A stretch of 64,000 bases of DNA from Macrostomum hystrix (taxonomy: Eukaryota > Animalia > Platyhelminthes), in contig CATNEN010000007.1 of assembly GCA_950097015.1 (NCBI GenBank), positions 1,674,001-1,738,000 of the forward strand. Reading direction: 5' to 3'. The stretch's first letter is position 1. The number at the start of each line of letters is the position of its first letter. This document shows positions 1-64,000 of the stretch, in pieces. The position numbers and the translations under genes were made by a program. Under the pieces are notes generated by a model that searched no databases, was not told the DNA's origin, and was given only the letters and a program-made list of their open reading frames with translations.

Positions 1-278
1 TTGAAAAAAAAAGTTAATACGCAAGCACAGCTAGCTGTAGCCGAGGCTAAAGGCATTTCCATTACTTTTTTTCCCAAAAATGTGCTTCCTAATTCTCTTT
101 CACCCAAAGAAGACAAATAGTTTCGAAATGAAATGATTTCGCAGAAAAGACAGCAGAATGTATTTTTTCTGAAACGATTTTTCAAGATCAAAAAAGGCTT
201 CCTACAGGGAGATAGAATCGATTATAAACTCTTAGAAAAAGTGCGAGTACCAAACGTAAACGCAGTCACGTCACTCAC

Positions 279-3200
279 CTGTAGGTAAAGTAGATCCTAT
301 ACTCCAGCAAAGACTTCAGCAGTAGAACGCACACCTCCGTTAGGCTAGCAACAGCCGCGGCCACAGAGTCATTAGCAACCGTTGGATGTAGCGATACCCG
401 CCGATCGCGATCGGAGAAGGCCCGGCCGTGCTGCCTAACAAAGCCGGCAACGTCGCGATAGATTCGACGCGCTTCATTGGCGGACATCTGGCGCCGGTCC
501 TCGGCCACCCAGCAGCCGGCGAGGTAGGCGACAGCAGATTCTAGGAAATGGCGACGATTGAGACGATCCTCCGCCTGACCACCGCTAGCGGCACTCTCCA
601 ACTGCTGCCTGAGAGATTTGGCTCGTCGGAAAAGCGCCTCTCTGGATTCCTCCTGCCAGCGCTGCTCCATGGCGTCGGCTCTGGCCGACTGAAGCCGCTC
701 CAGTTGAAGCAGCGAGTCGCCAGCCGAAGAGCTGGAGGTAGCCGAAGCTGACGAAGACAATAGCGACGTAGGAGCGGTCGTGGTCGATGCGGCCGCCGCG
801 GCGGCGGCTGCAGCGGCGGCAAGCTCAGCGGAGGACTGTACAGGCGGCACAGCCGCTGTTGGACGCAGAGGCGGCGGTGCCTCCTCAGTCTGGGTAGCCG
901 CCTCTTCGAAGCCGCGGCCAGCTGAAAGAAGAAGCTTCAAATCTAGGAGCAGAGTCAAGCCGTGCGAGTGCTTCACAGCTGAATGATGAGCGCTGGAAAT
1001 CCGGGCCCGTTTAGTAACTGACGGCGAGGGCGATCTGTACGCATTGTTCTCAACATCTGTAGCCGTGGTCCCAGTTGTAGCCGTAGATTCAGCGCGGCGT
1101 CTGCGCCCGTTAGCCTGGGCCGCGCCGGGGAAACGATGCGACAGCGGCGCGTCTTCCGGATCCTCCCAGGCGCTGCTGTACTGGGAGCCGGGTTGAACTG
1201 AACACGGCGGCTAGAAAAATGAAGGATTTTGAATAGGATGCATGCATACTACGGGGCCGCAACTTACCCTATTTTCTGCCTCAGTTGATGCCAGTGCCTA
1301 TTTTGCAGCTGGCTGAACTGAAGCATCAGGGAATTAAGCGTCTTGCTCGAACTGAGGTTCGAACTCGTGACCTCTCGATTGAAATGCCAAGCTCTAACCC
1401 CATGGAGGCTGGTAGCCTATGAAAAGGTAAACTAGGAGCGCAGATACGGAGATCACGAAGGTCAAGGTAAGGGCTAAACTATTTTCTAAGATAATAGAAA
1501 ACTTTTTAGAGGCAGACAGAAACCATTAATGAGTCCAAGAATAAGTGCTTTCCAAATAAACACAAGGACAGTAGGGGTACTTTCTATCTAGAATTAAATG
1601 GCTTAGCAGCATGGCGGTCCGAATACGCAGCGAGGCTCCTACCCAATTCTAACCCATTCTAACGCAACTGCCCCATTTGAACCTGAATTCCACCCAATTA
1701 AATCCTAGCTCTACCCCATTCAAGCCTAACTCTACCCCATTAAATCCTAGCTCTACCCCATTCAAGCCTAACTCTACCTAATTCAAGCCTAACTCTACCC
1801 CATTAAATCCTACCTCTACCCCATTCAAGCCTAACTCTACCTAATTCAAGCCTAGCTCTACCCTATTCAAGCCTACCTCTACCCCATTCAAGCCTACCTC
1901 TACCCCATTCAAGCCTACCTCTACCCCATTCAAGCCTAGCTCTACCCCATTCAAGCCTACCTCTACCCTATTCAAGCCTACCTCTACCCCATTCAAGCCT
2001 ACCTCTACCCCATTCAAGCCTAGCTCTACCCCATTCAAGCCTACCTCTACCCTATTCAAGCCTACCTCTACCCCATTCAAGCCTAGCTCTACCCCATTCA
2101 AGCCTAGCTCTACCCCATTCAAGCCTAACTCTACCCCATTCAAGCCTAACTCTACCTAATTCAAGCCTACCTCTACCCCATTCAAGCCTACCTCTACCCT
2201 ATTCAAGCCTAGCTCTACCCCATTCAAGCCTAGCTCTACCCCATTCAAGCCTACCTCTACCCCATTCAAGCCTACCTCTACCCCATTAAATCCTACCTCT
2301 ACCCCATTCAAGCCTACCTCTACCCCATTAAATCCTACCTCTACCCCATTCAAGCCTACCTCTACCCCATTCAAGCCTACCTCTACTCCATTAAATCCTA
2401 CCTCTACCCCATTAAATCCTACCCCTACCCCATTCAAGCCTAGCTCTACCCCATTCAAGCCTAACTCTACCCCATTAAATCCTACCTCTACCCTATTAAA
2501 TCCTACCTCTACCCCATTCAAGCCTAACTCTACCCCATTCAAGCCTACCTCTACCCCATTCAAGCCTAGCTCTACCCCATTCAAGCCTACCTCTACCCTA
2601 TTCAAGCCTACCTCTACCCCATTCAAGCCTACCTCTACTCCATTAAATCCTACCTCTACCCCATTAAATCCTACCCCTACCCCATTCAAGCCTAGCTCTA
2701 CCCCATTCAAGCCTAACTCTACCCCATTAAATCCTACCTCTACCCTATTAAATCCTACCTCTACCCCATTCAAGCCTAACTCTACCCCATTCAAGCCTAA
2801 CTCTACCCCATTCAAGCCTAGCTCTACCCCATTCAAGCCTATGTCTACCCCATTCAAGCCTAGCTCTACTCCATTAAATCCTACCTCTACCCTATTAAAT
2901 CCTACCTCTACCCCATTCAAGCCTAACTCTACCCCATTCAAGCCTACCTCTACCCCATTCAAGCCTAGCTCTACCCCATTCAAGCCTACCTCTACCCTAT
3001 TCAAGCCTACCTCTACCCCATTCAAGCCTAACTCTACCCCATTCAAGCCTAACTCTACCCCATTCAAGCCTAGCTCTACCCCATTCAAGCCTATGTCTAC
3101 CCCATTCAAGCCTATGTCTACCCCAGCAAAAAACACGCGTTAAAGTACAAAATGCGAGCATACTTATCTGCTTGCCTATATTCTAAATAAGGCTTTCAAA

Positions 3201-4793
3201 TTTTTTCGAAAATAACCGCCAGGGCAAGACAACGTGAACAACGTAAAAGGCCGGGAACCTGTTATTATTTTCTACACTACATGATACTTCTTAGGCCACA
3301 CAGAATAATAATTTGGTCTATGCTAATTTTTTCAGTCCACAACGGACTATAAATAGCCGCCTCCTAGAGTATTTTTATAAAGCTCAGAAAGTTCGCCTGT
3401 TTCTGTGCGACTGATTTATACATTTATTGTAAAAAGTTAAGGCGAGCCAGTTATTCAGTAATGCCATATATTATTCAGCCAACTATACACAGTGAAAAAA
3501 ATCGGGATGCTTATGGAGCAAATAAGATTATAAGTTTTAAAGTTAAGTTTTAACTTGTCGTCGAGAAATGTTTAGGTAGACTCGGTGCTACCTTTATTGC
3601 TAATTATTTTGTCCCGTCTAGACAGTCCAATTCGTTTCCCAACAGAGGGCGGCTCAGGTGGACCACTTTGTGTTCAGTCTCAACACCTGCCCGATAATCA
3701 GTCCAGCCACTAACTACTCCCAATCTCAGTTGAGTCTAGAAGATTCTAGAGAAAGCCAGTTTCTAAGCAAATCAAGGACACTCACAGAAGAGGCGCGGTT
3801 GCCAGCGGCAGTCAGGCGGGCCAATTCAACCTGACGCGCTTCGCTCGCGTAGTCCACATTGTCCAGACAGGCTGGGGAAAACTCTTCCAGGCACGGCAGG
3901 GTGCAGGTTGATTCCGCGTCGGATGCGCAGTCGCCAGCTGGCTCCGGGCTGAGTGGCAGGGGGCGCAGCGGCGGCGAGCGAGCGTCGGCAGCCACTAGGC
4001 GATGACTGCGCCGAAAGAAGCGCAGACAATGCCGCAGCTGGGCCTCCTGCTGCTGGCGCCGTTGCGACGGCTGGGGAGGCGTCGGTGTCGGCTGCCGACT
4101 CGGCTGCTGCTGCTGCTGATAAGGCGACGTTTCCGAGCCGTCCGCAGGCGACCAGCCAAGCGAGCCGCCACAGTTGGAGGTGCGGGCGGATTGGAAGCCC
4201 TGGCTGGAGCCGCCGCCCACTGGAGTGTTGGACGCCGATGCGAAGAGGCCGCCGCCGCTGTTCGGACAGGGAGCCGCCGATGCCGCTCCCATATAGGAAG
4301 AGCTGGGAGTCGAGCTGAGGCGGAAGCAGGACAGGGGATTGGAAAATTATCCTGCCCAAAACATCCCAAATGCCTAAAAATCCTAAAGTAATTGCCGGAT
4401 TGCCGAAACAAAAATGTATAATCTCAATTCAAACTTCTGTCCCTCTCACCTGGAGCAAGCATCGGCCCTATTGCTAGTATTACTATTAGCAGCACCCTTA
4501 GTCGCAGCTCCTGCTGACACACTGGCCGAGGTGGATGCAGTCGAGCGCTGGTTGTAATTGAGATCGTCGCCAATCAGCGGCGACGGCCTAGAAGTGGCCT
4601 GCCGCCTTTGCAGGAACTGCTGCTGCTGCTGCTGTTGCAGGTGCCTGTGATAATTCCTCAGGCTGCTCTCGTGCACACCTGGATAGATTTTGTCTATGGT
4701 AATTCTGTGCATCTTGCAGGCTTTCATGACGGTGTTATAGTCGCCAAATATGGCGCTCATCTGCTCGTGCCATCTGGGATCGCTCAGCGACAT
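279..4793 (-). CDS. AFF4: AF4/FMR2 family (lilliputian/AFF-like) transcription elongation scaffold, 3'-partial
   Basis: Exons 4793-4450, 4314-3786 and 1210-279 join with matching phases at GT-AG sites; the gene continues beyond the window start. N-terminal HEQMSAIFGDYNTVMK resembles the AF4 N-terminal homology motif (RIQxMLGNYxEMK). The C-terminal exon (LFRRAKSLR..HFLESAVAYL..IYRDVAGFVR..LLLKSLLEYRIY) resembles the AF4 C-terminal homology domain. Paralog identity is not resolvable. Confidence 0.7.
1245..1412 (-). mobile_element. tRNA-derived SINE fragment in AFF intron
   Basis: The minus strand has a B-box GAGTTCGAACC (1356-1366) and a downstream CCAGCTGCAAAATAGGCAC motif resembling the core of the SINE at 22103. 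Confidence 0.55.
1680..3125. repeat. 21-bp minisatellite (CCCCATTCAAGCCTAnCTCTA) in AFF intron
   Basis: Direct tandem periodicity of 21 bp; it produces the spurious GLNGVEL ORFs. Confidence 0.97.
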
Positions 4794-6344
4794 GGCTGCC
4801 AGCTCAGGCCTGTGTGGCTACTCCAGTTGGCCTTATAATAGATTGAGGCTGGATGGCAGGCAGCCAAAGATGACAAAGGAAATTGTGGGGCAGATGGAGG
4901 TCCCAATGTATTTAGGGAAGCCTCAGATCAGCTGGAGCACATTTATCACCAAATAAAATTATACATACAAATTTGAGATAAAGGCATTACTAAAAATGTC
5001 CAAATTAACAGTAAGTTCTAAGTAAGTTAGAGGTAGGTTTGATCTAAGTTCCCCATAGATCAAAGGTATTTGAATAACAATTTAGAAGCAAAGAAGAAAA
5101 AATGAAAAAAAATAATTTGCACAAATGGGACTCAAATTCAGATAAACCAATTTTTTTAAAGATGACTACTGCACAGTGGACTAAAGTTTACCGTTGTTCT
5201 ACAAGTTTCACTGCCTAGCTACTATTTTGCTAAGGCCAACGATAAATACTTGGGCATGTATTGCAAGGGTTTTTTGTTAGACTTGTGGTACCATTTGGCA
5301 AATCAGGAATTAGAAGTGGCCAAATTAGAAGTCAATGTGCCAGCTGGCTGGGCTGGCACAAAAAATGAAAAATTATTTAAAATGGTTACTTTTTTAATTT
5401 GTAAAAATGTTTTTCTTTGTCATTTTTGGTTTTTTTTATTTTTCCTTTTATATATTTATAAATACATTTTTTGTCATTCTGATCTTTGATCACTACATTT
5501 CTTTATCTTTATAAAAAACATAGGTACTAGCATTAAAAAAACAGGGTGCAAATTTGGCGCTGGGCCCAGTTGTAATGTACTAAATTTATTTTTGGCAAGC
5601 AATAACACCCATTTTGCTTAAAAAGCCTGTATGAGCCTGTATAAGTGCTAAAGCCTTAAAATAGCATGTATGATTGGTATATACTTGTCTTAAATTTAAT
5701 TCTTGGTTAGCAAATTTAGTGCTCAAGGCTATAGGCCCTAGCACTAATGACTGATAGAGACAAGTTAGAAATTAACTACACTATCATGCAATGCTATTAG
5801 GTTTAATATATAAGAAATTATTTTAGCTATCAAGCCTAAAATTGCCCTATTTGTAGCATTGGAATAAGTTGTAGGCCCAACTTTGTAAACTGTGTCCTAG
5901 GTACTTTTGCTGGTTTTCATGGTACATGACACGTATAATATGCTATATACAATGTACAATGACCCTCACTAGTTCAGGAAACAATAACTTGACTTATCAT
6001 GCTCAAATATTTATAAATTTACATATAGTATGTGCCTAGGGCCTAGTATGATGCCAAGCATGTTATGAAGCTATGAAGTTATGAAGCATGTAAACTGGAG
6101 GAAATCAAAAGCACAATAGAAAGTCATCAAGTTCTAAGAAAAAAGTTGACCTAAACTAGAGTTCTATATCACCCCCCAGGATATGAAGATTGGGCAATGT
6201 TCTACTTCCGTTGGTTAGCCTATATTATTTTTTGTTTGCAAACGACAGATAACAACAAAAAACAAGTTTAACGGTAACAAAAAGTCAGTAGTTTGGTCAG
6301 ACAGTTCTGAAAAGTCTTGGTCAGTCTTTCTTCTTTCAAACCGG

Positions 6345-6510
6345 GTAAGTGCCTAATCCAGTAGAGGAGGGCACCGAAGCTATTTTTGGGGTATAGACAG
6401 CGCCATAAGAACTATTTGAGGTGGCTTTCGAATAGAGCAGCACTCATGCCATGCAATTGACGCAGCTTGGCCTTTGCAAAATCTTCAACTGCAGAATTTC
6501 TGTGCCTTAG
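6345..6510 (-). pseudogene. Degraded Merlin/IS1595-like transposase C-terminal fragment
   Basis: The minus strand reads HRNSAVEDFAKAKLRQLHGMSAALFESHLK*FLWRCLYPKNSFGALLYWI, resembling the Merlin motif HT(N/Q)xIExxWxxxKxxLxxxxG...YLxEFxWR, with an in-frame stop. Confidence 0.5.
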
Positions 6511-8038
6511 CTTCCTGTTCCCCCATATTTGCCAGATTTTGCCTTAGACATAGATCCAAGTGTCAAGTCACGGCAAAGCCACGTCAGCACAACTTTTCAA
6601 ACTCAGAATGCACGTGTGGCATGAATTCAAATGAAAAAATAATTTTATAATGAACGGAAGTATAATATTGCCAAAGATTGCTATGCCAAACTGTCTATGT
6701 TGGGTTGTGCATGACTAAGTTAGTCCCTACTAAGTTAGTTCCCCCACCAGGCTTAGGTTTGGGGCACTATCTTCAGTAGGCCTAGCTGTAAACTTATACT
6801 AGGCCTAATAGGCCTATACTAGGGTAGAATTGTTCCGATTAAAGAAAACTTGATGTATAAATACATATTATAACCTAAACAGCTTATAATTGTACTTTAG
6901 TCTGGACTAAAAATGCAAATATATTTAACTGCCCTTGACCAATCAAGAGTAGGCCTAGACTTGAAAAAAATTGGATTCATAAGATAGCCTATATCAAAGA
7001 AGGGATTCTGGACATATATAGAGGAAAAAGCACCAATAGTAATCACCAGTGAAGATTAAGTATCAAATAATAATACTTAAATGAAACTATTAGACCCAAT
7101 GAACAATAAATCAAGTTACTATACAGTTCAGTCAAAACAGTCACAATTTAGCTAGGCCTAAGCCTTCTTTAACAAGTTAAACTAGCTAGACTACAGTTAG
7201 GGACCAAGCTTTGGAAAAACAATTTTACTATAAGATAAGTAGGAAAATTTTATAATAAAATATAAAAGCAACACCATCTGGTTGTTTGGGTTGATTATAG
7301 AACTACTAGTTATGAAAAGCTATAGGCCTAAACAAGTACACTACAACAGCTGTATTATTAAACCTAACGTTAGAGGCTCCGGTCAGATTGCGAAAATAAG
7401 GCGAAAATAGGTAATAAAAAATACGTCACTAAAAATGATTGTCTTCGGCACATCTTCTAATATCCCAGCTTCTGTTATAAACTGTGTTTTGTCTAAAGCT
7501 TGTTTAGATAATTATGTGCATAACTTTCTTATTAGATGCCTTTGCTTTGTTATACTCGACCAAATTCTTCGTGCTGCGAAATTCAACATTAAAAAGCGAT
7601 CGATGAGATTAAAGATTTTTACAGAATTTATGTATAAAATATAAAAAACTGCTTCTTTAAAACCACTAAAAATGTCTAGAATACTACAACAGAAGATTGA
7701 AATTACTGTCTAATTACTACTGGCACTGCAGATTGCACGCAACCCCGGTAGTGTCAGCATCTTTTGGAATAGTCCTTTTTGTTTTCCCTAACGCGCGTTA
7801 GCATATAAAGTATACTCAACTGTTATAGCTATTTCTAAGGTGTAGCGTAGTGAGAGTTATTTCTTTTTCGTCTAGTAAAATAATTAGAGGTGAGAAATTC
7901 ACGCCTAGACGGTCTGTACCAGCCAGGTCGGTAGACGCCAACCAAACCCCATCAAATGCGACGTCAGTACCGTGCCGGCCAGGTCAATCAGATTGCGATC
8001 CGGCCTCGCTACCCCGGCGAGAAAAGCACCCTAGGGAT

Positions 8039-8266
8039 TGTTGTGTATGCGTCTTGCATGCCGCCTTAGAGTGCGCGTGGCGCGTTTTGATTGGCTGGGG
8101 GTCGGTCCATCCGAACCGGTCTAGGCCGGGACGGGGGATTGTTGCTTACTCTGACTGGCTAAAATATATATTAGTGCGCACAGGCCTTCGGAGGGCTCGC
8201 GTTGCTTTCCAACCTTCTAACCCAGTGCTCCATTCTTCATTTGGCCACGCTGCCTCACACATAACA
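8039..8266 (+). repeat. Gypsy 5' LTR
   Basis: Direct repeat of 17282-17509, with 7 substitutions and 2 single-base indels by manual comparison. Confidence 0.95.
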
Positions 8267-8332
8267 TGGCGACGAGCCTGAGCATTTCCGAGCCACGCGT
8301 GTTTCTCGCCCACCCAGGACAGCCACACACGC

Positions 8333-11300
8333 TGTCTTTACTTCGAGTGAATTAAGAAGCGAAGCGAGTTGAAGTCATGCAATTAATTGAATCTTCGCAG
8401 CAAGAGCCCGTTCATACGGCCAAACCTCAAACGAGACAGAGATCGCAATGGGGGATGACTCACAAAGGCCCAGAGGGCCAGACATTATATTTGAACTTAA
8501 CACTAGCGGCTATAGAGAAGCGATCGATAGTAAGGATAGGGTTAAACCCCGCCTCAGATGTACATAGGCAGACAAAGGAAAGCGACGAAAGGGGGTTGCA
8601 TGGGGTACAATCGTGGAGAGTAGCAGGGGCAGGGGGAAGGAGGGGGGTGCAGCGATAAAGAAAAGAGAGACACAATCAGAGCAAGTACAAACAAGTCGCG
8701 TAACCAAAAGTCGCTACACTCCCCCAAATGACAAAGACTTTGTCATTTCGAGCTCGAACTAAGCATGAACCAATTGAACAAGGGCAACGGAACAAAAAAA
8801 CGACAATTTTGAGAGACTGAAAGGGACACACACAAGTACGAGCAATGACGAAAAATAAATGTGTCCTCCACGAAGATTAAGAAATGACCTACGATTTTAC
8901 GAGTAGATAAATTAGTTGGCCAAATTTAACAAAACTGACAACGACCTAGCCGATAGAAATTATATTGAAATTTACGTTACAAGTACGTTCACGAGTCACG
9001 AGTCCCTCATTAAAATATTGAATGATGATATGATAATTTCCAACCGAGTTGTGACGCAAAAAATAAATGACTGAATGATAACTACCGGGTACAAATGAGG
9101 GTCAGGGAAGCAAAAAATGGTAAGTGAATGAGAACAGATGGAAACGCGATAACAAGAGTCGAGAACAAAAAATGAGCAAAAATTATCAAGGTAGCTGATC
9201 TCGCACCAATGAACAGAACAGAAAGATTTAGAGAAACAGAGATCCGAGACGGAGACGGATTAGATGCACAATTCAAGAGGAATGAGAGCTTGGACAGGCC
9301 GTCTGATGCGCTCAGCCCCCCGAGAGCCCCTTTCCTTCGCCAGACGTACAACTGCGGAACGAACGGCACCATCTCGACCCTCACGGACAGACTCTACCAC
9401 ACCCATCTTCCATTGCAGTCTTGGCTGATGCGGCTCTCCCTGAACCAAAACGACGTCTCCGGGTTTTGCAACTGGTCCTCCTCCATGCGACTTGAGCGCT
9501 TTCTCACGCAGGGCGGTGACATATGACGTTTTCCATACATCCCAAAAAACATTCAACGCTCTTCTGAGATGTTTGAGTCGAGCTGGCAATGGCAGGACGT
9601 TGGCGATACGGTTCGACGAGAGAGTTGGCTCCTGAGTCAACCGAGTTCCGAAGAGAAAGTGCGCAGGCGTCAATACGTCGTTGATCTCATCAGCCGACAC
9701 ATACATAAGTGGTCGACTGTTCACCACAGATTCCATTTCGATAACCGAAATTGATAGCTCATCAAATGTTAGCAGAGCTTTGCCAATGCTCTTTTTCAAT
9801 CCATCCTTAACGATTCCAACGAGTCTTTCCCAAAATCCGCCCCACCACGGGGCCTTCTCCGGAATGAACTCCCAAGAGATTTTCTTGTTGGCACAGAATG
9901 ATTGAACTTCATAGCTGGTGCTAGCTCCGAGAATATTCGCGGCAGCCTTGAACGTCTTGGCATTGTCACTGATGATGGAAGGTATTCCGCGACGACTGAC
10001 AAAACGACGTAATCCATTCAAGAACTGCGATGCGGTCATGTCAGGAAGCAGTTCCAGATGCACTGCGCGAGTCGATGAGCATGTGAGAAGTAGAATGTAC
10101 GCCTTCCGAGATTCACAACCATCCTCCCCCGTCCGATAGAATATCGGACCACAGTAGTCCACGCCGACTGATTGAAAGGGTCGGATGTCGGAAAGGCGAA
10201 ACTCAGGATCTGAGGTACAACGTATGAGCGTCCTTGTACCTTCCTACACACCACACACTTCGATAGTTCTTGCTTAGTTCGTTGACGTCCCTTCAGAATC
10301 CAATATTTTTCACGAACTTTACTAAGCGTTGAGGCAACTCCCCCGTGAGCAACGGACTGATGAGCTTGTCGAATAATGAGCTGCTCCAAGTGACTGTGGC
10401 GAGGTACTAAGATAGGATTATTAACTTCGAAGGACAGTGCGGAAATACGACCTTGTGAACGCAAAAGTCCCTTATCATCTAACCACAGATTCAAGTTCCT
10501 GTTCAGATGTGTTGCAGCAGAGCTACGCCGAATGTGATCGATTTCCTTTGAAAACGATTCCCTTTGAATTGACCTTACCAATAGGACTTCTGCATCAGTC
10601 AACTCTTCGGCGGTCACCGTCCTTGATTTATTGACTAACGATTGAGCTCGAGCACTCCGTAGATTGCGGACAAATCTTTGTACCCATGCTAGGACGCGTA
10701 AAACTCTCGAATAGTTCGAAAACTTGCCGATGTCAATGATTAAAGAGATACGATCGACGTTCTTAGATTCGATGGGCTGTTCAGCGACTGTTGATAGTGC
10801 TTCTGCAGAGTTATGATCTTCCGCGACTGCGCTCGAATGCTTATCTTCAGACGAAACTGGGTAGATGCCTGATCGAAGAAATTCGGGACCACTAAACCAC
10901 ACCTTGTTTTTCTGTAGCTGCCCTGGAAGACAGCCTCGAGATGGCAGGTCGGCGGGTTCAGTTCCCCGGGAACATGTCGCCACTCGGACGTTGACGTGAG
11001 AGTCCGGATCTCCTTAACGCGGTTTTGAACGAAGACTTGGCGAAGCTTGTCGGTGTTGGTGATCCACTGCAGAGTTGTCTTGCTGTCTGTCCAGAGATAA
11101 CGCGTCATGCTGGGAAATTGCAAAGACACCGTGCGTATTAGACGAGCTAAGATTAGGGCTCCCAGCAGTTCTAGTCTAGCGATGCTAAGATTTGATAGCG
11201 GTGCCACGCGCGTTTTGGCCTGAATTAAATGCGTTGAAACGTTGTTTGTTTCCGACCGGGCCTGAATGTAGACACAGGCAGCGTAAGCAGATTCGCTTGC

Positions 11301-14300
11301 ATCACAGAATCCATGTAATTCCATTCGAACTGGCTCCGAATCGAGATCGGCGAAAAGGTAGCGAGGAACTTCGAAGCGTGAGCTCGACAACGACTGTAAC
11401 CAACGGTTCCAACTCTCGGCGATATCTGGCGGAAGTTCGTCGTCCCAACCCGACTTGCGAACACACAGTTTCTGTAGCATCACCTTGACAACAGTCAAAG
11501 AGGGTGACAAGATTCCTAACGGATCGTACACAGACGCAAGTACTCCTAGCATCGACCTCTTGGTTGAAGAGGATCCGTTGACGTGGGTAACTAGTTCAGA
11601 AAACTGCATGACGAATGTGTCCCTGACCGAGTCCCAGTGGAGTCTAAGCACTTTTTCTGTATGACCAACATCCTGATCGGGTAGCGAGCTGTTGAACGAA
11701 TCTGAGTTGGATTTCCACTGTCGCATATTCATGCCAGCCAGGTTGAAGATATTTTTTGCATCTTTGTAGAGATTGAATGCGTCACTTAGAGATTTACAGC
11801 TTGTCACTAAATTGTCGACGTACAAGTCTTTGCGAATAATCTCAGCGGCGAGTGGAAAATTATTCTTCTGGCTATCAATGTGTTGAAGGACCGTAGCTCT
11901 CAATACACCAGGCGAGCACGTAAGACCGAACGGCAATCTACAGAAGCGATAGTGAAAAACCTTGTCCGACTCACTCGGGTTAGTCCACAGAAATCTCAGA
12001 TAGTCTCTGTCCTCACTATCGATGGCAATCTGCAAGAAGGCTTTTTCTATGTCTCCTATGATGGCGATCGGATGTTTGCGAAATCTCATCAGAATTTCTG
12101 GGATCAGAGGTACATCAGTCGGACCAGCTTGAAGAAGATCATTGATTGAGAAGTCGCCTGTTCGAAGTCTGGCAGATCCATCAAGCACAATACGTATCTT
12201 TGTGTGCTCACTGTCTGACTTTATGACGTGGTGATGAGGCATATAATGACAAGTGTTCTTGCCAAGATCTTTCTCGGGCACCTTCTCGATTATGCCAGAA
12301 GCTTCCTGTTCCGAAATGATTCCGCTATACTTTGTCAGAGTCTCTGGATCCTTCCTCAGAGCACGAGTTGTGGACGACAGTCTACTGTACGCCATGTCGA
12401 AGTGATCATCCAACGGCACTGAGCCTTCCGGGTATTTCCATGGTAGACTGACGCTGTACCGACCGTTCTCGAGCCTTGGATTACAGATAAACGAACCCTC
12501 CGTGGAATCATCCTTTTGCTCACTGATCCCTAGTGCTTCAAGTCGCCAGAATGAAGAGAGGTCACACTTCGACGAGTCAGTTGTGACAAAGGCATCATCA
12601 GGAGTAGCGCAGCACAAAGTCTGAGCCGTACTACAATCAGCTGAATCTTCGGAAACGATAGGCTCATCCTTGGCTGACCCATCGATCGCTAGAGGACCAC
12701 AGAGAAGGAATCCTAGCTTAGAGGAAATGGCGACTGGTCCTGAGGTGCCACGAATCACGTTGTCGCCTACAATTTGGAAGTATTGATCTGAGCCTACGAG
12801 GATCGAGATTGGAGTACTGATGTCACGTGGGTCATATGGATCCGCTAGGTCTACATCACGAAGGTGTTGAAACGAATTGACGATAACTGAAGTCTGAGGC
12901 TGACAGATCTGCTTTACGACATTAGCTTCCAGTCTGATGATCTCCATGGAGTCAACCTTGCGAATGTGGAATTTCACCCTTGAAGAGTTCACCGTCGTAG
13001 CGATTCCAGAAAAGGCAGAGACTTTCAAACTTTCCTCAGCAAACCGCTCAAACTGGAGCAAGTCGCATACGTCTTCTCGAATATACGACCGATTGCTTGT
13101 GGTATCCAGCAGAACCCTCACCAGCAGTTCTCGACGTCCGTCAGGAGCAATCAGAATTGCCTTTGCAACTGGAAGAGCGACAGCGGGGTTACGATTGATG
13201 AACATGGAGAGAGCAAAGTTTCCTTCCGTTGAAACCACAGATTCAGGTTCACTCTGTGCCGCGTTCGTACTCCCAGTCTGCACCTGCCGAATGACGTCCT
13301 TCTTCGCATTGGCAAAGGTCTTGTTCTGGACCGCGCCACTCTTGACTGTCGAATCGATACTCTTTGCTTTCATTTTGAAACCCGACCCCTGTCCATCTGA
13401 CAGGCCACAATTGCAGATGCTGACATGGTGAGCGCCTGAACAGTTTCTGCATCGCCGGGAATCATGACACGTCCTTGATGAATGACCTGACCTGAGGCAC
13501 CGAAAGCAACGCTGCTCCTTCTTCAGAAATTCGATTCGAGCATCCACCGAGACCAACTTCGAACACTTCTCAGATGTATGGTCCGAGCCACAGTACGTAC
13601 AAAAGATCTTCATGACAGCTTGTCGATCATTTCGTGACTGCACGGTTAACGTTGCAAGCGAAGACTTAGGTTGAAGGCAATGTCGACTGGCTTCTGAGTT
13701 GCTCGATTTCTTACCGCCCACTGCTGCGTTCTCTCGAACTTGAATTTCCGTCTGTAGAAACTCCAGCAGAACAGCCATGTTGTTGATTTCTTTCTTCGAC
13801 AGGCTCGCGCACTTCATTAGGTCGAGACGAAATTCATTTGGACACTTACGAAGCAGATTAGGCAACAGCAATGCCTCATAAGCCGACGACATTACTCCCT
13901 GAACTTCCAAGCTTCGAACGGCAGCAGCTATGTCATCGTGAAACGAACGTAAGCCTGCTAATGACACATCTGATAGGTGAATATCTGACAGTTGGTTCAT
14001 TAGACTTCGAATTACCAGATCTGATTTACCAAAGCGTTGATGTAGAAGATCGATAGCTACCTTGTAATTAGCTGAAGTAACACTCAGTCCACGAATGCAG
14101 GACTTGGCTGATTCAGAGAGCGAATCCAAGAGGTAATTAAACTTGTCGATGTCCGATAGCTGATTATTCGAATCGATTGACGAGGAGAACTGATCCCAAT
14201 ACGTTTGCCATGACGTCACCGTGCCGTCAAATGTAGGGATATGACGTTTCGGCAGTTTGACCTGAGGTCCAGATGTTACAGACTTAGTCGCATTTGATAA

Positions 14301-14645
14301 TGATTTCTCTAACAATCTGACGTACTTCCGACACCTGAATGCATACTCATCAGCTTCTTCTTGTTCACGACTCAGCTTTTCCTCTTCCATCTGACTCTGA
14401 ATGTCCAGGTCCAATTCCTCCATCAATCCCAGTTTCTGCTTCAGAGTATCAATGCATGCTTCAGCTTCAGCGTTTATTTTGTCATCACGTCCACTTCCAG
14501 CTGACAGCCACTTCTCTGCTCGATTTATGGTCTTTGTCACAACGGACCGAATGGCCGCTCTCTTTCTGATGGCTTCATCCATTGACCACCTTGGCGACAC
14601 AATCAGAGCAAGTACAAACAAGTCGCGTAACCAAAATTCGCTACA
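8333..14645 (-). mobile_element. BEL/Pao LTR retrotransposon inserted into Gypsy gag
   Basis: TG...CA ends with 5-bp TSD CACGC (8328-8332 and 14646-14650). Full 3' LTR at 8333-8718 next to PPT GGGGGAG (minus strand). The 5' LTR is reduced to about 50 bp (14596-14645). Confidence 0.93.
9260..14582 (-). pseudogene. BEL/Pao gag-pol polyprotein with two frameshifts
   Basis: Likely ATG at 14582 (MDEAIRKR). DUF1759-like LPKRHIPTFDG..W..YWDQF, three CCHC knuckles, protease LLDTTS, RT YVDN, RNase H FCDAS/ELLG/WTDS. Frameshift near 10960 (NP|ADLPSRG), integrase HHCC, frameshift near 10170, then integrase core DYCGP..SDNAKTF..PWWGGFWERLV. Confidence 0.92.
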
Positions 14646-14650
14646 CACGC

Positions 14651-15424
14651 CTTGGAATCGTTGTATCGAAGGATTCAAGATCTACCTGGAGGCCTTGGAC
14701 CTTAACGAAGCATCGGACGCACGCAAGAAGGCGGTTCTCATCCATCTGCTTGGCGAGGAGGGCCAGCGAATCTAGATTCCGTTGAGGAATCTGCCAACGG
14801 CTAACGTCGACACCTTCGACAAGCTGGTGAAAGAGCTGAAGACGATCTTCGGCCAGTCGCATAGCACCATCAGCAACCGCTACAGATTCAAATCACGCGC
14901 CCAGATGCCTGGCGAGCCGATCAGCCGGTTCGTTGACGCCCTTCGCGAACTCGCAGCAGACTGCGAATACGGCGCTCTTCAAGACCAGATGATCAATGAC
15001 CAGATCATCGAAGACCCATTCGCCGCGCATCAGAGAGCGACTGCTCATGGAGAAGGTGCTCGAGCTGGAGACAGCCACAGCCCTAGCGATTCAAGTTGAA
15101 TCCGCCATCAACGACGCCAAGAACCTGCGCGACGGCAAGAACGACAAGGAGTTAGAGTTCCGCATCCAGAAGATCAGCCAGCGTCCGCCACGCAAGGGAC
15201 CCAAGCATGCGATGCCGCAGAAATCTAGCTCGGACGCGCGATGCGGCAACTGCGGAATGGCTGGGCACGCCGCCCGCGCCCTTGAGTGTCCAGCGAAGGA
15301 CAAGTCCTGCCTGCACTGCCACCGGGTCGGCCATTTTAAGTCATGTTGCCGACAGCGACGTAAGGTCCGCACCGTCAAGGATGACGACGATGACAATGAG
15401 CCATTCGAGGTGTCTGCAGTTTAG
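14651..15424 (+). pseudogene. Gypsy gag (3' part; N-terminal 22 codons at 8266-8332)
   Basis: Rejoining across the TSD gives MATSLSISEPRVFLAHPGQPHT-PWNRCIEGFKIYLEAL. There is a stop near 14773, a frameshift near 15015, and zinc knuckles CGNCGMAGH and CLHCHRVGHFKSCC. Confidence 0.88.
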
Positions 15425-15439
15425 GGTGACGCATCTCTT

Positions 15440-17183
15440 TTAAGCTTTGTAGACTGCAGCATCGCCGATATCGACGTCAAACTCTTGTTGGACACTGGCT
15501 CAAGGGTCAACATCATCAACGAGAAGACCGTAAAGCGACTTCCGAAGCAACTTGTCATCACGCCGACCCACAAGCAGCTGTTCTCCTACACCGGATCAGC
15601 AATCGAGGTTCTGGGGACGACCGAGCTGCGCGTCGCGCACCATGGCAAGTCTGCAGTCTGCCGATTCTTCATCACTCAAAGAGGTGCCAACATCCTTGGT
15701 ATCGACGGCATCGAAAAGCTGGGTTTCTAGATCCGAGTCAACACGATCAGCAGCGTCGAAGACATCGCAGAGGAGTTCCCACGCATCTTCAACGGCATCG
15801 GCATGGCCAAGAAGTTCTGCCACAGGCCGCTGCTGCGCCAGGATGCGACGCCAACGGTCGAGCCGCTGCGCCGGGTGCCACTTGCGCTGCAGGACCGCGT
15901 GAAGGACGAACTGAACAAGATGGAGGCCGCAGGTAGAGAAGATCGACGCATCTCCTTGGGTGTCGAACTTGGTCGTCTCCAAGAAGAAGAACGGCGACCT
16001 GCGACTCTGCGTCGACCTGCGAAACTGCAACCAGGCCATCAACCCAGACAAGTTCCCCGTGCCAACGCAGGAGGAGCTGGCCGCCGAGTTCGCGGGCGCC
16101 CAGGTGTTCACCAAGCTGGACCTGAAGCAGAGCTACCTTCAAATCCCGCTGCACCCAGGCAGCAGGCAGCTGACTGCGTTCATCACTCACTGTGGTCTCT
16201 ACCAGTTCACGAGAGTCCCACTCGGCATGTCCAGTTCCGGCGCCTGCTTCCAGAAAATCCTGTCAACGATCCTGGCCGACATCAAGGGTGTCCGACACTC
16301 GGTGGACGACATCGTCATTCACGGCGTCAACTCCGATGAGCACAACGAGCGACTCCTAGCGGTACTCCAACGACTGAGCGACAACGGGTTGACGTTGAAC
16401 AGGGAGAAGTGTCAGATCGGCGTCCCGGAGATCATCTTCCTGGGCTGCAGGATCTCTGCCGACGGAGTTCGACCGTCCAAATCCAATGTCGAGGACGTGC
16501 TCAGCATCCCGGCACCGACAACAGCACGAGCCGTTTCTTCATTCCTGGCAACCGTCAACTACTTAGCTAAGTTCATCCCCGACTTCGAAAAGACTGCGAG
16601 GCCGCTGCGAGAGCTGCTCGAGAAAGACGCCGTTTTCCGCTGGACGGCGAATGCGACCACGGGCCTGACGCCTGCCGAGCTGATGATCAACCGGCCGCTC
16701 CGAGAGCCACTCAACCAGTGGAGCCAAGGCATCCGCCAGCCGACATCGAAAGCGACATCAGCGGAGGCCACAGAGCGGCGAGTCCAAGCCAACAAGGAGA
16801 AGGCCAGGCTAGCCACCGATCGTCGTCGAGGCGCCCGACTTTCACGACTGCAGGCTGGCGACACCGTGCGCGTTCGCCGGCCACAGACTGCTCACAAGCT
16901 GGCGACATGGCTGGGCGACGTTCGGCAAATCATTCGGTGGCTGGGCCCCGAGTCCTGGCTGCTCGACGACGTCTCGCGATGGCACTCCGATAACCTGGTC
17001 AGCGTCCCCAGTGCACCAGCGGCGGACAATGGTGCGGCCGACGTTGGACTCGGCGCACTGATGGCGCCGATACCATTGCCAGAGCCACCGGTGAGGCTGC
17101 CGGCGGGCAACGAGACGCCGCTGCCACAGCCCAGGCGGGGCAGCCGGATCCGGGGACCACCTAATCGGTTCAGCCCGAGTTGA
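15440..17183 (+). pseudogene. Gypsy pol (protease, RT, truncated integrase tail)
   Basis: Protease LLDTGS (15485); RT motifs LRLCVDLR, FTKLDLKQSYLQ and SVDD (variant of YxDD), FLG. RT end VFRWT is joined directly to the integrase C-terminal TTGLTPAELM, so RNase H and the integrase core are absent. Confidence 0.9.
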
Positions 17184-17281
17184 TATGCAGTTTGCTTGGA
17201 ATGAACTGTTGAACTTTGCGCACCAATGGACTGTTGTTTTCCCCCATGCGTTAATCCCCTTTTCCTTTTCGAAGGGGGTGA

Positions 17282-17509
17282 TGTTGTGTATGCGGCTTGC
17301 ATGCCGCCTTAGAGTGCGCGTGGCGCGTTTTGATTGGCTGGGGGGTCGGTCCATCCGAACCGGTCTAGGCCGGGACGGGGGTTGTTGTTTACTCTGACTG
17401 GCTAAAATATATATTAGTGCGCACAGGCCTTTGGAGGGCTCGCGTTGTTTTCCAACCTTCTAACCCAGTGCTTCGTTCTTCATTTGGCCACGCTGCCTCA
17501 CACACAACA
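17282..17509 (+). repeat. Gypsy 3' LTR
   Basis: Matches 8039-8266 and is followed by TSD GGGAT. Confidence 0.95.
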
Positions 17510-19639
17510 GGGATATAGACAGTGGCCGCAGGAAACAGTGAGACAGTGAAACAATAAGTTTTAGACTTTTCACATGACTTAATTATTACTCTACGGAGCA
17601 AAATAACATGCCTGCAGGTGAAGGCGGCGTCATTGCTGCTGCAGATGAAGGCGGCGCAATCAGCTGGGTGCAAGCTGAACATGTCCATTGAAAACCTGCG
17701 AAGCCTGAGAAGGAAAGGCTGCGGTACCCCTTTTGTGAAATGTCACTATCATCACATCTATATCATCATCGCCGTCATACAGTGGTCCTTGAGTAGAATG
17801 TGAATTAATACGACGTAGGAAGCAAAAGTAACTTTCAGCACTCTAAGACGAATTGTACCAGCTAGGTACATATATGTATATTGCGATGGTTCCACCCCCT
17901 GATTTTGGATTTACAGCTGCCCTTTCACATGGCAAGAGCAAAAGGTCCAGTGCAAAGAAGCATTTACTATTGTGTATAATGCTTGCTAATCATGATTGCA
18001 TAATTGCTGTGCAGTTGATTGTGGCAAATGCGCTGTTATTTAGATAATAGTATGTGTATTGCAGCCTTGCATGATAATACGCACAGCTGTTAGGCAAGCT
18101 GTATCATATAATGTGCACCAGAAGCGCAAAACTGCGGGTGCATTGTTGAGACGTAAGAATGACTCATGAGAGTTATATAATGCTCACACATATTAATTGA
18201 ATGCCTTTTGCATGCTGCAATTTTTGGGAAGGCAATCTTGGGAAGGCTAGTATAGCTAGCTATATAGCTGTGACTTAGGTATTTATTATACTGGGTCCCC
18301 AACGAATAGGCAATGTCGAAAGTAATGATCCGAAGTCTTTTAAATTTACCGAGGACCCATCATTAATGTGCAGTAATACTAACGACATAATATACGTACA
18401 GTGTAGGAATCGAAAGAGGTCCTAGCTTTGGTATTTACTCCTTCAATATAAGTTTTTAATTGTAGTATAGCTAATAATATCGCGCAAAATGTACATTTAG
18501 CGCTCTATTCACAATCCCAGCTAGTGGCCATGGTCATGTGCATTTTCCGCAAACGAAAAAATATTCAGCCTAATTTACTTTCTCGAGGCACGGTGACTAT
18601 AACCCCATTCGCTTAAAGAAGCCGTTAAAGAAGCAGTCATATAGATATTTTTCAGCTTTCCTACGTTAATATATAGTTGCCTAAAATAGCTTGCTATTTT
18701 ACTTCGTGGTATTTTTATAGCGGTCTTACTCAATTAAAGAGCAGTGTGCCAACAGTGGATCCATAATGAAATTATTTCACAATTTAAGTAACAACGATGC
18801 GAGTTGTAGTAGCGCTTTTATGTAATTATCTAAGAAAGCAATTTGGAGAAGCAAAAATCAAGAAACTTTGATTCACTTAGTGAAGAGACTTTGTTTTATT
18901 GCACAATCGAAAAGGGAACTTACATTTAAATTTTAAAACACAAAAAACTAATAACTATTTGAACTAAACTAAACTAAAGTCTTAACTCACTGACACTTCG
19001 AGTTTTGACCGTACTTTATTTGTTTTCAGTTGTCACTTGTCATTAGCATGATTATAAACAGAAAAAATACCAACAAACAGGATTTTCATAGCTAATTTGA
19101 CTGCAAGAAGAATACTTACGACTGTATGACAATAAGAAAACAACAACAAGCAAAACATTCCTAATAATCAAGTTAATTGTAGCTTTTTGTAGTAAAAATG
19201 TCAAAACAGACATTACTAGCTGTACTTGTCTATAAATAGTATACTAATCTAGTTTGATTTTTGGCAAACTATATTTTAGGCTAACAAAACAAATCTAGTT
19301 AGGCCTAGTTTTTTGTGTTTAGGCCTTATTTCTGTAGCCTACAATTGTCTCCATTTGTGCTCACTGTTAGCTAGGGTTTGGTTATATTATATCTCTGGCA
19401 TATGTTAGGCTAGTCCAGTAAAACTGTCCATTCACATTTTTAGGCACTTTTCTAAGGCTCTTTCCATAATAGTTATTATGTTTCTTTTTAAATCTAAGAA
19501 GTAATATTTAAGATAGGCCTAGAAAAGACTTAGGGCCTAGTACTATAATATAATATATTAAGTAAAGTAAGCTGAAGTCAAAATATGTTATTAGTTATAG
19601 TAAAAGCATTGGCCTTTGGCCTACATATATTATTAGATG

Positions 19640-19715
19640 GTGTCAAAAACAGTGATTAGGTACAGGATGGCCCCAAAGCTATTCTCTGGGTAAGGGCCAT
19701 AGTGCAGACGATATT
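19640..19715 (-). pseudogene. Second Merlin-like transposase remnant
   Basis: The minus strand reads YGPYPENSFGAILYLI, similar to LYPKNSFGALLYWI at about 6350-6400. Confidence 0.35.
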
Positions 19716-21365
19716 TGGTGTATGATAGAATGTAAATTTAAAATTTCGCCTAATTTACAACAATACAACAATAGACTGAGTTTGAGGATTCAGTTGTGCA
19801 ACTGTACAACAGTAACCAAATTTATCTTGGACATTTTGTACATGTATGATGGTTTTCCTATGCAAATTTGAATACAAAGAAGTCAAACAATATATATAAG
19901 GTAAGTCTTCAAACCAGAACCTAAAATGGCAGAAATTTAGCAGATTAATTTATTCTCCTTTTTATAATTTCAATAGTTCAGCACACATCACATATTTTAA
20001 TGTAGTGAACATTTTTTTTCTTTTAGTGTCCAGTTCAATGACTAGCGAACTAGTAACATTGTCACGGACAAGAAAAAGTGTATGATGGCCAACAGGGCGC
20101 AACAACTCCAAGGGCAGTCTGTACAACAGGTGTACAACAATGTGCCCTATTGCCCAAAATTTGTATGACAGGCAAGACCTTGTACAAGGGAAATTTTCAT
20201 CATACCATACATGGTCTGCAGTGTGGGGTAAAGGCAATCGCATGCCATGCAGAGGTACTCCTGAATATCACTCTCAAACAATAGCAAATAATAAAAATAA
20301 AAAAAATTTTCTGTTTCAAAGATGATACCATAATACTTTGTAGTACCCTGCACCCTATCTTGTAATCTTACAACTTTATATTTAAAGAATCAAAACCAGT
20401 ACAAATAATTGCACAAGGAAATAAAAAAATTGCCATATTTTTGTGTGGCTATAGTGTTAGGAATTAGCAAGTAATGTCATAACAGTGACCTGCGGCTTGC
20501 TTCCTACCCTATAGGAAAAAATACATTTTTGAGGACATGCCCTGCATGTTTTGGAGGTTCTGGTTGGCGTGACATGCAATTGGGCAGCATGGCACCCCAA
20601 TTTTTGTTTCTTCCTATAGGGTTGCACAATTCAAAGCTCTTGTTAGCCTAGTGTGGCCCTCATTTGAGTCAATATTTTATAGTTCCCTGGTGCATGTCCA
20701 TGAACTTTGTGCAAGAATTCCAATTGTGGTTTCTTGTGTTTCAAGTTTGGCCCTTTAGGTAGTTTTCAAATCTAGTTAAATTAATATTTGACCTGTGCAT
20801 TATAAAGTCATGCAAAGTTCCAAACCATGAAGTGGAACATGCCAAAATTTGTAACTCCAATGGAACAAAAGAGATGTAAGTCACATGTCTAAAAATTAGC
20901 TGAACAAAATTTTATAACTAATTCTTGTTAAAAATATTTTTTAATGTATGTAAAATGAGATATAACTTTAAGCCACTTAAGTTAGCTAATTTATTTTAAT
21001 TATTACATTGAACTATTTTTTGTTTTCCCTTGTCTGTAAAAACCTCCAGTAGTAACTGAATATCTTGATACAAAATGCTTTTTTGTTTATTAATATAATT
21101 ATATGCATGTTTTCAGGCTTACAGCCTTAAATTATCTTCTGTGCTTATCCTGAACATTAATCATAAAGCTCGATATGTAAAAAAATTATTTGCTTACCAT
21201 TCACCAATAACTAATAAGGTCCCATCAGTTGTTCACTTTCACTTTTAAGAATTACAGCTTGTAGAAAGCACAGTGTCTACCAGAAAACTGTCATTGTATA
21301 AACAGCAAGCCTGAACTGGGAAACAGCAACAAAAAAGCAAAATTTGTGAAGTCATCGGAATTAGA

Positions 21366-23318
21366 ATGACTGACGAATTGAAGCGTGGCCAAGACCTGAT
21401 GGAGCAGGCTAGGAAGAAACGTGGCAGCAGTGGTGGCAGCAGCTTTTTTGGTATTTTTAGCAAATCTAGTAAAGATGATGAGGCTGCCGAGTTGTTCGTG
21501 AAAGCGGCCAATCTGTTTAAGATGGGCAAGTACTGGAATGAGGCTGGCAGTGCTTTCAATGAAGCCTCCGAGGCTCACAGTAGTAAGAGCAGCCGGCACG
21601 ATGCCGCCTCAGCCCTAGTTGACGCCGCGAATTGTTATCGCAAGGTTGACGGCAAAAAGGCTATCGAATGCCTTGACAAAGCTATTAATATCTACACTGA
21701 TATGGGCCGGTTCACCATTGCCGCCAAGCATCACATGAGCATTGCTGAAATCTACGAATCTGATGTTAACGACCCCAAATTGGCTTCTCAGCACTATCAG
21801 AAGGCTGCCGACTTCTATAGGGGCGAGGAGAGCAATGCCAGCGCTTCCAAGTGCGAAGCTAAAGTGGCCCATCTGAGTGCCGACGCTGGAGATTACATCA
21901 ATGCGGCCAAGGTGTTTGAAGAGCTCGGCAAGTCCGCCATGGAGAATAGTCTGCTAAAGTATGGCGCCAAGGATCATTTCTTCCGGTGAGTTGCATCGTC
22001 TTTACACGACCTTCAAGTGCTTTTTATCTAGTATCAACTTTTCTATTTCGTTTGGTGTTCGTCTGTCCAGAGACTACATTTTTGTCTGCCTCTCTTTGAA
22101 AGGGCGGATAGCTCAGTCAGTAAGGTGTCGGACTCTGGATCAGATGGTCCTGGGTTCGACTCCCGACCTAGTCTAGAACTATTCGTGCAGCCTTTGGCAA
22201 GCTGCTTTGCCCTGATGTGCACACAGTCTACTCAGCTGCAAATGAGTACCGACATTTCGTCGGGTAATAATAATTCCGGCTGGCGTGGAATAAAGCAGTT
22301 CTGTGCGGCAATTCTGTGGGGTGTGGATGCTGCCGATATGTTTGGAAAAATAAATTCCATTGCTGACACGCGGCTGTCAACCGGTGTCCGAGAGAGCCGG
22401 GGAGTACAATAGGTGTGCAGTCCCCACCTGCTAGTGTGCCTGACACACAACACCTGCACTGGCCCTTGGGTCTAGTGTCAATTATTATTATTATTATTAT
22501 TCTCTTTGAAAGCAAGAATGTTGTAGCGCAGTTTCAGATTCAGACCAGGAATAACATATTTTGTCATTGAGCACTGATTAGAAAATGCACTTTTATAACT
22601 TGATACAAATTAACAGCAGCATTATTTATCATATAGTAATAGAAATATGATTTATTGAATTCGGGTGGGTGTTGCTGCCCAACCCTTCTCCCGAGTCCAT
22701 GGACTAAACAGATGTGGCGAGTTGCAGAGCGGTTAACGCGTTACATTCCCTTGAATTGTAATTGTAAGGGCCTAAACACTTTGTGTCAGGGCAGATGTAC
22801 ACACCTGTGTGAGCGTGTGCTCAGGAGTCAGCGAAATGGGCAGAATTGCCTCCTCGCTGGCTGCGGGTCTAGTGTCACCAAATGATGCGCCATTGCCCGC
22901 AGCCCTCCTGAAATTATTAAGCTTATTTATTATTATTGGATGCACAGCACAGTACATTCGGCTGTGCCTGTCTGTCTGTCCACCTACCTGTGTGTCTACA
23001 TGGTAACTTATTACTCGTAAATAAGGATCCTTCCACTTTTCCTGCAGCGCTTGCCTCTGCCACATCAACATCGACGTGCTGAACTGTCAGCAAGCCCTGG
23101 AGAAGTACGCCGAAATGCACCCGGCCTTCACTGACAGTCGCGAGTACAAGCTGCTGGTCCGCCTAGTTGAAACTGCCAACCCGGAGGAGCCCAACGTTGA
23201 CGAGTTTACCAAGGCCATCGCCGAATACGACAGCATCTCTCGCCTGGATCCTTGGGCTACGCGTCGCCTCAACACTGTGAAGAAGGCGCTGAAGGCTGAC
23301 GAGCCCGAGCTCACCTAA
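21366..23318 (+). CDS. NAPA: Alpha-soluble NSF attachment protein (alpha-SNAP)
   Basis: Exons 21366-21985 and 23048-23318 (phase-2 GT-AG intron) give 296 aa. Motifs AAELFVKAANLFKMGKYW, YTDMGRFTIAAKHH, KYGAKDHFFRACLCH, DSREYKL, YDSISRLD. Confidence 0.96.
22103..22500 (+). mobile_element. Full-length tRNA-derived SINE in NAPA intron
   Basis: A-box TAGCTCAGTCAG, B-box GGTTCGACTCC, (ATT)n tail, and 12-bp TSD TCTCTTTGAAAG (22091-22102 and 22501-22512). Confidence 0.88.
22705..22935 (+). mobile_element. SINE family 2 copy (internally rearranged)
   Basis: Shares the GTCAGGGCAGATGTACAC..GGAGTCAGCGAAATGGGCAGAATTGCC..GTGTCACCAAATGATGCGCC body with the copies at 41.8, 42.7 and 63.5 kb; A-box-like GCAGAGCGGTTAA. 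Confidence 0.75.
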
Positions 23319-24294
23319 ATCTGCCGCCGCTATTAGAATCAACTACAAATGAGATTGGACACTGGGGTGTTGATGATTTATTGTTGGTCCAGCAAGTCAC
23401 ATCTTGCTAAGTTTTTGTTAAGTCTGTCAGCGTGTTCTCTGTATCTGCTTAAACACATTCTCTCTATTATTCCGAAAATTGCACCGTCATAAACAAATAT
23501 ATTTCTTTTAAAATTTGTTATTGTTGATGTTGTCGCCATATTATGATTTATCCAGATAATCTATAAATAAACACACTTTAATTTTTACTCCTTTGTTTTC
23601 CACGTGGTAGTCATGGTTTTAAAGTTATGAAGTTGTGAATCTTAGTTTATTATATTTTAAAATTGTCGTTGGTAGGTATGTGTTGATAAATTATGTAAAT
23701 GAGCAGTGTCAATGAATACTTGATTATCCAGGCACTAAATACTATTATAATAATTCGTAATTAGGACCGCCACTGTGTTGTAAAATTTACTTTGTCTCCA
23801 TACTCGCATAATAGAATATTATATTCCCAGCTCTACTATCTCCAGTAGTGTTATAGATATGTATTCAACTTCTGTTGTCCATAGATAAATAGTTTTGACA
23901 GTCTTACTATTACTAGAGTAATTCCCATCCTCAGATTATTCATCTTCGTAACTGAAAAGAAACCATTAACCTATCGATTTTTCCCAGTCCGCCGTTCTTT
24001 ACAATCAATTATTTGCCTACGTTTTAGTTTTTCATTTAATTCTACTAGCTTTTCTTTTTTTAATAAAAACAACAGACAACCCTAAAGTTTATGGCCCAGC
24101 TTTTTATACTTTTTATTTGTTTCCATTTATTTCTGAGTCGCTTAAATAAAAATTGAACACATAAATATGGACTTCGTTTCGCCACCGACGTTTCCTCAAT
24201 GCTTTTCCTCCACTATTGCTACATCTCAATTACTATATAAGAGTTTGTTGTTAAGCTTTGTTAAATTTTTACAAGTTTAGCACTTTCACTCAGT

Positions 24295-26490
24295 ACCTAC
24301 TTTCCCAGATCCTCAGGTTCAATTTGCTACTTTCCCAGATCCTCAGGTTCAACAGCTACTTTCCCAGATCCTCAGGTTCAATCAGCTACATTCCCAGATC
24401 CTCAGGTTCAATCTGCTACTTTCCCAGATCCTCGGGTTCAACAGCTACTTTCCCAGATCCTCAGGTTTATCAGCTACTTTCCCAGATCCTCGGGTTCAAC
24501 AGCTACTTTCCCAGATCCTCAGGTTCAATTTGCTCCTTTCCCAGATTCTCGGGTTCAACAGCTACTTTCCCAGATCCTCAGGTTCAATCTGCTACTTTCC
24601 CAGATCCTCAGGTTTATCAGCTACATTCCCAGATCCTCAGGTTCAACAGCTACTTTCCCAGATCCTCAGGTTTATCAGCTACTTTCCCAGATCCTCGGGT
24701 TCAACAGCTACTTTCCCAGATCCTCAGGTTCAATCTGCTACTTTCCCAGATCCTCAGGTTCAATCTGCTTCTTTCCTAGATCCTCAGGTTCAATCTGCTA
24801 CTTTCCCAGATCCTCAGGTTCAATCTGCTACTTTCCCAGATCCTCAGGTTCAATCTGCTACTTTCCCAGATCCTCAGGTTCAATCTGCTACATTCCCAGA
24901 TCCTCAGGTTCAATCTGCTACATTCCCAGATCCTCAGGTTCAATCTGCTACATTCCCAGATCCTCAGGTTCAATCTGCTACTTTCCCAGATCCTCAGGTT
25001 TATCAGCTACATTCCCAGATCCTCAGGTTCAACAGCTACTTTCCCAGATCCTCAGGTTTATCAGCTACTTTCCCAGATCCTCGGGTTCAACAGCTACTTT
25101 CCCAGATCCTCAGGTTCAATCTGCTACTTTCCCAGATCCTCAGGTTCAATCTGCTTCTTTCCTAGATCCTCAGGTTCAATCTGCTACTTTCCCAGATCCT
25201 CAGGTTCAATCTGCTACTTTCCCAGATCCTCAGGTTCAATCTGCTACTTTCCCAGATCCTCAGGTTCAATCTGCTACATTCCCAGATCCTCAGGTTCAAT
25301 CTGCTACATTCCCAGATCCTCAGGTTCAATCTGCTACATTCCCAGATCCTCAGGTTCAATCTGCTACATTCCCAGATCCTCAGGTTCAATCTGCTACATT
25401 CCCAGATCCTCAGGTTCAATCTGCTACATTCCCAGATCCTCAGGTTCAATCTGCTACTTTCCCAGATCCTCAGGTTCAACAGCTTCTTTCCCAGATCCTC
25501 AGGTTCAATCAGCTACTTTCCCAGATCCTCAGGTTCAACAGCTACTTTCCCAGATCCTCAGGTTCAACAGCTACTTTCCCAGATCCTCAGGTTCAACAGC
25601 TTCTTTCCCAGATCCTCAGGTTCAAACTGCTACATTCCCAGATCCTCAGGTTCAACAGCTACTTTCCCAGATCCTCAGGTTCAACAGCTACTTTCCCAGA
25701 TCCTCAGGTTCAACAGCTACTTTCCCAGATCCTCAGGTTCAACAGCTACTTTCCCAGATCCTCAGGTTCAATCTGCTACTTTCCCAGATCCTCAGGTTCA
25801 ACAGCTACTTTCCCAGATCCTCAGGTTCAACAGCTACTTTCCCAGATCCTCAGGTTCAACAGCTACTTTCCCAGATCCTCAGGTTCAATCTGCTACATTC
25901 CCAGATCCTCGGGTTCAATCAGCTGCATTCCCAGATCCTCAGGTTCAACAGCTACTTTCCCAGATCCTCAGGTTCAACAGCTACTTTCCCAGATCCTCAG
26001 GTTCAACAGCTTCTTTCCCAGATCCTCAGGTTCAAACTGCTACATTCCCAGATCTTCAGGTTCAACAGCTACTTTCCCAGATCCTCAGGTTCAATCTGCT
26101 TCTTTCCTAGATCCTCAGGTTCAACAGCTACTTTCCCAGATCCTCAGGTTCAACAGCTACTTTCCTAGATCCTCAGGTTCAATCTGCTACTTTCCCAGAT
26201 CCTCGGGTTCAATCAGCTGCATTCCCAGATCCTCAGGTTCAATCTGCTACATTCCCAGATCCTCAGGTTCAACAGCTACTTTCCCAGATCCTCAGGTTCA
26301 ATCTGCTACATTCCCAGATCCTCGGGTTCAATCAGCTGCATTCCCAGATTCTCAGGTTCAATCTGCTACTTTCCCAGATCCTCAGGTTCAACAGCTACAT
26401 TCCCAGATCCTCAGGTTCAACAGCTACTTTCCCAGATCCTCAGGTTCAATCAGCTACTTTCCCAGATCCTCAGGTTCAATCAGCTGCATC
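24295..26490. repeat. 29/30-bp minisatellite (CTACTTTCCCAGATCCTCAGGTTCAATCTG)
   Basis: Tandem periodicity of 30 bp with 29-bp variants. Confidence 0.97.
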
Positions 26491-26577
26491 TGCGCGGCTT
26501 TGATCTGATTTTCAGAAGAAAAGTTGGGACGAAAAGCGCAAATAATTAATTGCCATTAATTGCCATACCGCTTACAG

Positions 26578-27705
26578 AACCGTATTACAGACGAAGCCGA
26601 TGGTGGCAATGCCAACAATGAGCCGCCGCAGGTTCGGCCGCTTGGCAGTATTATTGGCTTCGCTGCCTTCCGCCGCGACCCACCCCACCAGCAACAGCAG
26701 CAGCAGCTGCATCCGTTTGGTTCCGTTAGTCCACTGGACGCCCTGCCAGAGCTCGGCTTCAGCAACGGCGGTCCCGGCCCTCTGACATCCTGGCGACGCC
26801 GTCAGTTGGAAGCGGCCGTAGGATCAGCCGGCTTGCCCTGGTCGCCGGCTCCGGGTCGTCAGCTGTCCGACCGGGTGGCCGCCCTGTGCGAGTTTCGCAG
26901 AACCGACGCCGAGCTGCGGTTGGCGGTGGTGCGCGACCGGTTGCGCAAGCGGCCCCGGCTGCTTGGCCCGCTGGTGTCCTTCGCTTTAAGCGACTCTCAT
27001 CTGCGCGGTTTCGAAGACGAGTCGGAGGATATTTCTAGTCAATCGTCGTCTGCTTCAGCAACCCAGCAGCAGCAGCCACCGTCCGCTTCTAAACTGATTG
27101 TCCAGCGCAATAAAAAACGTCTTCTTAGCGACGAGGAAAATGATGAACAAAAGGCCGATCCAGACGATGCCGATTTTGTTCCGGAGAACAAAACTCGCGT
27201 CAAGATCAATAGTACTAATAGTAGTAGCAGCAGCGGGGTAAAAAACAACAGGAACAATGGCGCCAGCGCTGCTGGCACTGGCAGGAGATTGGGCAGAGGT
27301 TGGGCTACTCCGCCACCCCAGCCAGCCACTGAGTACATCCAGCTGGGCAGTCGCGAGCTGAGCAGCGCCAACAATTCCAGGCCTCAGAAACGATTGGCCA
27401 GCGAGCGAATCTCGCGCTGCACCGCAGCCGACGCGGCCGCCGTTTACGAAATCGAATCTTCCTCCTCAGGCGGGGAAGAGCAGCAGCGGCCGGGTGGAGC
27501 CGACGATGGCGAAGAGAATGATTGCGTTGTCACGCGGATGCCGCCGACGCCTTCAAGGCCGAAGAGAAAAATTGTAACGACGAAAGGAGAACGCGCCGCG
27601 CCTTCCGAGTCGGAATTTCATTCGCTGAAGTGTCCGGTCTGCGATCAATTTGTGCCCAAGCGATTCTGCATGGAGACTCACGTGAACTCCTGCCTGGACA
27701 ACTGA
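26578..27705 (+). CDS. Protein with C-terminal UBZ4 (Rad18-type) zinc finger; 5' end unresolved
   Basis: A 375-codon open frame follows the acceptor-like CTTACAG at 26577. It has poly-Q/S low-complexity tracts, an SHP-box-like GTGRRLG and terminal CPVCDQFVPKRFCMETHVNSCL. There is no in-frame ATG until about 27538. Confidence 0.7.
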   Translation, partial: NRITDEADGGNANNEPPQVRPLGSIIGFAAFRRDPPHQQQQQQLHPFGSVSPLDALPELGFSNGGPGPLTSWRRRQLEAAVGSAGLPWSPAPGRQLSDRVAALCEFRRTDAELRLAVVRDRLRKRPRLLGPLVSFALSDSHLRGFEDESEDISSQSSSASATQQQQPPSASKLIVQRNKKRLLSDEENDEQKADPDDADFVPENKTRVKINSTNSSSSSGVKNNRNNGASAAGTGRRLGRGWATPPPQPATEYIQLGSRELSSANNSRPQKRLASERISRCTAADAAAVYEIESSSSGGEEQQRPGGADDGEENDCVVTRMPPTPSRPKRKIVTTKGERAAPSESEFHSLKCPVCDQFVPKRFCMETHVNSCLDN

Positions 27706-28249
27706 CTGACTGTAGGGCCGCGTTTTTTCCTTTGATGAGTTTTCCTACGTTACCTGTAAATGCCATTCTTCTACTGTTAGAATAGCAAATGCATTTTGTA
27801 GCAAGTATTCTTCATTGCAAAGATCTCATTGAAGTCCTGCCCTGGATACTTTGATAAATTATCTGTAGTTCGCCTAATTTCAATGGGCATCAATTCCAAG
27901 AAACATGTTCCGTTAAATTGTATTTTGTGAGTTCAAAGGATGCTAGCCCAAGCACTTTGCCCTGTAATTGCGCCTCGTTTGCAATCAAATCATTCATCTA
28001 GGCACTCATTTACATTTCCTTGATTTTCATTTGCGTGCGCATGCTAGAATTACATATTTCTAAAACGTGCCGCAACACATTTTCGCATTTGCTTTACCTG
28101 TATAGCAGCAATCTGTGCCACAGACAGCTTTGAGTACTTCCAGGCGAGAGGCTCGTCTGTAGCCCTCTTAAACGATGCTGCCTTCATTCTGTCTTACATT
28201 GTATATTAATGCTTACAAGATTATATTATAACTATTGTTCAAAACCATT

Positions 28250-29535
28250 CTGAGCTGTCAATCTCCCAGATCCCCATTCAATTTCTGAGCTGTCATTCTC
28301 CCAGATCCCCATTCTATTTCTGAGCTGTCAATCTCCCAGATCCCCATTCTATTTCTGAGCTGTCAATCTCCCAGATCCCCATTCAATTTCTGAGCTGTCA
28401 ATCTCCCAGATCCCCATTCTGAGCTGTCATTCTCCCAGATCCCCTTTCTGAGCTGTCATTCTCCCAGATCCCCTTTCTGAGCTGTCATTCTCCCAGATCC
28501 CAATTATGAATCGTCATTTTACAAGATCCACATTCTGAGCAGTCCTTCTCCCATATCCCAATTCTGAGCTGTCAATCTCCCAGATCCCCTTTCTGAGCTG
28601 TCAATCTCCCAGATCCCCATTCTATTTCTGAGCTGTCATTCTCCCAGATCCCCATTCTATTTCTGAGCTGTCATTCTCCCAGATCCCCATTCAATTTCTG
28701 AGCTGTCAATCTCCCAGATCCCCATTCAATTTCTGAGCTGTCAATCTCCCAGATCCCCTTTCTGAGCTGTCATTCTCCCAGATCCCCTTTCTGAGCTGTC
28801 ATTCTCCCAGATCCCCTTTCTGAGCTGTCATTCTCCCAGATCCCAATTATGAATCGTCATTTTACAAGATCCACATTCTGAGCAGTCCTTCTCCCATATC
28901 CCAATTCTGAGCTGTCAATCTCCCAGATCCCCTTTCTGAGCTGTCATTCTCCCAGATCCCAATTATGAATCGTCATTTTACAAGATCCACATTCTGAGCA
29001 GTCCTTCTCCCATATCCCAATTCTGAGCTGTCATTCTCCCAGATCCCCATTCAATTTCTGAGCTGTCATTCTCCCAGATCCCCATTCTATTTCTGAGCTG
29101 TCATTCTCCCAGATCCCCATTCTATTTCTGAGCTGTCATTCTCCCAGATCCCCATTCAATTTCTGAGCTGTCATTCTCCCAGATCCCCATTCAATTTCTG
29201 AGCTGTCATTCTCCCAGATCCCCATTCAATTTCTGAGCTGTCAATCTCCCAGATCCCCATTCAATTTCTGAGCTGTCAATCTCCCAGATCCCCATTCAAC
29301 TTCTGACCTGTCATTCTCGCAGATCCCCATTCTGAGCTGTCATTCTCCCAGATCCCAATTATGAATCGTCATTTTACAAGATCCACATTCTGAGCAGTCC
29401 TTCTCCCATATCCCAATTCTGAGCTGTCATTCTCCCAGATCCCAATTCTGAGCTGTCATTCTCCCAGATCCCCATTCAATTTCTGAGCTGTCATTCTCCC
29501 AGATCCCAATTCTGAGCTATCATTCTCCCAGATCC
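28250..29535. repeat. Composite 29-36-bp minisatellite (TTCTGAGCTGTCATTCTCCCAGATCCCC...)
   Basis: Tandem units, with a diverged block (AATTATGAATCGTCATTTTACAAGATCCAC..) recurring four times. Confidence 0.95.
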
Positions 29536-29897
29536 CAGTGGTAATTAAGTAGTTGAATTTCATGCTCGCATTTTTGCAGAATAACGCATTTTTTGCCGGT
29601 CTACTATTTCTAGGTTTATATTTTTTCAATATAAACTTGCGTCTCGGCTAAGAGTCACTGCTATCCTTGAAGGCATCCAGTTAGTTTGAAAAAAACTTAG
29701 AACGTCTCTTAGTTACGAGTATTATTTCGTAGTTAGCTCGTATGTGCTCAGAGCTTCAGCATTATTGTTAAAGAAAGCACAAGGCTGCAAGGCTGCGATC
29801 GACGTCAAAGCGAATCCGCGGGGAACAATGACAAAAAAAATTGCGAATTCCAAAAATTTGAATATACTGTGTGATTATAGTGATTATTCGTATTATA

Positions 29898-30594
29898 ATT
29901 CGTATTCGTTCAAGAAACACCTGGGATTTGAGAACCCACCGCCCCTGACCCTGCCCAACGGTGAGGTCATCGCGGCATGCAGCGACTTCCGCTACTTGGG
30001 TGTCCCGGTGATGAGCCCGGATGTGATCATCGCGGACAGGAAGACCCAGGCCTGGCGCGCCGTTCACCAACCTAAGCCAGTCTTCACCTCCGGAGCGCGA
30101 GACGATCTGAAGATTCGACTGTTTCGCGCCGCCGTAGAGCCGATCCTATTCTACGGAATGGAGGCCATCCCGATGACCCGCACCCGAGAGCGGGTCCTAG
30201 ATGGGATGCACCGAAATCTGCTGCGCCAGGCTTTAGATGTACACTACCCCGAGACCATCTCGACGGCCCAGCTGACAGCGCGAGCTGGCGTGCCGCCCAT
30301 GAGCGTCACCCTGCGCCGGCGGCGTCAGACCCTGCTGGGGCACTGCTTGCGGAGGACTGCCCGCGGCGAGGACAACCCCTGGCTTTGGTCACCCTCAACC
30401 AGCCAACCGAGCGACTGCGCCGTGGCCAGCGTCGGACCCAGACTTTAGGCGCTACTTTGGTGGCCGGCCTAGAAGCGATCGGTCTGACCCCGAGGACTGC
30501 TGCGATCTGCCCTGCCCCCCTTTTCCGTGAACGCGTGCGCGCAAGAGTGCCCCGTTGACCTTCAGGCCCCTTGCGTCTTTGTAATGTAATGTAA
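29898..30594 (+). mobile_element. 5'-truncated RTE/RTEX-type non-LTR retrotransposon
   Basis: RT C-terminal motifs CSDFRYLG, LKIRLFRAAVEPILFYG and LRRRRQTLLGHCLR; (TGTAA)n tail; 12-bp TSD ATTCGTATTATA (29886-29897 and 30595-30606). Confidence 0.88.
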
Positions 30595-31116
30595 ATTCGT
30601 ATTATACTTAATAGTACTGTAGGCCGGGGATCTCAAACCGACCAAAGTCACACAGTCACAGTCACAGTCACTATGCTCAATTTTCCGTTAAGCGTTTAAG
30701 TAGCTTGCCATTAATTGCCCCATGTCATCACTGTCAACAGTAGCTTAAAAATTCTGTTCAATTCCTTCTCTGTAGATGTTTAGTTACAGAATATTTTTTG
30801 GAAATCATTTTTCCTTTATAATGCAACTCTTATATTATTTTCTTTTGCGATAGTTAAATTCGATTTCATTTTTTATGAGGCCTTTCAGGATTAACAAATG
30901 GTTTCTGGTTCCTTTTACTAAATTTTGGCTGGTTAGTGTAGACATTGGTAGCTCGTAACAAGTTAATAATGAAGGTAATAATATTAGGATCGTGACATTC
31001 GAATCCTTATGCTTTGAATCGTGAGTTATTGGTAATAAATATCTAGACTGGCTGTCGTGGATAAATCGAAGCCGTGACATTTCTGCCGTGTCACAGTATG
31101 CCACAATGAGCGAACT

Positions 31117-34100
31117 TCACAGGTACAGGGTCTGCAGCAGGAAGTGGTCCTGCTTTACCACGCCGAAGTCTTCCTTCGTTTTCGGCATGGCTCTGAATGT
31201 CTCGAAGGCGGTCTTGAGCCTGATGGACAGCAAGATGAAGTCCTCGAAGCAGACCCGGCCGTGCTCCGGGTCCATGTAGCGCATGGCGATGGACTCAAAC
31301 ACTTTGTTGCTGAGGTTGTAGCCGGCTACGCGAAGGGCGTCGCGCAGCTCGAACGAGTCAAAATATCCGTTGCCATCAGCGTCGTACTCCTTGAAGATGG
31401 TCTTCAACAGGCGAATCTCGTTCCACAGGTGCTTGAACTCGTCGAACTCCATGAAGCCAGACATGTTGGCGTCAACCAGGGCTAGCATGCTGCGGCAGGC
31501 CTCCAAGCTGAAGCCTTGGAATTCTTTGATCTCGCGGCCGAATGAGCGGTTGAGAATCTGCTGCAGCTGCTTGGCGTGAATCTTGGCTGCGCTGCCTGGA
31601 GGGGTTAAACGTGTTCGATCTTTTAGGTGACATCACTTCCTTCAGATTGAAAAGACTTTTATTGAAGACTTTAGTTTCAGGGTCATTTTCGTTCTTTAGT
31701 TTTGACCCGAGCACTCGTAGCACATTATGTTGAAAAATTACCAAGGGTTAAAGTGCTTATTTTTTGTTTCGTTGATTAGATACAGAGTGATAGGTTTCAC
31801 AATTTACCATTAAAATATAAATGCGACTTCTGGTAAAAATTATAGAGAATGTAAGTAAATAGAATATTGCAATTCGTTAGGACTAATGAAACTTTTTGGT
31901 GTTTCGTAAGCATTGGATAGTAAGTATTGTACTCATGCTGACGGTTTTAGTACTCTAGCTCATGCTTCCATCAGAGCGTATGGTAGCATACATATGGATC
32001 GATTTTATGAACACGTTTCACTACGAGCTAGTATGTATAGCACTGGCAGCGGGTGTATACTCGTATAGTTTCTACATTGTTACATTGCAGCGCTCATACT
32101 TCAAATCTTATAGTGTCGCTAATAAGAAAGTACTTACGCTGAAGACCTAGAAAATATTTTCGAAAATAATTTTTCCTTAGTTTTGTTTTCTTAATTATTA
32201 TACGTTTGGAAAATAGTATTTACTCACGTGAATATATTGTGCTCACCTGCATACTCCATGAAAGCCTTCTTTAGCGGCTCCTCATTCTCCATCACCGTTT
32301 TGGCATGCTTGCGACCGAAAACACCGTCCACAACGTTGTCCATGGTGTTGGTTGTGTCCAGCACGCCCGACTCGTTCGGCTTCTCTGAGAAGATGCGCAG
32401 TATGAACTCGGCCTCTTCGTTCGGGTTGAACGTCGACGGAACGATTACATAATGACCCGGGGGCAGCTTGTGACGTCCGCAGACCTCGCGTTGGTTGACA
32501 AACGACGGGGACTTGTCGCTTTGGCGCGTGAAGCGGAAGTATTTCTGATCAAGCAGGCCGACATTCGCGTCCTTGATGGAGTAGATCGCATAGCCGATTG
32601 TGAGATAGTCGGCACCTTTGAGAATCTTGCGAATGTCCTTCTGCATGAGGCCAACAATAATCGTGCCCATGTTCTCGTCGTCGTTCTCGTCCGGGTCGAC
32701 GATCTCCACGCGGAACTGTGGATTGGTGTGAAAGCTGTCGATATTGTTGCGACAGCCGCCGGCGCTGACGTTCCGCTTCCACTGGCCGGTCTCGAGGCAC
32801 ATCTCCCAGCGACGCTTCTTGGCCGCTTCGCCTTTGACACTGGTGGACATGGACTCGGGACCTAAGTGACAGATCTCCAGCTTGTTGAACTGGCTAGAAA
32901 AGTCCCTATAGGACATCCAGAACTCGCCGTCGTCTTTCATTTCCATATTCAGACGGTCCTTCTCGCCGCGGCTAACGTCGCTCCACTTGGGGCTGCGATC
33001 GCTCCAGTCGCCCCTCCACTCGCACTCATTGCCCCATGGATTGCGAACGCGCACCAAGGACTCCTCCATGCCGTTGTTGAGCTTCACCGTACACACATCC
33101 GTGATGGAGTAAGCGTGTCCGGTAATCAAACCGTTGGTCAGTCGACCCTCCACCTGCTCACTCTCGATAGCGCAGCCCATCAAGGAGCTGCTCGCGTTGG
33201 CCTGGACCATGATGTTGTACAGATTCGGCGGCGCCTTCCTGAGGTCAAAGGTCTCGCACAGGCCGCCAGTGAAATCCACCATGGCCTCAGCCTGGTTTCC
33301 GCCACTTAAAGCCTCGTAGCTGCCGTTGAGTTTGGCGTAGGCCTTCTCGAGCAGAGCAGACCAGAACTCGTTCCGGTCCTCGCTATGCATGAAGCAGAGC
33401 TTGCCGTTTCGGGTTGGCAGGCGGTCGTCAATCTAGAAGTGTTCCATTGGAATTCGATGATTTCGTGTTTCGAGGGTCGTGCCAAAATTCCTCAATTCCT
33501 TAACGAAGTTCAAGAGACTAACTTGCTTTAAACATGAAATAGTTTTTTGTTTTTACCTCAACATCATTCCACTGGCCGAACTGCCACAGACGGAAGCGAA
33601 ACATCCCACAATAGTTTCCGCCAAAGTTCTGGTCAGGCACAACCACCTGATCGAACAGCTGCTTGTGCAGAGACAGCGAGGCGATCGCTGCCAGCAGCCA
33701 GCAGTCTCCTAGCTCGCCCTGCTTCACATCGAATCGACTCACTCCGTCGCTAATGAACTGCGGGTCTGAGCAGATTTCTCTTGGACGCTTCCATTCGAAC
33801 TTAGCGTACGATCGTGACGGGTAGACGCTGCGATTGTCGGCCGGGAAGTCGGGATCTTCAAAGAGCTGGCCGGAGAGCTTCTGCTCTTCGCGCTTGGCAT
33901 TGAAGTCGCCTTTGGGTCGATCAGAGCCAGCCTGGTGGTAGATGGTCCGTGGCGGTCCCGGATCCTTCGGCGCGCGAGGCACAACGACATCTCCGCTGAT
34001 CACTGTCGGTTGACTGCGGCGGTCCAAATAGTCAAAGATGTTTCTACCGCCGGAGCCGCCGTTCAATTGGTCGGAGTGGAAGCTGTAGCCCTTGTAGTAT

Positions 34101-34180
34101 GGATCGTAGAAAGGGTTGTTGCCCCCGGTGGACAAGGTGGTGGAGCCCGATGTGTCGTAGATGATCTGCACTCTAGGCAT
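31117..34180 (-). CDS. Classical calpain (CysPc catalytic domain, C2-like domain III, penta-EF-hand domain)
   Basis: Exons 34180-33557, 33432-32247 and 31595-31117 give 762 aa in frame. Catalytic triad QGELGDCW, GHAYS, RNPWG; IDDRLPT across a splice junction; EF-hands DANMSGFMEFDEF and DADGNGYFDSFEL. Confidence 0.95.
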
Positions 34181-35109
34181 GACTGATTGGATTGATACCT
34201 GCTACAATAATCTAAAAGCGTCAAACTTAATGTTTCTTTCAGCTTGAAATATCAAAAGCGATGCACAGCTAATTATTTGGCGAGTTATTCAAACTGCGCT
34301 GTTTCCCCTGCCATTACATTTTATGGCAAAAATGCGAGACCTTTCAGACCCTGTTCACAGAGTTTGAGAATGCGGGAGATGCCATTGTGCCAGTTTAGTT
34401 TTTCTTTCGAAATTGCGCCTCGTACGCGTGTCGTCTGTGCATTGCGGGTGCGCATGCAGCTCATTCACTGGGGCCCTCTTTTGTTTAGTTTGGCCCCCAC
34501 CGTAGCCTACTGGCCGGCCCCGAGCTGGTGGGTTTTGAGACTATACTCAATGTGACTCGGAATGTAGAAGACTCGTGTTGTCTTTGGATATGTGGGCATT
34601 TATATTCTCATCATTTTTGTCTTGCCATTCTTTTCTTTTCTCTCTTTTTCGGCGTCTCTCAGCGTCTGCATTGTTTGCTAAGTTGTGCCTTCCTTATATC
34701 AGTTTTGTCCTTCGTTGCACTTGCAGCCGGGTGTGTTTTACTGCCATCAGTTACTGTGGCCACCCCGAGGCGATCTCTCTGAGGCCGCTCGTTTGTTTCA
34801 GAAATGCAAAAAATGCGAGCAACCCAATTTAGGAAGCTAATTCAAAAATTTTTTATTTCGTTCTTTTAAAACGCTTTGGCGGCACCATGCAGCCATGAAT
34901 GGCTTTCTCCTTGCTTGTTATATACTTAAAAAGACATTGTTGCAACAGTGCATCGCCATTACGTTTTTGTCTTACTATCATGATCTTTTGACGTAGACTC
35001 CAGCAAAAAATGACATTTTATTATTTAACCTTAACTTTTACTTGCCTTGAAGACATGATTTGATTTCGAACAATTTTAATGTTCCAATGCTCATTTTCTA
35101 AAGTAACAG

Positions 35110-35706
35110 CATTCAGAGCATCTGGCTGTAATTGCAGACCTCAGAGCATCTGGCTGTAATTGCAGACCTTGAGAGCATCTGGCTGTAATTGCAGACCTTC
35201 AGAGCATCTGGCTGTAATTGCAGACCTCAGAGCATCTGGCTGTAATTGCAGACCTTCAGAGCATCTGGCTGTAATTGCAGACCTTCAGAGCATCTGGCTG
35301 TAATTGCAGACCTTGAGAGCATCTGGCTGTAATTGCAGACCTTCAGAGCATCTGGCTGTAGTTCCAGACCTTCAGAGCATCTGGCTGTAATTGCAGACCT
35401 TCAGAGCATCTGGCTGTAATTGCGGACCTACAGAGCATCTGGCTGTAATTGCAGACCTACAGAGCATCTGGCTGTAATTGCAGACCTTCAGAGCATCTGG
35501 CTGTAATTCCAGACCTTCAGGGCGTCTGGCTGTAATTGCAGACCTTCAGAGCATCTGGCTGTAATTGCAGACCTTCAGAGCATCTGGCTGTAATCGCAGA
35601 CCTTCAGAGCATCTGGCTGTAATTGCAGACCTTCAGAGCATCTGGCTGTAATTGCAGACCTTCAGAGCATCTGGCTGTAATTGCAGACCTTCAGAGCATC
35701 TGGCTG
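35110..35706. repeat. 29-bp minisatellite (CAGAGCATCTGGCTGTAATTGCAGACCTT)
   Basis: About 20 tandem copies. Confidence 0.96.
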
Positions 35707-36128
35707 TTGTTCTTTGTAGGCTGTTTATTATTCACTTTAAGTATGTCAAACCGAAATATGTTCACTAGACAATTATTATGCAACGATATATCCTGTGTCT
35801 ACGAAATATCTGGGCGTTTACTAAATAAATAACGTAAATAAAAGGACTTACAATGTATGGCAATAATAATTGAATAACAATTAAGTTACACAAGCACGTA
35901 TGTAAACCATTAAACAATGCAGAGCAATCTGCAAGTGTTGATATGTGCTTGCATTTTTATAACTTTCGTCGAGATAAAAATTTATCTTATTTTAGGATGA
36001 AGCATAGGGATGAAGACAGTGCATGCATGAGACTTTCTTTCATTGATCTTATTAATGCCAATAAGTACATTGTCTATGGTAAAATCTGCATTAATATTAT
36101 ATTTAAGAAATTGAACGCGAACTTTATA

Positions 36129-36737
36129 TAGCTTTTGTCAGGCTATCTCAGCGAATGGGCATTCAAACTCAGCCAGCCCATCTTGTCACTGCGGTTTTTT
36201 TACAGAAGCTGCTAACTTTTACCATAGACATGCATTTTATGGTAAAATAGCTGGTGGCCGACCTGGTGGAGTCACCTGCGTGGAATGGCGCATTTTTCTG
36301 CTGGAGCGAGTGGGCCGAGATTCTTTGCAAGTTGTGACGCCAATGAAGTTATCCAGCTGGGAAATTCACTGCAACCGGAGCTTCCCACAATGCATCCAGG
36401 GGGTACCTTTCAACTAAACTGAAATAGCCTGTTAACTGATCGTCTCTGGTCAAGCCATTTTCAAAGCTTGCTTTGTATATCCCATCCCATACTCTGTTCT
36501 CTGTTACCTAGTTTTTCTCTTGTAAAAAGACTGTTTAAAATATGTTAACAAAACTATCGACCGATAACATAGAACTTATATGTTTTTCTGAGATTGCTCG
36601 TCCCAAGCTGAGATAGCATGGTCCTAAAATGCATGTCTATGGTAAAAATTAGCAGCTTCAGTAAAAAAACAGCTGTGACAAAAGATGGGCTGGCTGAGTT
36701 TGAATGCCCATAGGCTGAGATAGCCTGACAAAAGCTA
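36129..36737. mobile_element. Non-autonomous DNA transposon with about 110-bp terminal inverted repeats
   Basis: TAGCTTTTGTCAGGCTATCTCAGC...ACCATAGACATGCATTTTA at the left end is inverted at 36625-36737; flanked by TA on both sides; no coding capacity seen. Confidence 0.85.
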
Positions 36738-36841
36738 TACTATCCGAGTGTCAGACAGACAAACAATTTTATAAACTTTTAATCTATTGTTAAGGTCGTT
36801 ACGATCAAAAGTAATCAATTCAGCCGCGATCAGTGCCCACT

Positions 36842-37215
36842 ATGGCGAAACTTCGGCTGCCAGAAAACCCTGCAGTGCCGCTATTATTGGGAATTATTCT
36901 GTCTTTAATCACAGCAACTTCCTCCAGTACGTGCAGTTCAGAAGACAGCGACACCTACACGAGCATCAGTGAGCTGAACAAGCTGAAATCATTGCTAAAC
37001 TAATTCGTGGATCATTTTTCTTGATAAGTACGTACGTTATAAAAATTGCAGCTAAACTGATGGAACGAGAGCTACCGCTAGAGATTTTACTTTTTCTTCC
37101 TGGCATGGTATTCAGCGTTGTCGTCCTTTTCTGTCTAATTTACTTGGCCGTCTTCATTCGGGGACCACTGCTTCACGCAGAGTTTGATAGCCAGTTCCCA
37201 ACGCATCTGCGATGA
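36842..37215 (+). CDS. Candidate two-exon 96-aa type I membrane microprotein
   Basis: Exon 36842-36968 (ATG; donor A|GTGAGC) and exon 37052-37215 (acceptor AATTGCAG) join in phase 1. The product has an N-terminal hydrophobic signal-like segment and a second TM segment. Confidence 0.5.
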
Positions 37216-39724
37216 GTCTATATATATGCATGGCTGCTCACGCAATTTAGCTAGCCACTCGAATCAACAGATCCAGTTCGTTAATGTTCAGAGATTGGTT
37301 TGTTAAATCTCTCTTTCGTTGATTTGTTCAACTACTTGTACTTGTGCATGTAATATGTATTAGACTTGGACCACACTTTATACGTGCACGATTGACATGC
37401 ACATAGATAATGCAATGACTTTTACATGCGAATTAACATAATACATATCCTTCAGTGTGTCGATAAAATTCTCGCATGAATGACCAAAAATTAGTTTCTA
37501 ATCTGACTCTGATAGTCAGATGGCCTTGATAACCTTGATGACCTGCAGGTTATCTAGGTTTTTGATCAAGGTTATGACCTGCAGGTTTTTCGGAATGGCT
37601 TTCGCGTTACAGCAATGACCTAATATTGCTAGCTATGTAATAATTTCCTTGTTTTCTGTCCTTTTTTGCGAAATCTACGAGAGATGATCACATAAGATGT
37701 TTAGAGTTTCGGCAACGTAAAAACTTACAGTATGCGTATTCTATAGACAACTTTTTATATATATTTGCACCTTTAGGGTTTTCGAAAAATTAGTTAAATA
37801 CAAAAACACCGGACTTGCAGCGTTTTACGCTCTAACTTGTAATTTCGCGTAATTGTAATTTAAATGTTTTTCGGAATGGCTTTCGCCTTTCGCAATAGCA
37901 AGAGATAGGCTATGTACTATGGGCTAGACAATAAATATCTCTTTTGCTTAAGCCTAAACTTGATATAAAATATTTATTAACATCCAAGAAATATAAACTT
38001 GCTACGTTTTGCTCGATTCAAATTTAGATACTACTTGAAGTATTTTTAAACTTATTACATATCTGAGACAGAATAGCCATAGGAATATCGTTTGTTGCAT
38101 ATAAATACGATAATCTATAATATCTTACAACGAGGACAACTAATATAAAGAAAAAATGTTATATGAGCAAGTATAAGCTTATTACTAAACATGTCAATGT
38201 TTTTGTCCTGCTGTAGGGCATAGGCTTATGTTATAGTTTTATCTATCTCATGTAAACTATCTCATGTAAGGTCTATCTCATGTAAACGAGCAACTAAATA
38301 ATGCTGATTGAACTGAATAGTATACAGCCAGGATATAGCTAAAGTTGTAGTAGTATTTTTGTGACATCATTTTTAGTGATTATGTGCTTTCTAGTGACAG
38401 TTCCAGGCATATTCAGCCAGTCAGGGAGGGACATGCCAACATGGCAAGTATAGGCCTAGGCCTATACTAGGAAATGTTTTGGATGGGGCCCACACATGAT
38501 AGGCAAAATGCTAATTGCATACTTACTTGTGTTTTGAAACATATCTTAGGTACTATTTTTCATTTACAAATAAAATAGTAGGCCAAGCCTAGGCCCTTTA
38601 AAAACTAGGCCTGTTATTTATATTTTTCAACTATTTAAATCAAGAATCGTAAGCATTTCAGTGTATACTTGTTATTGACTTTTAGACAATTTTTTGCTTT
38701 GCTACATTTAATTTTTTTGCAACTTTCTTGCAGGCCAATGCCTTGTGTTGTATGTGTACTTCATTTCTAACTGATAGATTTCAAGTCTTACAATGGATTA
38801 CAAAATTTGGTTGTTATATGGCTAAACACCCACTTCAACAAAATAGTAGGTCCCCCAAGGACCCCTATGTGGACCACATGATGCAACAATCTACACAATT
38901 CACAAACATCATTTAGAGGTCATAGGCAATGTATGGCACTAGTGACACTTTTTAAGACTTATCTGAATGAGTACCTAGGCCTATAGGCTATAGTATTAAG
39001 TCTACCCATAGAACCAGTTTAGCAAATTCCTATATTAGGTTGCCTACCAGTACTGAAAACTACTAACACATTTACAACCATGTTACTGTATTTCTAATCC
39101 TAATTCCTAAGCATTTAGAATAAAAAAATTAAAAAAATAAATTATGTAAAATTGGATATTGCTAACTTTTAAAGTTTAAAATATTTAATTGGATGCTTCA
39201 ATGTTAAGGTCTCAGGCTGCTCTTTGTCATGTGGAATGTGTGGTACAAGGTCAATCATCTACTTTAATTGGCCTATCAGTCACTAGCTCAATAAAGGAGA
39301 GAGCAAACAGGTTCATCAACAGGCTCAGCTGCAATGGCAGCTAACTCAGCATCATGCTTGAGGTCAGGAGCTGAAGACTGACAGATAGCATATAGCTAGG
39401 AAAAGTCTTCTTGGCATATTAGCTGCTGGTACTCTTCATGAATGAAGGCAAACAAAGAAATTGTTTTAAAAAATTTGCTTATCATCGTTTCAGCTGCAAT
39501 AAACCCTAGCTTGTCACATAGAGCTCACAAAAATACTATGTTGCAGCAAAACTCCTCTCTAAAGAGTACTAGGAAGAGTACTTATGCTTCTCAGATACAA
39601 AAATATGTTCATAAAATTTGATCTCTGTGCTCAGGATTGAAAGCTTTTTCTGGCAATGTAAATTGTCAAAACCCACTACCCTATACTATGTAGGGATGCT
39701 ACATAATATTTGCTCCAGGGGCAG

Positions 39725-40005
39725 CATACATGCGCAACACCCGGCCGACCCAGCCGAACCGGCCGGGTGAAACGAGGGCCAAGCAAGGTAAGTCGCAAAA
39801 ACCAATCGTCCAAGCGCCAAAAAATCAAAGGGGGGACCAAGGGACAAAAAAGGAAGGCGTGAAGAAAAGGAAAAAGGGGAGAGAAAAAGAGAGCAAATGA
39901 GAGCAAACTAAGTCGTAAATAGAGCAATGAAACAAACTAAGTCGCAAATGAGAGCAAAAACTAAGTCGCAAGGCCGGCTAAGATTTGGGAGGTTGCGCAT
40001 GTATG
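39725..40005. mobile_element. hAT-type MITE (281 bp)
   Basis: 14-bp TIR CATACATGCGCAAC / GTTGCGCATGTATG, 8-bp TSD AGGGGCAG (39717-39724 and 40006-40013), and subterminal (A)CTAAGTCG repeats. Confidence 0.88.
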
Positions 40006-40836
40006 AGGGGCAGTGTCAGTGAGTTACAGAGTAGTGAGTATAAGTCAAATTCAGCACTTACAGAAATACAGAATTACAGAATCCCAAATTACAGAATCAA
40101 TGCTGCCAACATGAACACAAATCATGGAGTCAGCAAGTCACAATTAGCTCATTGCAAACAATGCACAAATATTGTGGATCATTCATTTGTGCCAGTAACT
40201 CAGGTTGGAATATGAAACAGAAAAGGATACACCATGCAGACTAGATCTGATGTTTATAATATTATATGTATTTTCATAGTCTAATAAAAAGATTCAAATT
40301 CATTCATGCTCCCCAGTAAATAAACAAAAGTTATATTTTCTGCTAAAAAAAGAAATAGTTTGTCTTTCTTACAGTAAATGAATGTCATCACTGTTATTTA
40401 TATTTTTATTAAACTGTTTTTAAGAAATAAAAGATGTATATTTAAAAAATCCTATTTTATAAAAATCAAAAGTCTAATGTTTTGGCTAGTTAAGTGTGAA
40501 AGCACCCTATTTATTTTCTTCAGTTCAACTTCAGCTCTTTAGATTTGAAAAATCAAAATTTGTAGCTATTAATAAACAAATTAAAAGGAAAGTGTTTAAA
40601 CTTAAAATAGGTCCTAATTCTTTAAAAAAATCGTGGGGATCTTTTTTTTTACTTACTACTATTATAAGTAGTGTGTATTGGATTGGAATTCTGATTAGGC
40701 TTACTAATTCCTTCTGTTGTGCAGAAGGAAACAATCTCTCTGTCTTTTCCTTTGTACACGTCCCTTTGTTGACATGCATCTCTCGAATTCGCCAATCTTT
40801 CATTCCCATCGGCCAGGGCAGCGAAGGAATTGATTG

Positions 40837-40838
<2 letters not shown>

Positions 40839-40907
<69 letters not shown>
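40839..40907. repeat. (GT)n microsatellite
   Basis: Pure GT dinucleotide run. Confidence 0.98.
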
Positions 40908-40908
<1 letters not shown>

Positions 40909-41294
40909 TTGATTTTACTAAAGCTATTTTTAGCCCCGCTGTGTTCAATGCACAGTAGATGCATGCCGCTCAGAAAGCAGTGAACTGAATCGAGGCCATG
41001 GGGGTTGGGCTGGATTAAGGGAAGAGGAAGAGGAAGGCAGCTGATTGGAAGGGAATAGGGAAGCTAGTGCTGTCTCTGTCACCCACCCCAGCATGTCCTA
41101 AGCGCCCTCAGTGCGCTGCCTATATATCAAGCGAGCAGGATGCATCTCTTAGACAGGGAGTTACACAGGACAAAATCTCCAGTAAATTTGCATCCCCGGT
41201 TTAGTTGGGATTTGAAAAAAAAGAATTTGGGGAGACAATCCAGGACTCTTCCTTCCAATAAAAAAACTAAATATTGGCCAATTCTGACTACAAA

Positions 41295-44200
41295 ATGCCC
41301 GGCCTCGTGCTGTTTCGTCGTCGTTGGGCCATTGGCAGCGACGATATGGTGGTGCCCGGAGCACTGCTGCTCTTCTACCACCTCGTGCTGTGAGTTGCTC
41401 AGCCTAGTTCGAGCTTCCTGTTATTAGTCTTGTGCTCCCCTGCTTTGAAACATTTAGCTCATATACACAGAAAAGCAGTTGCACCTAGCCAGATTTTCCT
41501 TGCATCCGCGTTGGTCCCCTCGCGCACTTACTTGCTTTATTAACTATTCATAGACCGTTATCTGCGCGTCATATTTACTTGCATAAGAAACTGGCTTTTC
41601 ACACCTTAAGTTCAGTTTTGACCGATGAGGCTATCTGCTTCTCAGGACTCTTATCTACTGAGTTTTTACAGGCCAGAATTCTGCTTGGGGGATTTTAGAC
41701 CCTAAAGCCCACAACCTAGGATTTAGGTTGCAATGTCAGACCATTCAGCCTTCGAATTCAGAGTCAGGATCTTGGTTGAGATGTTAATAATATTAATAAA
41801 TGCAGAAGTGCTGTGGGCAATGGCACATCATTTAGTGACACTAGACCGGCAGCCAGAGAGAAGGCAATTCTGCCCATTTCGCTGACTCCTGAACACACAC
41901 GCACGCAGGTGTGCACACCTGCCCTGACTTTCTCATCGTCAGGCAGTGTACAGTCTCACTGTGCCTTGGAGGTTGGCCCTCAAGGGCGTAAATTGCCACA
42001 AATAAATGTGGCATCGCCGTGGAATCAATCTCAGGCAAATTGGTGCCCATAGGCAAACGAGTTAACCGCTCTGCCACCGACCCCCGGGTTGGGGTGTTAG
42101 ATCTCATGTAGTGTCCAAGACAGAATTTTTTAGTTTATACCTAAACAGTGTCTGAGACGAGTTTGTATTTAATGATTAGATAACATCAGCTGGCTAAACA
42201 CCGAATTCGAATTATTATAACTTGAGGTCAAAATATAGATTCCAAATATATTATCAAACCTTGGTGTCACTACAATAGGTTTGTGCTGATCAATCAATCA
42301 ATTGATCAATTCTAGTGTTTATCAGAGCCAACATTAAGCTGAACTGAATAAAACATTTCAGCGCATGCCTATTCATAGCCATCTCCGTGGTGGCTCGACA
42401 CTCCGCATGGCAGTCCGCTTCAGACAATGCGACTGTCATTGTTTTACCAACTGGTGTCAACAATCGCAGCTTGACTATGGATGGGTGCCGATTCTCTATG
42501 CAGGTGTACTCACTGATTTACCTGGCCATAATCTGCCTGTGCCTAATAGTGGAAGCGCTGATTGTTCGCTACAGCCTGCTGGGGTCTGTACTGTATATGG
42601 CCGATGCTAGGCAACCAATTGTCAACTTGCTCTACTGTCGTTTGGGTGAGAAAAATTAATGTAAAATCCGGTGAAGTAGCAGTCACAGAAATCTTTTTGC
42701 TTTAGGCTGCGGGTACAGGCGCATCATTTGGTGACAATAGCCTGCAGCCAGCGAGGAGGCAATCCCATCCCGTTAACTCCCGAGTACACAGGCACACACT
42801 CACACAGGTGTGTACATCTGCCCTGACTTTCTCATCGTCAGACAGTGTACACTCTCACTGTGATTTTAAGGGCGTAAATTGATCAATAGGCACCAAAGTC
42901 TCTCAGCGGCAGCACCCAAATTAATTATGGCCTCGCTGCGGAATCGAACTCAGGGACCTCAGATGCGAGAGGCAAATGCGTTTAAAACAGAAAGTGCAAG
43001 TTAGATGCTTTATTACTTTAAATCAGGAAAGTTTATGTTAAACTGGAAACGAAGTATTGCTTTTTATATTGATCTGTTCCTTTGTTCAGTTCTCTTGCTA
43101 CTGGAGTTAACCTGGCTTGGCTGTGGAATAGCTCAACTATGCAAGCTAAATCAAAGCTCACCGGAATGCTCCAATAGTTTGTGGCCTGTGCGAGCTGTGA
43201 CAGGTGAGTTTCTGCATCATTGATTCGCATTATAAAAATATTCTGCTTTACTTAAAATTTCCTCTGTCGAGATTCAACCTTAGCAAGAGTCTTTGAAATA
43301 TTGAGCACAGCAAATTGCAATACATAGCTTGCCCTCGGATTTAAAGAGAGCTTTTTCTCAAAAAATGTTCTGTTGCTAGGTATACCTTCAATAAATGTAA
43401 ATCAATTTCGAAATGGAATTTTCTGCCAATCATTTTTTTAATTATATATTTCAAATCACATTGCCGACGAGCACAGAGCACTGAGTACAGAAAATTGCGA
43501 CGGCGGGCGTCAGACAGAGACGGGTATGACAGAGGGGTGTGACTGAAGGGTGTGACAAGAAGGGTGTGACAAAGAAGGGTGTGATACAGAGAAGGGTGTG
43601 ACAGAGAGGGGTGTGATACAGAGAAGGATGAGATACAGAGAAGGGTGTGAAAGAGAAGGGTGTGACAGAGAGGGGTGTGATACAGAGAAGGGTGTGATAC
43701 AGAGAAGGGTGTGATACAGAGAAGGGTGTGATACAGAGAAGGGTGTGATACAGAGAAGGGTGTGATACAGAGAAGGGTGTGATACAGAGAAGGGTGTGAC
43801 AGAGAAGGGTGTGACAGAGAAGGGTGTGATACAGAGAAGGGTGTGACAGAGAAGGGTGTGATACAGAGAAGGGTGTGATACAGAGAAGGGTGTGATACAG
43901 AGAAGGGTGTGACAGAGAGGGGTGTGACAGAGAGGGGTGTGATACAGAGAAGGGTGTGACAGAGAGGGGTGTGATACAGAGAAGGGTGTGACAGAGAGGG
44001 GTGTGATACAGATAAGGGTGTGATACAGAGAAGGGTGTGACAGAGAAGGGTGTGACAGAGAAGGGTGTGATACAGAGAAGGGTGTGACAGAGAGGGGTGT
44101 GATACAGAGAAGGGTGTGATACAGAGAAGGGTGTGATACAGAGAAGGGTGTGACAGAGAGGGGTGTGATACAGAGAAGGGTGTGACAGAGAGGGGTGTGA

Positions 44201-47200
44201 TACAGATAAGGGTGTGATACAGAGAAGGGTGTGACAGAGAAGGGTGTGACAGAGAAGGGTGTGATACAGAGAAGGGTGTGACAGAGAGGGGTGTGATACA
44301 GAGAAGGGTGTGATACAGAGAAGGGTGTGATACAGAGAAGGGTGTGACAGAGAGGGGTGTGATACAGAGAAGGGTGTGACAGAGAAGGGTGTGATACAAA
44401 GGGGTGTGATACAGAGAAGGGTGTGATACAGAGAAGGTTGTGACAGAGCGGTGTGAGAAAAGGGTGTGAAGAGAAGGGTGCAATATAGAGAGGGTGAGAT
44501 GAAGAGGGTGTGACGGGCAAGGTGATTAAGTTTTGAAGATTGCTTAGATAATTAGCTGGTTTTATATTAGATTTTAGCTGTAAATGAAATTATACTGCAA
44601 GGCTATTTTGAGAAGACTTATGGAACTGAAGAGAGCAGTTAATCGGTAATGAAAAGCAATTTAGCAGACAAAAGTGAGACATTTTTTTCATTTATCTCGC
44701 TATAGCTGCCTATAAATTTTTCAAAGTTACAGCATGAGTTTCTAATACTATAGCTGATGCAGAATCCGAACTTGCAACTTCCATGCCCCCTCACTCAGTA
44801 ATAGTCAGTATAAACTGTTCGGCCATGCTTCTAATGCTGCTGTCGGTTTGGTGCGCCTTCGATCAGTCTGGTCGTGTTTGGCTTAGACTGCGGCCAGCGA
44901 AGCCTGCTGCTGCTGCTGCTGCAACTGCGAATTCGTTGCATATCGTCGATTCAACAGATCACACTGCTGTTGCTATGCGCCGGATATCATCTTTTGCTAG
45001 GCGCAACAGTTGGAAACAGAGGTGAGAATTTTTTCGACCGTTTAATAAACGATTGGCCTCGGGCTAAGACTCCACCCAGAGCTTCGTGACCAACAGTTCG
45101 GGAGTTAGAATCTTGGCCCAATGGAAAACTATTGTTATTCTTGCTAAAAGTACGAGTATTAATTGGCTCACTGCAGAGATGCCCTGGTGCAGTATGAGCA
45201 CATCTGGGACCAGCGCTTTCGCCGCCTATTCTGCTGTCTCAACGGAGACGATAGGAATGCTCAGGCCACGTTTCGCGACATTGCCAGGCTATTCTCGGAG
45301 TTCTTCCGCGATCTAGACGTGGTGCCGTCGGATGTGCTGGCCGGCCTAGTCCTGCTTAGGCGGTATCAGAAGGAGAGGGCCCGCATGGCGCTCAAGGTTA
45401 GTGAGCCGCTGTCGCACTTTTGTGAGTTGATTTTGAGCACTTTGCCTGCATCTCACCCTGTATCTTCCTGCATCTCACTCGGTATCTCCCTACATCTCAC
45501 CCAATATCTCCCTACATCTCACCTGGTATCACCCTGCATCTCACCCTGTATATCCCTGCATCTCACTAGGTATCTCCCTACATCTCACCCAATATCTCCC
45601 TGCATCTCACTCAGTATCTCCCTGCATCTCACTAGGTATCTCCCTACATCTCACCCTGTATCTCCCTGCATCTCACTAGGTATCTCCCTATATCTCACCC
45701 AATATCTCCCTGCATCTCACTCAGTATCTCCCTGCATCTCACCTGGTATCACCCTGCATCTCACCCTGTATCTCCCTGCATCTCACTAGGTATCTCCCTA
45801 CATCTCACCCAATATCTCCCTGCATCTCACTCAGTATCTCCCTGCATCTCATCTGGTATCACCCTGCATCTCACCCTGTATCTCCCTGCATCTCACTAGG
45901 TATCTCCCTACATCTCACCCAATATCTCCCTGCATCTCACTCAGTATCTCCCTACATCTCACCCAATATCTCCCTGAATCTCACCCGGTATCTCCTGCAT
46001 CTCACTAGGTATCTCCCTGCATCTCACCCGGTGTCGCCCTGCATCTCACTCTGTATCTCCCCGCATCTCACCCGGTGTCGCCCTGCATCTCACCCGGTGT
46101 CACCCTGCATCTCACTCAATATCTCCCTGCATCTCACCCGGTATCTCCCTGTATCTAACCCTAGTATCTCCCACCACTGCAGTGTTTGCCAATCACATTT
46201 TCCAGAGCAGATCAGCCGACATTCAGGCCTTCATGTCCGGCCGTCCGGTGCTGCCCAGCACGCGATTTCTTTACGCTGACAGCCAGGCAGCTGCCGATCT
46301 GCTTCCGGAGCTCGTGTTTGGAATGAAGCTGGCTCTGGCAGCTTACGGTTGCCCAATGCTGGCCTACACAACTAACTGCTGCTGCCTGCTCTGCCACCTC
46401 AGGTCCTGCGCCAAAGGAGGCAGGTGAGTGCAGATTTCTTCAATGTGATGAGGAGTTCGGTGACTCACGCCCAGAGTTCCACTCCCAGCATTCCACTATT
46501 CTGTGAGTCACTCCCACCATTCCACTATTCTGTGAGTCACTCCCACCATTCCACTATTCTGTGAGTCACTCCCAGCATTCCACTATTCTGTGAGTCACTC
46601 CCACCATTCCACTATTCTGTGAGTCACTCCCAGCATTCCACTATTCTGTGAGTCACTCCCACCATTCCACTATTCTGTGAGTCACTCCCACCATTCCACT
46701 ATTCTGTGAGTCACTCCCACCATTCCACTATTCTGTGAGTCACTCCCAGCATTCCACTATTCTGTGAGTCACTCCCACCATTCCACTATTCTGTGAGTCA
46801 CTCCCAGCATTCCACTATTCTGTGAGTCACTCCCACCATTCCACTATTCTGTGAGTCACTCCCACCATTCCACTATTCTGTGAGTCACTCCCAGCATTCC
46901 ACTATTCTGTGAGTCACTCCCACCATTCCACTATTCTGTGAGTCACTCCCAGCATTCCACTATTCTGTGAGTCACTCCCACCATTCCACTATTCTGTGAG
47001 TCACTCCCAGCATTCCACTATTCTGTGAGTCACTCCTTTATGGTTTTTGTATGAATCCTAAAAGACAAGCTATCTTATTTCAGTCCAATCATCGGCGGCC
47101 GGTGCTGTTGCTCCACCTTCTGTCGTGGCGACCGTGGCGCCACCGCCCGGGCCAGTGTGGAAGCCCTGCTTCGACGCAGCGGCATCGGACCGGACGATTT

Positions 47201-48212
47201 TCAGCTGCTCCACGTCAGCCAGGAGCTGCTCGAAGCCGCTGACTGCAACCCGTTCTACATCGGTCTAGATAAGCGACGCGGGCGTCTCGTGTTGGCCATT
47301 CGGGGCACCCTGTCCCTGCAGGACGTCCTCACTGACCTGCGCGCCGATGCGGAACAGATCTGGCCGGAAGCGGAATCAGATGCCAATCTCAGCGCGAGGT
47401 GCCGCGATTCTTCTACTAAAGGATCGAAAGCTGTGAATTTTGCGTTGGAGAGTGTTTCTGTACACCCCCGACCAGGATCAGCGCATTCGAAAGCGAAGCC
47501 GGCTAGCGGCGCCTGTTCCGGTCACAGCGGCATTGTTCGCGCAGCTGAACGAGTCCATCAGCTGCTGCTCAGTTCCGGTTGGCTGGCTGAATCCCTGCCA
47601 CTGCTCATCACCGGCCATAGTCTGGGCGCCGGCATTGCCGTTGTTCTCGGCCTGAGGCTGCGTTCCTCGCACGTCACAGACGCTCCCAACGTGCTGGCAT
47701 TCAGTCCGCCAGGCGGTCTTCTGTGCTCCGCAGGTGCCGAGGCCGCTAGTGGTTTCGTCACCTCCGTTGTGATTGGCAAGGACGCAGTCTGCCGCTTAGG
47801 ACTGGCTCAGTTAGAAGGCATGCGGGCGGCCATGACGTCATTGTTGAACAGAGCCAGGAAGCCAAAGTGGCGCATCATCTGCTGCAATGGTGACGGCGGC
47901 CAGCCAATCGAAGAGGAAGAAATGACTGACAGCTTTCTCAGGCAGGATTGGCACGCCGCCGCGGGCGCGGGCAATGACCGGCCGCCCCTCTACCTGCCGG
48001 GCAAGATTCTCCACCTGGTTCGATCGGCGCGGCCTAGCAAGGCTGCTCCAGTCCTCTGGCAGGCTGTCTGGGCTGATCGGGCCGATTTCGACGAACTTCT
48101 GGTGTCGCCGTCGATGCTGCGAGATCACCTTCCCGACTGCGTGTTGGAAGCTCTGGAACAGATGGCCGAACAGGTGCGGGCCGGTGACAGACTAGTGCAG
48201 ATTGATGTTTGA
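41295..48212 (+). CDS. DAGLA: sn1-specific diacylglycerol lipase alpha-like
   Basis: Exons 41295-41389, 42362-42645, 43090-43203, 44799-45021, 45177-45396, 46206-46423 and 47084-48212 give 760 aa with all phases consistent. Motifs MPGLVLFRRRWAIGSDD, four TM segments, FFRDLDVVPSDVLAGLVLL, AIRGTLSLQDVLTDL, GHSLGAG, IGKD, DHLPD. Confidence 0.93.
41790..42092 (-). mobile_element. SINE family 2 copy
   Basis: The minus strand begins GGTGGCAGAGCGGTTAA (A-box), has a degenerate B-box, the shared hairpin body and an AT-rich tail. Confidence 0.8.
42706..42990 (-). mobile_element. SINE family 2 copy
   Basis: B-box GAGTTCGATTCC on the minus strand; same body as the 41.8-kb copy. Confidence 0.8.
43525..44515. 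repeat. 15/17-bp minisatellite (GGGTGTGA(TA)CAGAGAA) in DAGLA intron 3
   Basis: Tandem units of two interleaved lengths. Confidence 0.96.
45445..46165. repeat. About 21-bp pyrimidine-rich minisatellite (TATCTCCCTGCATCTCAC...) in DAGLA intron 5
   Basis: Tandem periodicity. Confidence 0.93.
46478..47037. repeat. 29-bp minisatellite (CTGTGAGTCACTCCCAnCATTCCACTATT) in DAGLA intron 6
   Basis: 19 near-identical copies. Confidence 0.97.
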
Positions 48213-48299
48213 GAAAACCGGATACTGCTGAGTATAGAACTTCATCAGCACTAATGATTAAAATTGTACTCGTACGCGTTGTTTTAGACTCTTGAAGGT

Positions 48300-48845
48300 T
48301 TGGAGGTTTTGGATGGGATTTAGAGAGGTTTTGGATGGGATTTAGAGAGGTTTTGGATGGGATTTAGAGAGGTTTTGGATGGGATTTAAAGAGGTTTTGG
48401 ATGGGATTTAGAGAGGTTTTGGATGGGATTTAGGGAGGTTTTAGATTTTGATGGTATTTAAATAGGTTTTAGATGGGATTTAGAGATGTTTTAGATGGGA
48501 TTTAAATAGGTTTTAGATGGGATTTAAATAGGTTTTAGATGGGATTTAGAGAGGTTATGAATGGGATTTAGAGAGGTTTTGGATGGGATTTAGGGAGGTT
48601 TTAGATAGGATTTAGAGAGTTTATGGATGGGATTTAAAGAGGTTTTGGATGGGATTTAAAGAGGTTTTGGATGGGATTTAAATAGGTTTTAGATGGGATT
48701 TAGCGAGGTTTTAGATGGGATTTAGGGAGGTTTTAGATGGGATTTAGGTAGGTTTTAGATGGGATTTAGGGAGGTTTTAGATGGGATTTAGGGAGGTTTT
48801 AGATGGGATTTAGAGATGTTTTGGATGGCATTTAGCGAGGTTATA
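48300..48845. repeat. 22-bp minisatellite (TTTTGGATGGGATTTAGAGAGG)
   Basis: Tandem periodicity downstream of the DAGLA stop. Confidence 0.95.
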
Positions 48846-49755
48846 TGTGTGAGTTAGAGGCATTTAGGGTCTTATCCAGAATGTGCAACTACATCAATTT
48901 AAGTGCAACAATCAATGCACTTAAATTGAATTTTCCCTTATTAAAAAAGACAATCTTTTATCTAGGTATTGCAGAGTCAGAATCAGAACATTTTCCCTCT
49001 TTCATTAGCTGTTTCATTAGTCTGTGATTTTTCTGTCTACTGAGCTTAATTTTTACACTTTTCCAACGTGTCTCTACCTTTCTAGGTTTCTAACCATTTA
49101 TTGGCTTTGTTGAATCAGGCTGCATATCATTTTACCAGTTCTCTCCTACCTAATTGGACCTCGTATCATAGCTCGTTCATTGTGCTTTTTGTTATTTTTT
49201 GTCAGTAATAAACTATCAGATTTCTGACATAAAATGGATTCAAGTAAACAACCTTCTTTAATCGTCAAACTTCTTTTAACTAATTAGCTGACGAGGATTC
49301 TTTCGCATAGTTGCTCTTTCAAAATCAAAGCTGTTTGACGTCAGACAGTGTAGTTGATGATGAAATTAGTTTTAGTGCAAGCGAGTTTCATGACAAGCTT
49401 TGTCACAAGGGCCAGTTAAGCTAGAATAGTCGTGTTACTTCTAGTTTATTTCAAACTTTCTTGCTCTTGTCAAGCCATTCGGAATAGAACAAAACATTGC
49501 ACCGGCCTTGAGCAGTGCTCTCTCTCGTGCTACCGTGGGCGCACTTTTAATAAGCCTCTCTTTCTCTCTTTAATTTTTGTATTCTCTCTGCTTGCGTGCC
49601 CATAATAGTTTAGAGCTTCTAGAGAATATATAAGCGTCAAACCGGTGCATACGCGTAGGACGCGTTTGTAGGGCCTGTCTTCTCGACTTACCAATATTAG
49701 TGACTTAATAATAGCAAAAGTTAGGTTTTCATTTCATTTTTCCCTATTTAACAAT

Positions 49756-51733
49756 ATGAGCAGCAACTCGTGGAGTGAGCGGTTCTACCAGAGGTGAGTG
49801 CGAAATTTCATACAGGACCTAAACTTTTGCCACACTGAACTTTTAAAGCCTCAAGTTATTCATGCACTTAATTCTACACTGACAACACTCACAATGTCAC
49901 AACACTCACAATGTCACAACACTGACAATGTCACAACACTGACAACTGTCACAACACTGACAACTGTCACAACACTGACAACTGTCACAACACTGACAAC
50001 TGTCACAGCACTGACAACTGTCACAACACTGACAACTGTCACAGCACTGACAACTGTCACGACACTGACAACTGTCACAACACTGACAACTGTAGAATTT
50101 GTAGAATTTGATGTAACTGATATAGTATATGTTTATTATGTATCGAGAGAAAGATGTGGCATAGTGTCAGGCCACCTGCCCGCCTGTTGCAGCCTGTCTA
50201 ACCGTCAGCAGAACTCGTCGCCGTCACTGCGGCAGCAGCAGCAGCAGCAGCTGTTTCAAATTCTGCTCAGCTCGCAGATCCGTCAGAGGTGGCAGCTGTT
50301 GCAGAGGATTCTGCATTCCGAGCCGCTGTACGGCTTCGAGGCTCCGCTGCCGACTAAGAGTCGAGTCCTGATCGCCTGGCCGTGTCAGCGGGGTCGCCTG
50401 ACTCCCAGCGGTGCTCGAGTCGCTCTCCTGGCTAACTTTGTTCAGCTAATTAATAGGGCCTTTGGTAATCACGTTGAGGATCTTGTCGCTTCAGTTGCGC
50501 CTCCGCGAGATAATGTTGATAAGGATGAGGATAAGCGAAACTCCCTGATTCTGACTGGCGACATCGAGCGCCTCGGACTGCGGCACTGCCGGCTGGAGAG
50601 TGAGGAGTTCTACGCCAAGGAGTCCCACCGGCTGGCCAGGGTGGGTGAATGGGAGGATGGCAGAGTGAATAGCAGAATGAATGTGATGGCATGGCAGAGT
50701 GAATAGCAGAATGAATGTGATGGCATGGCAGAGTGAATAGCAGAATGAATGTGATGGCATGGCAGAGTGAATAGCAGAATGAATGTGATGGCATGGCAGA
50801 GTGAATAGCAGAATGAATGTGATGGCATGGCAGAGTGAATAGCAGAATGAATGTGATGGCATGGCAGAGTGAATAGCAGAATGAATGTGATGGCATGGCA
50901 GAGTGAATAGCAGAATGAATGTGATGGCATGGCAGAATGAATGTGATGGCGTGGTAGAATGTCGCCAACAGTCGCCGGGTGCTCATCCGCAGGTTCTGAG
51001 CAGTCTTGGGCTCGCAGGCGGCGAGGCCTGGTCCAACAGCCGGCTGGGCGACCTGCTGGCGGCTCTGGCCCGCGCGGAGCGGACCTCCTATCACCGGCTG
51101 CACTGGGTGGCTGGTCACGACTCCGCTGACCGTATCGAAGCTTTAGCAGCCGGTCTGAGCCGTCTCGGTTATCGCCGTCTCGCCGAACCGTCGCCATGGC
51201 CGTTGCACGTTAGCGTCGGTCCGGTTTCTTTGGCAACGGGCTCGCCCAGCCGCCTAGAAGAGTGGCTGCTGTGCGGCGAGGCTGAGTCTACCGACTGGGA
51301 GGCGCGTGACAATGTCCTGCTGCAGCTGCTGGCTCCGCCTAGGGCCATGCCGGCTACAATTGGTGTCACGCACTGGCGACACACTGGCGATGCCCTGACA
51401 GCTGCCAGACTGCGCCGTACACGCCAACGATTGCTTGTTGAAAGTTCGCCTTTCAAAGCCGGCGATACCGACTTTGATGAAGATCCGAGCAGTTGGACTC
51501 GGCAGGATTCGGCCCTGGCTCAGCACCTGGCTGACTTCCCCCAAGCCGCCATGGCCACATACCTGTCCTATGAACCACGTCCATTGCTCAACCACCTGGC
51601 TAAGCTGTCTCAGCTGGTTGATGAAGCGGACATGGTAGATGATCTAACCAGGCCGAGCAGTCTATTGGCCAAAGCTGCAGGTCGTGTGTTCGATTCCACT
51701 TGCTCAGTGCTCGGTCTGCTGTCGGGCTGTTGA
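49756..51733 (+). CDS. Degenerate arginyl-tRNA synthetase-like / DALR anticodon-binding-domain protein (RARS2- or DALRD3-related)
   Basis: Exons 49756-49793, 50193-50640 and 50993-51733 give 408 aa in phase. Collinear resemblance to mitochondrial ArgRS segments (ANFVQLINRAFGNHV; LGL..ESEEFYAKES; HLADFPQA..YEPRPLLNHLAKLSQL; AAGRVFDSTCSVLGL), but with no HIGH motif. Confidence 0.7.
49880..50095. repeat. 18-bp minisatellite (CACAACACTGACAACTGT) in intron
   Basis: Tandem copies. Confidence 0.93.
50650..50950. repeat. 34-bp minisatellite (GGCAGAGTGAATAGCAGAATGAATGTGATGGCAT) filling an intron
   Basis: About 8 perfect copies. Confidence 0.96.
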
Positions 51734-51884
51734 TGACTGCACTTTTTTTAGTTGTTTTATAGGCTTGGATGCAAACAGCTATTTGTATATAGAGACAGGA
51801 ACAGGTACACAGACAAGTAGATGATATACATCGAAATAAAATGTAGTCTATCTAATGATAGACAGTGCGTGTAAGTAGACAGGC

Positions 51885-52140
51885 GGTTAGATAGGCAGGC
51901 AGGTAGGTAGATAAGACAGGCAGGTAGGTAGATAAAACAGGCAGGTAGATGGACAGGCAGTTAGGAAGATAGAACAGGTAGGTAGATGGAACAGGCATGT
52001 GGATAGACATGCAGGTAGATAGAGCAGGTAGGTAGATAGACATGCAGGCAGGTAGATAGACATGCAGGCAGGTAGATAGACATGCAGGCAGGTAGATAGA
52101 CATGCAGGCAGGATTGCAGACAGGTAAGTAGATTGACATG
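51885..52140. repeat. Degenerate about 20-bp repeat (GCAGGCAGGTAGATAGACAT)
   Basis: Imperfect tandem copies. Confidence 0.8.
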
Positions 52141-52209
52141 CACGTAAAAGGTCGTAAAGTCATTTCGGATAGTTAATCGGACATTCGAGTATGTCATTTG
52201 TCAATAAAT

Positions 52210-55200
52210 CTCTAATCTCAAATCTCTAAACTATCTCTAATCTCAAATCTATCTCTAATCTCAAATCTCTAAACTATCTCTAATCTCTAATCTCTAAACT
52301 AACTCTAATCTCAAATCTCTAAACTATCTCTAATCTCAAATCTCTAAACTATCTCTAATCTCAAATCTCTAAACTATCTCTAATCTCTAATCTCTAAGCT
52401 ATCTCTAATCTCTAATCTCTAAACTATCTCTAATCTCAAATGTCTAAACTATCTCTAATCTCAAATCTCTAAACTATCTCTAATCTCAAATCTCTAAACT
52501 ATCTCTAATCTCAAATCTCTAAACTATCTCTAATCTCAAATCTCTAAACTATCTCTAATCTCTAATCTCTAAACTATCTCTAATCTCAAATCTCTAAACT
52601 ATCTCTAATCTCAAATCTCTAAACTATCTCTAATCTCAAATCTCTAAACTAACTCTAATCTCAAATCTCTAAACTATCTCTAATCTCAAATGTCTAAACT
52701 ATGTCTAATCTCAAATCTCTAAACTATCTCTAATCTCTAATCTCTAAACTAACTCTAATCTCTAATCTCTAAACTATCTCTAATCTCAAATGTCTAAACT
52801 ATCTCTAATCTCAAATCTCTAAACTATCTCTAATCTCAAATGTCTAAACTATGTCAAATCTCAAATCTCTAAACTATCTCTAATCTCTAATCTCTAAACT
52901 ATCTCTAATCTCTAATCTCTAAACTATCTCTAATCTCAAATCTCTAAACTATCTCTAATCTCAAATCTCTAAACTATCTCTAATCTCAAATGTCTAAACT
53001 ATCTCTAATCTCAAATGTCTAAACTATCTCTAATCTCAAATCTCTAAACTATCTCTAATCTCAAATCTCTAAACTATCTCTAATCTCAAATCTCTAAACT
53101 ATCTCTAATCTCTAATCTCTAAACTAACTCTAATCTCTAATCTCTAAACTATCTCTAATCTCAAATCTCTAAACTATCTCTAATCTCTAATCTCTAAACT
53201 AACTCTAATCTCAAATCTCTAAACTATCTCTAATCTCAAATGTCTAAACTATGTCTAATCTCAAATCTCTAAACTATCTCTAATCTCTAATCTCTAAACT
53301 ATCTCTAATCTCAAATCTCTAAACTATCTCTAATCTCTAATCTCTAAACTAACTCTAATCTCAAATCTCTAAACTATCTCTAATCTCAAATGTCTAAACT
53401 ATGTCTAATCTCAAATCTCTAAACTATCTCTAATCTCAAATCTCTAAACTATCTCTAATCTCAAATCTCTAAACTATCTCTAATCTCAAATGTCTAAACT
53501 ATGTCTAATCTCAAATCTCTAAACTATCTCTAATCTCTAATCTCTAAACTAACTCTAATCTCAAATCTCTAAACTATCTCTAATCTCAAATGTCTAAACT
53601 ATGTCTAATCTCAAATCTCTAAACTATGTCTAATCTCAAATCTCTAAACTATCTCTAATCTCAAATCTCTAAACTATCTCAAATCTCAAATCTCTAAGCT
53701 ATCTCTAATCTCAAATCTCTAAACTATCTCTAATCTCTAATCTCTAAACTATCTCTAATCTCAAATGTCTAAACTATCTCTAATCTCAAATCTCTAAACT
53801 ATCTCTAATCTCTAATCTCTAAACTAACTCTAATCTCAAATCTCTAAACTATCTCTAATCTCAAATGTCTAAACTATGTCTAATCTCAAATCTCTAAACT
53901 ATCTCTAATCTCAAATGTCTAAACTATGTCTAATCTCAAATCTCTAAACTATCTCTAATCTCAAATCTCTAAACTATCTCTAATCTCAAATCTCTAAACT
54001 ATCTCTAATCTCAAATCTCTAAACTATCTCTAATCTCAAATCTCTAAGCTATCTCTAATCTCAAATCTCTAAACTATCTCTAATCTCTAATCTCTAAACT
54101 ATCTCTAATCTCAAATGTCTAAACTATCTCTAATCTCAAATCTCTAAACTATCTCTAATCTCTAATCTCTAAACTAACTCTAATCTCAAATCTCTAAACT
54201 ATCTCTAATCTCAAATGTCTAAACTATGTCTAATCTCAAATCTCTAAACTATCTCTAATCTCAAATGTCTAAACTATGTCTAATCTCAAATCTCTAAACT
54301 ATCTCTAATCTCAAATCTCTAAACTATCTCTAATCTCAAATCTCTAAACTATCTCTAATCTCTAATCTCTAAACTATCTCTAATCTCTAATCTCTAAACT
54401 ATGTCTAATCTCAAATCTCTAAGCTATCTCTAATCTCAAATCTCTAAACTATCTCTAATCTCAAATCTCTAAACTATCTCTAATCTCAAATCTCTAAGCT
54501 ATCTCTAATCTCAAATGTCTAAACTATGTCTAATCTCAAATCTCTAAACTATCTCTAATCTCAAATCTCTAAACTATCTCTAATCTCAAATCTCTAAACT
54601 ATCTCTAATCTCAAATCTCTAAACTATCTCTAATCTCAAATCTCTAAACTATCTCTAATCTCAAATCTCTAAACTATCTCTAATCTCAAATCTCTAAACT
54701 ATCTCTAATCTCAAATCTCTAAACTATCTCTAATCTCTAATCTCTAAACTATCTCTAATCTCTAATCTCTAAACTATCTCTAATCTCAAATCTCTAAACT
54801 ATCTCTAATCTCAAATCTCTAAGCTATCTCTAATCTCTAATCTCTAAACTATCTCAAATCTCAAATCTCTAAACTATCTCAAATCTCAAATCTCTAAGCT
54901 ATCTCTAATCTCTAATCTCTAAACTATCTCTAATCTCTAATCTCTAAACTATCTCTAATCTCAAATCTCTAAACTATCTCAAATCTCAAATCTCTAAGCT
55001 ATCTCTAATCTCAAATGTCTAAACTATCTCTAATCTCAAATCTCTAAACTATCTCTAATCTCTAATCTCTAAACTATCTCTAATCTCAAATCTCTAAACT
55101 ATCTCAAATCTCAAATCTCTAAGCTATCTCTAATCTCAAATGTCTAAACTATCTCTAATCTCAAATCTCTAAACTATCTCAAATCTCAAATCTCTAAGCT

Positions 55201-57500
55201 ATCTCTAATCTCAAATCTCTAAGCTATCTCTAATCTCTAATCTCTAAACTATCTCTAATCTCTAATCTCTAAACTATCTCTAATCTCAAATCTCTAAACT
55301 ATCTCAAATCTCAAATCTCTAAGCTATCTCTAATCTCAAATGTCTAAACTATCTCTAATCTCAAATCTCTAAACTATCTCTAATCTCAAATCTCTAAACT
55401 ATCTCAAATCTCAAATCTCTAAGCTATCTCTAATCTCAAATGTCTAAACTATCTCTAATCTCAAATCTCTAAACTATCTCTAATCTCTAATCTCTAAACT
55501 ATCTCTAATCTCTAATCTCTAAACTATCTCTAATCTCAAATCTCTAAGCTATCTCTAATCTCTAATCTCTAAACTATCTCTAATCTCAAATCTCTAAACT
55601 ATCTCTAATCTCAAATCTCTAAACTATCTCTAATCTCACATCTCTAAGCTATCTCTAATCTCAAATGTCTAAACTATCTCTAATCTCAAATGTCTAAACT
55701 ATCTCTAATCTCAAATGTCTAAGCTATCTCTAATCTCAAATCTCTAAACTATCTCTAATCTCAAATGTCTAAACTATCTCTAATCTCAAATCTCTAAACT
55801 ATCTCTAATCTCAAATCTCTAAACTATCTCTAATCTCACATCTCTAAGCTATCTCTAATCTCAAATGTCTAAACTATCTCTAATCTCAAATGTCTAAACT
55901 ATCTCTAATCTCAAATGTCTAAGCTATCTCTAATCTCAAATCTCTAAACTATCTCTAATCTCAAATGTCTAAACTATCTCTAATCTCAAATGTCTAAACT
56001 ATCTCTAATCTCAAATCTCTAAACTATCTCTAATCTCAAATGTCTAAAATATCTCTAATCTCAAATCTCTAAAATATCTCTAATCTCAAATCTCTAAGCT
56101 ATCTCTAATCTCAAATGTCTAAACTATCTCTAATCTCAAATCTCTAAACAAAGCTCTAATCTCAAATCTCTAAACTATCTCTAATCTCAAATCTCTAAAC
56201 TATCTCTAATCTCTAATCTCTAAACTATCTCTAATCTCAAATCTCTAAACAAAGCTCTAATCTCAAATCTCTAAACTAACTCTAATCTCTAATCTCTAAA
56301 CTATCTCTAATCTCTAATCTCTAAACTATCTCTAATCTCTAATCTCTAAACTATCTCTAATCTCAAATCTCTAAGCTATCTCTAATCTCTAATCTCTAAA
56401 CTATCTCTAATCTCAAATCTCTAAACTATCTCTAATCTCAAATCTCTAAACTATCTCTAATCTCACATCTCTAAGCTATCTCTAATCTCAAATGTCTAAA
56501 CTATCTCTAATCTCAAATGTCTAAACTATCTCTAATCTCAAATGTCTAAGCTATCTCTAATCTCAAATCTCTAAACTATCTCTAATCTCAAATGTCTAAA
56601 CTATCTCTAATCTCAAATCTCTAAACTATCTCTAATCTCAAATCTCTAAACTATCTCTAATCTCACATCTCTAAGCTATCTCTAATCTCAAATGTCTAAA
56701 CTATCTCTAATCTCAAATGTCTAAACTATCTCTAATCTCAAATGTCTAAGCTATCTCTAATCTCAAATCTCTAAACTATCTCTAATCTCAAATGTCTAAA
56801 CTATCTCTAATCTCAAATGTCTAAACTATCTCTAATCTCAAATCTCTAAACTATCTCTAATCTCAAATGTCTAAAATATCTCTAATCTCAAATCTCTAAA
56901 ATATCTCTAATCTCAAATCTCTAAGCTATCTCTAATCTCAAATGTCTAAACTATCTCTAATCTCAAATCTCTAAACAAAGCTCTAATCTCAAATCTCTAA
57001 ACTATCTCTAATCTCAAATCTCTAAACTATCTCTAATCTCTAATCTCTAAACTATCTCTAATCTCAAATCTCTAAACAAAGCTCTAATCTCAAATCTCTA
57101 AACTAACTCTAATCTCTAATCTCTAAACTATCTCTAATCTCAAATCTCTAAACTATCTCTAATCTCAAATCTCTAAACTATCTCTAATCTCAAATCTCTA
57201 AGCTATCTCTAATCTCTAATCTCTAAACTATCTCTAATCTCTAATCTCTAAACTATCTCTAATCTCTAATCTCTAAACTATCTCTAATCTCAAATCTCTA
57301 AACTATCTCTAATCTCAAATCTCTAAACTATCTCTAATCTCAAATCTCTAAACTATGTCTAATCTCAAATCTCTAAACTATCTCAAATCTCTAAACTATC
57401 TCTAATCTCAAATCTCTAAACTATCTCAAATCTCTAAACTATCTCTAATCTCTAATCTCTAAACTATCTCAAATCTCAAATCTCTAAACAAAGCTCTAAT
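52210..57500. repeat. 5.3-kb satellite of 25-bp units (AAACTATCTCTAATCTCAAATCTCT)
   Basis: Roughly 210 tandem units; the + strand is almost free of G. Confidence 0.98.
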
Positions 57501-58029
57501 CCAATTGTTTTACTGTTACAAAAATCAATTTCGTCGCTAAATGTAATGTCGCTCAGATTTGTATAAATTATATCGTAACTAGTATTTTAAAATTCAATTC
57601 ATTAAATTGCATTAAAATCGTTTTTATGTTTTTTATAAACATCAATTGTTTTAAGTCGAAAGAAAATGCCATTTTTACTCGTTTTTACATGTTTTTGAAA
57701 CACTGTTGTTCATGACATCTTATATGGTGCTGTGCTGTTTGATCCATTGCAATTTTCAACAGTTCGTTTCACATTTTTTGTCCGTCGACAATTCATTTTA
57801 CGGCAAAATCTTATCACATTTTCTATTCAACTTTAAGATGTGTTTTATTTAAGGGCTGATTTGCATTAGCTGTTTTATATAAACTACAGATAGACGGCGC
57901 ATCACAAATATATATTTGTTAGAATGCTTGCAAAGTACAGCTAAATCATCTTTCATTCAACTGACTACCAATTCGGGGAGAGGGAAGTTGGGTAGGAAAA
58001 GAGGGGATTAAGATTGGGATAGAGAGAAC

Positions 58030-59010
58030 TGGAAATGTGGAGCAGTGGGGTGGGGGAACATGGGTGGGGGATAGAGGAACAGGGGTGTAGGAAAGGGGAA
58101 GATGGTAGTAGGACAGGGGAAGAGGGGAGTAGGATAGGGGAACAGGGTAGTAGGAAAGGGGAACAGGGTAGTAGGATAGGGGAACAGGGTAGTAGGATAG
58201 GGGAACAGGGGTGTAGGAAAGGGGAACATGGTAGTAGGATAGGGGAACAGGGTAGTAGGATAAGGGAACAGGGTAGTAGGATAGGGGAACAGGGGTGTAG
58301 GAAAGGGGAACATGGTAGTAGGATAGGGGAACAGGGTAGTAGGAAAGGGGAACAGGGTAGTAGGATAGGGGAACAGGGTAGTAGGATAGGGGAACAGGGG
58401 TGTAGGAAAGGGGAACATGGTAGTAGGATAGGGGAACAGGGTAGTAGGATAAGGGAACAGGGTAGTAGGATAGGGGAACAGGGGTGTAGGAAAGGGGAAC
58501 ATGGTAGTAGGATAGGGGAGCAGGGTAGTAGGATAGGGGAACAGGGTAGTAGGATAGGGGAACATGGTAGTAGGACAGGGGAACAGGGGAGTAGGATAGG
58601 GGAACATGGTAGTAGGACAGGGGAACAGGGGAGTAGGATAGGGGAACATGGTAGTAGGACAGGGGAACAGGGGAGTAGGATAGGGGAACATGGTAGTAGG
58701 ATAGGGGAACAGGGTAGTAGGATAGGGGAACATGGTAGTAGGACAGGGGAACAGGGGAGTAGGATAGGGGAACATGGTAGTAGGATAGGGGAACAGGGTA
58801 GTAGGATAGGGGAACAGGGTAGTAGGAAAGGGGAACAGGGTAGTAGGATAGGGGAACAGGGTAGTAGGATAGGGGAACAGGGTAGTTGGAAAGGGGAACA
58901 TTGGTGTAGGAGAGGGCACAGGGTTGTGTGATAGGGGATCAGGGGTGTAGGAAAGGGGAACAGGGGTGTAGAAAGGGGCACAGGGTTGTGTGATAGGGGA
59001 TCAGGGGTGT
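58030..59010. repeat. 21-bp G-rich minisatellite (GGGTAGTAGGATAGGGGAACA)
   Basis: Tandem periodicity; it produces the spurious PCSPILL ORFs. Confidence 0.96.
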
Positions 59011-59076
59011 ATCATCCTTGGCTCAGTCTTCCAAATCTACGCAAGATGCTCCACATTCTGACTTCCAGCCCAGCCA

Positions 59077-60817
59077 ATGGATCCGCTTGGCATGCGACTC
59101 CATGTGGAGATGATGAAGCAGCTAAATGAAAGCAAAGAGAGCTACCCGGAAAATCACAATCCGAACGATGAGCTGGTGGCTGCCCAGTCCAAGCGAAAGT
59201 TGGCTAATCCCGCTAATTGGTTCCGGCGGCCGGCCAGCAATCCCTTGACTTCGAATCAGTTTTTCCCCGCATTCGACCAGCTGCCTATGGATATCGACTA
59301 CGACAGTGACTATTACGATGGGTAAGTTCCTAGTGACCCAGTGTGCTGAGTGAGTGATCCAGTGTGCTTAGTGAGTGACCCAGTGTGCTCAGTGAGTGAC
59401 CCAGTGTGCTCAGTGAGTGACCCAGTGTGCTCAGTGAGTGACGGTGTGCTCAGTGAGTGACCCAGTGTGCTCAGTGAGTGACGGTGTGCTCAGTGAGTGA
59501 CCCAGTGTGCTCAGTGAGTGACGGTGTGCTCAGTGAGTGACCCAGTGTGCTCAGTGATTTACTGACCCAGTGTTCTCAGTGATTAACTGACCCAGTGTGC
59601 TCAGTTAGTGACCCAGTGTGCTCAGTTAGTGACCCAGTGTGCTCAGTGAGTGAACCAGTGTGCTCAGTGAGTGAACCAGTGTGCTCAGTGAGTGACCCAA
59701 TGTGCTCAGTGAGTGAACCAGTGTGCTCAGTGAGTGCTTCAGTCATACACTCAAGTTAAATAGGCATTTTCCCTGCATCATTCAAAAGGAATCACTTTCG
59801 CAAGTTCTGGTTGCTGCTGGCCGAGATTGTAGACGCCTCCCTCACCACCATCAGCTGTTTGCGCAACGAAGTTAAAGCCAAAGACAAGTTGGGTCACGTG
59901 TTTCCCATCTGTTTTTACCCGGATAGTGAAAGTCTCCAGTTTAACTACCGCAGCCTTCGCCAGGGTCGAACCCTGGTACTGTTCTGCCCAACTCAACACG
60001 AGTTTTTGGACGGTCGAACCGGCATGAGAATGGAGCATTTGGAAAGCATGCGGGTATTGCCCATGAACATGGTTGATGTGCAGCGAACAGCCGCGAGGGC
60101 TTTCGTGTGCTCAGTTCACAAGTGAGACCAGGGAATGAGTTTACTCATTCGGTTACGGCTCATTGCACAGTTTACTTTAGTTTACAATTTTGTTAGAGAG
60201 ATTGAGTACAGTTTACTGGAGAGATTGAGTACAGTTTACTGGAGAGATTGAGTACAGTTTACTGTAGATATTGAGTACAGCTTATTAGAGAGTTTGAGTA
60301 CAGTTTATTTAAGATATTGAGTACAGTTTATTTAAGATATTGAGTACAGTTTATTTAAGATATTGAGTACAGTTTATTTAAGATATTGAGTACAGTTTAT
60401 TTAAGATATTGAGTACAGTTTATTTAAGATATTGAGTACAGTTATTTAAGATATTGAGTACAGTTTATTTAAGATATTGAGTACAGTTTATTTAAGATAT
60501 TGAGTACAGTTACAAATAATTCCATTCCTCTTAATAAAATATTGCCCAGATGCTGGAGGTGCAGGTCAGACGAGCAGCAGCGGCGGCAGCAGCAGTCGAA
60601 GCAGCGTCTATTCCGTTGCAGCGGCTGCGGCTACGCCCGCTACTGCGGTCGCGACTGTCAGGCGGCGGACTACCCGCGACACAAAGCCGAATGCGCCAGC
60701 GGCGGTAAAGTTCTGCGGCAGATTGTCCGGCTTGTGTACTTCCGCTATGACACTGCCGTAAGGCAGCAGTTTCGAGACGACATTTACGTTTCACATCCGT
60801 TTGATCTGTTTGTCTGA
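59077..60817 (+). CDS. MYND-type zinc finger protein with an uncharacterised N-terminal domain
   Basis: Exons 59077-59321, 59789-60121 and 60550-60817 give 281 aa in phase. C-terminal CWRC...CSGCGYARYCGRDCQAADYPRHKAEC fits the MYND pattern. Confidence 0.85.
59335..59735. repeat. 21-bp minisatellite (GACCCAGTGTGCTCAGTGAGT) in MYND intron 1
   Basis: Tandem copies with 19-bp variants. Confidence 0.95.
60195..60512. repeat. 23-bp minisatellite (TATTGAGTACAGTTTATTTAAGA) in MYND intron 2
   Basis: Tandem copies. Confidence 0.93.
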
Positions 60818-60854
60818 CTGCTTCCTAGTACTGCTGAAAATCTATTGTAGTATA

Positions 60855-61125
60855 AGTTTGAGTTGGTGGACTTCAAAGTGTCCCATAGTATAGTTTGAGT
60901 AGGTGGACTCAAAGTATTCCATAGTCTAGTTTGAGCAGGTGGACTTCAAAGTGTCCCATAGTATAGTTTGAGTAGGTGGACTCAAAGTATTCCATAGTCT
61001 AGTTTGAGCAGGTGGACTTCAAAGTATCTCATAGTATAGTTTGAGTAGGTGGACTCAAAGTATTCCATAGTATAGTTTGAGTAGGTGGACTCAAATTGTC
61101 CCGTAGTATCGTTTGAGTAGATTGA
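60855..61125. repeat. About 37-bp minisatellite (AGTTTGAGTAGGTGGACTCAAAGTATTCCAT...)
   Basis: About 7 imperfect copies. Confidence 0.88.
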
Positions 61126-61704
61126 CTCACAAACTCTTCTATCTTGATAAGCATTTTAAGGCGGTTTCCCTGGTTATCACGGCAGTTATTTAATTAGAAT
61201 ATCAGTTTTACCGATTTATTTCTTAATTTACTTTCCTCAGTAATGTTATATTTAGATCGGAGCAATATTGCTCTCACTAACTTAAGATTCTTCAGTCACC
61301 TTATCAGTCGTCTGTGAGCGGGAAAAAAATACAAAATCGTTCTTTCTTTCAGCTTTCTTTGCTTCCAATTTTTTTCTGTCATGTTATTAATAGTACGAGC
61401 GATAAGAAAGTTTAATAGTTGTTTTCACTATTTTAATTATTCGCCCTTTTTTCTCTAAATTTTGTGCTTCTTATTCACATTCATAAGCCGATAATTGTCT
61501 CATTTGTTTTTTTGTTTAGCTGGATAGCACTTATTGACTTACCTTTGTTTTGCAATAAGATATCATTCGTCTAAATCAGAAGTTGTTTACTGAACAGTAC
61601 AGTACAGTACATATTCTGCGAAATAAAAAATAACAAACTCGATACATTCTGTTTGTTACGTTATTTTGGATAAATATTGCTTACTTTGCTATTTCATTTT
61701 TCCT

Positions 61705-62250
61705 ACTTATCACTCCAACCTCGATTGAGTCACTCCAACCTCGATTGAGTCACTCCAACCTCGATTGAGTCACTCCGACCTCGATTGAGTCACTCCAGTG
61801 CTGATGAGCCACTCCAACCTCGATTGAGTCACTCCAACCTCGATTGAGTCACTCCGACCTCGATTGAGTCACTCCAGTGCTGATGAGCCACTCCAACCTC
61901 GATTGAGTCACTCCAACCTCGATTGAGTCACTCCGACCTCGATTGAGTCACTCCGACCTCGATTGAGTCACTCCAGTGCTGATGAGCCACTCCAGCCTTG
62001 ATTGAGTCACTCCAACGTCGATTGAGTTACTCCAACCTCGATTGAGTCACTCCAACCTCGATTGAGTCACTCCAGTGCTGATGAGTCACTCTAACCTCGA
62101 TTGAGTCACTCCAGTGCTGATGAGTCCCTCTAACCTTGATTGAGTCACTCCAACCTTGATTGAGTCACTGCAACTTCGATTGAGTCACTCCAACCTTGAT
62201 TGAGTCACTTGAACTTCGATTGAGTCACTTCAACTTCGATTGAGTCACTC
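61705..62250. repeat. 20-bp minisatellite (CACTCCAACCTCGATTGAGT)
   Basis: Tandem copies upstream of MRPS16. Confidence 0.95.
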
Positions 62251-62416
62251 CAATGCTGTTTAGTAAAAAACAATTTTTGTCGACTGCATCACGAAAAAAA
62301 TGTTTTATTTTGAATTTCAGCGCGATCATCTCCTACTACTTACTCATTTGGCTATATAAGTAGCGTTATCAGCATTTACGCGTTTTTTGTACGAAGAGCA
62401 AGAGAAACCTAATAGA

Positions 62417-62821
62417 ATGCGCGGCTGGCGTACCATTCCGGCGTTGAAAGGCTACCGAGTGGCAATGATGTACCCCAAGAAGCCCAGTCCGCGCCTGACC
62501 ATCTCCATGGTGCAGGAGGGCTGCACAAATAGGCCATTCTTTACTATTCAGGCCCGCAATAACCTGCAGGCCGCCAATGAGTCGGGTCTGGAACAGTTGG
62601 GCAGCTGGGATCCTCTGGTCAACACCCACGGCGAACAATTGGTGGGCGTCAATATTGGCCGCCTCATACACTGGATGGCCCACGGTGCCACGCCTTCCCT
62701 GGGTGTGGCCAAACTGTTCGGCCTGGTTGGCGCTCTGCCAGTTCATCCCAGCTCCGAGTTAGAGGCTGTGCGACTGACCAAGACTCTGAGAAGCAAGGCT
62801 AGCGCTGCGCAGGAGGAATAA
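62417..62821 (+). CDS. MRPS16: Mitochondrial ribosomal protein S16 (bS16m)
   Basis: Single exon, 134 aa: LTISMVQEGCTNRPFFTI..EQLGSWDPLVNTHGEQLVGVNIGRLIHWMAHGA..KLFGLVGALPVHP. Confidence 0.93.
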   Translation: MRGWRTIPALKGYRVAMMYPKKPSPRLTISMVQEGCTNRPFFTIQARNNLQAANESGLEQLGSWDPLVNTHGEQLVGVNIGRLIHWMAHGATPSLGVAKLFGLVGALPVHPSSELEAVRLTKTLRSKASAAQEE

Positions 62822-62864
62822 ACTGCCTCATATGCGACTTCTGATCTGGTTTATCGGCGCACTC

Positions 62865-63250
62865 CTGTCCTGTCCTGTCCTGTCCTGACCTGTCCTGTCT
62901 TATCATGTCCTGTCCTGTCTTATCATGTCCTGTCCTGACCTGTCTTATCATGTCCTGTCCTGACCTGTCCTGTCCTGACCTGTCCTGTCCTGTCCTGTCC
63001 TGACCTGTCCTGTCCTGTCCTGACCTGTCCTGTCCTGTCCTGACCTGTCCTGTCCTGTCCTGTCCTGTCCTGTCCTGACCTGTCTTATCATGTCCTGTCC
63101 TGACCTGTCCTGTCCTGACCTGTCCTGTCCTGTCCTGACCTGTCCTGTCCTGTCCTGTCCTGACCTGTCCTGTCCTGTCCTGTCCTGTCCTGACCTGTCC
63201 TGTCTTATCATGTCCTGTCCTGTCCTGTCTTATCCAGTCCTGTCCTGACC
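62865..63250. repeat. (TGTCC)n microsatellite with TGACC/TTATCA interruptions
   Basis: 5-bp periodicity. Confidence 0.96.
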
Positions 63251-63469
63251 ATATTTCTGTCCACCAAGTCGTATGGGTCTGTTAATCAGTGTATATTATT
63301 TTTCTTCATTAAAGCCGAAATAGATTGAAGGTGAAACGATCACTAGTTAACTTGTTCGTTAGTCTATTGAATTTTTTGTCTCTTTTTTTCGTCCTCTTAT
63401 ACGAATTCTCGGTTCTGGAACAGTTTCTGTGCGTTGCAAACTGTCTGCACCGTGTAATAAGAATATTGA

Positions 63470-63760
63470 CGGGGGTGCTTTGGGCACTGTCACATCATTT
63501 GGCGACATTCGACCTGCAGTCAGCGAGGAGGCAGTTCTGCCCGTTCCGCTGACTCCTGAGCATACGCTCACACAGATGTGTACATCTGCCCTGACTTTCT
63601 CATCGTCAGGCAGTGTACACTCTCACTCTGCCTTGGAGGTTGGCCCTCAATGGGACGTAAATTGCACGACAAGCGCCCAAGGCTTTTCTCCGCTGCGAAA
63701 TGTGGCCTCCTTAATAGAAAGAACCCCTCTTGGAAGTACTATTGTGAATGCTTGGCTCGG
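63470..63760 (-). mobile_element. SINE family 2 copy
   Basis: Shares CATCTGCCCTGACTTTCTCATCGTCAGGCAGTGTACACTCTCAC..GGAGGTTGGCCCTCAA with the 41.8-kb and 42.7-kb copies; the head boundary is approximate. Confidence 0.75.
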
Positions 63761-63886
63761 CGAAGTGCCTACCGCCTGTAGATCGTTTAGAACTATCGCC
63801 TGAATAACTTGTGATGTACCCAGCATACTACTAATAAACTACTTGAGGTTATTTGAAACTTCAATAATATCCCCGCAGCAGGCGAG

Positions 63887-64000
63887 ATGGACAAGCAGAA
63901 ATGCCCGGAATGCAAGGCCACCAAGTACACCAACCCCAGCCTGAAGATGATGGTGAACTCATGCGGCCACGCTCTGTGCGAGAACTGTGTGGACATCCTG
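63887..64000 (+). CDS. MNAT1: CDK-activating kinase assembly factor MAT1 (N-terminal RING; partial)
   Basis: Manual translation [38 protein letters not shown] matches the MAT1 RING start; it runs off the window end. Confidence 0.95.

Follow-up and report, generated by a model that had tools for sequence, protein, structure and literature searches.

The window, i.e. the whole 64,000-nucleotide stretch of Macrostomum hystrix DNA that was analysed (contig CATNEN010000007.1, positions 1,674,001 to 1,738,000), carries on its forward strand a gene of three phase-consistent exons. Its 408-aa product (12 residues, 1 split codon, 149 and 246 residues) is referred to below as the pseudo-enzyme. The gene is composed as follows.

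49670 to 49755, + strand: 5′ UTR of at least this extent, without ATG; the contig of run X4 begins at 49670
49756 to 49793, + strand: exon 1, 38 nt from the ATG, encoding MSSNSWSERFYQ and carrying 2 nt of the split codon
49794 to 50192, + strand: intron 1, 399 nt, GT..AG
50193 to 50640, + strand: exon 2, 448 nt, encoding a Q/S-rich N-terminal stretch followed by the initial half of a collapsed Rossmann fold
50641 to 50992, + strand: intron 2, 352 nt, GT..AG, phase 0
50993 to 51733, + strand: exon 3, 741 nt including the stop codon TGA at 51731 to 51733
51734 to 51900, + strand: 3′ UTR, reaching at least to 51900 in contigs of runs X5 and X6

Exon 3 encodes the second half of the Rossmann core, the stem-contact region and an eroded DALR helical bundle, and its product is acidic (pI 5.75). 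Both exon joints were carried by transcript contigs from four public runs belonging to two studies. These contigs were at least 99% identical to the exons and skipped exactly 49794–50192 and 50641–50992, confirming the intact, spliced 408-aa model of the original prediction. The four runs (43–48 million letters each) come without a library record and were taken as RNA because they are too small to assemble the 220-Mb genome and because the introns are absent. The predicted start codon is the first ATG in the longest contig, which starts at 49670, and three of the four polymorphisms seen in transcripts were non-synonymous. Most of intron 1 is made up of an 18-nt tandem repeat (49882–50093, 11.9 copies), and a 34-nt tandem repeat (50646–50942, 8.8 copies) fills nearly all of intron 2.

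An ortholog, P0001, was found in Macrostomum lignano. Window exons were queried separately, and P0001 was used as the full-length stand-in for searches, fold prediction and tree construction. It is continuous over the joint of exons 2 and 3 and has an intron at the same codon, so that the position of intron 2 is common to both Macrostomum species; RARS2 has no intron there. The N-terminal peptide encoded by exon 1 is also conserved (MSYSWSDRFYQ in M. lignano, MSSNSWSERFYQ here), and the gene order Lipase_3, pseudo-enzyme gene, zf-MYND, ribosomal S16 is kept between the species. A second M. lignano model, P0004 (689 aa, 'JmjC'), was considered as an extra paralog and rejected, since it represents the same gene in a frameshifted and fused form. 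Public databases label the protein 'hypothetical protein' or misname it via fused gene models, and a literature search for the M. lignano gene identifier Mlig005828 returned nothing.

Homology to arginyl-tRNA synthetase (ArgRS) was established by profile comparison. Alignment of the family with eight ArgRS sequences using hhalign gave a probability of 99.2% and an E value of 9.5e-20 over 347 columns, bearing out the proposed ArgRS-derived identity. In an exhaustive HMMER search of 1.84 billion representatives, orthologs were found in M. lignano only; four further matches were all ArgRS (E 3e-4 to 1e-3), two of them flatworm RARS2. A language-model feature search likewise returned ArgRS clusters only, and a word-index search with exon 3 gave M. 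lignano as the sole match. At E ≤ 10, Pfam tRNA-synt_1d (PF00750) did not match exon 2, exon 3 or P0001, and neither of these two exons nor the family profile found a PDB sequence; an NCBIfam search gave no match.

The motif correspondences proposed initially were borne out, i.e. the HIGH site, EEFY, which corresponds to the ArgRS motif GESxY, and the site of the MSTR loop. Two of them mark degenerate catalytic signatures.

50395 to 50418, + strand: position of the HIGH signature, degenerate, reading RLTPSGAR (PLHAGHLR in RARS2 of the same genome)
51227 to 51250, + strand: SLATGSPS, replacing the KMSKS-equivalent loop of ArgRS, GMSTRxG

The predicted absence of HIGH (TPSGAR instead) and of a KMSKS equivalent was thereby verified. 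The M. lignano ortholog reads RLTPQGVR at the HIGH site and AMATGTPS at the MSTR loop; two conserved His columns are lost in both species at the former, and the conserved T and R columns at the latter. Around the HIGH site, VLIAWPCQRGRLTPSGARVALLANFV pairs with a 27-residue stretch of RARS2 from the same genome. Furthermore, GDWG is deleted, Arg takes the place of the Asn of SPN and Trp that of the Tyr of SLYxTRD, while in VVxxxQxxHF the Gln has become Ser (window) or Glu (M. lignano) and the His has become Arg. The roles of SPN Asn, GDWG, Tyr, Gln and His in the arginine/ATP pocket are known from established ArgRS structures; the Asp of RD is the sole pocket residue kept. Among 75 ArgRS columns that are at least 80% conserved, M. 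lignano RARS2 keeps 66 and the two pseudo-enzymes keep 28 and 23, with every HIGH, GDWG and MSTR position lost in both. Compared with RARS2, about 140 residues are missing in total, approximately 84 from the catalytic part and 57 from the stem-contact and DALR part. The Rossmann core strands, the RD Asp, HVxxGxV and the Arg of QYxxAR are still present. From this pattern we infer that the pseudo-enzyme would be unable to activate arginine or charge tRNA.

The parent gene was sought by sequence comparison and phylogeny. BLASTP gave M. lignano RARS2 at E 1e-19 and fish RARS2 at E 0.04. When its own genome was searched with the pseudo-enzyme, the RARS2 locus was the sole other match (E 3.8e-7) and RARS1 was unmatched. 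Canonical copies of both enzymes are present in that genome, RARS1 on C3 and RARS2 on C25, with HAGH and MSSRR intact in both, and a PF00750 scan of the genome matched at these two loci only; the suggested check for a separate canonical RARS2 was thus positive. Two stretches of the pseudo-enzyme are shared in particular with RARS2 of Macrostomum or of flatworms.

50434 to 50475, + strand: NFVQLINRAFGNHV, nearly identical in Macrostomum RARS2 (NFVVQINRAFGHEV/RV), unlike in other ArgRS
51179 to 51226, + strand: LAEPSPWPLHVSVGPV, with an insertion specific to flatworm RARS2 (LANPSPWPMHV in M. lignano RARS2, NSSLWPLHV in Hymenolepis)

In a maximum-likelihood tree, which contains no DALRD3 sequence, the pseudo-enzyme clade (100/100) was sister to M. 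lignano RARS2 (99/95), inside flatworm RARS2 (100/99). The AU test rejected monophyly of flatworm RARS2 excluding the pseudo-enzymes (p 0.031), a group named after seeing the tree. The pseudo-enzyme branch is very long (2.76), and both Macrostomum proteins are unusually rich in Ala, Arg and Leu, which could draw the two together in the tree. Of the two origins initially put forward, the independent, lineage-specific dead RARS2 duplicate is favoured by the tree, BLASTP and the common strings, and a divergent DALRD3 is disfavoured. Hence, the gene very probably encodes a non-catalytic paralog of flatworm RARS2 that arose by duplication in the Macrostomum lineage.

The C-terminal part was compared with Pfam DALR_1 (PF05746), which was matched below threshold.

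51479 to 51622, + strand: sub-threshold DALR_1 stretch, exon-3 residues 163 to 210, at profile positions 24 to 72 of 117

Window exon 3 scored 16.8 bits and the M. lignano protein 19.9 bits, with a cut-off of 22.3, and together the matches cover profile positions 21–73 of 117. Approximately 30 residues are deleted directly before the first helix, 12 are lost in the C-terminal helices, and the conserved Q-Y of the QYxxAR motif is absent. Judged by sequence, the DALR region is homologous to the anticodon-binding domain of ArgRS but eroded. The claim that a tRNA-binding module is kept therefore stands as regards a homologous DALR region, but not as regards an intact domain, the score being below the DALR_1 cut-off and segments and the Q-Y being lost. 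Because of this erosion, the loss of Q-Y and the shortened C-terminus, recognition of the tRNA-Arg anticodon cannot be assumed. A structure model of good confidence (pLDDT 81.6) had ArgRS as all of its top 17 PDB matches; it was built on a mostly-ArgRS alignment, is thus not independent evidence, and was used to map the retained parts. An AlphaFold model from the shallow three-row family alignment was poor (pLDDT 37).

By analogy with vertebrate DALRD3, the pseudo-enzyme would most likely be a binding scaffold for a tRNA-Arg-like RNA, or for a protein partner brought to it. Specifically a tRNA-adaptor function, like that of vertebrate DALRD3, can be suggested tentatively. As a different function, the protein might be a mitochondrial partner or regulator of RARS2 or of another mitochondrial machine, similar to insect SLIMP, rather than a tRNA adaptor. 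The parent enzyme is mitochondrial, and the fold core is best conserved rather than the known tRNA-contact elements. ArgRS is a monomeric class I enzyme, however, which offers no ancestral dimer interface for reuse, and the conserved N-terminal peptide with its acidic residue appears unlike a typical cleavable presequence. Even though SLIMP shows that a dead paralog of a mitochondrial aaRS can have an essential role (PMC9437257, PMC10570016), such a function is considered unlikely.

Selection was estimated between the window species and M. lignano. For the pseudo-enzyme, omega was 0.24–0.35 (NG86, LWL85 and YN00) at a dS of 1.15–1.5, which is near saturation. Bootstrap 95% intervals were 0.11–0.39 and 0.22–0.46, and omega reached 1 in no replicate. 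For RARS2 in the same species pair omega was 0.12–0.18, and dN was 0.20, compared with 0.36–0.38 (about 1.9 times higher) for the pseudo-enzyme. The gene is under purifying selection. A functionless, decaying duplicate, i.e. a transcribed pseudogene whose stop codon is still to come, would account for the massive loss of conserved residues and segments, for the raised dN and for the predominance of non-synonymous transcript polymorphisms. It is nevertheless very improbable, given that two species at dS > 1 both have an uninterrupted 408-codon frame, that the upper bootstrap limits of omega are below 0.5, and that both intron positions, the start peptide and synteny are conserved in a gene spliced and expressed in several samples. 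Being transcribed, correctly spliced, single-copy, syntenic and under purifying selection, the gene does something.

It could also be proposed that the protein is orthologous to vertebrate DALRD3 but strongly diverged, and thus an old, animal-wide, ArgRS-derived adaptor for m3C32 on tRNA-Arg. The design is the same, with ArgRS derivation, absence of catalytic motifs and DALR-like helices at the C-terminus, and in the feature search a chordate DALRD3 cluster ranked third once ArgRS clusters were excluded (score 0.88, lead threshold 0.9). This ancestry is nonetheless highly improbable: the pseudo-enzyme is nested in flatworm RARS2 and much nearer to Macrostomum RARS2 than to fish RARS2, and the exhaustive profile search gave ArgRS and no DALRD3 at E ≤ 0.001. 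Moreover, orthologs were detected in Macrostomum alone, while DALRD3 has been reported only from vertebrates (PMC7237682). Finally, an active but highly atypical ArgRS, e.g. for one unusual mitochondrial tRNA, can practically be dismissed: the Rossmann strands, RD Asp, HVxxGxV and QYxxAR Arg are retained, but the HIGH His pair, SPN Asn, GDWG, the pocket Tyr, Gln and His and the MSTR loop are replaced or deleted in both species, and the genome has its own canonical RARS2 with all motifs.

The best explanation of the locus as a whole, with a probability of roughly 75%, is a dead RARS2 duplicate that has been retained in a scaffold-like role. RARS2 would have been duplicated after the Macrostomum lineage left the parasitic flatworms and before the split of the window species and M. 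lignano. The copy was possibly a retrocopy, an idea drawn from the absence of only two RARS2 introns, both of those that can be aligned, while its own two introns lie at new sites. Following duplication, HIGH, GDWG, the Tyr, Gln and His pocket residues, the MSTR loop and about 140 residues of insertions would have been lost, and the remainder would be a bare five-stranded Rossmann core with a shortened helical anticodon-binding bundle. A more specific proposal, that Macrostomum independently evolved a DALRD3-like adaptor from this dead, probably retrocopied RARS2, passing arginine tRNAs or other RNA to a modification enzyme or machine, is speculative and rather doubtful. If true, it would mean that aaRS-derived tRNA-targeting subunits arose convergently, from a different parent gene in each of two distantly related animal lineages.

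DALRD3, SLIMP, HisZ and the HisRS-like domain of GCN2 are non-catalytic aaRS relatives, which show in what way enzymes of translation can be turned into regulators and adaptors. In the literature checked, no ArgRS-derived pseudo-enzyme besides DALRD3 was found; a search on inactive aaRS paralogs turned up no ArgRS case, and a review of aaRS duplication had no ArgRS-derived entry. We regard the protein as a new ArgRS-derived pseudoenzyme that evolved independently. Since RNAi and transgenesis are available in the laboratory model M. lignano, the function of the pseudo-enzyme is directly testable.

Among known proteins, RARS2 (P0010 in M. lignano, C25 in the window species) is closest as the direct parent. 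It is collinear with the pseudo-enzyme over about 350 columns, shares the strings NFVxQINRAFGHxV, LANPSPWPxHV and TYEPxxLVAY, and has the same layout, with a helical anticodon-binding bundle behind a Rossmann core. The pseudo-enzyme differs in its new N-terminal exon and peptide, its intron positions and the absence of active-site motifs. As the donor is still recognisable, one can list the deleted segments and measure how fast the protein has changed since catalysis was lost.

Vertebrate DALRD3 is the partner of METTL2 for m3C32 on tRNA-Arg-CCU/UCU, and its authors suggested that it goes back to a duplicated synthetase whose catalytic activity was lost (PMC7237682). Compared through descriptions of DALRD3, the two proteins are alike in being ArgRS-related, in lacking synthetase motifs and in having a DALR-type C-terminal region (PMC7237682). 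The pseudo-enzyme is however of independent origin, inside flatworm RARS2, and is about 408 aa long. DALR_1 is the defining domain of DALRD3 but is matched by the pseudo-enzyme below the Pfam threshold. The pseudo-enzyme also keeps a recognisable collapsed Rossmann half, whereas the N-terminal part of DALRD3 is described as motif-free. Insect SLIMP is a dead paralog of mitochondrial SerRS that pairs with SerRS2 and binds the LON protease. Like the pseudo-enzyme, it arose by duplication of a mitochondrial aaRS, is restricted to one lineage, has lost its active site and is maintained by selection (PMC9437257, PMC10570016). The ancestor of SLIMP is a dimeric class II enzyme, and SLIMP forms a heterodimer with its paralog, whereas the parent of the pseudo-enzyme is monomeric and of class I.

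The gene of the pseudo-enzyme derived from arginyl-tRNA synthetase (ArgRS) consists of three exons separated by two GT..AG introns, and its frames join without a stop codon into a 408-aa product:

49756-49793, + strand, exon 1
50193-50640, + strand, exon 2
50993-51733, + strand, exon 3

Contigs from four public sequencing runs (two studies) match these exons at at least 99% identity and omit precisely 49794-50192 and 50641-50992, i.e., both introns. The runs carry no library record and were read as RNA, because three of them (43-48 million letters each) are too small to assemble a 220-Mb genome and the introns are missing from all four. The longest contig begins at 49670 and its first ATG is the predicted start. 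Since spliced contigs were obtained from four runs, the gene model is more than a prediction, and both joints and the open frame bear out the originally proposed intact gene. By a search with the family profile, the gene is single-copy in the window genome. Transcript contigs differ from the assembly by single bases at 50548, 51143, 51162 and 51548 (n = 4; I>V, synonymous L, R>H and A>T), His being the M. lignano residue at the R>H site; these are probably alleles and are too few to inform on selection.

A word-index search with exon 3 matched exclusively Macrostomum lignano proteins, P0001 (392 aa, N-terminally partial, 52% identity) being the best. Judging by these best hits and a dS of about 1.2-1.5, the window belongs to a flatworm related to M. 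lignano. Its sequence is continuous across the exon 2/3 joint, the intron at its genomic locus (L013) falls at the same codon as in the window gene, and the upstream exon encodes MSYSWSDRFYQ (window counterpart MSSNSWSERFYQ). Gene order Lipase_3 - pseudo-enzyme - zf-MYND - ribosomal protein S16 is identical in both species, with the neighbours ordered and oriented as on M. lignano contig NIVC01003114.1:

47130-48212, + strand, class 3 lipase gene, upstream
59119-60808, + strand, zf-MYND protein gene, downstream
62387-62653, + strand, ribosomal protein S16 gene, downstream

Joint read-through, intron codon, start peptide and gene order together argue that P0001 is the ortholog. M. lignano entries P0002 ('Photolyase/cryptochrome'), P0003 ('Selenoprotein O') and P0004 ('JmjC domain-containing') are frameshifted or fused models of the same gene, and their names are therefore uninformative on function. 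Elsewhere in the window, the open frame 32224-33390 (- strand) is an ordinary calpain exon with strong Peptidase_C2 and Calpain_III matches.

The two Pfam domains expected from the original prediction fared differently: DALR_1 was seen below its cut-off of 22.3 (16.8 bits in the window protein, 19.9 bits in M. lignano) and tRNA-synt_1d was matched by neither protein. When 1.84 billion representatives were searched exhaustively with the family profile (HMMER), the matches were two M. lignano models of this gene and, after them, four further proteins with E-values between 3e-4 and 1e-3, all ArgRS (Mesocestoides RARS2, M. lignano RARS2, a fungal RARS1 and an unnamed ArgRS). Against an eight-sequence ArgRS alignment, profile-profile comparison reached a probability of 99.2% (E 9.5e-20, 347 columns), spanning the helix preceding the first Rossmann strand through the C-terminus and reproducing the HIGH-region alignment previously proposed.

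AlphaFold yielded a pLDDT of 37 on the family's own three-row alignment and of 81.6 (pTM 0.85) on a 34-row alignment including ArgRS, the latter model comprising five Rossmann strands with their helices, then a helical bundle. Foldseek with this model returned ArgRS structures as the first 17 matches (query TM 0.60-0.70), with CysRS and MetRS next, and an ESM Atlas shape search returned ArgRS clusters exclusively (TM 0.76-0.84). With an alignment made up mostly of ArgRS, the predicted model serves for mapping and does not count as independent proof. By language-model features, the nearest ESM Atlas clusters consist of 'ArgRS family' proteins from phages (Uroviricota), 390-430 aa long and matching tRNA-synt_1d in only some cases; phages may thus also possess short ArgRS-like proteins.

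Within ArgRS, the evidence points to mitochondrial RARS2 of flatworms. In BLASTP, P0001 matched M. lignano RARS2 (P0010) at E 1e-19, with 14/21 identities in a second segment (VRVALVANFVLQINRAFGHRV), and a fish RARS2 at E 0.04. In the window genome, the family profile matched, besides its own locus, solely RARS2 on contig C25 (E 3.8e-7); the second ArgRS locus (C3) was unmatched. In the alignment, NFVxQINRAFGHxV, GCGRxH and TYEPxxLVAY are common to Macrostomum RARS2 and the pseudo-enzyme only; the pseudo-enzyme also has the insertion that characterises flatworm RARS2 (LANPSPWPMHV in M. lignano RARS2, NSSLWPLHV in Hymenolepis). In a maximum-likelihood tree (LG+C20+F+G4 PMSF, 28 rows), the two pseudo-enzymes group at 100/100, as sister to M. 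lignano RARS2 (99/95) and within the flatworm RARS2 clade (100/99), with the caveats that the pseudo-enzyme stem branch is very long (2.76) and that an unusual composition is common to both Macrostomum proteins. A clade of the four flatworm RARS2 excluding the pseudo-enzymes, a group defined only after tree inspection, was rejected by the AU test (p 0.031). The shared insertion and strings are independent of the tree model and point in the same direction. These results uphold the proposal of a lineage-specific dead RARS2 duplicate. Macrostomum RARS2 itself (P0010; L011, G000:C25:1235000-1241500, minus strand) is a short protein of 521 aa in which the catalytic domain starts ~50 residues in; it lacks an Arg_tRNA_synt_N match, as do the RARS2 included from other flatworms, snail and tardigrade.

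Compared with RARS2, which keeps GMSSRR in the window genome, the pseudo-enzyme shows the following changes:

HIGH region, replaced by VLIAWPCQRGRLTPSGAR
GDWG motif and following ~95-residue helical insertion, absent
~30-residue hairpin preceding SLY, absent
11-residue element, replaced by WVAGHDSADRI
GMSSRR, replaced by SLATGSPS
~30 residues ahead of the first DALR helix, absent
12 residues of the C-terminal helices, absent

Conservation among 27 canonical ArgRS reaches at least 80% in 75 alignment columns; 66 of these are kept in M. lignano RARS2, 28 in the M. lignano pseudo-enzyme and 23 in that of the window. The pseudo-enzymes retain mainly glycines, core hydrophobics, Asp of RD, HVxxGxV, Arg of QYxxAR and EP of YEP. 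Going by the established roles of the lost motifs in ArgRS, neither ATP binding nor arginine binding is to be expected of the protein.

RARS2 introns lie after P0010 residues 126, 261 and 400 in both species. The first site is within a segment deleted from the pseudo-enzyme; the second and third are alignable and fall uninterrupted within exon 3. Pseudo-enzyme intron 1 lies within a new N-terminal extension and intron 2 inside a single RARS2 exon, exactly at the missing hairpin. With the RARS2 sites uninterrupted and the introns at new positions, a RARS2 retrocopy would fit, with two introns acquired later, one perhaps by conversion of coding sequence to intron; a gene duplication with subsequent loss and gain of introns is a possible alternative. 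The introns are largely tandem minisatellites (18-mer x 11.9 copies and 34-mer x 8.8 copies), as are those of M. lignano, with unrelated repeat units; positions are kept between the species and content is replaced:

window 49882-50093 and 50646-50961, intron minisatellites
L013 5480-5950 and 6487 onward, M. lignano intron minisatellites (~20-mer units)

Substitution rates between the window species and M. lignano were as follows:

exon 2: dN 0.36-0.38, dS 1.2-1.5, omega 0.24-0.33
exon 3: dN 0.38-0.41, dS ~1.15-1.18, omega 0.33-0.35
RARS2: dN 0.19-0.21, dS 1.1-1.5, omega 0.12-0.18

Bootstrap 95% intervals of omega were 0.11-0.39 (exon 2) and 0.22-0.46 (exon 3), with no replicate above 0.54; at the protein level the pseudo-enzyme evolves ~1.9x as fast as its parent. 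By these omega values and intervals, it is clearly under constraint; dS saturation would inflate omega, not lower it. Taken with a frame that is open in both species, the conservation of start peptide, intron positions and synteny, and expression, this constraint makes a functionless relic unlikely. A divergent DALRD3, the other originally proposed identity, is disfavoured: the pseudo-enzymes nest inside flatworm RARS2, in a tree containing no DALRD3, and DALRD3 was absent from the family profile's matches among 1.84 billion representatives.

As to function, a binding or adaptor role for a tRNA-like RNA is suggested as the likeliest single mechanism, with a probability of roughly one in three, although the anticodon-binding region is eroded and the window protein has an acidic second half (pI 5.75). 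The parent RARS2 is mitochondrial; the pseudo-enzyme's N-terminal peptide is conserved and partly acidic, and appears unlike a typical presequence. The protein is a new, independently evolved aaRS-derived pseudoenzyme, a kind already known, and within the reach of the searches it occurs in Macrostomum only. In function its nearest parallel is DALRD3, which Lentini et al. describe as confined to vertebrates, as carrying a DALR domain of the ArgRS type and as directing METTL2 to tRNA-Arg-CCU/UCU; they speculate that it originated as a duplicated synthetase whose catalytic activity was lost (PMC7237682). In evolution the nearest parallel is SLIMP, a dead paralog of mitochondrial SerRS (PMC9437257, PMC10570016).
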